A stretch of 8,488 nt of DNA from a virus (taxonomy: Duplodnaviria > Heunggongvirae > Uroviricota > Caudoviricetes). A model generated the notes under the pieces. The model had not been told where the DNA came from, did no database searches, and saw only the letters and a list, made by a program, of their open reading frames with translations. Positions within the stretch are counted from its first letter, which is position 1. Each line of letters opens with the position of its first letter. The stretch is from the IMG/VR virus record IMGVR_UViG_2531839449_000010, positions 1 to 8,488 of that record; one strand, written 5' to 3'. The translations under genes were made by a program, and so were the position numbers. This document shows, one piece after another, positions 1 through 8,488 of this stretch.

Positions 1-395
1 AGCTGGTCAGGTCGTTCTGCCACGAACTGACGGTTTACGCGGTCGCCTGCGGCAACGGCTTTCCGGCTGATGGTCGTACGGACCTTTTTACCCCGGAGAA
101 CACCGGCAAGTCCCATAACCGCCATGAGACGTGCCACTGTACATCTGGCCACCCTGATTCCTTCCCGTAACAACTGACGCCAGACTTTACGCACACCGTA
201 CACCTGATGATTTTCATCGTATACGCGCTGTATCTCTCTCTTCAGCCAGTCGTCGTGCTGCGCACGGGCACTGCGTTTATCCGGATGATGTCGCTGTTGC
301 TGACAATGGTAATACGTTGACGGGGCAATATGCAGTTCGCTGCATACCGGTCCGACCCCGTACTGCTCACGCAGCTTATCCAGCAGTGGCATCAT
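1..395 (-). CDS. IS3-family transposase OrfB (DDE integrase-type), N-terminal part only; normally expressed as an OrfAB fusion by -1 frameshift
   Basis: Hand translation of the rc from 395 gives [132 protein letters not shown], open to the window edge. It is in the -1 frame relative to orfA and is absent from the ORF track because no stop lies in the window. Confidence 0.8.
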
Positions 396-718
396 TTTTT
401 CCAGAGGCGGTCGAACTCCGCCTTCGCAAAATAAGCGGAAGCCTGGCGAAGGATATCGTTACTGCGGCGCAGTTCACGATTTTCACGTTCCAGCTCTTTC
501 AGACGCTGACGTTCAGCGCTGGTGAGCCCACCATCACCGCCCCCGGTATCCCGCTCATGCTGGCGAACCCAGACACGCAGAGTCTCCGGCGTACAGCCAA
601 TCTTTGGGGCAATGGAGCAAATTGCCGCCCACTGTGAGTCATATTCATCCTGACTTTCCAGAACCATACGAATCGCCCGCTGACGGACTTCGGGGGAAAA
701 ACGAGTATTTTTAGTCAT
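392..718 (-). CDS. IS3-family transposase OrfA (helix-turn-helix DNA-binding subunit)
   Basis: 108-aa [33 protein letters not shown]..., identical to the right-hand copy at 7942..8268. C-terminal leucine-rich heptad region ([20 protein letters not shown]) is typical of IS3 OrfA. AGG at 731..733, 9 nt upstream of the ATG, is a possible Shine-Dalgarno. Confidence 0.9.
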
Positions 719-723
719 CCTGT

Positions 724-1326
724 TTACCTCTTTCTCAGGGAGTTTAGTCTCCAGGATTTCCGGGGCGGTTCAACCATCTCAATGGATGGTGTTCCGCATT
801 GGTTACCCCAGACATCAAATCCATGCGAGGTGTGACGGGCGAACAGTTCTATCCGGGGAACATCGCCAAGAAGTTGCACAAGTTTTTCTCGCGCCATATC
901 CGGCTTGCGGGAGTGATCAAGGCGCGGTGCAGTGAATGACTGGATTATTCCGGCGTTAATGCGTTCAGGCAGATTTCCTTTCACTGCAAAAAGGCAGTCT
1001 TCGCTGTTAGCGCGAGTGGTGCTACCCATACCCATGACCAGCTTGTCGGTCTGTCTTTTCCCGCATTTGTTCCAGGTTAATCCTTTCATCGTCACCAGAC
1101 GAAAGCCCCACGCTTCTACAACCTTCAATGCTTCAAGTGGTTGTGTAGGCACCCACCACATAGCCAACAGGCAATTATCGGCTGCCAGTTCCCATACCGG
1201 GAGGCGGCAGATATCCAGAAGACTCATGACCGGATATTTAAAACTTGCACCGCGTTGACCATCGGTTGCTTTGTCTCGGAATGTCCAGGGGGGATCTGCG
1301 TAAATGAGAGTGTATTTTTTCGTCAT
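724..1326 (-). CDS. MT-A70-family DNA N6-adenine methyltransferase (phage orphan methylase); 3' end interrupted by the IS, so residues 186-200 are IS-encoded
   Basis: N-terminal motif LIYADPPW (catalytic DPPW). The ATG at 1324..1326 overlaps the stop of the upstream gene (ATGA). The reading frame crosses the IS boundary at 772/773; the tail [15 protein letters not shown] is translated from IS terminal sequence. Confidence 0.8.
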
Positions 1327-1526
1327 AGCGCGTTTTCAAACTCATCAATGTAAAGTGCAACAAGTGCAACGCATCGTCTGAAATCGGCTGCGTCATGTGG
1401 AGCACCGAAGCTATGACCATAGATATTCTTTTTCAGTCCACATGCGATTGAGGCAAGAGTTGCGCTACTGATGCCAACATCGCCAGTCGATTGCCATTTC
1501 AAAACCTTCATAGCCAAATCTGACAT
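1323..1526 (-). CDS. hypothetical small prophage protein (67 aa)
   Basis: ATG at 1524..1526 preceded by GGAGA at a 7-nt spacing. Stop overlaps the methyltransferase start (ATGA), suggesting translational coupling. Confidence 0.55.
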   Translation of the reverse strand: MSDLAMKVLKWQSTGDVGISSATLASIACGLKKNIYGHSFGAPHDAADFRRCVALVALYIDEFENAL

Positions 1527-1539
1527 TTCTTGTCTCCAT

Positions 1540-1563
1540 AAAACAAAACCCGCCGTAGCGAGT
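1540..1563 (-). terminator. candidate intrinsic terminator (distal of a tandem pair)
   Basis: Minus-strand RNA ACUCGC-UACG-GCGGGU forms a 6-bp stem (one G.U) with a tetraloop, followed by UUUGUUUU. Lies between the stop at 1645 and the next start at 1526. Confidence 0.4.
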
Positions 1564-1566
1564 TCA

Positions 1567-1594
1567 GATAAAAGAAATCCCCGCGAGTGCGAGG
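1567..1594 (-). terminator. candidate intrinsic terminator (proximal of a tandem pair)
   Basis: Minus-strand RNA CCUCGC-ACUC-GCGGGG forms a 6-bp stem (one G.U) with a tetraloop, followed by AUUUCUUUUAUC. Same stem design as the hairpin at 1540..1563. Confidence 0.4.
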
Positions 1595-1644
1595 ATTGTT
1601 ATTCATTGCCGATATTCACCTTTATCGCGAACACCTTTACCGGT

Positions 1645-1887
1645 TTATCTCCTTTGCATGGCGCGTAATTTTTTCAGATGGTTCTCCTGCTCTGTTTCAG
1701 CCAGAATTTGTCGGTATTCCTGGTGATCGATCCGTTCAAACAGTTCATTAAAATCGTTTATTTTTACCGACTGTGTTCGCCCATCCATTCTTCTGTACAA
1801 CACAGTGTTGTTTATGCAGCGAAGAATTTTTATCGGGTAGCCGGCGCTATCGGTGTATATCTGACCACGTTGAATCAGAGCGAACAT
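1645..1887 (-). CDS. hypothetical small prophage protein (80 aa from the ATG at 1887; the track ORF extends to a TTG at 1941)
   Basis: Open frame 1645..1941. The TTG at 1941 has AGGAG directly abutting it (spacing too short), so I prefer the internal ATG at 1885..1887 (MFALIQRGQIY...). The start is uncertain. Confidence 0.4.
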   Translation of the reverse strand: MFALIQRGQIYTDSAGYPIKILRCINNTVLYRRMDGRTQSVKINDFNELFERIDHQEYRQILAETEQENHLKKLRAMQRR

Positions 1888-1961
1888 TCCTTTATCCCCA
1901 GCGGAAAAGCGAATACAGAATAAATGCCACCGCGATTGCAACTCCTACAGCGGTGAATGCT

Positions 1962-2312
1962 TCAGGCCAATTCATCATTCACTCCCTGCGGCGGTTCTGG
2001 TAGCAGCATCCAGTACAAGGCGTTCCCTAACCACGATAAAGTGCCGTCGCTCAACTCCACGTATTCCTCTTGTACCTGTCCTGCCATATACTCACCGTGC
2101 TTTGAATAAATTAAAATCCAATCATCTTGAGCGGGCATTCGCTCACTACAGCTTATCCAACCACCCGGACTTACCGGAGAGTTGCCAGTCTTACGCATGG
2201 CAATCTCCACGATTTCAACCATATCTCCTGGCAGAATTTTACAAAGCTGGCCAAAGCGCCTCTGCTGCCTGGCATACTCGAGGATGTGCTCCAGTTTGGT
2301 TCGATTAATCAT
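1962..2312 (-). CDS. DUF551-like prophage protein (115 aa)
   Basis: C-terminal segment GWISCSERMPAQDDWILIY...GEYMAG...YWMLLPEPP resembles the DUF551 pattern (WIS..ERLP...W.PLPEPP) as I recall it. ATG at 2310..2312 overlaps the upstream stop (ATGA). Confidence 0.5.
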   Translation of the reverse strand: MINRTKLEHILEYARQQRRFGQLCKILPGDMVEIVEIAMRKTGNSPVSPGGWISCSERMPAQDDWILIYSKHGEYMAGQVQEEYVELSDGTLSWLGNALYWMLLPEPPQGVNDELA

Positions 2313-2764
2313 GATTTATCTCCCTTAAGCATGGCAGCGCGGCAGGCATCCTCTACGCCCTTAACTGCATCTGCGCAGTAGTTATAGCGATTGCATTCCA
2401 CTAACTTCTGCTTGAGGTTTTCAATTGCTTGCGCGACATCAGCCTGTATTACCGGAACTGGCGGAGTGGTATATAGTTTTCGGCATTTGTTTATCCAACC
2501 GGCATGGTCAGGCGTGTCTGTAAAGCGCAAATCGTTTTCGTAGCCCTCACGACTACGTTCTTTCCATTCCGTCCACGGAACACCGCTATTCCAAGTGGGG
2601 CGAGTGCAGGACTGATACAGAACAGGTTCAGCTTCCAGCGCTGCCAGAGCAATCCGTGCCAGTTCTTCCGCTTCTTCTGCTGGCAGTACAACGTTGCTAC
2701 CAGGTCCGTATGTTTCGCGCCACTGCTTGATTGTCAGCAGTCGCTCTTTGGTAATAGTGGTCAT
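2309..2764 (-). CDS. hypothetical prophage early-region protein (151 aa)
   Basis: ATG at 2762..2764 preceded by GAGGA at a 7-nt spacing and overlapping the upstream stop (ATGA). No family recognised. Confidence 0.55.
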   Translation of the reverse strand: MTTITKERLLTIKQWRETYGPGSNVVLPAEEAEELARIALAALEAEPVLYQSCTRPTWNSGVPWTEWKERSREGYENDLRFTDTPDHAGWINKCRKLYTTPPVPVIQADVAQAIENLKQKLVECNRYNYCADAVKGVEDACRAAMLKGDKS

Positions 2765-2970
2765 TTGTTAATCCTCAAAACTTTATGCCCGGGCGCAAAA
2801 GCACGCGTTTTGTCTTTGCTTATTCGCCAGCCATCCTTGCGCGCCTCTTTTGCACAGCCAGCCCATGACGTACCTATATACTCACCGAAGTCTGGCGACT
2901 TATATTTGCCATCTGTACACTGGAGGCAATCACAATAGAGATGCATGGTGTAACTTGCAGCAATAGCCAT
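2761..2970 (-). CDS. small cysteine-rich (putative zinc-binding) prophage protein, 69 aa from the internal ATG
   Basis: The track ORF 2761..3042 overlaps the upstream gene. The ATG at 2968..2970 (MAIAASYTMHLYCDCLQCTDGKYK...) has a strong AAGGAGAG Shine-Dalgarno 6 nt upstream and sits 1 nt after the upstream stop. Contains a C-x-C-x2-C ... C pattern. Confidence 0.55.
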   Translation of the reverse strand: MAIAASYTMHLYCDCLQCTDGKYKSPDFGEYIGTSWAGCAKEARKDGWRISKDKTRAFAPGHKVLRINK

Positions 2971-2971
2971 A

Positions 2972-3319
2972 TCACTCTCCTTTAGTGCGCAAGTGGTTTT
3001 TCCAGCGGTTTTGCTCCGCGCTGGGCTTTTTGCAAAAACCACAATCCATCATCCCGTAATATTTCATCAACCCCATCCGTCGGTTGCTGAGTCTCACCCA
3101 CTGCCAGACGCCAGGAGCGTTTCTACGAACTAACAGAATCTTTGCTTTACGGTTTTTCATCGTTTTGCTCTCCTGCATCTCTTTGCTGCTCGTCGTGCCG
3201 CTGCAATACCGGTATGGCGGCGCTTTGGTGTCGGGATGATGTTCTTTGCAATTAGCGCAGAAGCCCAAAAACGAGTCGGATACGGTAACAAACTGATACA
3301 TGCCACACGCATTACTCAC
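2972..3319 (-). CDS. cysteine-rich putative zinc-finger protein; start uncertain (GTG at 3319 gives 115 aa, ATG at 3161 gives 63 aa)
   Basis: Continuous open frame with Cys pairs (FCANCKEHH...YRYCSG and MMDCGFCKK). The GTG at 3317..3319 overlaps the upstream stop by 8 nt but has a poorly spaced AAAGGGGG. The internal ATG at 3159..3161 has a strong AGGAGAG at a 7-nt spacing. Confidence 0.45.
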   Translation of the reverse strand: MSNACGMYQFVTVSDSFLGFCANCKEHHPDTKAPPYRYCSGTTSSKEMQESKTMKNRKAKILLVRRNAPGVWQWVRLSNRRMGLMKYYGMMDCGFCKKPSAEQNRWKNHLRTKGE

Positions 3320-3860
3320 CCCCTTTGTTGCTAATGCTTACAGCCTGGCAAGCCTCTTTGAGTACCCAGTCAACAGCGTCTTTCCATGCTCCGGTTTCAA
3401 CAGATGGATTCTCACGCTTTACCTGTTCATAAAAGCGCACTGCTTTAATCAGTTCTTCCGGTACTACTGGCGATGCCTGTTTAGCTTCTAAATCAGCAAT
3501 TCTGTCAACCACGGCATCTACTGCATCTGAAAAACTGAAACAGTTACTCCATTCCGGCCTGTCCCCGGTTGCTGCAAAATACATATCAGCTAAAGCAGAC
3601 TCAGCATGGTCACGCTCATTAATGAGTTGCTCTTCGCTTTTCTCCTGTTCGGCTATGCGCTTACTTCCATCCGCGATTACTCCCTCGTAATACTCACGCT
3701 GCTCGTTGAGTTTTGATTTTGCTGCTTCCAACTCATCCAGTAGCGCCAGCACAACCTGAGGTGTGGCTTTCATACGAAATGCCAGCAATTTTTGAGGCGT
3801 TGCTACTGTTTCAATTGCTACTGCCGCCTCACGCAGTGCCTGGTAATTAATTTCGCTCAC
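3312..3860 (-). CDS. Ead/Ea22-like prophage protein (182 aa, GTG start)
   Basis: N-terminus (V/M)SEINYQALREAA... is the Ead/Ea22-like family signature as I recall it, followed by a coiled-coil-like charged heptad region. AAGGAGG lies 6 nt upstream of the GTG at 3858..3860, which overlaps the upstream stop (GTGA). Confidence 0.6.
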   Translation of the reverse strand: MSEINYQALREAAVAIETVATPQKLLAFRMKATPQVVLALLDELEAAKSKLNEQREYYEGVIADGSKRIAEQEKSEEQLINERDHAESALADMYFAATGDRPEWSNCFSFSDAVDAVVDRIADLEAKQASPVVPEELIKAVRFYEQVKRENPSVETGAWKDAVDWVLKEACQAVSISNKGGE

Positions 3861-4621
3861 TGGTTGCCTCCTTTGCGAAGCTCAGCGGCGAAAGATGTTG
3901 CTGCGGAAGCGATAATTGCATGCCGGTATTCACCATCAGAAAATAAAGAATCTCCCTTAAGTGCATTGACGATACTCTGATGATTTTTTGCCAGCATCTC
4001 CACGCCCTGCGCCCGTACTTCAGCCAGGCATTTGCGAAACTCGGAAACGTACTGTTCGACGCTCATTCCCCAGCTAAGTGGACATTCATTGAATGTTTCG
4101 CCTTCGTGCTCTTCATCAGGTAGCTCTTTGGTAAAGAACTCACGCTCAATGGCGTGGAGTGTGTCAGCAAAACGACGTAAGTTACTCAAACCTACCGTAA
4201 TGGAGAATTCAGGAGCATCACATCCGACGCCCATCTGCTGATAAACTGCTGTTTTGAAGGCCTTCAACTCCGCATTCTCCGCCGCCAGAGCCGAAAACTT
4301 CTCGTGTGCCAACTTAACAGCCGAATCAGCCTGCTTAATTGACTCAATCGCTTTCTGTTGGTCTTCGGCCAGCTTCGCTAAATTAGCCTCCAGTTCGGCC
4401 ATGCGTTCGTTTAATGCATCTCGTTCATCCAGTAGTGACAGCACGGTTTCTGGCCCGGCCATAATTTTAAAGGCGTGAATCGCATCAATATCAATACCAA
4501 GCTCCTTGAGCTTCTTTTCGCTTAATAAATCATCATCACCTGGTAATATTGACAGATGTGTCATCGCTGTAATTGCGCGTTCCGACACGTCACGCAATAC
4601 CTGATAGTCAATTTTGCTCAC
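3857..4621 (-). CDS. Ead/Ea22-like prophage protein, second tandem paralog (254 aa from the GTG at 4621)
   Basis: The track ORF 3857..4969 (370 aa) is over-extended. The in-frame GTG at 4619..4621 (VSKIDYQVLRDVSERA...) has the same AAGGAGGCAACCA-GTG initiation context as the paralog at 3860. The upstream stretch 4622..4969 is accounted for by two other coupled genes. Confidence 0.55.
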   Translation of the reverse strand: MSKIDYQVLRDVSERAITAMTHLSILPGDDDLLSEKKLKELGIDIDAIHAFKIMAGPETVLSLLDERDALNERMAELEANLAKLAEDQQKAIESIKQADSAVKLAHEKFSALAAENAELKAFKTAVYQQMGVGCDAPEFSITVGLSNLRRFADTLHAIEREFFTKELPDEEHEGETFNECPLSWGMSVEQYVSEFRKCLAEVRAQGVEMLAKNHQSIVNALKGDSLFSDGEYRHAIIASAATSFAAELRKGGNQ

Positions 4622-4856
4622 TGGTTGCCTCCTTTGTGGATCTGCGCTGCGATGCACGAAAAAAAGATTCCCGCGTATGACAGTTAAGAGCTGGTGCGAA
4701 AGCCGCGTTAAGAACGGCAGCATCACAGCCGTCATCGATATAGAGCGCAATTTTTTTCTCCAGGCGCGCTTTGGCTTCCTGCAACTGCATACCCCGGCAC
4801 GTACGCGGGATATACTCAGCAATTTGAGCGATAGATTTTTCGTTCTGTTTAAACAT
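4608..4856 (-). CDS. hypothetical small prophage protein (82 aa)
   Basis: ATG at 4854..4856 overlaps the upstream stop by 8 nt (ATGTTTAA). Its own stop lies 14 nt inside the next gene. No family recognised. Confidence 0.5.
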   Translation of the reverse strand: MFKQNEKSIAQIAEYIPRTCRGMQLQEAKARLEKKIALYIDDGCDAAVLNAAFAPALNCHTRESFFRASQRRSTKEATSEQN

Positions 4857-5052
4857 GCTTCACCTCGACAGGCTTGATTGTGTCGATCAGCAGTCTGCGG
4901 CGCGTATTTTCTGCAAAGTGGCGGCGTCCGGTTTCTTTGTGGTAAAACTCGTTTTTGCCGACGACCCACATCCGCTCTGTCTGGTGAAGTTTTTTTACCT
5001 GCGGGCCGCCTTTGGTGATCACAATGCCGGTATGGGTTTTTACGATTGTCAT
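4849..5052 (-). CDS. hypothetical small prophage protein (67 aa)
   Basis: ATG at 5050..5052 overlaps the PAPS-reductase-like stop (ATGA), with GAGG 9 nt upstream. No family recognised. Confidence 0.5.
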   Translation of the reverse strand: MTIVKTHTGIVITKGGPQVKKLHQTERMWVVGKNEFYHKETGRRHFAENTRRRLLIDTIKPVEVKHV

Positions 5053-5927
5053 GCCACTACCTCTTCGAATTTCAACTCCAATTGGTCACCCCAGATTTCA
5101 CATGATTCGGAACACGAACCAGTATCAAACCGCTTGGCCAGCACCATCGCTTGATACAAATTGCTGTAGTCGCTGTCGGCATACATCCTGGCAATCCCGT
5201 CAAGCGTCAGGTGACCACGGTACATAACGTCTTTACCTGTTCTGCGATGACCATCCCTGACGTGTTTGCCTGTAACCAGTTCATTAAAAACCCGCATCAG
5301 ACCAGGTTCGTCTTTACATGCAAGCCCCAGCTTTTGCGTTGACTTTTTGATGCAGAAAACACAGTTCCCGAGGTGCTCCGGGATTTGCAAATCAAAAGGT
5401 TGTTTTCGCCACCACCGGATAACATCCGACTTATCAAAATCTGACAGTTCGGCAAGATACCGGACGCCCGGTTTCGGTTTCAGCCTACGGGGTTCGTCTG
5501 CACGAATACCCAGCCACGTGATGTAGTTCCCTTGTCCGAAATGGTCATCGCAGTATTTTGTGAAGGGGGTGAGTTTTAATCTGTCAGTGCAGAACGCGCC
5601 GCCGATGTATGGCGTGCCATATTTTTTTACCATGTCCATAAACGGTTTAAGCACCGGCATTCGCGTCTGAATATCCTTTGGTTCCCATTCCGTATAACCA
5701 TTTGGCTGCCCAAGCTCTGGATTTATATCGACCTGCAACACGGTTAGCGGAATATCCCAGAACTTCACAACCTCCCGAATAAACCGGTACGTCAGCGGGT
5801 GTTCACATCCCGTATCCATGAGTATGTAATGAACGTTTTCACCAGCTTTTCTGCGTTGCTCCATAAGGTGGACGAGGTACGCCGATGTCCGACCGCCTGA
5901 AAAACTCACAACATGATGAGTGCTCAT
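5049..5927 (-). CDS. phosphoadenosine-phosphosulfate (PAPS) reductase-like PP-loop ATP-pyrophosphatase family protein (292 aa)
   Basis: N-terminal PP-loop motif VVSFSGGRTSAYL (SGGxxS). C-terminal cysteine pairs (CVFC, CSESC). Complete ORF starting at the ATG at 5925..5927. Confidence 0.8.
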   Translation of the reverse strand: MSTHHVVSFSGGRTSAYLVHLMEQRRKAGENVHYILMDTGCEHPLTYRFIREVVKFWDIPLTVLQVDINPELGQPNGYTEWEPKDIQTRMPVLKPFMDMVKKYGTPYIGGAFCTDRLKLTPFTKYCDDHFGQGNYITWLGIRADEPRRLKPKPGVRYLAELSDFDKSDVIRWWRKQPFDLQIPEHLGNCVFCIKKSTQKLGLACKDEPGLMRVFNELVTGKHVRDGHRRTGKDVMYRGHLTLDGIARMYADSDYSNLYQAMVLAKRFDTGSCSESCEIWGDQLELKFEEVVA

Positions 5928-6034
5928 TTCTTCGTCTCGTTACGGGGAGGGGGTTAAATAGGTGGTAAGCTGGAATTGCCGGATGTTTACCCGTGTCCGG
6001 GGTACGGCCTCACGTTGCAGCGTACGAGAATGGA

Positions 6035-6478
6035 CTATTGCTCAGTGTCGTTTGATGTCGGCTGAGGATATTCGCCTTGCTCTTGTAACAGAGTTAGAAG
6101 AATGGAAAACCCCTCACGATGTGATGATTGATGAGTGTCGATCCCGGAATGATTGATGTTGTTAAATTCCAACATCGTGCTCCTGGCGATAGCCTCAACG
6201 GTATTCCAGAATACTAATACATCTGTTTTCTGCTCTGTTTTATCAGCAACAGGAAGTTTGATATTTTGTTGAAATTTATTAATGCAACCATTTTGAATAT
6301 GTTCCTCGTGCTTTTCATTGTCATAAGCATACAGCCCGACAAAAACATCTCGCACGTTACGGGATATATTTTCCAGATTCGCCTTTGGTTCCTTTGTTAA
6401 ATCAAGCACCGATAAATGGGCTTTAAGCGTATCCGCAGCTATTTTCTGAATATCCTCTGGTAAATCTTTAAATTGCAT
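6035..6478 (-). CDS. hypothetical protein (147 aa), AT-rich moron-like gene
   Basis: ATG at 6476..6478 with GGAGGG at a 7-nt spacing. Hand count gives about 37% GC for 6181..6480, against about 45-50% in neighbouring genes. No family recognised. Confidence 0.55.
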   Translation of the reverse strand: MQFKDLPEDIQKIAADTLKAHLSVLDLTKEPKANLENISRNVRDVFVGLYAYDNEKHEEHIQNGCINKFQQNIKLPVADKTEQKTDVLVFWNTVEAIARSTMLEFNNINHSGIDTHQSSHREGFSILLTLLQEQGEYPQPTSNDTEQ

Positions 6479-6554
6479 AGTATACCCTCCAAGAACTGTG
6501 TATTTTCTCGTGAAATATGAGCGATATGTCGTGACGTCCCTGTCACAGATTTCA

Positions 6555-8488: not shown

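Follow-up and report, generated by a model that had tools for sequence, protein, structure and literature searches.

The question raised by this locus is whether a prophage MT-A70 methyltransferase whose reading frame runs out of its own gene and into an IS629 element can still act as the intact enzyme does. The window, by which we mean the whole stretch of 8,488 bp that was analysed, is the complete draft contig ADUQ01000079.1 (assembly GCA_000188835.2), and both of its ends lie inside copies of one insertion sequence, IS629. The prophage is lambdoid and Stx-phage-like, and the methyltransferase gene is placed in its early-left operon, with exo/recT on one side and xis/int on the other. To our knowledge, the intact protein, gp5, is the catalytic subunit of the only prophage-encoded rRNA methyltransferase reported so far, and it modulates Stx-prophage induction and STEC virulence. 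The features discussed below are collected in Table 1.

Table 1 Positions of the features of the methyltransferase locus and of the two IS629 copies in the window
Feature	Position	Strand	Description
Chimeric MT-A70 ORF	724..1326	-	200 aa: native residues 1-185, 15 IS-coded residues and TAA
Native methyltransferase part	773..1326	-	Codons 1-184 and first two bases of codon 185; gp5 / M.EcoPA8orf6770P allele
IS629-derived ORF end	724..772	-	Third base of codon 185, 15 codons (771..727, residues 186-200) and TAA (726..724)
DPPW catalytic motif	1285..1296	-	Residues 11-14, GAT CCC CCC TGG, intact, read from sequence
WGNQ motif	799..810	-	Residues 173-176, last strongly conserved block of the core, intact
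67-aa hybrid ORF	1323..1526	-	Overlaps the methyltransferase start (ATGA); in place of the PNB-2 (gp6) specificity-subunit gene
Two terminator-like hairpins	1546..1597	-	Just upstream of the 67-aa ORF; consensus matches only
Partial IS629 (IS1203-type, IS3 family)	1..772	-	Left end at 772; orfA and start of orfB; cut by the contig end
IS629 orfA	392..718	-	108 aa, HTH_Tnp_1 match
Second IS629 copy	7888..8488	+	Inverted with respect to the first, left end inward; cut by the contig end
Stranded 3' gene end	7862..7887	-	Last 7 codons and TAA, separated by the second IS629 from the rest of a hypothetical early-left gene (195 aa) that lies downstream of exo

The IS629 junction and its prophage setting

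Read on the minus strand, the junction runs ...CCATTGAGATGGT and then directly TGAACCGCCCCGGAAATCCTGGAGACTAAACTCCCTGAGAAAGAGGTAA, with the left end of IS629 starting at TGAACC. Alignment with the intact 627-bp gene of O157:H7 strain TR01 gives identity through ...GAGATGGTT and divergence beyond, which places the passage of the methyltransferase frame into the IS exactly at 772/773, where the original prediction had put it. Codon 185, which follows ATT GAG ATG, is GTT (774..772), and its third base is already the first base of the IS; past it the left-end sequence of the element continues as GAACCGCCCCGGAAATCC... The last 15 codons had been ascribed to the IS terminal repeat, and all 15 are indeed IS codons, but the 46 translated IS bases extend past the roughly 25-bp repeat into the IS leader. 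The stop at 724 was also located correctly, 5 nt upstream of the ATG of IS629 orfA (718..716, read from sequence), and the description of it as fortuitous is apt since an open run of 15 codons is unremarkable, with (61/64)^15 about 0.49. The IS-coded tail (727-771) has six Arg/Lys and a single Glu, which makes it strongly basic, in contrast to the mixed charge of the native tail; one might speculate that it adds non-specific affinity for nucleic acid.

The whole element could be examined in a sister genome (GCA_000619605.1, contig JHHM01000003.1, locus L005) that is 99.98% identical to the window across all 8,488 bases. Its complete IS629 copies are 1310 bp long and 100% identical to the IS629 of Stx2a phage PA2, and the copy in the methyltransferase gene lies at 10555..11864. 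The length, the TG...CA ends and the imperfect terminal inverted repeats are those of IS629. In L005, orfB encodes 295 aa with an rve match and follows orfA in the frameshift arrangement; a programmed frameshift is annotated by PGAP in the identical PA2 copy. The two copies in the window bracket 7,115 bp with both left ends inward, 7888..8488 being a 601-nt inverted repeat of 172..772, and the copy in the methyltransferase gene has the orientation of the operon.

At the second copy, the match of the window to the corresponding intact gene of a relative (L003, 12007..12594) ends 26 nt within that gene; the junction sequences of the sister genome agree, and there the copy has a clean 3-bp target duplication, GGC. 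The right flank of the copy in the methyltransferase gene falls outside the window. L005 shows that no native base was lost there, with a left flank of ...GATGGT (10552-10557) and a right flank of CAT-TCCGGG (11862-11870) where GGT-TCCGGG would be expected. The CAT triplet could have been carried from an earlier donor site via an IS3-type circle junction, or could be a sequencing error. An IS-mediated inversion or deletion between the inverted copies was considered and ruled out, because in the sister genome collinearity with intact prophages runs through both copies and the second of them still has its GGC duplication.

In intact relatives the gene order is int - xis - (DUF4222) - DUF1627 - DUF1382 - MT-A70 - ... 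- PAPS-reductase-like - YfdQ - ... - exo - recT - gam, with the genes from xis to gam all on one strand. The sister genome keeps this order at the methyltransferase region and adjoins int and the csc sucrose genes; close prophage relatives with the same integrase type adjoin tRNA-Arg. The sole substitution between the window and the sister genome is at 617 (G against A), within the left IS629 copy, and the same position is also the sole difference between the two IS arms of the window. Assembly of a multi-copy repeat into one consensus may have produced it. At about 4658-4665 the window has a run of A7 against A8 in the sister genome. Through this difference the ead/Ea22-like gene region changes frame and the ORF calls are altered; it could be either a true frameshift or a homopolymer error of the draft. 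In the same region a 63-nt direct repeat (3829-3891 and 4590-4652, 81% identical) spans the junctions of consecutive ead/Ea22-like genes, which suggests paralogous modules with conserved gene-start regions.

Catalytic core and lost C-terminus

The 554 native nucleotides have no mismatch to gp5 of Stx2a phage PA8 (M.EcoPA8orf6770P, 208 aa), and residues 1-185 are identical. The MT-A70 domain (Pfam PF05063) is matched by residues 5-176 over the profile positions 1-172 of 172, scoring 81.2 bits against a cut-off of 23.9. That the N-terminal catalytic motif had survived was borne out by the presence of DPPW, which is nearly invariant across 98 homologs. In the WGNQ block W173 and G174 are invariant and N175 is found in 104/108 of the complete-core homologs among the 120 best, and all of the motifs known as catalytic or SAM-binding in MT-A70 enzymes lie before residue 177. 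A Foldseek search with an AlphaFold2 model of the native protein returned METTL3 (E = 2.9e-13, probability 1.0) and also Tetrahymena MTA1 and METTL4; MTA1 was matched by phmmer at E = 7e-13. The catalytic subunits of METTL3-METTL14 and of Tetrahymena MTA1c share the fold and DPPW with the phage protein, and likewise need a partner subunit for specific activity, whereas they are eukaryotic, multi-domain proteins of about 20-25% identity with different partners. The phage enzyme is not M.EcoGIX, which is plasmid-borne; the relevant names are M.EcoPA8orf6770P and M.EcoGV.

The DPPW codons include a run of six C (1286-1291), and one database protein (P0002, 9 member sequences) is frameshifted exactly there, reading ...RRAPWTF... 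The run may be a slippage-prone site within the catalytic motif.

What has been removed from the protein is its C-terminus. The intact protein, WP_000163444.1 (208 aa), ends in ...IEMV-PGIVKFLEKTNERKNDVDKGITS, and alignment with intact homologs, as the original prediction had proposed, puts the loss in the chimera at 23 residues relative to this common allele. The native C-terminus had been described as missing, which is right for the protein; it had also been described as replaced, but in L005 the 3' remnant of the gene is found directly beyond the 1310-bp IS, and the gene end has thus been displaced rather than deleted. The remnant has an extra A (L005 11923-11926: GACAAAAGG as compared with GACAAAGG). 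Judged from this sequence, the immediate ancestor probably had the tail ...DVDKRHHQLN, a tail also present in P0002, and against this +A allele 25 residues would have been lost. Alleles of 628 bp, one base longer, of the uninterrupted gene occur in O111-type genomes, probably by the same extra-A change. The extra A also truncates the overlapping DUF1382 gene, called at 52 aa in the sister genome.

The conservation of the lost part was surveyed by aligning the 120 best homologs from the search and counting the 108 with a complete core. The insertion was to count as functionally neutral if intact homologs ended within a few residues of 185 and no conserved C-terminal segment was lost. This comparison did not refute the original prediction: all of the 108 extend past 185, the shortest by 4-6 residues, and none stops before residue 189. 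In the same set, the stretch beyond 185 measures 4 to 87 residues (median 13). Directly past the cut is a semi-conserved P-G-x-A (P186 in 85, G187 in 87 and A189 in 70 of the 108), of which the shortest tails still keep PG and in the place of which the chimera has E-P-P-R. Past residue 190 conservation is gone, and both the sequence and the length of the tail are highly variable across the 108.

The AlphaFold2 model of the native protein (98-sequence alignment, pTM 0.82) predicts a C-terminal hairpin with strands at 182-185 and 188-191 and the PG turn between them. The mean pLDDT is 88 at 181-190 and falls below 50 at 196-208, which is predicted to be disordered. In the model of the chimera the core is unchanged, again with a pTM of 0.82, and no strand is predicted past residue 173; the mean pLDDT is 74 at 181-190 and 51 at 191-200, values to be read with the limit that AlphaFold2 cannot measure destabilisation. 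The alignments and the models together show that the insertion spares the catalytic core and takes away the second strand of the predicted terminal hairpin, the P-G-x-A turn and a clade-specific tail predicted to be disordered.

The PNB-2 gene and related alleles

The function of the intact protein has been described by Gong, Chakraborty and Koudelka (NAR 2023, PMC10810198). Alone, gp5 (M.EcoPA8orf6770P) makes weak and non-specific use of SAM with DNA or RNA as substrate. Its preference for 16S rRNA, above all in 30S subunits, is seen when it is bound 1:1 to PNB-2, a protein of 143 aa (gp6) encoded by the gene immediately upstream. The methyltransferase increases spontaneous prophage induction and the killing of amoebae, and a DPPW-to-APPA mutant does not, complementation being abolished. 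These authors proposed that the last 27 aa of gp5 may mediate binding to PNB-2; isoforms outside STEC that lack the last 27 residues also lack PNB-2, and the tail was poorly modelled (PMC10810198). In the chimera, residues 1-185 of the holoenzyme subunit are kept without change, whereas the last 23 residues and the PNB-2 gene are missing; in place of a full-length subunit with its C-terminal 27 aa, 186-208 have been exchanged for the 15 IS-coded residues.

No adjacent, co-transcribed PNB-2 gene was found at the locus, which is the extent of that search. The 67-aa ORF that precedes the methyltransferase gene matches PHROGs 8038 and 1229, neither of which has an assigned function. Its match to PNB-2 is confined to the last 10 residues, and residues 1-56 are the N-terminus of a 114-aa phage protein (P0138). 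We therefore take this ORF to be a recombination hybrid that has replaced the PNB-2 gene, and the idea that it is a short PNB-2 homolog is ruled out, as it is an unrelated protein fused to the end of PNB-2. The mosaic junction within it lies about 30 nt upstream of the methyltransferase start. No sigma-70-like promoter for the pair of genes was found in 600..2400.

The same hybrid precedes the intact methyltransferase gene in TR01, and most of window 773..1600 is found in one piece, in the TR01-like form, in 74 complete genomes. Since the PNB-2 gene is absent, the locus cannot supply the rRNA-directing subunit, and this holds independently of the IS; the missing partner is no less important than the truncation. 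About 17% of STEC carriers have full-length gp5 but no PNB-2 next to it (PMC10810198). These carriers, together with the 74 genomes, mean that a PNB-2-independent role may exist, and such a role might survive the truncation.

The original prediction had also suggested GATC or other m6A methylation of DNA as an assay. This is outdated, because the identical protein with PNB-2 prefers 16S rRNA and because GATC methylation by the relative M.EcoGV is, in the account given in PMC10810198, seen only on overproduction without a partner. M.EcoGV, from E. coli O104:H4 (Fang et al. 2012, as cited in PMC10810198), is described there as highly similar to M.EcoPA8orf6770P and, unlike the chimera, is of full length; the copy of the gene in an O104:H4 genome (H130) has 98.6% DNA identity.

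The closest parallel is gp5::IS629 of Stx2a phage PA2 (PMC10810198), in which the gp5 gene is disrupted by IS629 at a different position. The gene is the same, with native parts identical to gp5 of PA8, and so are the inserted element and the kind of prophage, early-left next to int at argW. In PA2 the element follows nt 393 (codon 131), with a duplication of GAA, and splits the catalytic domain, whereas here it follows nt 554 (codon 185) and the domain is spared; PA2 retains PNB-2 upstream, and the present prophage has none at the locus. Short natural MT-A70 isoforms in other Enterobacterales (187-200 aa) likewise end early and lack a PNB-2 partner (PMC10810198), but they retain the P-G-x-A turn and no fewer than 4 residues past 185.

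Neither of the two IS junctions was found, in this arrangement, in 5,426 complete E. coli genomes or in 50,697 phage records. Decay of the gp5 methyltransferase gene is nevertheless common. Of 258 complete genomes that carry the gene with at least 95% identity, 50 have no copy contiguous over 80%. Besides the IS629 of PA2, decayed examples include the commensal G6/7, with IS150 near nt 200, and ERL04-3476, with a 5' transposase remnant, and many O157:H7 strains retain only nt 298-627. The event is an ordinary one: a fresh allele of a known type, the IS629 disruption of a Stx-phage gp5 methyltransferase.

Explanations for the allele and what it means

The explanation that we consider best, and on balance probable, is that no rRNA-directed activity comes from this locus, that at most a weakened stand-alone enzyme is made, and that the allele belongs to the decay of the prophage. 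IS629 would have transposed into codon 185/186 of a gp5-type MT-A70 gene to give the 200-aa chimera. We infer that the locus would be unable to form the rRNA-directed holoenzyme and that any activity would at best be of the weak, non-specific kind reported for gp5 by itself, which the broken hairpin has probably lowered still more. The allele would then be one step in the decay of a prophage that IS629 has entered at another site as well and in which, in the sister genome, the following gene is frameshifted.

A rather unlikely alternative is that a dispensable, fast-evolving tail has simply been swapped and that the chimera is as active as the native protein. The complete Pfam domain, with its model ending at residue 176, the intact DPPW and WGNQ and a core modelled at native-equal confidence would all fit with this, as would homolog tails that range from 4 to over 80 residues and are little conserved past 190, the predicted disorder of 196-208 and a natural 191-aa allele ending ...PGIVKQ. 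Against it, none of the 108 homologs ends before 189, P186 and G187 are kept in about 80% of them, and even the shortest tails have PG; the strand that is lost comes from a hairpin modelled at about 88 pLDDT and is missing from the model of the chimera, and the region is the one tied to PNB-2 binding by the authors of PMC10810198. There is very little chance that the junction is instead the product of misassembly, in which the end of a contig had collapsed into a repeated IS. The window is a draft contig with both ends within IS629, and the mismatch at 617 and the homopolymer difference at about 4658 with respect to the sister hint at draft quality. Yet the same chimeric protein (WP_000163443.1 / EZD69121.1) is found in two contigs, and only two, from independent assemblies, and one of these contigs, of 223 kb, has the same junction, spans the whole IS and runs on into the gene remnant; the recurrence in two assemblies shows that the junction is no artefact.

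The insertion might also act on the operon rather than on the enzyme, the IS629 copies breaking early-left transcription to DUF1382, DUF1627 and xis, or read-through from the methyltransferase gene driving the transposase. This we regard as improbable, and it is compatible with the loss of rRNA-directed activity and prophage decay that we favour. The genes from exo to xis share one strand, and the IS within the methyltransferase gene is oriented as they are; the overlapping start of DUF1382 comes 31 nt downstream of the insertion, and the chimeric stop is on the same strand as the orfA ATG just beyond it. Transcripts antiterminated by N may, however, read through the IS, and no promoter-like sites were found in 600..2400. 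An RNA structure at the junction that hides or exposes the ribosome-binding site of orfA was considered and rejected, as the fold is no better than that of shuffled sequence (z = -1.0), which also counts against the operon reading. It is a possibility that the chimeric ORF, in ending on the Shine-Dalgarno region of orfA, couples early transcription of the prophage to the synthesis of IS629 transposase.

The 627-bp gene has been hit repeatedly, by IS629 at nt 393 (PA2) and at nt 554 (here) and by IS150 near nt 200 (G6/7), and with 5' deletions and frameshifts the lesions amount to about 19% of carriers. That these insertions reflect selection at the level of the host against a prophage methyltransferase that raises induction is a doubtful reading, though if it were true an allele affected only in its tail would single out the last 23 residues as indispensable for function in vivo.

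Returning to the explanation in terms of lost rRNA-directed activity and prophage decay, a small lesson concerns annotation, as RefSeq names the chimera WP_000163443.1 plainly as 'MT-A70 family methyltransferase'. A natural allele with a complete core and without the C-terminal 23 residues is, moreover, a ready reagent for the proposed docking of PNB-2 by the tail. If the prophage is still inducible, the loss of gp5 would, by analogy with PA2, lower its spontaneous induction.

Follow-up and report, generated by a model that had tools for sequence, protein, structure and literature searches.

Two Tandem Terminator-Like Hairpins of the Lambda t3/t4 Type in the Distal Leftward Early Region of a Lambdoid Stx Prophage

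The lambdoid Stx prophage analyzed in this work carries, toward the distal end of its leftward early (pL) operon, two adjacent RNA hairpins, hereafter HP1 and HP2, which probably represent serial Rho-independent terminators. Judged by its sequence, the feature is an already known one, i.e., a tandem terminator block of the lambda t3/t4 type; it is familiar rather than new because nearly the same block of 80 bases exists in phage lambda, where it has already been predicted to represent two terminators. According to the mechanism that we propose, an RNA polymerase left unmodified by N at nutL, whether deriving from leaky or pre-N transcription from pL or from an internal or IS-borne promoter, would release its transcript at either of the two U-tracts, and the small ORF and the methyltransferase gene lying downstream, as well as the xis/int end in intact relatives, would then stay untranscribed. 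After induction or infection, the N-modified polymerase would pass both sites. The pair is also part of an intergenic cassette of about 80 nt (stop codon, HP1, HP2, Shine–Dalgarno (SD) sequence, start codon) that lambdoid phages swap as a whole where their mosaic segments meet.

If the hairpins work in this way, they would provide one more safeguard keeping the distal early-left genes of the prophage silent when polymerase has not been modified by N. The genes so guarded would be an anti-restriction-type methylase here and xis/int in the intact relatives, which would fit the textbook control of lambda genes.

Genomic Setting of the Hairpin Pair

On the basis of its similarity to known phages, the whole stretch of DNA that was analyzed (8488 nt; hereafter, the window) belongs to a lambdoid prophage of the Stx2a (PA2-like) type and corresponds to its early-left accessory region, which two inverted copies of an insertion sequence (IS) interrupt. 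The window is about 99% identical, in pieces, to the Stx2a-converting lambdoid phages PA2, phi349, and phi346, and all its genes are oriented leftward, like the early-left accessory region located between the recombination genes and int; pL, nutL, and N lie outside it. The phage segment (773–7887) is bracketed by two IS3-family arms (172–772 and 7888–8488), which are perfectly inverted. The hairpin module lies downstream of N in lambda and in Sakai Sp5, and here the IS at 7888–8488 intervenes.

Some features of the two IS copies were noted as well. The complementarity between the arms is complete (100% over 601 nt), and an ALIL frameshift pseudoknot is present in each of them (321–437 on the minus strand and 8223–8339 on the plus strand). 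The segment between the inverted copies could invert via homologous recombination, and the right copy is now placed between the phage segment and pL/N. At about position 772, the C-terminus of the methyltransferase is replaced by IS sequence; PA2 also has an IS in the same gene.

Beyond the interrupted methylase gene, PA2 harbors further genes and then int. The scans against Pfam and PHROG also recognized, among the window proteins, DUF4222, DUF551, and two Ead/Ea22-like proteins, and a PAPS reductase and a DUF2303 protein were named after the PA2 annotation. The relatives of the small ORF located downstream of the hairpins are annotated only as hypothetical. Its identification as a P22-type Xis was considered but is not supported, in that the P22 xis gene overlaps int, where P22 has no module.

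The 47-nt spacer preceding HP1 (1598–1644) is a remnant of another gene and corresponds to the sequence that encoded the C-terminus of a 94-aa protein, referred to as "RNA-binding protein" in HK022 and Sakai Sp5, and the TAA of this relic gene (1601–1599) lies 1 nt before the HP1 stem. A recombination joint at GATAAACC (region 1598–1652) creates the present stop codon of the DUF4222 ORF.

Sequence and Structure of the Hairpins

Both hairpins are located on the minus strand, within a gap of 118 nt extending from the stop codon of the DUF4222 ORF (1647–1645) to the ATG of the 67-aa ORF (1526–1524). Their coordinates and those of the neighboring features are reported in Table 1.

Table 1. Features of the hairpin-bearing region, with positions in the window.
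Feature	Position	Strand	Details
HP1 stem-loop, AAUCCUCGC-ACUC-GCGGGGAUU	1597–1576	minus	9 bp, 4-nt loop, −12.5 kcal/mol
HP1 U-rich tail, UCUUUUAUCU	1575–1566	minus	
HP2 stem-loop, GAACUCGC-UACG-GCGGGUUU	1565–1546	minus	8 bp, UNCG-type tetraloop, −10.5 kcal/mol
HP2 U-rich tail, UGUUUUAU	1545–1538	minus	
SD GGAG (1537–1534), spacer, and ATG (1526–1524) of the downstream ORF	1524..1537	minus	
Spacer between the DUF4222 ORF stop and HP1	1598..1644	minus	47 nt, non-coding here
Whole mosaic module	1524..1605	minus	~80 nt; TAA, HP1, tail, HP2, tail, SD, ATG
Upstream ORF, DUF4222	1645..1941	minus	98 aa, stop 1647–1645; Pfam/PHROG scans
Downstream small ORF, phrog_8038/phrog_1229	1323..1526	minus	67 aa, function unknown
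MT-A70 family DNA methyltransferase ORF	724..1326	minus	3′ end enters IS copy at ~772

The architecture expected of an intrinsic terminator, i.e., a stem of about 5–14 bp closed by a loop of 3–8 nt, with a U-rich tract of about 7–9 nt directly 3′ of the stem, is found in both HP1 and HP2. Moreover, both lie in a non-coding position and are oriented on the minus strand, as are all the flanking ORFs. The HP1 core, consisting of six G-C or G-U pairs, leads into AUUUCUUUUAU and the HP2 core into UUUUGUUUUAU (both given as minus-strand sequence); 19 nt separate the HP2 stem from the downstream ATG. The U-tract of HP1 is interrupted (AUUUCUUUUAU) and each of the two stems has a G-U pair; thus, the efficiency of termination may be partial. 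The HP1 and HP2 units are about 60% alike by eye, and a common origin of the two is possible, if unproven; TRF does not report a tandem duplication of the 32-nt unit.

The preliminary description of this DNA had rightly recognized two hairpins of the same design, each with a tetraloop and a U-rich tail, but the 6-bp stems attributed to them are in fact of 9 and 8 bp, with A-U and G-U pairs. Their location downstream of the stop at 1645 and upstream of the start at 1526 was also correct, with the exception of the first position of HP1, which is 1597 rather than 1594. Furthermore, the two genes downstream of the hairpins had been described as the last ones of the operon; two genes do follow, but they appear to be the last only because the IS element cuts the operon at the methylase gene (~772), and because of the edge of the window.

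Folding and Terminator Prediction

When folded alone as RNA, HP1 reaches −12.5 kcal/mol (z = −5.3) and HP2 −10.5 kcal/mol (z = −4.9), and none of the shuffled sequences (0/200) folded as well as either of them. The folding of a 66-mer gave −24.6 kcal/mol for the minus strand vs. −13.9 kcal/mol for the plus strand, which is also devoid of a U tail; since the plus strand folds much worse and lacks this tail, the signal is one-directional.

A consensus pattern scan called both HP1 and HP2 terminator-like on the minus strand. When a loose pattern was searched for in the whole window, 11 sites were retrieved vs. 8.7 ± 3.5 expected, i.e., with no significant excess. A stricter score of the d'Aubenton-Carafa type, combining the hairpin energy with the U-tract, was also applied; its formula serves as a uniform ranking only, and it was validated by the recovery of sites taken as known lambda terminators, with tR′ being missed. 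This score assigns d = 12.7 to HP1 and d = 9.5 to HP2, and no other site on either strand of the 8488 bases has d > 0. Their U-tail scores (4.03 for the former and 4.45 for the latter) fall inside the range of the sites assigned to known lambda terminators. The dinucleotide-shuffled versions of the window, 60 in number, harbored on average 0.37 sites each, and a same-strand pair within 60 nt occurred in none of them (0/60).

These results bear on the reading of the two elements as tandem Rho-independent terminators, proposed in the preliminary description together with two checks on the minus strand, i.e., folding energies and a terminator predictor. Both checks speak in its favor, in that the stems are not weak and both sites are called by the predictor, being the only ones with a positive d in the window. 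The GC-rich stem, the tetraloop, the U-rich tail, and the same direction as the genes agree with this reading as well.

A pattern scan for promoters did not retrieve any promoter-like site between the hairpins and the downstream ATG; this, in turn, would imply that the small ORF and the methylase gene depend on read-through. The same kind of scan did not retrieve any promoter-like site upstream of the hairpin block. The assignment of the block to a known RNA family was also tried and rejected. The Rfam scan of the whole window was significant only for the two ALIL pseudoknots of the IS copies, and the best match obtained in a permissive local scan over positions 1450–1720 scored 19.8 bits vs. 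a threshold of 47.

The Lambda Copy and Other Lambda Terminators

In phage lambda, the block is found at 29286–29373, between ea8.5 and orf55 (lambdap35), with xis and int following shortly after. Both stems, both loops, and their spacing are identical to those of HP1 and HP2, an SD sequence follows in both phages, and both blocks are located distally in the pL operon. The comparison with the lambda early-left operon made in the preliminary description turned out to be closer than claimed, given that identical stems exist in lambda between ea8.5 and orf55. The two blocks differ in one substitution over the core extending from HP1 to GGAG, which falls in the HP1 tail (UUUCUUUU vs. UUUAUUUU), and the spacer between SD and ATG is not identical. 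The flanking genes are different as well, with DUF4222 upstream and the 67-aa ORF and the MT-A70 methylase gene downstream here, and with ea8.5 on one side and orf55, xis, and int on the other in lambda. Window positions 1602–1524 share 94.9% identity with the lambda derivative DE3. The lambda hairpins have been predicted by ARNold, in silico only, as t3_lambda and t4_lambda (Bloch et al. 2014, PLoS One, Table 4; PMC4195576). The search of the literature for Term-seq data or terminators in this part of lambda returned only in silico predictions.

The scan of the lambda genome with the stricter score yielded 27 sites. From the sequence and from the lambda map, we take the sites at 38606, 40618, and 33931 to be t_oop, tR2, and tL1, respectively, and those at 35807, 27544, and 31267 to be t_imm, tI, and tL3. 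On the same scale, the lambda copies of the two hairpins (at 29337 and 29308) have d values of 12.7 and 9.5, above that of tL3 (d = 8.3). The latter is reportedly an experimentally verified and mapped Rho-independent terminator (Luk and Szybalski, in 1982). Like HP1 and HP2 as interpreted here, tL3 is an intrinsic terminator placed in an N-antiterminated pL operon, and its hairpin energy (−12.7 kcal/mol) is similar to theirs; it differs from them in a weaker U-tract and in being a single site with another sequence, located just downstream of exo and within orf60a (in lambda, about 2 kb upstream of the block). The identity of the HP1/HP2 block with tL3 was ruled out, the lambda copy of the block being at 29286–29373 and tL3 being a different sequence near 31267. 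The tL3 sequence corresponds to t1 of Bloch et al. (PMC4195576).

A third hairpin, CCGCC-UGAU-GGCGG followed by U6, was observed at position 29112 of lambda (minus strand), with the second-highest score of the whole lambda scan (d = 32.4). This site coincides with the t5_lambda prediction of Bloch et al. 2014, obtained in silico only (PMC4195576). Hairpins of this type lie directly upstream of xis in lambda and in Sakai Sp5 (position 2859 of the Sp5 locus), and the one of HK022 (~1786–1805) precedes the homologue of the small ORF of the window. The distal pL operon of lambda, Sp5, and HK022 displays a series of hairpin–U-tract–SD junctions ahead of xis.

According to the paper on phage L (PMC8022706), intra-operon terminators are common, their roles are not known, and they may stop transcription that began without antitermination. 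The block described here resembles the intra-operon terminators of P22-like and other lambdoid phages in being predicted, in lying inside a presumably antiterminated operon, and in being placed at a module boundary (PMC8022706). It differs from those boundaries in that it is one specific and very widespread block of about 80 nt, the edges of which coincide with a stop and a start codon.

Distribution Among Relatives and Mosaic Boundaries

A query of 221 nt around the hairpins matched 366 phage records, mostly over the hairpin-bearing ~80 nt only. This block (1605–1524) is 95–100% identical in lambda, HK022, Sakai Sp5, and P22-like phages, with HK022 showing 95.4% identity over a longer match in two pieces. 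Moreover, it was found in 2286 out of 5426 complete E. coli genomes (42%), with up to five copies per genome. In Sakai Sp5, the block is flanked by ECs_1163 and ECs_1162, with an annotated N gene on its upstream side and xis two genes further on; in HK022 and Chlobot, the block occupies the corresponding place, just upstream of the xis/int end. The full hairpin pair is harbored by the P22-like phages SE1 and S107, and a single, different hairpin is present at the corresponding site of Cronobacter ENT47670.

About 190 IMG/VR loci were collected by exact match to either hairpin and, with the addition of the reference-phage loci, 197 loci were analyzed. Adjacent copies of HP1 and HP2 are present in most of them (175/197). 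Fourteen loci scored for HP1 only, a few of these being variants of the HP2 tail or sequence or ends of contigs; in seven, the hairpins are separated by an insert of 860 nt bearing an ORF of 266 aa, and in one HP1 is swapped for a different hairpin. As a separate observation, the 860-nt insert, found in locus L041 (minus strand, 9662–10545) and in six further IMG/VR loci, has the tail ATTTCTTTTAT on either side, as though the terminator tails served as sites of cassette exchange.

On the upstream side, homology ends at 1601–1605 in 122 loci and at 1652 in 48; on the downstream side, it ends at 1524 in 127 loci and at 1533/1534 in 22. The edges are sharp, and therefore the shared unit comprises the TAA (1601–1599), HP1, HP2, the SD sequence, and the ATG. 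The flanking sequences fall into 29 upstream and 10 downstream classes, giving 50 combinations, and the block can be considered a mosaic linker because its flanks differ so widely. In some loci, the joint immediately follows the HP1 tail or the HP2 stem. This is the case of the PA2-type phages, where the joint lies right after the HP2 stem and the U tail of HP2 has been lost, so that HP2 is evidently dispensable in these phages.

Short reading frames were noticed in some of the upstream contexts (loci L022, L031, L032, L115, L103, and L011), where they end at a TAA 1 nt before HP1. The frame MANLQLAVKGE has a GTG or ATG start located 5–6 nt after GGAGG, and the frames MAKAAAERN and MAKSAAERN display a TAATG stop–start overlap. 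Such frames may represent either mini-ORFs undergoing translation or relics.

Probing genome contigs with the module pattern retrieved 25 matches, which say little about the taxonomic breadth of the block; about half of them lie in contigs of low coverage, four of these contigs being ~48.4–48.5 kb long. The low-coverage ones (L204, L212, L217, and others) are assigned to Shewanella, Pseudomonas, Oceanobacillus, Kitasatospora, Bradyrhizobium, and other genera, and almost certainly derive from contamination with phage lambda control DNA; the remaining matches outside the Enterobacteriaceae are probably lambda contamination, too.

Conservation of the Hairpin Structure

The covariation analysis was carried out on 35 distinct variants, whose copies are about 95% identical. 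Pairing is maintained in 95.5% of the cells, with one double change, and the values are only marginally above those of the shuffle controls. With copies so similar to one another, there is hardly any covariation, and for this reason the conservation of the block could reflect recent recombination rather than selection. Most of the changes observed within the hairpins either preserve pairing (U-G to U-A or C-G) or affect the loops. Moreover, other GC-rich hairpins are found in the same slot with the U tail being kept, namely ACCCGC-CGAGU-GCGGGU in locus L126, ACCCGC-UGCG-GCGGGU in locus L085, and ACCCGC-UUCG-GCGGGU in ENT47670. The replacement of the hairpin with maintenance of the U tail argues for selection on the structure.

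Alternative Explanations

The mosaic boundaries recall the "moron" and linker concepts reportedly introduced by Juhala/Hendrix and Clark et al. for lambdoid phages, and the block might be mainly a conserved intergenic homology patch used for cassette swapping, with the hairpins being carried along by copying. The sharp homology limits on both sides, the number of flank classes and of their combinations, and the joints located after the HP1 tail or the HP2 stem (including the seven inserts with ATTTCTTTTAT at both ends) are in agreement with this possibility, and so are the occurrence of the block in such a large share of the complete E. coli genomes and the near-identity of its copies, with hardly any covariation. 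A role in recombination is, however, compatible with termination, and the presence of different hairpins with U tails at this position in L126, L085, and ENT47670 points away from mere copying; in addition, the series of terminator-like sites that precedes xis in lambda, Sp5, and HK022 suggests a transcriptional role. On the whole, we regard it as rather unlikely that the block is chiefly such a patch. Since intercistronic hairpins stabilize upstream mRNA, HP1 and HP2 might instead work chiefly as barriers to 3′-to-5′ exonucleases, guarding the mRNA of the upstream accessory genes with no release of the polymerase. The stability of the stems, the UNCG-type tetraloop of one of them, and the position where the accessory genes give way to the xis/int-proximal ones would suit this function, but a barrier to decay needs no U tail, and the U tails are conserved and are retained even where the hairpin has been replaced. 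We thus consider this function improbable, as we do its specific version in which the hairpins would protect the transcript after RNase III cleavage and decay from the sib/att end.

Two further possibilities imply a regulatory RNA. A ribosome halted at a stop codon placed 1 nt before HP1 might mask the 5′ arm of HP1, which seems very unlikely as a control mechanism; the 3′ arm of HP1 so freed would pair, an equally doubtful step, with the 5′ arm of HP2 (GCGGG/CUCGC), both terminators would be blocked, and only untranslated transcripts would stop. A long ORF ends 0–1 nt before the HP1 stem in 28 out of 81 distinct upstream contexts, and in other contexts mini-ORFs end there (MAKAAAERN, and MANLQLAVKGE, which begins with GTG or ATG behind a good SD sequence); furthermore, the two stems share CUCGC...GCGGG, and a 2:3 helix of about −6 kcal/mol is possible. 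Nevertheless, such a helix is far weaker than HP2 (−10.7 kcal/mol), the 2:3 complementarity comes automatically from two similar GC-rich stems, and stop codons abutting terminators are common. The features of a leader-peptide attenuator are not found in the window, where the mechanism would not operate because the stop codon is located 47 nt away and no properly spaced SD sequence precedes the GTG frame of 11 codons. In the very improbable case that it were true for the relatives, the block would represent a translation-gated insulator placed before the xis/int end of lambdoid prophages and carried on a mobile cassette of 80 nt; translated transcripts would escape both terminators and untranslated (spurious) ones would be stopped, an outcome to which we attach very little credit. 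It is even more difficult to envisage the block as the 3′ module of an Hfq-binding small RNA (sRNA), either derived from a 3′ UTR or free-standing, and we consider this extremely unlikely. The order of hairpin, U-rich spacer, and terminator hairpin with U tail does resemble Hfq-binding modules, and the prophages of O157 encode many sRNAs (PMC4104026). Against this, the pattern scan found no promoter-like site upstream, most relatives lose homology directly 5′ of HP1, leaving no conserved seed, and no Rfam family comes near its threshold. In the Hfq-CRAC data from uninduced O157 cells, no peak is listed near the Sp5 copy (~1,248,230–1,248,280) within the portion of Table S2 that was covered, and a text search of the supplement gave none either. 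The sRNAs HnrS and EcOnc10–12 were compared with the block and rejected, being located in late genes and almost only in EHEC and EPEC strains; as for the EcOnc sRNAs in general, the covered portion of Table S2 lists no EcOnc peak near the Sp5 copy.

Annotation of the Block and Other Repeated Elements

For annotation purposes, the block reading as two serial terminators can be labeled "lambda t3/t4-type tandem terminator module"; in lambdoid prophages, it shows precisely where one cassette ends and the next begins.

Another small hairpin (ACCUCG-ACGG-CGGGGU) lies on the minus strand at 7747–7732, near the 5′ end of an ORF of 115 aa (7440–7787); its stem is like that of HP1, its tail is weak, and it failed the stricter terminator score. 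Lastly, the two adjacent Ead/Ea22-like ORFs (3312–3860 and 3857–4969) contain direct repeats (3829–3891 and 4590–4652) with a spacing of 761 nt and 81% identity over 63 nt, which suggests a partial gene duplication.

Follow-up and report, generated by a model that had tools for sequence, protein, structure and literature searches.

Three tandem small genes downstream of ea22 in a Shiga-toxin-type lambdoid prophage: a putative metal-binding protein, a very basic protein and a probable arginine-rich product

The stretch of DNA analysed here (the window; 8,488 nucleotides) belongs to a Shiga-toxin-type (Stx-phage-like) lambdoid prophage, and three small early genes lie in tandem on its minus strand between positions 2761 and 3312, in the order ORF C, ORF B, ORF A. 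In our account ORF A encodes a small protein with a single putative metal site, ORF B a very basic, apparently non-zinc protein and ORF C, probably also a genuine gene, an arginine-rich product, and the three are independent modules; we give this account as a whole a probability of roughly 0.6. The initial annotation of the window had described two genes in the region, having missed the third ORF, which lies in another frame at 3157–3312. All three are common accessory genes of the kind recorded as "hypothetical", and the finding is in that sense an ordinary one. The genes and their upstream neighbour are as follows.

3312..3860, minus strand: ea22 orthologue (Ead/Ea22-like, 182 aa; Pfam PF13935, E 1e-10), which locates the module within the genome.
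3157–3312, minus strand: ORF C, probable gene for an arginine-rich protein of 51 aa with a pI of 12.0, in a different frame from ORF B; PHROG 13831.
2972..3160, minus strand: ORF B, very basic protein of 62 aa; ATG at 3160–3158, AGGAG at 3174–3170; PHROG 1380.
2761..2970, minus strand: ORF A, putative metal-binding small protein (three Cys and one His) of 69 aa; ATG at 2970; PHROG 926.

ORFs C, B and A are sited directly downstream of the ea22 orthologue in the early-left exo-xis (pL) block, and the earlier assignment to an early region is thereby borne out. The orthologue and lambda Ea22 have in common the segments SEIN-QALREAA and AKSKLNEQREYYEGV. The genes overlap or nearly abut at junctions of the form TAATG, ATGA, TGAnATG and ATGA: the ATG of ORF C shares its A with the TAA of ea22 (TAATG), the TGA of ORF C overlaps the ATG of ORF B (ATGA), and the TGA of ORF A shares bases with the start codon of the gene that follows (ATGA at 2764–2761). 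Each of the three starts has its own Shine-Dalgarno sequence. A scan of the coding strand for promoters and terminators gave no signal inside the module between the three ORFs, and an Rfam scan of the same strand matched no RNA family. The overlapping junctions, the individual Shine-Dalgarno sequences and the empty promoter and terminator scan together argue that the three genes are most likely co-transcribed and translationally coupled.

Across phages and prophages the three genes are independent, shuffled accessory modules that form no obligate system. Among 82 ORF B loci, ORF A was adjacent in 37, about 1 kb off in 13 and not present within 2.5 kb in 32, a variable adjacency that rules out the candidate reading of ORF A and ORF B as an obligate pair. 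The neighbours of the module vary both upstream and downstream.

The start of ORF B, for which two candidates had been left standing, is settled from the sequences of the family as the proximal ATG, at 3160–3158 and not at 3161 as first given, and the 115-aa form beginning at GTG 3319 is refuted. The segment that this form would add is the following.

3161..3319, minus strand: rejected 5' extension of ORF B (GTG 3319 start), noncoding in the ORF B frame.

The long form is part of the earlier model of the locus, in which both proteins are zinc ribbons or zinc fingers and the second, read from GTG 3319, brings two CxxC pairs together as one Cys4 site. In the window's allele the long frame is indeed open and carries C21-A-N-C24 and C93-G-F-C96, and the long form has been called in two database entries (P0047 and P0048) and in VT2-Sa p08. 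However, the extension differs completely between homologues, acquires an in-frame TGA through a 21-nt insertion in 14 of 17 distinct alleles, and has a pN/pS of about 1 when read in the ORF B frame; moreover, no spaced Shine-Dalgarno sequence precedes GTG 3319, which sits within a G-run that would have to double as one. The match to PHROG 1380 (E 1.3e-39) places residues 54–115 of the long form on profile positions 1–62 of 62, the PGAP counterpart is WP_000797281.1, and the 208 relatives are 61–65 aa long and begin with MKNRKAK. We therefore give next to no credence to the 115-aa model. The cysteine spacings reported for the minus strand of 2761–3319 are present in the DNA, but the first CxxC of the second gene falls outside the real protein, and the distal one, within ORF B proper, is kept in just 18 of 106 near-full-length cluster representatives.

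Such sparse retention indicates that the ORF B family is not a zinc-finger family and, judged on these sequences, ORF B is not a zinc protein; what survives of the proposal that both proteins bind zinc is the half that concerns ORF A, whose metal-site residues are conserved. PDB searches with the ORF B sequence and profile returned nothing significant; uS14 and C2H2 fingers came out best, with no E below 0.5. ORF B lacks the second His of a classical C2H2 finger, and its match to zf-C2H2_jaz (E 0.03, 15 bits) is under the Pfam cut-off of 22.6. A narrower proposal is that the window's allele (type 1) has a lineage-specific zinc knuckle, C40-x2-C43-x12-H56, as a degenerate C2H2-like element. The spacing and flanking residues are finger-like, ZFY and CTCF fingers are matched weakly (E 0.5–4), as is zf-C2H2_jaz, the low-confidence structural model is a beta-hairpin plus helix, and some alleles have an extra Cys directly after H56 (NHC). 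Against this, every finger match fails either to be significant or to reach the curated threshold, a fourth ligand is absent from H+3 to +5, and the cysteines are lost even in close type-1 relatives, C40 being replaced by G, S, H, V or M in P0108, P0113, P0116, P0122 and P0136 and C43 by S in P0113 and P0122. We consider such a knuckle very unlikely.

As a non-zinc protein, ORF B is distinguished by its composition (pI 11.1, with 16 K+R and 3 D+E) and by constraint. It is under purifying selection (pN/pS 0.3–0.8), and the motifs NRKAK, SNRR and SAAQNRWKNH are invariant, the last despite synonymous third-position changes at 6–7 of its 10 codons. Rich in Asn, Arg, Gln and Ser, these motifs suggest, at low confidence, contact with nucleic acid. 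Since the AlphaFold model, made from an alignment of 18 sequences, is unreliable (pLDDT 53) and too poor for a structure search, a nucleic-acid-binding role is a reading of composition and motifs only.

ORF C is probably a real gene, the predicted product of which is hydrophobic over its N-terminal half and ends in an arginine-rich tail. It matches PHROG 13831 (E 2.3e-26), its residues 1–51 spanning profile positions 1–58 of 58, and the 7-residue gap corresponds to a 21-nt indel. The competing explanation is that the 150 nt separating ea22 from ORF B (3161–3311) form an untranslated spacer in which ORF C is fortuitous. Consistent with a spacer, ORF C is unannotated by PGAP in strain E2855 and unannotated in 933W, it is frameshifted in the virulent phage Av-05, and its product is rich in Ala and Arg, a composition common in out-of-frame translations of GC-rich DNA. 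The codon-position bias is also weak, with 16 variable sites at third, 11 at first and 8 at second codon positions, which is not significant on its own. Yet the frame is open in 51/51 loci and 17/17 alleles, including those with 21-nt and 6-nt indels, all multiples of three, and it meets the flanking genes in exact overlaps at its start and at its stop. The gene is called in phiV10 (p49), Dewey (CDS0026) and many PGAP genomes, and a 58-aa allele occurs on at least 1000 contigs. The pN/pS is 0.18–0.92 in the ORF C frame as against about 0.6–7 in the other two, being below at least one other frame in all seven pairs compared and below both in five, and the stretch contains no Rfam family and no terminator. 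A spacer thus seems to us a doubtful explanation, though one to be taken seriously, and we retain ORF C as a probable gene.

The gene model of ORF A is straightforward. The protein matches PHROG 926 over its full length (E 1.5e-36, residues 1–69 on profile positions 1–69 of 69), an identical 69-aa PGAP product exists (WP_000951706.1), and the family alignment begins at M-(A/I)-I-A. A longer form (GTG 3042, 93 aa) is spurious, as the alignment, PGAP and the following ribosome-binding site all favour ATG 2970.

2977..2982, minus strand: AAGGAG Shine-Dalgarno sequence of ORF A, 6 nt before ATG 2970 and within the last codons of ORF B.

The ORF A family is widespread in temperate and virulent enterobacterial phages: it comprises about 397 clusters at 50% identity and occurs in 433 phage records, virulent Ackermannviridae and siphoviruses among them, and in other prophages there are copies in the nin region.

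Two short segments of ORF A would supply the metal ligands.

Codons 2917..2934, minus strand: C13-D14-C15-L-Q-C18, putative N-terminal metal knuckle, its conservation assessed in 130 sequences.
Codons 2785..2793, minus strand: P60-G61-H62, with H62 the presumed fourth ligand; relatives have C-P-x-C/H.

C13, C15, C18 and H62 are invariant across 14 close relatives, so that the cysteine conservation expected of a metal-binding protein is found for ORF A and is not found for ORF B. In 130 diverse family members C13 is present in 128, C18 in 103 and C15 in 69; at position 62, 82 have His and 44 have Cys (126 have one or the other), and P60 is kept in 118. Within the same set C15 and C59 exclude each other, 65 sequences having only the former and 58 only the latter, with both in 4 and neither in 3 (Fisher 4e-28, phylogeny ignored). 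Exactly four Cys/His ligands are found in 102/130, and most of the others have a nearby His. The two ligand types are intermixed, identity being 0.31 and 0.34 within types and 0.31 between them, and a crude tree of these 60-aa sequences requires at least 25 switches of C15/C59 type. This conserved set, together with the exchange of C15 for C59 and of H62 for C62, is the mark of a single metal site with four ligands, and ORF A most likely holds one metal ion, zinc being likeliest, through C13, C15, C18 and H62. From the covariation alone we infer that residues 13–18 lie close in space to residues 59–62.

The ligand set does not place ORF A among recognisable zinc ribbons or classical zinc fingers, as had been supposed; the predicted fold is a small alpha/beta domain with one long helix (AlphaFold pLDDT 78, pTM 0.58), a model of moderate quality where that of ORF B is unreliable, and it matched no zinc-ribbon structure. 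ORF A has C-x-C-x2-C and a single His, not the two CxxC knuckles of a zinc ribbon, and a second knuckle, C-P-x-C, occurs in type II relatives only. Profile searches placed none of the three proteins in a Pfam or NCBIfam family above cut-off and led only to function-less PHROGs. For ORF A, Pfam gave nothing even at E up to 1, 101 family members had no Pfam match at E up to 0.01, and PDB searches with the single sequence and with the profile gave nothing significant and hence no relative of solved structure. A match of the ORF A profile to ZF-HD homeodomains (E 0.006, over a helix plus GWRI) was rejected as homology: ORF A falls short of homeodomain length, its model has a single long helix, and the motif yields nine spurious matches in a metalloproteinase that contains fibronectin type II repeats.

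An alternative view of the site is that its three Cys and one His hold iron or an iron-sulfur cluster and that ORF A is a redox or oxidative-stress sensor. In the CDGSH [2Fe-2S] motif, C-x-C-x2-(S/T)-x3-P-x-C-D-G-(S/A/T)-H, the ligand spacing is C-x-C-x8-C-x3-H, whereas that of ORF A is C-x-C-x2-C...x43...H, and neither ORF A nor its relatives have a Pfam match to CDGSH or any other Fe-S family. In phage proteins of 60–70 aa, single structural Zn sites are also far commoner, which counts against an Fe-S reading. The chemistry of three Cys and one His, with Cys4 variants, does fit Fe or [2Fe-2S] no less than Zn, and as mere context Stx prophage induction by hydrogen peroxide is known to depend on the exo-xis region (PMC4699033); Phi24B, the phage of that work, however, lacks this module. 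We judge an iron or iron-sulfur site in ORF A unlikely. In the mechanism that we favour, a single tetrahedral ion, probably Zn2+, would be held by C13, C15, C18 and H62 and would link the C-terminal tail of a small beta-beta-alpha-beta-beta domain with its N-terminal strand and knuckle. The zinc site would be structural in role, and a conserved basic face (A43-R44...G47-W48-R49-I50-S51-x-D53...R56) may bind a host or phage macromolecule in lytic growth.

Two known small zinc proteins of lambdoid phages invite comparison. Lambda Ea8.5, described in the initial annotation as a zinc-finger fusion, is confirmed in the literature (Kwan et al. 2013, as cited in PMC4195576 and PMC8614690) as having a hybrid homeodomain/zinc-finger fold. 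It occupies the same genomic position as ORF A, immediately after ea22 in the exo-xis part of the pL operon, and like ORF A, for which binding is predicted, is a small zinc-binding accessory protein. In sequence and fold, ORF A and ORF B are unrelated to Ea8.5 and its solved homologues. Lambda Orf73 and F-plasmid TraR have a DksA-like C4 zinc finger and bind RNA polymerase (PMC9239242). They differ from ORF A in that the Pfam zf-dskA_traR match is absent from ORF A and 100 relatives, the ligand pattern of ORF A is C-x-C-x2-C...H, and their coiled coil followed by a zinc finger is unlike its predicted fold.

PHROGs 926, 1380 and 13831, matched over full length, are the same proteins as ORFs A, B and C, and known entries of these families include 933W L0068, VT2-Sa p07/p08, phiV10 p49–p52, WP_000951706.1 and WP_000797281.1; the exact sequences of the module proteins occur on at least about 1000 public contigs. 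Function is assigned in none of the entries under these PHROGs, and for all three families our searches turned up neither a functional annotation nor a solved structure nor an experiment; the regulatory or host-takeover role first suggested is a conjecture. Their accessions and PHROG identifiers are mentioned in no paper that we found, and the exo-xis modelling and functional papers do not cover ORFs A, B or C. In one EHEC Ribo-seq supplement their peptides are absent; prophage early genes are repressed in lysogens. Several records carry wrong long starts, namely L0068 (95 aa), VT2-Sa p08 (155 aa; PHROG 12350) and phiV10 p51 (90 aa).

The present analysis provides corrected gene models for the three variable genes that follow ea22 in 933W-type phages, where several reference records have wrong long starts or omit a gene. 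The exo-xis block of Stx phages affects lysogenisation and prophage induction, and hence Shiga-toxin output (PMC3824215, PMC4699033, PMC8614690). Within this block ORF A offers a testable metal site (C13, C15, C18, H62) and ORF B offers invariant motifs for mutation. The presence of the ORF A family in virulent phages counts against a lysogeny-specific function. We tentatively raise the possibility that the family, for which our searches gave no Pfam model and no recognisable structure, represents a previously undescribed small zinc-binding fold in which one ligand has moved repeatedly between the knuckle at the N terminus (C15) and the tail at the C terminus (C59). As temperate lambdoid phages and strictly virulent Ackermannviridae both retain the family, it may serve a conserved, host-directed function that lytic growth requires.

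The relevant genes of the window all lie on the minus strand, and the module downstream of an ea22 orthologue (182 aa) comprises three small ORFs, here called ORF A (69 aa, PHROG 926), ORF B (62 aa, PHROG 1380) and ORF C (51 aa). The mechanical ORF calls and the gene junctions are as follows:

2761-3042 (-): mechanical ORF, 93 aa, GTG start
2972-3319 (-): mechanical ORF, 115 aa, GTG start
3157-3312 (-): mechanical ORF (ORF C), 51 aa, ATG start, in a different frame from the other two
TAA 3314-3312 (-): stop of the upstream 182-aa gene, read from the DNA
ATG 3312-3310, TGA 3159-3157 (-): ends of ORF C; TAATG overlap with the upstream gene
ATG 3160-3158, TGA 2974-2972 (-): ends of ORF B; ATGA overlap with ORF C; AGGAG at 3174-3170 upstream
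ATG 2970-2968, TGA 2763-2761 (-): ends of ORF A; AAGGAG at 2982-2977 upstream

The ORF A TGA in turn overlaps the ATG of the next gene (read from the DNA), and scans found no promoter-like or terminator-like sites on the coding strand and no Rfam families within the module. The PGAP products here are precisely those of 62 and 69 aa, with nothing called in the 150 nt upstream; of this module, the original 933W record annotates a long form of ORF A (L0068) alone.

The initial annotation had offered GTG 3319 as a candidate start for ORF B, yielding a 115-aa protein. This start is wrong. When the 220 nt upstream of ORF B were compared across 83 loci, the commonest alleles carried a 21-nt insertion relative to the window, which brings a TGA into the reading frame of ORF B. 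That frame is interrupted in 14 of the 17 distinct alleles, and the 115-aa protein is thereby excluded as a conserved product. A search with the 115-aa form found only the last 62 residues to be common to database relatives, the upstream parts of these entries being mutually unrelated, and GTG 3319 itself falls within the G-run that serves as the Shine-Dalgarno sequence of ORF C. In the ORF C frame the 21-nt insertion amounts to seven extra codons and the frame stays open. The resulting 58-aa form defines PHROG 13831, and annotations of it exist in phiV10 (p49), Dewey (CDS0026) and many PGAP genomes. Wherever ORF C was found (51 loci) its frame is open, and pairwise pN/pS in this region is 0.18-0.92 in the ORF C frame versus ~0.6-7 in the other two; variable sites at codon positions 3, 1 and 2 number 16, 11 and 8, a mild third-position excess that is not significant alone. 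The virulent phage Av-05 has a frameshifted remnant in which MRVAL.SLLPYP.RFW and KRRTGIAAARRAAK, flanking the shift, are readable in the ORF C frame. These comparisons suggest that ORF C is quite probably a real gene, a third ORF that had been overlooked. Its product would have a hydrophobic N-terminal half, an arginine-rich tail and a pI of 12.0. The Av-05 remnant (Vequintavirinae; locus L085, ~1217-1390) is unannotated, has 72% nucleotide identity and represents lambdoid accessory DNA within a strictly lytic phage.

By comparative evidence ORF B, in its 62-aa form, is a real protein. A profile search returned 208 relatives from Escherichia, Salmonella, Citrobacter, Enterobacter and Hafnia, typically 61-65 aa long with the N-terminus MKNRKAK, and N3, R4, A6, S25-N26-R27, S47, A48, Q50-N51-R52-W53-K54 and H56 are invariant or nearly so. 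Distant copies keep SAAQNRWKNH despite synonymous changes in 6-7 of its 10 codons, pairwise pN/pS is 0.3-0.8, and the starts and stops overlap adjoining genes in unrelated contexts. The zinc fold first proposed for this protein fails on cysteine conservation, since no more than 18 of 106 near-full-length representatives have both C40 and C43; Glu and Lys are the commonest residues at these positions. A C2H2 finger (C40-x2-C43-x12-H56) is a sub-threshold resemblance that lacks the second histidine. The AlphaFold model is unreliable (pLDDT 53) and the ORF B profile had no matches in the PDB. The protein is very basic (pI 11.1; 16 Lys+Arg vs 3 Asp+Glu), and from this charge and the invariant Asn/Arg/Gln/Ser motifs alone our working reading is that it may be a small nucleic-acid-binding protein. 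Both phiV10 and one E. marmotae-type prophage have tandem paralogues of ORF B. These are diverged (phiV10, locus L083, 1399-1769; locus L093, ~2830-3198), the first copy ending ...NRRKKGYAVR or ...NRREKGDAVR in place of ...NRWKNHLRTKGE; the annotated start of phiV10 p51 is too long.

All close homologues of ORF A (46 clusters) begin with M-(A/I)-I-A-A, which fixes its 69-aa start. Among 14 clean relatives C13, C15, C18 and H62 are invariant and the fourth cysteine, C39, is not. Searched against 1.84 billion representative proteins, the ORF A profile gathered 397 clusters at E <=0.001, nearly all 60-80 aa, and ligands were counted in an alignment of 130 of them. C13 is kept in 128/130, W48 in 127/130 and P60 in 118/130, with position 62 being His in 82 and Cys in 44. 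Where C15 is present, residue 59 is Ala and residue 62 usually His; where it is lacking, residue 59 is Cys and residue 62 either Cys or His. Of these relatives 65 carry C15 only, 58 C59 only, four both and three neither (n=130; Fisher 4e-28). Exactly four ligands are found at positions 13, 15, 18, 59 and 62 in 102 of the 130, and most of the 23 three-ligand relatives have a His a few residues past C13.

The two ligand types do not form two clades: with ligand columns masked, identity is 0.31 and 0.34 within types and 0.31 between them, the nearest neighbour is of the opposite type in 28/123 cases, and a crude tree requires at least 25 switches of type. Such repeated compensatory relocation of a ligand is what one four-ligand metal site predicts, and residues 13-18 and 59-62 most likely meet around a putative metal, with zinc favoured. 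ORF A is a credible candidate for a small metal-binding protein; the phage family to which it belongs is large and uncharacterised, and its movable ligand is unusual. Where two small zinc-type proteins had been proposed, the proposal is supported for ORF A, with its four conserved Cys/His ligands, and falls for ORF B, leaving the original observation partly confirmed and its interpretation partly supported. One database entry (P0172, 134 aa) joins two ORF A copies head to tail and is either a real read-through tandem duplication or an assembly artefact.

No similarity to lambda Ea8.5 or Orf73 was found for ORF A. Profile scores of ORF A against lambda Ea8.5 are ~0 bits, and no solved Ea8.5 homologue is among its PDB search matches. 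Lambda Orf73, a TraR-like protein with a C4 zinc finger, acts on RNA polymerase (PMC9239242); ORF A has no zf-dskA_traR match. A weak profile match to plant ZF-HD homeodomains (E 0.006) spans only a helix followed by GWRI, and a metalloproteinase with fibronectin type II repeats is matched nine times, spuriously, by the same motif, so that we regard the ZF-HD match as a motif coincidence.

An obligate operon of the three genes is contradicted by their variable adjacency. Across 82 loci with a near-identical ORF B (not dereplicated), ORF A lies immediately downstream in 37, ~1 kb away on either side in 13, and nowhere within 2.5 kb in 32; ORF B is also found without ORF C, and beside other neighbours such as DUF4014, DUF4406, DUF551 and Ea22-like genes. 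This pattern indicates that ORFs A, B and C are independent accessory cassettes of the kind shuffled in lambdoid early regions.

Prophages of STEC strains match the 700-nt region at 99.3% identity, and the Stx phages 933W, VT2-Sakai, Min27 and phage 86 do so at 98-99%; P1-like phage-plasmids carry it too. The upstream gene belongs to the Ead/Ea22 family (Pfam E 1e-10), sharing its N-terminus and central segment with lambda Ea22, and the module therefore occupies the lambda ea8.5/orf55 position in the exo-xis part of the pL operon; its original placement in the early region was correct. In PGAP annotation the copy that corresponds to 3312-3860 is marked as lacking part of its N-terminus. The window has a mosaic make-up, and the longest single piece of it present in any complete E. 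coli genome amounts to no more than 77%. The 370-aa mechanical ORF at 3857-4969 (-) is not a single gene: a second Ea22-like gene (Pfam PF13935) makes up its 3' two-thirds, which places two ea22-type genes in tandem. Small genes that are annotated separately in strain E2855 are matched by 4608-4856 and 4849-5052. Other neighbours (5049-5927, 6555-7376 and 1962-2764) are a PAPS-reductase-family gene, a YfdQ/DUF2303 gene and DUF551-type genes. DUF551 genes repeatedly adjoin ORF A or ORF B homologues in unrelated prophages, which may simply reflect shared accessory regions.

A 601-nt inverted repeat of essentially 100% identity (172-772 and 7888-8488) represents two inverted IS3-family copies bracketing a 7.1-kb prophage segment, each with orfA (108 aa; 392-718 (-) and 7942-8268 (+)) and an ALIL frameshift pseudoknot (321-437 and 8223-8339). 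The arrangement resembles a composite element or an inversion/deletion scar. An MT-A70 methyltransferase ORF (724-1326) extends ~50 nt into the left arm and was probably truncated by the insertion.

In the library searched, no paper was found to mention the protein accessions or PHROG ids of ORFs A-C. A review on exo-xis protein modelling is devoted to other ORFs and describes those downstream of ea22 as variable and uncharacterised, and Phi24B, the Stx phage of most functional work, lacks the module. Peptides of ORFs A-C are absent from the supplements of an EHEC Ribo-seq study, an uninformative result where prophage genes are repressed. Small zinc-stabilised accessory phage proteins are an already known kind.

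The ORF A family was found by tblastn in 433 phage records, including Stx and other lambdoid phages, several siphoviruses, and ~150-160-kb virulent Ackermannviridae of Salmonella, Klebsiella, Escherichia, Shigella and Dickeya. Annotation of the gene is often missing from these records, many Ackermannviridae genomes among them (e.g. SFP10, Maynard, S118), and the record of Klebsiella phage Zahir has the opposite strand called at the locus (L101, 3001-3195). Kosakonia and Pantoea prophages carry ORF A in the nin region, flanked by the replication genes and ninB/ninE, and in one Taipeivirus it comes after a dCMP deaminase cluster. Since virulent phages keep ORF A, we infer that it would serve lytic growth or host takeover and not the decision for lysogeny.

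What the first reader, a model, noticed from the sequence alone, without database searches (positions are those of the whole stretch)
3312..4636. Tandem Ead/Ea22-like paralogs joined by a reused junction block read in different frames
A block of about 21 nt, GCTCACTGGTTGCCTCCTTTG, occurs at 3855..3875 and 4616..4636. Each copy carries the end of the upstream gene, the AAGGAGG ribosome-binding site and the GTG start of an Ead-like gene. The upstream gene reads the block in a different frame in the two places (tail ...LRKGGNQ versus ...EATSEQN). This looks like a portable gene-boundary linker of the kind that drives modular exchange in lambdoid phages.
Basis: seen in the sequence. Interest (0 to 1): 0.45.

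Follow-up and report, generated by a model that had tools for sequence, protein, structure and literature searches.

The report
Conserved gene-boundary linker in lambdoid prophages
The repeated 21-base block is real and is the core of a ~70-base conserved gene junction (end of one gene, ribosome-binding site, GTG start of the next) that recurs in about 30% of E. coli genomes between many different gene pairs, a clear but already-described kind of phage "boundary sequence" at which gene cassettes are swapped.

Summary
GCTCACTGGTTGCCTCCTTTG occurs exactly twice (3855-3875 and 4616-4636), with none expected by chance. On the minus strand each copy carries AAGGAGG, a 6-nt spacer and the GTG start of a Pfam Ead_Ea22 gene.

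The block is the peak of a ~70-nt conserved island, from -32 to +40 relative to the GTG. Outside that island, junctions from different contexts are no more alike than random sequence.

The exact 21-mer is present in at least 119 IMG/VR contigs. The 63-nt junction is found in 1609 of 5426 complete E. coli genomes. HK620 carries it with one mismatch at hkaH/hkaG.

Different genes sit on both sides. Upstream are Ead-like, DUF2737, Lar-like and three unnamed families. Downstream are many Ead variants, a PAPS-reductase-like gene and several unnamed genes. One upstream gene is followed by 29 downstream protein classes.

Phage Ss-VASD joins the same upstream gene to the Ead1-like gene through a single hybrid copy. 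It therefore lacks exactly the 761-bp Ead2 cassette.

The "different frame" reading in this window comes from a -1 slip in a T8 run; 76 of 80 relatives have T8. Two other gene families do read the block in that second frame without such a slip.

The concept is published (Susskind-Botstein linkers; Clark et al. 2001 boundary sequences). Interest is therefore low to moderate.

The parts
3855..3875 (-). Boundary block, copy A. It holds the last codons of Ead2 (K G G N Q stop), the Shine-Dalgarno AAGGAGG (3873-3867), the spacer CAACCA, and the GTG start of Ead1 (3860-3858) overlapping the TGA stop of Ead2 (3859-3857).
4616..4636 (-). Boundary block, copy B. It holds AAGGAGG (4634-4628) and the GTG start of Ead2 (4621-4619). 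In T8 relatives the TGA at 4620-4618 is the stop of the upstream gene. In this window the upstream gene reads through in another frame to the TGA at 4610-4608.
3829..3891 (-). Conserved junction island A (63 nt). It covers the 3' tail of Ead2 (AAELRKGGNQ*), the block, and the first 10 codons of Ead1 (MSEINYQALR).
4590..4652 (-). Conserved junction island B (63 nt), 81% identical to island A.
3312..3860 (-). Ead1, an Ead/Ea22-like protein of 182 aa with a GTG start. Its N-terminal ~50 aa is shared with Ead2 and its C-terminal part is unrelated. It ends at a second type of conserved boundary (...KGGE* TAATG).
3857..4621 (-). Ead2, an Ead/Ea22-like protein of 254 aa with a GTG start. Together with one boundary copy it forms the 761-bp unit (block-to-block spacing) that is absent from phage Ss-VASD and from the other phage records with the same two-piece match.
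4608..4856 (-). Upstream gene ('gene3', phrog_1344, function unknown). It is 82 aa here because of the frameshift and 79 aa in relatives.
4659..4665 (-). Homopolymer run, T7 on the coding strand. It is T8 in 76 of 80 homologues and in the closest E. coli relative. The missing base shifts gene3 into the second frame across the block.

Best explanation
The block is the invariant core of a ~70-nt conserved boundary (linker) sequence of the early-left accessory (ea / exo-xis) region of E. coli lambdoid prophages.

In expression, it is a translational-coupling junction. The upstream gene ends inside it (usually ...AAQLRKGGNQ, with TGA). A perfect Shine-Dalgarno AAGGAGG lies 6 nt before a GTG that overlaps that stop (GTGA). 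The next gene, most often an Ead/Ea22-like gene beginning MS(E/K)I(N/D)YQALRE, starts there.

In evolution, the same island is shared by otherwise unrelated neighbours. It therefore offers a short patch of homology at which co-resident phages and prophages recombine. This most plausibly happens through phage single-strand-annealing recombinases of the Red-beta/RecT type. The result is that whole genes are inserted, deleted or replaced without disturbing the translation of their neighbours. The two copies in this window bracket one such cassette, Ead2.

Shown here: the anatomy, the distribution, the mosaic flanks, the hybrid junction and the exact cassette indel.
Inferred: that homologous recombination at the island, rather than selection acting on random joints, produces these junctions, and which recombinase does it.

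The second-frame reading at copy B of this window is a secondary accident: a -1 slip in a T8 run, or possibly a sequencing error.
For: 1. Distribution. The exact 21-mer is in at least 119 IMG/VR contigs. The 63-nt junction is in 1609 of 5426 complete E. coli genomes, at up to 10 places per genome. A 70-nt consensus of the junction matches 391 phage records, including Stx phages, HK620, HK75 and mEp phages.

2. Different flanks. Among 106 fully flanked junctions there are 21 upstream and 17 downstream DNA classes, 35 combinations and 2 four-gamete quartets.
- Upstream families: Ead_Ea22, DUF2737, Lar_restr_allev, phrog_1344 and two without a name.
- Downstream families: Ead_Ea22, PAPS_reduct and three without a name.

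3. A test not selected on the block. Of 80 loci fetched through the upstream protein, nearly all carry the block or a variant differing by 1-2 nt. The 73 junctions that could be parsed lead into 29 downstream protein classes.

4. An island of conservation. Mean pairwise identity is 1.00 in the block, 0.58-0.82 in the adjacent 15-nt bins, and 0.28-0.35 beyond -31 and +45.

5. Exchange at the block.
- In Ss-VASD, window 5060-4590 and window 3891-3733 match adjacent DNA and overlap by the 63-nt island.
- That single junction is B-type up to GTGAGCAAAATT and A-type from AATTACC onward, so it lacks exactly the 761-bp Ead2 unit.
- The other Stx2a phages listed show the same two-piece match.

6. Cassette arrays. 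38 of 204 sequences examined (203 loci and the window) have 2-3 direct copies spaced 253-1405 nt apart. A 74-aa gene sits between the block and an Ead start, behind 3 different upstream genes.

7. Breakpoints. Homology to the window in the loci selected through the upstream gene ends at 4580-4619 for 71 of 242 HSP endpoints.

8. Length is adequate for annealases. For junction pairs that differ on both sides, the median exact tract is 26 nt and 83% are at least 23 nt. The Red-beta MEPS is 23-27 bp and the RecA MEPS is 31-34 bp (PMC3945230). The closest relative has RecT and lambda-exonuclease genes in the same operon.

9. Two upstream reading frames. The block is read as KGGNQ* in most cases and as KEATSE..* by Lar-like and 105-aa genes. 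The tail peptide therefore cannot be what conserves it.
Against: - In this window the two copies share only 21 exact nt. That is just under the published Red-beta MEPS.
- A perfect SD, a fixed spacer and an overlapping stop/start are themselves under selection. Part of the conservation therefore needs no recombination role.
- Breakpoints also pile up at other gene boundaries (5040-5059, 2760-2779) and inside the Ead genes (3720-3739, 4260-4379). I did not test those places for linkers. Selection against disrupted genes could explain part of the clustering.
- The block-selected data set is biased towards junctions that carry the block.
- No experiment was done.
Confidence: 0.72

Rival explanations
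1. The block is conserved only because it is a good translation-initiation and coupling signal attached to conserved protein termini (the Ead N-terminus and an AAQLRKGGNQ tail). On this view the mosaic joints arise by illegitimate recombination anywhere, and selection keeps only those that fall at gene boundaries (the Hendrix model).
For: - The block contains a perfect SD, a 6-nt spacer and a GTGA stop/start overlap.
- The whole operon is packed with 4-nt overlaps, as described for lambdoid early and nin regions (PMC8022706).
- Breakpoints also cluster at other gene boundaries and inside genes.
Against: - The spacer CAACCA and the third codon positions need not be fixed for SD function, yet they are identical between junctions whose flanks are at random-level identity.
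- Unrelated upstream proteins share the same tail, and some read the block in another frame.
- The Ss-VASD joint is a precise hybrid within the island, with the indel bounded exactly by the repeats.
Confidence: 0.18
2. The two copies are simply left over from a local tandem duplication of one Ead gene in this prophage, followed by divergence. No inter-phage exchange is involved.
For: - Two adjacent genes belong to the same Pfam family, in the same orientation and with similar 5' ends.
Against: - The proteins are only 29% identical over the first 53/76 residues and unrelated beyond that, while the junction is 81-100% identical.
- Each half has closer relatives in other contexts. An Ead1-like gene lies directly behind gene3 in Ss-VASD.
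- The same boundary precedes non-Ead genes.
- The block occurs in hundreds of other arrangements.
Confidence: 0.06
3. The second-frame reading at copy B is a designed dual-coding feature of this locus, or alternatively is not biological at all and is a homopolymer sequencing error in the source assembly.
For: - T7 variants occur in 3 of 80 other contigs on different backgrounds, so the variant does exist in public data.
- The alternative frame always meets a stop within 14 nt.
Against: - For design: 76 of 80 homologues, and a relative that is 99.1% identical, have T8. The family profile phrog_1344 is 79 aa, which is the T8 length.
- Real mutation versus sequencing error cannot be told apart from the sequence alone.
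Confidence: 0.04

Closest known systems
Short conserved boundary / linker sequences of lambdoid phages (Susskind & Botstein 1978; Botstein 1980 modular theory; Clark, Inwood, Cloutier & Dhillon 2001, HK620 genome paper, cited for this in PMC3029335, PMC2327257 and PMC2839356)
   Same: - It is a short conserved sequence at gene boundaries.
- It is shared by phages whose adjacent genes are unrelated.
- It was proposed as a site of homologous recombination that reassorts genes.
- The same junction, with one mismatch, lies between hkaH and hkaG of HK620 itself.
   Different: I found no difference in kind. I could not read Clark et al. 2001, so I cannot say whether this exact sequence is among those they list. 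The counts, the island limits, the two reading frames and the cassette arrays reported here are additional detail.
Mosaic ea22 genes of lambda and Stx phages (PMC10834534)
   Same: The proteins share an N-terminal segment and a coiled-coil (the Ead_Ea22 signature) and have unrelated C-terminal domains. The same pattern is seen for Ead1 and Ead2.
   Different: That work treats mosaicism within the protein. It does not treat the intergenic boundary sequence or tandem arrays. Lambda itself matches only the coding half of the island, at 87% over consensus positions 32-70.
PeSL (promoter-early stem-loop) mobile regulatory cassettes of T4-type phages (PMC2839356)
   Same: These are conserved regulatory sequences between genes that act as linkers for insertion, deletion or replacement of single-gene modules.
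   Different: PeSLs carry a promoter and a terminator-like stem-loop, and they isolate cassettes transcriptionally. The block here has no conserved structure and no promoter role. It couples translation within one operon.
Relaxed homologous recombination by Rad52-like phage recombinases (PMC2327257, PMC3945230)
   Same: These papers give the mechanism by which short, partly diverged homologies generate mosaics between lambdoid phages and prophages. The exact tracts measured here (median 26 nt) fall in the reported Red-beta MEPS range.
   Different: Those papers measured longer homeologous regions of 300-3000 bp. They did not test a ~70-nt gene boundary.

Membership tests
Lambdoid conserved boundary (linker) sequence | A short conserved sequence lying exactly at a gene boundary | tested here: met
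   The block spans the stop of the upstream gene, the SD and the start of the downstream gene at both copies.
Lambdoid conserved boundary (linker) sequence | Shared by different phages in which the genes on either side are not homologous | tested here: met
   There are 21 upstream and 17 downstream DNA classes and 35 combinations. At least 6 upstream and at least 5 downstream protein families are involved. One upstream gene is followed by 29 downstream classes.
Lambdoid conserved boundary (linker) sequence | Similarity confined to the boundary and falling to background outside it | tested here: met
   Pairwise identity is 1.00 in the block, 0.58-0.82 next to it, and 0.28-0.35 beyond -31 and +45.
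Lambdoid conserved boundary (linker) sequence | Traces of recombination at the sequence | tested here: met
   Ss-VASD has a hybrid B/A junction and an exact 761-bp cassette indel. There are two four-gamete quartets. Homology endpoints cluster at 4580-4619.
Lambdoid conserved boundary (linker) sequence | Long enough to support homologous recombination in vivo | tested here: inconclusive
   The two window copies share 21 exact nt. Across junction pairs that differ on both sides the median is 26 nt and 83% are at least 23 nt. The published MEPS is 23-27 bp for Red-beta and 31-34 bp for RecA (PMC3945230).
Lambdoid conserved boundary (linker) sequence | Recombination frequency at the sequence is elevated in crosses | not testable with these tools
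   This needs phage crosses.
Ead/Ea22-like protein family (Pfam PF13935) | Score above the Pfam gathering threshold (27 bits) | tested here: met
   Ead1 scores 42.8 bits and Ead2 scores 56.6 bits, with Ead2 residues 2-107 aligned to profile positions 1-120.
Translationally coupled overlapping genes (GTGA/ATGA type) | An SD inside the upstream ORF 5-9 nt before the start, and a stop codon overlapping the start | tested here: met
   AAGGAGG, 6 nt, then GTG. The GTGA overlap is present at copy A. At copy B the overlap is used in T8 relatives but not in this window, because of the frameshift.
Structured mobile cassette sites (integron attC, T4 PeSL) | A conserved stem-loop at the cassette boundary | tested here: not met
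   The folding z-scores are -1.89 and +0.94 for the two copies. SD pairing is no different from shuffled-upstream controls, 0.35 against 0.38. Rfam gives no hit there.

The most novel reading that the evidence does not exclude
The early-left Ead region may be a true cassette array. On this reading, accessory genes (possibly counter-defence genes such as the Lar-like, PAPS-reductase-like and variable Ead C-terminal domains) are punctuated by two dedicated ~70-nt boundary types: ...LRKGGNQ*/GTG at entry and between cassettes, and ...GIRIKGE*/ATG at exit. The phage's own annealase (RecT, Red-beta or Sak4) would use these during replication to swap cassettes with resident prophages at high frequency. 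This would be a homology-based functional analogue of integron cassettes, with the boundary selected for exchangeability as well as for translation.
Probability: 0.15. Interest if true: 0.6.

Novelty: already known. Interest (0 to 1): 0.27.

Why it matters
The finding bears on an old dispute about phage mosaicism. One view holds that new gene combinations arise by homologous exchange at conserved linkers. The other holds that they arise by random illegitimate joints filtered by selection.

This boundary is an unusually clean and abundant natural example for the first view. It has thousands of copies, dozens of partner genes, and precise cassette gain or loss. Its exact tracts sit right at the pairing minimum of phage annealases. 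It could therefore serve as a defined substrate for measuring linker-mediated exchange.

There is also a practical point for annotation. Automatic pipelines miss the GTG starts at this junction. In E. coli E2855, PGAP starts Ead2 19 codons late and labels Ead1 a pseudogene.

The concept itself is published, and the finding does not change it.

Tried and rejected
- RNA structure at the junction. Single-sequence folds are inconsistent between the two copies (z = -1.89 and +0.94). Across 54 distinct upstream contexts, the probability that the SD is unpaired equals that of shuffled-upstream controls (0.35 versus 0.38). Rfam finds only the IS3-type ALIL pseudoknots in the flanking IS copies. I rejected an SD-sequestering or riboregulatory element.

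- Dual-frame design at copy B. Rejected for this window in favour of a T8 to T7 frameshift.

- My first ORF picker was wrong twice. In one search it chose the downstream gene's own frame. In one search it put three T8 copies of gene3 in the second frame because a spurious 120-aa ORF was longer. After correction by homology, the counts are 115 junctions in the KGGNQ frame and 6 in the KEATSE frame.

- Single-linkage clustering of the DNA flanks lumps many Ead genes into one class, because they are themselves mosaic. The class counts are therefore lower bounds.

- A text search for the block and for the tail peptide in the open-access library found nothing. Clark et al. 2001 is not held. I could not check whether this exact sequence was listed there.

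- The genome-contig scan gave only 2 species representatives, both Escherichia. The exact 21-mer is narrowly distributed, although diverged versions occur in Salmonella phages.
Full report
**1. Observation**

The 21-mer GCTCACTGGTTGCCTCCTTTG is present at 3855-3875 and 4616-4636. There are no further copies even at 3 mismatches, and no match in any of 200 dinucleotide-preserving shuffles.

All genes here are on the minus strand, where the block reads CAAAGGAGGCAACCAGTGAGC. It contains a perfect Shine-Dalgarno AAGGAGG, a 6-nt spacer and a GTG.

- The GTG at 3860 opens a 182-aa ORF (Ead1, 3312-3860).
- The GTG at 4621 opens a 254-aa protein (Ead2, 3857-4621).
- Both pass the Pfam Ead_Ea22 gathering score. 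Ead2 aligns from its residue 2 to profile position 1, which supports the GTG start.
- Ead2 ends ...LRKGGNQ, and its TGA overlaps the GTG of Ead1 (GTGA).
- The 82-aa gene upstream of Ead2 (4608-4856) crosses the block in another frame (...KEATSEQN) and stops 13 nt inside Ead2.

The repeat is longer than stated: 63 nt at 81% identity (3829-3891 versus 4590-4652). The two proteins are alike only over their first ~50-75 residues, at 29% identity.

**2. The setting**

The window is a piece of an E. coli lambdoid prophage early-left accessory region. It contains these genes:

- MT-A70 methylase
- DUF551
- two Ead-like genes
- phrog_1344
- phrog_1226
- a PAPS-reductase-like gene
- a YfdQ-like gene

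The region is bracketed by two inverted IS629/IS1203 copies.

No complete E. coli genome covers 80% of the window. No phage record covers more than 33% of the 1.57 kb around the finding. The region is therefore strongly mosaic.

The closest relative is E. coli E2855, at 99.1% identity over 3.9 kb. It has the same two blocks 761 nt apart, and it continues upstream into lambda-exonuclease and RecT genes.

**3. Is the block portable?**

*Distribution and flanks.*

- The sequences immediately upstream fall into many unrelated types.
- Downstream, most are Ead starts (MS[EK]I[ND]YQALRE...), but five other starts occur.
- Among 106 junctions with 400-nt flanks there are 21 upstream and 17 downstream DNA classes, 35 combinations, and two quartets with all four combinations.

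*Protein families.*

- Upstream partners: Ead-like proteins, DUF2737, Lar-like restriction-alleviation proteins, phrog_1344, and 175-aa and 105-aa families without a Pfam match.
- Downstream partners: Ead-like proteins, a 335-aa PAPS-reductase-like protein, and 74-aa, 118-aa and 154-aa proteins without a Pfam match.

*A test not selected on the block.* I fetched 80 loci through the upstream protein alone.

- Nearly all carry the block or a variant differing by 1-2 nt.
- The 73 junctions that could be parsed lead into 29 downstream protein classes at 80% identity, including four non-Ead families.

*Cassettes and arrays.*

- A 74-aa gene is found inserted between the block and an Ead start. It sits behind three different upstream genes and before at least three different Ead genes.
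- 38 of 204 sequences examined (203 loci and the window) have two or three direct copies of the core, 253-1405 nt apart. That is one gene per interval.

*Prevalence.*

- The 63-nt junction matches in 1609 of 5426 complete E. coli genomes. It occurs at up to ten places per genome, and 384 places are on plasmids.
- A 70-nt consensus of the junction matches 391 phage records.
- Among GTDB species representatives, the exact 21-mer occurs only in two Escherichia genomes.

**4. Limits of conservation**

I anchored one junction per flank combination (35 in all) on the GTG and measured mean pairwise identity in 15-nt bins:

| Position relative to GTG | Mean pairwise identity |
|---|---|
| Block | 1.00 (by construction) |
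| -30 to -16 | 0.58 |
| First 15 nt of the downstream gene | 0.82 |
| Next 15 nt | 0.70 |
| Next 15 nt after that | 0.51 |
| Beyond -31 and beyond +45 | 0.28-0.35 (random level) |

The unit is thus a ~70-nt island. It consists of the codons for ...AAQLRKGGNQ*, the SD, the GTG, and about 13 codons of the next gene.

**5. Evidence for exchange at the island**

- In Shigella phage Ss-VASD, DNA homologous to window 5060-4590 (97.9% identity) and to window 3891-3733 (95% identity) is contiguous. The two matches overlap by the 63-nt island.
- The single junction there is of the copy-B type up to GTGAGCAAAATT and of the copy-A type from AATTACC onward.
- Relative to that phage, the window therefore has exactly one extra boundary-to-boundary unit of 761 bp, which is Ead2. 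This is what unequal or inter-element homologous recombination within the island would produce.
- The other Stx2a phages listed give the same two-piece match.
- In the loci selected through the upstream gene, homology to the window ends at 4580-4619 for 71 of 242 HSP endpoints.
- For junction pairs whose flanks differ on both sides, the exact tract through the block has a median of 26 nt. It is at least 23 nt in 83% of pairs and at least 31 nt in 28%.
- The published minimal efficient pairing segments are 23-27 bp for Red-beta and 31-34 bp for RecA (PMC3945230). Phage Rad52-like recombinases are known to make mosaics on short or diverged homology (PMC2327257, PMC3945230).

**6. The frame question**

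Across the 121 junctions with an upstream sequence, 115 upstream genes end KGGNQ* with the GTGA overlap. Six read the block as KEATSE.. and stop 14 nt into the next gene (with the corrections given under "tried and rejected").

- Five of the six are Lar-like or 105-aa genes. These use that frame natively.
- The sixth is the gene in this window, and there the cause is different. The coding strand has T7 (4659-4665), where 76 of 80 homologues have T8.
- The alignment to E2855, 99.1% identical, contains a single gap, and E2855 has an 8-base run where the window has 7.
- With T8 the gene ends ...IAAQIHKGGNQ* at the GTGA, as annotated in Ss-VASD. It is then 79 aa long, which is the length of phrog_1344.

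In this window it reflects a frameshift or a homopolymer sequencing error, not a property of the linker. The block is nevertheless read in two frames by different gene families elsewhere. This shows that it is not the tail peptide that is being conserved.

**7. What the block does in expression**

This part is inference from established knowledge of translational coupling. A strong SD lies inside the upstream ORF, the start codon is a weak GTG, and the stop overlaps the start by 4 nt. This is the same packing seen throughout this operon (ATGA overlaps at 2761-2764, 2309-2312 and 5049-5052), and it is described for lambdoid early and nin regions (PMC8022706).

I found no conserved RNA structure at the junction.

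**8. Comparison with what is known**

The idea that short conserved linker or boundary sequences between genes serve as homologous recombination sites for module exchange goes back to Susskind & Botstein (1978) and Botstein (1980). It was argued from sequence data for lambdoid phages by Clark et al. (2001) in the HK620 genome paper. PMC3029335, PMC2327257 and PMC2839356 cite it in exactly these terms.

HK620 itself has this junction, with one mismatch in the 21-mer, between hkaH and hkaG (the latter Ead-like), with the same GTGA overlap. I could not read that paper. A text search for the sequence in the open-access library found nothing.

The mosaic build of ea22 genes, with a shared N-terminus and coiled-coil and variable C-terminal domains, is also published (PMC10834534).

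I therefore file the feature as already known in kind. What this analysis adds:

- the population counts
- the limits of the island
- the cassette arrays
- a second boundary type at the 3' ends of Ead genes (...GIRIKGE* TGA tATG, followed by at least 12 different genes)
- the explanation of the frame anomaly

**9. Verdict**

"Drives" exchange remains an inference, since a rival view attributes the conservation to translation signals plus selection on random joints. The frame difference in this window is a frameshift.

Confidence in the boundary-sequence explanation is about 0.7. Interest is low to moderate.

Noticed in passing
window 172-772 and 7888-8488 (ALIL elements at 321-437 on the - strand and 8223-8339 on the + strand): There is a perfect 601-nt inverted repeat. 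It consists of two IS629/IS1203 (IS3-family) copies facing each other around 7.1 kb of prophage DNA. Each copy carries the ALIL frameshift pseudoknot (Rfam RF01497, 121.5 bits). The right-hand copy replaces the DNA that in E. coli E2855 continues into the exonuclease and RecT genes, so the operon here is cut off from its upstream part.
   Followed up: partly
window about 3300-3335 (3' end of Ead1); many loci, e.g. L001-L119: A second conserved boundary type lies at the 3' ends of Ead-like genes. It reads GGCATTCGCATCAAAGGAGAGTGA(T/G)ATG (...GIRIKGE* followed by ATG) and is followed by at least 12 different downstream genes. The window has the variant ...KGGE* TAATGCGTGTGGCATGTATC, which is shared with several loci.
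   Followed up: partly
E. coli plasmids of ~90-115 kb (e.g. NZ_CP095126.1, NZ_CP058684.1); phages RCS47 and D6: 384 of the 2502 matches to the 63-nt junction in complete E. coli genomes lie on plasmids. P1-like phage-plasmids (RCS47, D6) match as well. The boundary is therefore not confined to integrated lambdoid prophages.
   Followed up: no
L203 (E. coli E2855, NZ_AP018796.1), locus 2478-3730 = window 3312-4564: RefSeq/PGAP starts the Ead2 homologue at an internal ATG, 19 codons after the GTG. It labels the Ead1 homologue a pseudogene 'missing N-terminus'. The GTG starts at this boundary are apparently missed by automatic annotation.
   Followed up: partly
L013 / L131 (IMGVR_UViG_2737471846_000004): A 5-nt deletion just upstream of the block (…CATCGCAGCTCCACAAAGG…) places the phrog_1344 gene in frame with the downstream Ead gene, suggesting a natural gene fusion across the boundary.
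   Followed up: no
window 3718-3752 and 4410-4444: There is a second, weaker direct repeat between the two Ead genes, 35 nt at 74% identity, covering the shared ...VLALLDE... motif. Homology breakpoints to other phages cluster just beside it, at 3720-3739. This suggests an intragenic exchange point between the N-terminal and C-terminal parts of Ead proteins.
   Followed up: no

Follow-up and report, generated by a model that had tools for sequence, protein, structure and literature searches.

The window, the whole 8,488-nucleotide stretch of viral DNA analysed here, contains an intact minus-strand open reading frame (5049..5927; ATG start, 292 aa in the ORF listing) whose product, judged by its sequence, is the ortholog of phage lambda NinC. 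We infer, tentatively, that this PP-loop protein of the PAPS-reductase superfamily may well be an ATP-dependent, cysteine- or Fe–S-based sulfur-transfer enzyme that would act on phage DNA and serve as an anti-restriction device. This reading draws on conserved sequence motifs, on two families of Vibrio phage relatives and on repeated associations with DNA methylases, and is weighed below against several other functions.

The gene is an ortholog of lambda ninC in a leftward operon

BLASTP aligned the protein with lambda NinC (NP_040635, 290 aa) without gaps at 230/288 identical positions (80%), and a profile search matched residues 2–291 to PHROG 424 (phrog_424, E = 8.6e-93). The two proteins do not differ in any of the motifs or in the five conserved cysteines described below. 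In lambdoid phages both serve as accessory genes that are expressed early, depend on N and are non-essential, and for lambda ninC this dispensability has been reported (PMC10695390). They differ in location: lambda ninC belongs to the rightward operon, within its nin region, whereas the gene in the window lies in the leftward pL operon. The gene is therefore ordinary insofar as it is lambda ninC placed in another operon. The preliminary description of this DNA had not recognised the protein as a NinC ortholog.

A 100% identical protein is encoded by Shigella phage Ss-VASD, 99.7% identical proteins are found in Stx2a phages, and the gene occurs in ~10% of complete E. coli genomes (552/5426). 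Comparison with lambda ninC showed strong purifying selection (pN 0.127; pS 0.75, a saturated value), which indicates that the gene is in use despite its dispensability. The AF2 model of the protein has a pLDDT of 90.

The surrounding element is a lambdoid Stx-type prophage, in which the gene belongs to the N-antiterminated early-left (pL) operon. The gene order in E. coli O103:H2 12009 is kil-gamL-recT-exo-...-YfdQ-hyp-ninC-type gene-...-Ead/Ea22-...-MT-A70-...-xis-int-tRNA-Arg, and both there and in the window the ninC-type gene has the YfdQ module on one side and the Ead/Ea22 genes on the other. In the nin regions of lambda and Salmonella phage Oslo, the ninC position is flanked by ninB (or dam) and ninD, a position that is not shared by the window gene or its E. 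coli O103:H2 counterpart. No cys genes were found near the gene in the window or in the E. coli O103:H2 12009 prophage. The early prophage operon outside any sulfate-assimilation context, as first described, was thus borne out.

The same operon in the window, all on the minus strand, includes a YfdQ/DUF2303 gene (6555..7376; Pfam PF10065, E = 1.6e-65; phrog_210) and, upstream of the ninC-type gene, a gene for a 147-aa protein (6035..6478; PHROG match phrog_1363). A 67-aa open reading frame (4849..5052, minus strand; phrog_1226 by PHROG match) has a start that overlaps the ninC-type stop (ATGA); its counterpart in E. coli O103 is annotated as a hypothetical protein. Approximately 3.7 kb downstream of the ninC-type gene, the leftward operon encodes an MT-A70 family DNA methyltransferase with a DPPW motif (724..1326, minus strand; PF05063, E = 1.1e-22; PADLOC MTase_II, 2e-83; phrog_359). 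At most 65% of the window was found in one place in any complete E. coli genome searched.

Conserved motifs and cysteines

The protein contains four motifs, all encoded on the minus strand. The PP-loop SFSGGRTS, the ATP-pyrophosphate binding motif, occupies residues 8–15 (5883..5906). The segment CTDRLK, from Cys113 to Lys118 (5574..5591), holds a candidate metal/Fe–S ligand and candidate active-site residues, based on conservation. A CxxC pair is located within GNCVFCIKK (G187 N188 C189 x x C192 x K K195; 5343..5369), and a CSESC cysteine dyad, Cys272/Cys276, is found in the C-terminal tail (5100..5114). The SGGxxS PP-loop and the cysteine pairs (C189xxC192, C272xxxC276) noticed previously were verified by translation and are conserved in alignments.

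Two NinC-family alignments, of 34 and 48 sequences, extend to identities as low as 27%. Ser10, Gly12, Ser15, Cys113, Lys118, Cys189, Cys272 and Cys276 are invariant in both, and Arg142, Asp144 and Glu145 are likewise invariant down to 27% identity. Cys192 is fully conserved in one alignment, and at least 90% of the sequences in the other have it. Retention across these alignments indicates that the PP-loop and cysteine motifs are family signatures and not chance occurrences. The five conserved cysteines are arranged 1+2+2 (C113; C189xxC192; C272xxxC276). Judged from cysteine conservation only, Cys113, Cys189 and Cys192 form a candidate metal/Fe–S site, while Cys189, Cys192, Cys272 and Cys276 could instead make up a structural zinc site. 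The pLDDT of the AF2 model falls to 57 at residues 271–280, in the C-terminal tail that bears CSESC, and this tail is probably flexible.

The protein is distinct from assimilatory CysH

Membership of the PAPS-reductase superfamily, as originally assigned, is upheld by a Pfam PAPS_reduct match (E = 1.9e-8, covering residues 5–73 only) and by structure searches. A metabolic CysH identity was considered and rejected because of the HMM scores relative to their cut-offs, the motif, the type of P-loop and the genomic surroundings. The NCBIfam CysH models TIGR00434 and PRK02090 gave 16.1 and 22.6 bits, below curated cut-offs of 165.1 and 154 bits, respectively. The ECG[LIV]H motif, searched for as a regular expression, is absent from the protein and was found in 0/34 and 0/48 NinC-family and 0/25 PptA-family sequences. 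The PP-loop is the canonical SGGxxS, whereas CysH has a degenerate SSSFG. Structural similarity to CysH is limited to a core of ~160–185 residues (TM 0.37–0.5), and in structure searches TilS, LarE, NcsA and TtuA match the model as well as CysH does. Across the window, the E. coli O103:H2 prophage and 50 viral loci, cys genes were never neighbours of NinC genes.

Phage 'PAPS reductase' genes are usually interpreted as metabolic auxiliaries, and the gene might accordingly encode a true PAPS or APS reductase (CysH-like) that raises host sulfate assimilation during infection. We regard this as very improbable. Scores lie far under the CysH cut-offs, ECG[LIV]H is missing in every member examined, the loop is of the ATP type, the structural likeness is confined to a core and equalled by other enzymes, and the neighbours are DNA methylases and replication and recombination genes. 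The clear assignment to a CysH clade that the preliminary description had set against its own proposal did not occur. Its suggested separation of clades succeeded in part, since the HMMs excluded CysH and gave SspD as the best named match, whereas structure searches with the model did not separate DNA sulfurtransferases, tRNA thiolases and CysH. In microbiome studies, phage genes labelled 'PAPS reductase' are being assigned to auxiliary sulfur metabolism; because the NinC/PptA clade falls outside CysH by every membership test applied, such ecological inferences call for caution.

Relation to DNA phosphorothioation enzymes

Among named families, the best HMM was SspD (PADLOC, E = 9.3e-15, 53 bits), which matched residues 4–148 of the protein and spanned only positions 1–121 of the 277 in the model. 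PADLOC DndC (E = 2e-4) and BrxP (E = 1e-3) followed. The DndC model TIGR03183 gave 17.2 bits over residues 6–146 only and did not reach its cut-off of 290.4 bits. The similarity to SspD and DndC in these HMMs is confined to the N-terminal half of the protein.

DndC, SspD and BrxP belong to the PP-loop superfamily, as does the window protein, and they act on DNA where defence and counter-defence meet. DndC has been described as an ATP pyrophosphatase of the PP-loop type that carries a 4Fe–4S centre with three Cys and, in addition, a Cys dyad that receives sulfur (PMC10853773). The 3+2 cysteine count of the NinC family is like that of DndC, a likeness in count only and with DndC taken by its published description (PMC10853773). 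At 292 aa, the window protein is much shorter than DndC (~450–480 aa) and BrxP (~780 aa). The known phosphorothioation systems depend on a protein that recognises DNA and on an ATPase partner, be it DndD, SspC or BrxC, and BrxP, which is of the PAPS-reductase type, makes phosphorothioate although it lies outside dnd/ssp clusters (PMC12914056). No linked dndD, dndE, DndD/SspC/BrxC ATPase, SspB or cysteine desulfurase was found in the window, the homologous prophage or the 50 loci.

Relatives in Vibrio phages

The N-terminal domain of p0018 from Vibrio phage 44E38.1 is 56% identical to the window protein over 281 aa (E = 4e-111). The aligned region takes in the NinC domain from end to end, with CTDRxK, GNCVFCIKK and GSCSESCE inside it, and both genes are phage early or accessory genes. 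In p0018, a 'Dam methyltransferase with PAPS reductase domain', a Dam domain (PF05869) follows at the C-terminus; the window protein has no such fusion and stops 10 residues past the p0018-homologous region. When p0018 and p0019 were transferred together into a sensitive phage, the titre on a Dnd-positive host was 1e11 PFU/ml (bioRxiv 10.1101/2021.05.05.442762, Piel et al.). This swap brought in two genes and took out four, including two methylases (bioRxiv 10.1101/2021.05.05.442762), and escape from Dnd is therefore not assignable to the PAPS domain alone. No counterpart of the partner p0019 (DUF6475) is present in the window; the 147-aa upstream gene was considered as its equivalent and rejected, the sequences being unrelated. 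A nucleic-acid-modifying or anti-defence role has already been proposed by Piel et al. 2022 and in a 2026 NAR paper (PMC13551039), and with the window protein being the lambda NinC ortholog, the anti-defence idea is not new.

A second family, PptA, shows homology to the NinC family along the entire length (hhalign probability 99.25%, E = 5e-20, 234 columns). PptA, from Vibrio phage vB_VhaP_VH-5 (QGH73774.1), has a solved structure, PDB 21fy chain C, which was found by a profile search of PDB sequences. The PptA family has in common with NinC the PP-loop, CTxxLK, NCxxCxK (as NNCxGCVKG) and a C-terminal CxxxC, and the five cysteines of the NinC family recur in it. Like the window protein, PptA is phage-encoded and stand-alone. 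It represents a sister family of ~250 aa, ~21% identical to the NinC family and typical of marine podoviruses. A literature search found no publication on PptA.

Association with DNA methylases

Three independent fusion architectures join NinC to N6-adenine methyltransferases: NinC–Dam, Dam–NinC and NinC–D12. Neighbourhoods were sampled in 50 dereplicated, Pfam-annotated IMG/VR loci, where Pfam identified 6 Dam fusions, 2 Dam and 1 MT-A70 gene upstream, and 3 C5 methylases downstream. No nearby methylase is present in 38/50 loci, nor near lambda NinC itself. In a tblastn scan, 9/11 nearby Dam/MT-A70 genes were fused to or at most 300 bp from the NinC gene; the corresponding binomial tail of 4.6e-8 rests on an assumed, generous chance rate of 10%. 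In Salmonella phage Oslo, an 80%-identical gene fills the ninC slot directly behind a Dam methylase. Other neighbours in the 50 viral loci are replication and recombination genes. A conserved partner gene was also considered and rejected, as neighbours on both sides are heterogeneous in these loci.

Synteny had been suggested as a check, and the early-operon order in E. coli O103:H2 12009 and the methylase, replication and recombination neighbours in the 50 viral loci agree with the earlier view. The nucleic-acid-modifying or anti-defence role put forward there is supported by the 56% identity to p0018, the fusion and adjacency to methylases and SspD as the best HMM, with function read from sequence.

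Proposed mechanism

In the proposed mechanism, NinC-family proteins would be stand-alone enzymes of the adenine-nucleotide alpha-hydrolase (PP-loop) fold. The canonical SGGxxS loop would bind ATP, and an oxygen on phage DNA would be adenylated. By analogy with DndC, SspD and BrxP, this oxygen may be that of the backbone phosphate. Sulfur would then take the place of AMP, supplied by the host cysteine desulfurase (IscS) via the flexible Cys272/Cys276 dyad, and the putative metal or [4Fe-4S] site of Cys113, Cys189 and Cys192 would assist. Phage DNA would receive this mark, or a related ATP-dependent modification, at an early stage of infection or induction. While replicating, it would then be taken for 'self' by restriction systems that sense modification, chiefly the phosphorothioate-based Dnd systems (DndFGH). 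Site selection could perhaps come from a partner N6-adenine methyltransferase. Many relatives have such a partner fused to NinC and others have it next door, while in the window an MT-A70 methylase gene shares the operon; host Dnd components are an alternative source. A ninC-type gene would be expected to be dispensable on laboratory hosts free of defence systems. We know of no sulfur modification reported for lambda DNA despite decades of chemical study, which counts against the proposal. Further points against it are the missing linked ATPase and DNA-recognition partners, the half-length similarity to SspD and DndC, far under the DndC cut-off, the two-gene nature of the Vibrio swap, and the failure of structure searches to tell DNA sulfurtransferases from tRNA thiolases or CysH.

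NinC belongs to the small group of lambda proteins that have yet to be assigned a role. The cysteines in common with the solved PptA, the repeated methylase fusions and a relative with 56% identity that has been linked to escape from Dnd together provide a concrete hypothesis that is directly checkable in lambda. A stronger version of it, that NinC proteins, including that of lambda, are self-sufficient or methylase-guided phage DNA phosphorothioation enzymes needing only the host cysteine desulfurase, is in our judgement unlikely, if still a serious candidate. If true, lambdoid and many marine phages would mimic Dnd/Ssp hosts epigenetically with one ~290-aa protein, which would constitute a minimal phosphorothioation machine without a DndD/SspC-type ATPase, and the reading of 'PAPS reductase' as a sulfur-metabolism auxiliary gene would be wrong for the NinC clade.

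Alternative functions

The methylase associations could also reflect a different DNA base hypermodification made with a Dam-type methylase, in which the PP-loop enzyme would adenylate a base carbonyl or a precursor carboxylate and add a nucleophile, sulfur or not. The methylase would give base flipping and specificity, and the product would block several restriction systems instead of Dnd specifically. This would suit the repeated Dam and D12 fusions in both orders, the tight adjacency of methylase genes and the MT-A70 methylase in the same operon in Stx-type prophages. PP-loop enzymes also include QueC, which is active in phage 7-deazaguanine DNA modification and appeared among Foldseek viral hits. 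However, the five conserved cysteines indicate sulfur chemistry, most sampled loci and lambda NinC have no methylase nearby, and the sole phenotype on record concerns a phosphorothioate-based system; we consider hypermodification improbable. An RNA substrate fits less well still. As an RNA thiolase or modifier, the protein would act on tRNA, as do TtcA, TtuA, NcsA and TilS, and would tune the translation of phage genes or shield tRNAs from anticodon nucleases. The absence of a THUMP, PUA or similar RNA-binding domain makes this a decidedly poor prospect, as do fusion partners that are always DNA N6-adenine methylases, neighbours that are DNA-metabolism genes, a top named HMM that is SspD and no tRNA thiolase, and the p0018 phenotype, which is escape from DNA restriction.

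Escape of this kind might instead be indirect. A non-catalytic mimic of DndC/SspD could titrate or poison IscS, DndD/E or DndFGH, or the protein could consume a small-molecule cofactor, with phage DNA left unmodified in either case. The protein resembles the modification subunit of the system that is reportedly defeated, its own ATPase and DNA-recognition partners are absent, and the known anti-Dnd protein JSS1_004 targets the DndFGH proteins and not DNA (PMC12345140). Against such an antagonist, to which we give little credence, stopping host modification alone would leave phage DNA open to DndFGH, and fusion to active-looking methylases would be hard to account for. Furthermore, the PP-loop, the catalytic-looking Arg, Asp and Glu residues and the conserved cysteines are strictly kept across two deeply diverged families, which points to a retained enzymatic activity.

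Identity of the gene and its operon

The ORF listing of the window contains an intact ORF of 292 codons at 5049–5927 (minus strand), which starts MSTHHVVSFSGGRTSAY and whose product belongs to the PP-loop superfamily. The PP-loop, SFSGGRTS, is encoded at 5883–5906 (minus). Translation bears out the two cysteine pairs claimed in the preliminary description, GNC189VFC192IKK (5343–5369, minus) and C272SESC276 (5100–5114, minus), and a fifth conserved cysteine, C113, lies in CTDRLK (5574–5591, minus). Pfam PAPS_reduct (PF01507) matches residues 5–73 only (E = 1.9e-8).

BLASTP against phage lambda NinC gave a gapless alignment with 230/288 identical residues, and the PHROG 424 profile matches with E = 8.6e-93. 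In Salmonella phage Oslo, a copy with 80% identity occupies the classical ninC position, flanked by a Dam methylase and ninD; the lambda gene has ninB and ninD as its neighbours. The window gene is therefore lambda ninC, a cassette that has left the rightward nin region for the leftward early operon. As lambda ninC the gene is already known, and its PHROG family has been annotated across hundreds of genomes; the explicit equation of the Stx-prophage gene with NinC is new here. Compared with lambda ninC, pS is 0.75 (synonymous sites saturated) and pN only 0.127, so the protein is strongly constrained. Lambda ninC is dispensable in the laboratory (PMC10695390).

The stop codon of the ninC-type gene and the start ATG of the following ORF overlap in ATGA, and the upstream genes follow on the same strand at spacings of 63–107 bp, which places the gene in an operon. 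An MT-A70 family DNA methyltransferase with a DPPW motif (724–1326, minus; Pfam PF05063; PADLOC MTase_II 2e-83) belongs to the same leftward operon, 3.7 kb downstream. Just upstream of the ninC-type gene are two uncharacterised genes conserved in Stx-type prophages, YfdQ/DUF2303 (6555–7376, minus; phrog_210) and a 115-aa gene (7440–7787, minus; phrog_204). The mechanically called 370-aa ORF at 3857–4969 (minus) is probably over-extended; in E. coli O103:H2 the matching DNA carries annotations for a 225-aa Ead/Ea22-like gene and a 79-aa ORF. It is followed by a second Ead/Ea22-like gene (3312–3860) and, downstream of these, by DUF551 (1962–2312) and DUF4222 (1645–1941) genes.

NinC and PptA share a five-cysteine signature

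HMMER, run exhaustively against 1.84 billion cluster representatives, recovered 1550 clusters at E ≤ 1e-3, of which 799 reach E ≤ 1e-10; a phage collection contained 584 NinC-family records, chiefly from phages of Vibrio, Salmonella, Escherichia and Klebsiella. Residues invariant down to 27% identity are S10, G12 and S15 of the PP-loop, together with T39, G40, E42, F49, C113, K118, G140, R142, D144, E145, R148, Y157, L180, G187, N188, C189, K195, C272 and C276; C192 is invariant or nearly so. The AlphaFold model is confident (pLDDT 90.1, pTM 0.87) except in the C-terminal tail bearing C272 and C276 (pLDDT 57 at residues 271–280), which suggests that this tail is mobile.

A profile search of PDB sequences matched 21fy chain C, named PptA, both in the PP-loop region and at CTTQLK and NNCVGCVKG. 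Profile–profile alignment of the two families runs end to end (99.25% probability, E = 5e-20, 234 columns) and shows them to be homologous, the PptA family being a sister to NinC. The PptA family has the same five invariant cysteines (C92, C173xxC176 and C237xxxC241), a signature common to NinC and this structurally solved relative that is newly recognised here. PptA matches, at 100% identity, a hypothetical protein that Vibrio phage vB_VhaP_VH-5 (Autographiviridae; L086:6001–6753) encodes in a stand-alone gene right behind its RNA polymerase gene. The PptA family comprises ~3600 database proteins, mostly from marine and other phages; our literature search found no publication on PptA. In a metagenomic contig (L085:44–789), a frameshift or an assembly error breaks a PptA-like gene into ORFs of 51 and 188 aa. 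The gene lies directly upstream of a Prim-Pol/PriCT_2/DUF5906 primase, again beside a replication module.

NinC is not CysH and only partly resembles DNA-sulfur enzymes

The NinC/PptA clade fails every CysH test applied, a result new here. The NCBIfam CysH models reach 16.1 and 22.6 bits where 165 and 154 are required, none of 34 + 48 + 25 NinC/PptA-family sequences contains the catalytic ECG[LIV]H motif, and the loop is the ATP-type SFSGGRTS rather than the SSSFG of CysH. Sulfate-assimilation genes were never neighbours in the O103:H2 prophage or at 50 viral loci. The protein is thus not assigned to a metabolic CysH clade, the outcome that would have contradicted the preliminary description; HMM scores, motif, PP-loop and neighbourhood all speak against it, and true PAPS reduction is very improbable. 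This is relevant since phage "PAPS reductases" are still read as sulfur-metabolism genes.

Among defence-system profiles the best match is SspD (E = 9.3e-15, 53 bits, residues 4–148), followed by DndC (2e-4) and BrxP (1e-3), all confined to the N-terminal half. The curated DndC model gives 17 bits against a cut-off of 290, and the protein is no member of the SspD, DndC or BrxP families. DndC is described as an ATP pyrophosphatase of the PP-loop type in which three cysteines hold a 4Fe-4S centre and a separate cysteine dyad is thought to be the sulfur acceptor (PMC10853773). NinC has the same cysteine count, C113 and C189xxC192 plus a C272xxxC276 dyad on the flexible tail, and this conservation may reflect a parallel cluster and dyad. 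In BREX type 4, BrxP, a PAPS-reductase-type protein outside dnd/ssp, makes phosphorothioate and requires the BrxC ATPase (PMC12914056).

Methylase linkage and possible roles

NinC relatives form three fusion architectures with N6-adenine DNA methyltransferases: NinC-Dam (P0121, P0127, P0158 and the Vibrio phage protein P0087), Dam-NinC (P0123, P0126) and NinC-D12 class (P0128). Across 50 dereplicated IMG/VR loci, Pfam found six Dam fusions, two Dam genes and one MT-A70 gene immediately upstream of NinC, and three C5 methylases immediately downstream. By tblastn within ±8 kb, 9/11 Dam or MT-A70 genes are fused or ≤300 bp away (binomial tail 4.6e-8 against an assumed, generous 10% chance rate). 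This quantification of the linkage is new; an adjacent methylase is absent at 38/50 loci and in lambda. Some other base hypermodification, made together with the methylase, is a possibility on which we place little weight. Otherwise NinC is surrounded at the 50 loci by genes for replication and recombination (DnaB, NinB, NinG, RdgC, YqaJ, RusA, Prim-Pol and helicases). Thiolation of tRNA by the ninC-type protein seems still less probable.

Over 281 aa, the ninC-type protein shares 56% identity with the N-terminal domain of p0018 from Vibrio phage 44E38.1, a PAPS-Dam fusion of 479 aa, and is homologous to it. In the preprint by Piel et al. (bioRxiv 10.1101/2021.05.05.442762), a related "blue" phage that had acquired p0018 and its neighbour p0019 by recombination produced 1e11 PFU/ml on a host retaining its Dnd system. 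Because the swap also deleted four genes, two of them methylases, Dnd escape is not cleanly assigned to p0018/p0019. A 2026 NAR paper citing Piel et al. puts forward the view that the PAPS reductases of phages are homologs of DndC/SspD that have been repurposed for evasion of RM or PT systems (PMC13551039); the anti-defence idea raised in the preliminary description is thus already published for a close homologue. That the protein acts without catalysis, as a decoy for Dnd/Ssp or an antagonist of them, we consider hardly likely; the PP-loop and all but one of the five cysteines are strictly invariant. The most likely reading, that NinC is a DNA-modifying anti-restriction enzyme, has somewhat less than an even chance, and phosphorothioation specifically is rather unlikely. 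Such an enzyme would bind ATP and adenylate a DNA oxygen, sulfur from IscS would be relayed via the C272/C276 dyad, and C113, C189 and C192 would form a metal or Fe-S site. A protective mark would be laid down early in infection, with targeting aided by a methylase or by host Dnd proteins. The DNA-modifying reading is weakened in that the similarity to SspD and DndC is partial and that neither a partner ATPase nor a DNA-recognition subunit is encoded beside NinC in the window or at the 50 loci; nor is any sulfur modification of lambda DNA known to have been reported. The role of NinC is a long-standing question, now directly testable in lambda.

Prophage context and IS elements

E. coli O103:H2 12009 has the same gene, 99.9% identical, in a lambdoid prophage with the order Rha, kil, gamL, recT, exo, two hypotheticals, YfdQ (DUF2303), a hypothetical, the ninC-type gene, small ORFs, Ead/Ea22, DUF551 genes, antirepressors, MT-A70 methylase, DUF1382, DUF1627, xis, int and tRNA-Arg. 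This places the ninC-type gene in the pL (early-left) operon of a phage resembling lambda. In this intact relative of the window prophage, the distal end of that early region encodes a restriction endonuclease of BsuBI/PstI type, a methylase of Eco57I type and a Panacea-domain protein (L001:17366–18879), so the phage bears both defence and putative counter-defence cargo. The ninC-type gene is carried by 552/5426 complete E. coli genomes; the Shigella phage Ss-VASD copy is 100% identical and those of Stx2a-converting phages 99.7%.

An IS3-family element, annotated as IS1203 in matching E. coli genomes, is present in two inverted copies at 1–772 and 7888–8488, which flank a 7.1-kb prophage segment. 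Their arms (172–772 and 7888–8488) are 100% complementary and encode identical copies of orfA at 392–718 (minus) and 7942–8268 (plus). The whole IS–prophage–IS arrangement was found in no complete E. coli genome, so its source may be Shigella or an IS-rearranged prophage remnant; the IS copies truncate the operon on both the exo/recT side and the xis/int side.

Follow-up and report, generated by a model that had tools for sequence, protein, structure and literature searches.

The locus and its setting

The window that we analyzed is the whole of an 8,488-nt stretch of a tailed-phage genome (IMG/VR record IMGVR_UViG_2531839449_000010), and all positions refer to it. At each end of the window is a copy of an IS3-family element (IS1203 in the RefSeq annotation), with the two copies in inverted orientation; the left copy matches at 100% identity. 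The sole Rfam matches in the window are the ALIL frameshift pseudoknots of IS3-family elements, at 321-437 on the minus strand and at 8223-8339 on the plus strand. The ~7.2 kb between the IS copies come from a Stx-type lambdoid prophage, specifically from its leftward early region. The genes of this leftward operon are, in order, exo, a gene for a 195-aa protein, a yfdP-like gene, yfdQ, orf147, a PAPS-reductase-like gene, and Ea22. Genes of the yfdP and yfdQ types are common in early left operons, and their function is unknown (PMC12315714). We focused on orf147 and the features around it (Table 1). It is flanked by non-coding gaps of 76 nt (upstream) and 107 nt.

Table 1. Features at and around orf147, with positions in the window.
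Feature	Position	Strand	Basis
orf147, protein-coding, 147 aa plus stop, ATG start	6035..6478	-	ORF list; member of PHROG 1363
Shine-Dalgarno sequence GGAGGG, 6 nt upstream of the ATG	6485..6490	-	Read directly in the sequence
Module A, residues 1-74, conserved N-terminal helical hairpin (predicted), GC 35.9%	6256..6478	-	PHROG matches, alignments, AF2
Module C, residues 75-147, disordered linker and second predicted helical hairpin	6038..6255	-	PHROG 25397, alignments
Antisense ORF, 64 codons, GTG start; a remnant, not a gene	5962..6156	+	Translations; alignment with L014, L017, L007, L008
Conserved 22-nt inverted repeat CCGGATGTTTACCCGTGTCCGG, 5+5, hairpin 1 of the leader	5979..6000	+	Exact matches, register alignment
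Truncated second leader hairpin (5' arm and loop only); deletion junction at ~6023/6024	6007..6023	+	Alignment with L014
Ea22-like gene, a few genes downstream of orf147	3857-4969		Pfam Ead_Ea22
yfdP-like gene	7440-7787		GC 40.8%

Intact relatives of this region show the wider context. In E. coli O103:H2 12009, a single strand encodes the repressor region, Rha, a kil-like gene, gamL, RecT, exo, and the 195-aa gene, followed by the yfdP-like gene, yfdQ (DUF2303), orf147, the PAPS-reductase-like gene, and two small ORFs, and then by Ea22, DUF551 genes, an MT-A70 methylase, and xis/int. In both this strain and strain 2014C-3307, exo, RecT, and gamL are upstream of orf147 on the same strand, and Ea22, DUF551, a methyltransferase, and int/xis are downstream. 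Given this gene order, orf147 belongs to the "exo-xis region."

The orf147 locus is present in ~2.3% of complete E. coli genomes (126/5426). Shigella phage Ss-VASD encodes an identical protein, and many Stx2a phages (PA2, ArgO145, and VT2phi_272 among them) have copies that are 99% identical. The exact protein is encoded on at least 1000 public contigs and is always named "hypothetical" or "uncharacterized"; the RefSeq genomes and Stx phages also annotate it as a hypothetical protein. In itself, orf147 is an ordinary accessory gene of the exo-xis region: STEC genomes and Stx phages in the hundreds already carry it as an annotated hypothetical gene.

orf147 encodes a member of a fast-evolving family

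The orf147 protein has a significant full-length HMM match to PHROG 1363 (E = 2.4e-64), in which residues 1-128 align to positions 1-138 of the 139 in the profile. This places it in that family, which is described as of "unknown function." Residues 74-147 also match PHROG 25397 (E = 7.4e-33). An exhaustive HMMER profile search against 1.84 billion representative proteins yielded 13 relatives with E <= 1e-3, and an indexed search yielded 19 close relatives, of which every one with a source name was from E. coli. Neither the profile search nor the indexed search returned an annotated relative. Homologs with 37-40% identity are found in Rac- and Qin-type prophages, and the ORF is kept across three prophage lineages. 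We conclude that the PHROG 1363 family is small, fast-evolving, and restricted to enterobacterial prophages.

For residues 1-60, we compared orf147 to its homologs from Rac-, Qin-, and phi367-type prophages and obtained dN/dS ratios of 0.20-0.42, with dS ranging from 0.25 to over 1. Together, the Shine-Dalgarno sequence, these ratios, the membership in PHROG 1363, and the conserved homologs argue that orf147 is a real gene.

The sequence-only reading recognized nothing in the product. As far as function is concerned, this was correct: we found no matches for the protein in Pfam, NCBIfam, PADLOC, or the sequences of the PDB, and fold searches gave no match that names the orf147 product. As far as family is concerned, the protein does match PHROG 1363. 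Literature searches with the accession of the orf147 protein found nothing, and the exo-xis papers that we inspected do not mention this ORF. In one record (AP012534), the gene is labeled as a "NinB homolog." We rejected this label, which has no support from Pfam or PHROG.

The protein has a computed pI of 5.0 and a net charge of -9, and it is hydrophilic, with no hydrophobic or membrane segment. Low-confidence AF2 models contain two helical hairpins (residues 8-24/31-54 and 87-107/115-134) with a disordered linker (52-85) between them. The mean pLDDT was 57.6 with 10 sequences and 53.4 with 15 sequences, so these models do not give a reliable fold. The N-terminal helices (8-24 and 31-54) reached a pLDDT of ~70, and residues 136-147 were under 50. 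If these low-confidence models are roughly right, then the product is a small, acidic, soluble, and all-helical protein without a catalytic motif.

The low GC content is a family trait

The sequence-only reading drew attention to the low GC content of orf147, and exact computation bears this out. For positions 6181-6480, which had been counted by hand at about 37%, the exact value is 37.3%, and just 0.8% of 300-nt segments are this low. (The lowest, at 35.7%, starts at 6207.) The whole of orf147 is 39.4% GC, as compared to 48.6% for the window, 48.9% for the PAPS-reductase-like gene, and 48.1% for yfdQ. The difference from the other phage DNA (48.0%) is significant (P = 5e-4, Fisher test). Codon usage is shifted as well: GC3 is 0.38 in orf147 and 0.51-0.53 in two neighboring genes. 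By both measures, the composition is clearly deviant. Yet the yfdP-like gene is nearly as AT-rich (40.8% GC), so low GC content is not peculiar to orf147 within this block.

Throughout the Rac-, Qin-, and Stx-type prophages, the GC content of the orf147 homologs is 39-41%. These homologs lie in different settings: after ydfC in Qin- or PPompW-type prophages, and after a DUF1391 gene in Rac-like prophages. Because the GC content is the same in unrelated prophage backbones, AT-richness is a trait of the family and is not a sign of recent import.

The sequence-only reading had taken the low GC content to suggest that orf147 was acquired separately, as a moron. A scan of 5700-6800 for the promoter consensus found one site (6324-6296, inside the ORF), as compared to 1.9 +/- 1.4 sites in shuffled sequences, and there was no site in the 76-nt gap upstream of orf147. 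A scan for terminators in the same range gave a lone match, on the plus strand and inside the ORF; downstream of 6035, the minus strand has none. Also, RNA folding of 5928-6040 was no better than for shuffled sequences on either strand (z = 0.75 and -0.31). The strand and the tight spacing of orf147 are those of the leftward early operon.

The distribution of orf147 also argues against separate acquisition. Among the 127 E. coli genomes with this allele of yfdQ, the 5' half of orf147 is contiguous with it in all but one. Among the Stx-phage relatives, the block of DNA from 7887 to 6030 is always collinear. These relatives do vary by an indel, which corresponds to 5924-4614 (the PAPS-reductase-like gene and the next ORF; absent from TL-2011c), so the segment whose presence varies is not orf147. 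Overall, three of the four features that we looked for in a moron (its own promoter, its own terminator, and presence/absence polymorphism) were not found, and the fourth, deviant composition, was. Given the lack of signals above chance, the orientation in the operon, the linkage to yfdQ, and the low GC content across the family, the proposal of a moron is not supported. Compositional oddity alone had misidentified orf147, and the tests that mattered were linkage, junction mapping, and signal scans.

A constant N-terminus and exchangeable C-termini

The hairpin at residues 1-55 is common to PHROGs 1363, 9419, 2151, 6937, and 33007, and the matches to the families other than PHROG 1363 are limited to these residues. 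Five other PHROGs share residues 1-55 of the orf147 protein. Across 49 distinct proteins, the consensus (at least 80%) is MEFKDLP...Q..AA......L....L....K........NVR..F.GLY, with no conservation past about residue 52. Alignments of the homologs identify three shuffled modules, namely A, B (an alternative middle or N-terminal module), and C, and we found proteins with each of the combinations A+C, B+C, and A+B. For instance, module C is also found in proteins with another N-terminus (P0013-P0017; PHROG 25397). The Rac-like prophages contain a homolog, P0020, with the same A+C architecture as orf147 and ~40% identity, so A+C is not a recent fusion.

Comparisons of DNA between phages also show boundaries. 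The sequence is similar to phi367 as far as 6256 (residue 74) and again from 6011 onward; phi367-type phages have a different 3' half. Likewise, similarity to PhiR12_3 ends at 6030, just beyond the stop codon, and a block of similarity to PPompW begins at 6006. In another allele, from TL-2011c and from strain NCCP15648 (L012), orf147 has a stop at codon 132.

Members of the family thus share a constant N-terminal hairpin of ~55 residues, whereas the C-terminal region is hypervariable and is exchanged by recombination. The split into six PHROGs (1363, 25397, 9419, 2151, 6937, and 33007) reflects the mosaic C-termini and does not correspond to six families.

The sequence-only reading had also suggested a composite origin, based on GC-richer DNA for the C-terminal 40 or so residues. 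The 3' part (6038-6160) is indeed richer in GC than the rest (44.7% versus 37.4%). On its own, however, the step does not reach significance (P = 0.19, Fisher test), and the composition changes gradually, from 35.9% (6256-6478) to 40.4% (6157-6255) to 45.4% (6038-6156) and then to 55.1% in the downstream spacer. The composite origin itself is real, with junctions at ~6256 and ~6011-6030 rather than at 6160.

A remnant of a convergent gene

An antisense ORF lies beneath the GC-richer end of orf147. Only 6031-6156 (43 codons plus the stop) is homologous to other sequences: it corresponds to the C-terminus of an intact convergent gene of 96-99 amino acids. The intact ORF reads MDKKLNQARW...WTIAQCR...SRND in the ST866 prophage (L014), and it begins with M(A/V)SKLNQ... 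in three Rac-like loci (L007, L008, and L017). The N-terminal half of the intact protein, which is outside of the overlap, is conserved between L014 and L017, which indicates that the convergent ORF is a genuine gene in those prophages. A few assemblies annotate the intact protein (P0028), and this 96/99-aa protein has no match in Pfam (E <= 1), in PHROG, or in PADLOC.

In the window, the convergent gene has decayed. The distance from the leader element (described below) to the Trp codon is 52 nt, versus 252 nt in L014, so ~200 nt have been deleted here, including the Shine-Dalgarno sequence, the ATG, and ~53 codons. In sister alleles, TGG is changed to TAG at 6032.

The 123 nt with higher GC content almost coincide with the formerly dual-coding 6031-6156. 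The intact antisense gene is 41-45% GC overall, and the overlapping part is its GC-richest (42-49%). Dual coding might account for the higher GC content of 6031-6156.

Comparisons within the overlap do not point to one frame. In a deep comparison, identity (counted by hand) was 56% in the antisense frame versus 39% in the sense frame, and the substitutions were spread evenly over the classes of codon positions (12/14/12). Among close relatives, 13 of the polymorphic columns were at sense wobble positions, 7 were at antisense wobble positions, and 5 were at shared first positions (P = 0.26).

A conserved leader precedes unrelated convergent genes

The 22-nt inverted repeat near the end of orf147 was present, in exact or near-exact form, in 13 of the 19 loci that we first fetched. 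It is also found in the Qin prophage of E. coli K-12, between ydfC and dicF (chance expectation 0.00). On the plus strand, the 22-nt element is followed by CGCACG and a second hairpin, and it lies ~45-55 nt upstream of a strong Shine-Dalgarno sequence and the ATG of a convergent gene, which we will call the cargo. The pattern of the leader is CCGGAT-N4-A-N-CCGTGTCCGG, followed by the second stem. The leader coincides with ends of the blocks of similarity (6011 and 6006), which fits a conserved "linker" where modules are exchanged.

The cargo is entirely different from locus to locus, with at least 10 unrelated small genes behind the same leader. Each cargo gene is a single ORF of 57-101 amino acids. 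Types include the WTIAQCR type described above, a Zn-ribbon-like protein of 80 amino acids (phrog_10133), a protein of 77 amino acids (phrog_10348), and a protein of 73 amino acids in phi367. The cargo is convergent to the orf147-family gene in six of the loci (L005, L008, L009, L014, L017, and L018), with overlaps of the 3' ends of 0-131 nt. The cargo proteins have no matches to Pfam (including SieB), to toxin families, to PHROGs with a function, or to PADLOC. Scans for promoters of the cargo in L014, L017, and L009 found no sigma-70 consensus near the leader.

To examine the distribution of the leader, we scanned IMG/VR and GTDB for the 22-nt element followed by CGCACG, and we found 139 loci. 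Both a cargo gene and a convergent orf147-family gene are present at 44 of these, 35 have the family gene only (the type found in the window), and 12 have the cargo only. The other 48 have neither gene: these are of the K-12 Qin type, with ydfC abutting the leader. Most of the GTDB loci were lost once CGCACG was required, so we took them to be chance matches (they were from unrelated and mostly GC-rich genomes). Just a handful of useful enterobacterial loci came from the GTDB scan.

When we clustered the cargo proteins and the C-terminal tails of the orf147 family, the table of 10 cargo clusters versus 8 tail clusters was nearly diagonal, or almost one-to-one. Physical linkage alone can explain this pairing of tail and cargo.

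In the second hairpin of the leader, we counted one compensatory pair, five single changes that keep the pairing as G-U, and four broken pairs. The G-U changes keep the pairing only in the RNA of the cargo strand. These covariation counts are suggestive but not decisive.

Proposed role of orf147 and its alternatives

Our account, which we consider probable, is that orf147 is a genuine accessory gene of a leftward early (pL-type, exo-xis) operon, that it is modular, and that its convergent partner has decayed. Shortly after induction or infection, the early-left transcript would be made and orf147 translated from it. Most likely, its product is a binding or adaptor protein rather than an enzyme and works through contact with another protein at an early stage of lytic growth; this proposed role is modeled on the apparent behavior of characterized exo-xis proteins. 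The constant hairpin would be a docking or oligomerization module, and the variable C-terminus would confer specificity. In the ancestral cassette, read-through of the early operon from orf147 would run antisense across the cargo gene, and the variable C-terminus might be matched to the cargo protein. In the window, the cargo partner has been lost and orf147 is retained alone.

Among the alternatives, that orf147 is a spurious ORF, open by accident in an AT-rich non-coding spacer, is extremely improbable. The lack of a known domain and the low confidence of the structure models would fit, but dN/dS far below 1 at saturating dS effectively refutes it, and an accidental ORF would not be expected to have a correctly spaced consensus Shine-Dalgarno sequence, to keep its reading frame in three prophage lineages at 37-40% identity, or to have several PHROG families built upon it. 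We also think it quite unlikely that orf147 is a moron, that is, an independently acquired and transcribed cassette between yfdQ and the PAPS-reductase-like gene that benefits the host. Besides the clearly deviant composition (39.4% versus 48% GC; GC3 of 0.38), the non-coding gaps on either side would fit a moron, as would the different downstream neighbor of a very distant yfdQ (yfdR in K-12 CPS-53; PMC4776307) and the match of H150 to the yfdQ part alone. But promoter- and terminator-like sites in 5700-6800 are no more common than in shuffled sequence, the strand and tight placement fit the early-left operon, 126 of the 127 genomes with this yfdQ allele have the 5' half directly attached to it, the Stx-phage relatives all keep 7887-6030 collinear and have their indel elsewhere (5924-4614), and the Rac- and Qin-type homologs are in the same kind of operon with equally low GC. 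Slightly less improbable is a short product: hairpin 1 and helix 3, or ~60-110 residues, would be the true protein, whereas translation of the last 40 codons would be a functionless accident of reading on into the antisense strand of a former gene (overprinting). This would explain why the profile of PHROG 9419, with 64 positions, covers just the N-terminus, why the deep comparison favors the antisense frame in the overlap, why the allele of TL-2011c and NCCP15648 can stop at codon 132, and why pLDDT is below 50 for residues 136-147. However, the junction of the PhiR12_3 type falls exactly after the sense stop (6030), which leaves the sense ORF whole and destroys the antisense gene; the changes among close relatives lean towards third positions of the sense frame (P = 0.26); and P0020 keeps A+C at ~40% identity.

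The remaining alternative, which we consider unlikely, is that the orf147-family protein is an escape factor or antidote, which is produced first, from the early operon, and which uses its matched C-terminus to neutralize a cognate exclusion, abortive-infection, or toxin protein that is expressed from the cargo gene in the lysogen. The cargo would hold the position that sieB has in K-12 Rac, and the pair would work like sieB and esc of P22. orf147 in the window would then be an orphan antidote. Consistent with this idea, the two genes are always convergent, with 3' overlaps of 0-131 nt; the table of cargo and tail clusters is near-diagonal; the two genes were lost as a pair from the 48 loci of the K-12 Qin type; K-12 Rac has sieB facing ydaF in the corresponding position; and the pairing in hairpin 2 is kept through G-U changes that are valid in the cargo-strand RNA alone. 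On the other hand, neighboring genes between two conserved recombination flanks would be inherited together in any case. Also, the cargo proteins do not match Pfam, PHROGs with a function, or PADLOC, SieB and toxin families included, and we did not find a promoter consensus for the cargo. Finally, in most of the Stx-phage alleles, orf147 is retained and the cargo is either deleted or interrupted by a stop, which suggests that orf147 is useful alone. We also considered whether the two genes form a toxin-antitoxin pair and found no support for this: they have no family match in Pfam, NCBIfam, or PADLOC, and they are convergent rather than co-transcribed.

Returning to our account of orf147 as an accessory gene with a decayed partner, a broader version is possible, though we lean against it: the loci of the Stx, Rac, and Qin types would be forms of one hypervariable two-gene cassette, with a matched and swappable tail and a leader-driven cargo, such as an exclusion or toxic factor and its neutralizer, and the window would hold a decayed copy with the neutralizer only. 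If so, this cassette would be a compact and previously undescribed hotspot of diversity in defense and counter-defense. And if the paired variable parts interact, they would be a compact source of new exclusion and anti-exclusion proteins from clinically relevant Stx prophages. Either way, the variable cassette is a more interesting by-product of this analysis than orf147 itself: the segment between the conserved N-terminal module and the conserved 22-nt leader has undergone at least 10 replacements by unrelated small convergent genes, which makes for a clean natural experiment.

Comparison to known systems

Of the classes that we compared, orf147 belongs to just two: PHROG 1363 and, by position, the exo-xis genes. 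Its closest functional analogs are the exo-xis proteins of lambda and Phi24B (Ea8.5, Orf60a, Orf61, Orf63, and Ea22), which are poorly characterized or uncharacterized. They are encoded in the same compartment as orf147, between exo and xis/int in the leftward early operon. orf147 differs from them in that it has no sequence or profile similarity to any of these proteins. To our knowledge, the combination of a constant hairpin, a variable tail, and a convergent partner has not been described for exo-xis proteins. The exo-xis proteins are described as small, non-essential, poorly conserved, and very early modulators of the lysis-lysogeny decision (PMC3824215, PMC7093339, PMC8614690).

For the cargo position, the closest known systems are sieB/esc and the cargo of morons and hotspots. 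The Rac prophage of K-12 has sieB convergent to ydaF; in Rac-like prophages, an orf147 homolog and the convergent 99-aa gene occupy this position. The likeness to sieB and esc is that a gene inside the pL operon is expressed by the prophage and that the phage itself must escape its effect. Phage P22 uses esc to escape the effect of its own sieB. Unlike the cassette, in which the two genes are separate and convergent, esc is an in-frame internal product of sieB. Also, sieB of K-12 Rac is not preceded by the 22-nt element. As candidates for SieB-type proteins, the cargo proteins have the convergent position inside the early-left operon and do not have the sequence. Neither the cargo proteins (no Pfam match at E <= 1) nor orf147 have homology to SieB, which is an exclusion system of P22 (PMC10883804).

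As in Hendrix-type morons and the P2/P4 hotspots of antiviral systems (PMC3594210, PMC9122126), prophages that are otherwise collinear differ here in small genes of deviant composition, which are enclosed by conserved flanks. One difference from morons is that the moron-like unit here is not orf147: it is the convergent cargo on the other strand. Compared to the hotspots, the cargo does not match known defense systems, and the variable segment includes the 3' half of a conserved gene.

A conserved leader in front of unrelated cargo genes

In prophages of the Stx, Rac, and Qin types, the leader, a 22-nt inverted repeat followed by a second hairpin, precedes small convergent ORFs of at least 10 unrelated kinds (see the table). 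In K-12, it lies between ydfC and dicF, and both variable genes are absent. Changes in the leader that preserve pairing through G-U speak for a structured RNA on the cargo strand.

Small RNAs are found near the cassette in two other prophages. According to Rfam, the C4 antisense RNA and isrK adjoin the cassette of the ST866 prophage (L014, 202-397, minus strand), and DicF lies in PPompW (L005, 3454-3505, plus strand), 250 nt downstream of the leader. Because of these neighbors, we place the variable cassette in an sRNA-rich part of the ST866 and PPompW operons.

Features of the window and leader copies in related loci
Feature	Sequence	Position	Strand
ALIL pseudoknot in the left-end IS3-family copy	window	321-437	minus
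Ea22-like ORF (370 aa, GTG start)	window	3857-4969	minus
"PAPS reductase" gene	window	5049-5927	minus
Leader, 22-nt inverted repeat	window	5979-6000	
Leader, hairpin-2 remnant	window	6007-6023	
ALIL pseudoknot in the right-end IS3-family copy	window	8223-8339	plus
Leader copy	L014 (ST866 prophage)	1501-1560	
Leader copy	L017 (Rac-like)	1245-1300	
Leader copy	L005 (PPompW)	3179-3200	
Leader copy	K-12 Qin, NC_000913.3	1649108-1649129	

Decay of cargo and retention of the orf147 family

In the Rac-like prophage of E. coli ARS-C301 (L016, ~1330-1400), the convergent 99-aa gene has two nonsense mutations (CAG to TAG and GAA to TAA), and the orf147-family gene opposite it remains intact. This is a second, independent case in which the cargo has decayed and the family gene was retained.

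An indexed homology search with orf147, the AT-rich 147-aa gene, did not return its own full-length cluster among the matches. In the protein-cluster database, the 90%-identity cluster that contains orf147 is represented by a YfdQ protein, and its members are a mixture of YfdQ and orf147 sequences. These were presumably chained together via a fused or mis-called ORF, which would explain why the search missed the cluster.

Neighboring genes

Close Stx phages differ by an indel at the "PAPS reductase" gene: in TL-2011c, which lacks the gene, similarity skips from 5924 to 4614. Its top match in the PADLOC defence library is SspD (E = 9e-15), with weaker matches to DndC and to the N-terminal part of BrxP. 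By these similarities, the product is an ATP-pyrophosphatase-fold protein, and we consider the label of PAPS reductase putative.

At 370 aa, the Ea22-like ORF far exceeds in length the Ead/Ea22-like proteins (225-241 aa) that are annotated at the matching site in related prophages, and its match to Ead_Ea22 in Pfam begins only at residue 118. The first ~110 codons are probably untranslated or part of another mosaic piece.

Window ends

An IS3-family element (IS1203 in RefSeq) is present in two copies, inverted relative to each other, at 1-723 and ~7888-8488. Between them is a 7.2-kb piece of a prophage early-left region. At one end of this piece, the MT-A70 methylase gene (ORF 724-1326) resembles its counterpart in the intact prophage only as far as 772; at the other, the 195-aa gene that lies upstream of the yfdP-like one is truncated at ~7887. 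The IS-flanked fragment looks like a composite-transposon-like or decayed remnant of a prophage.
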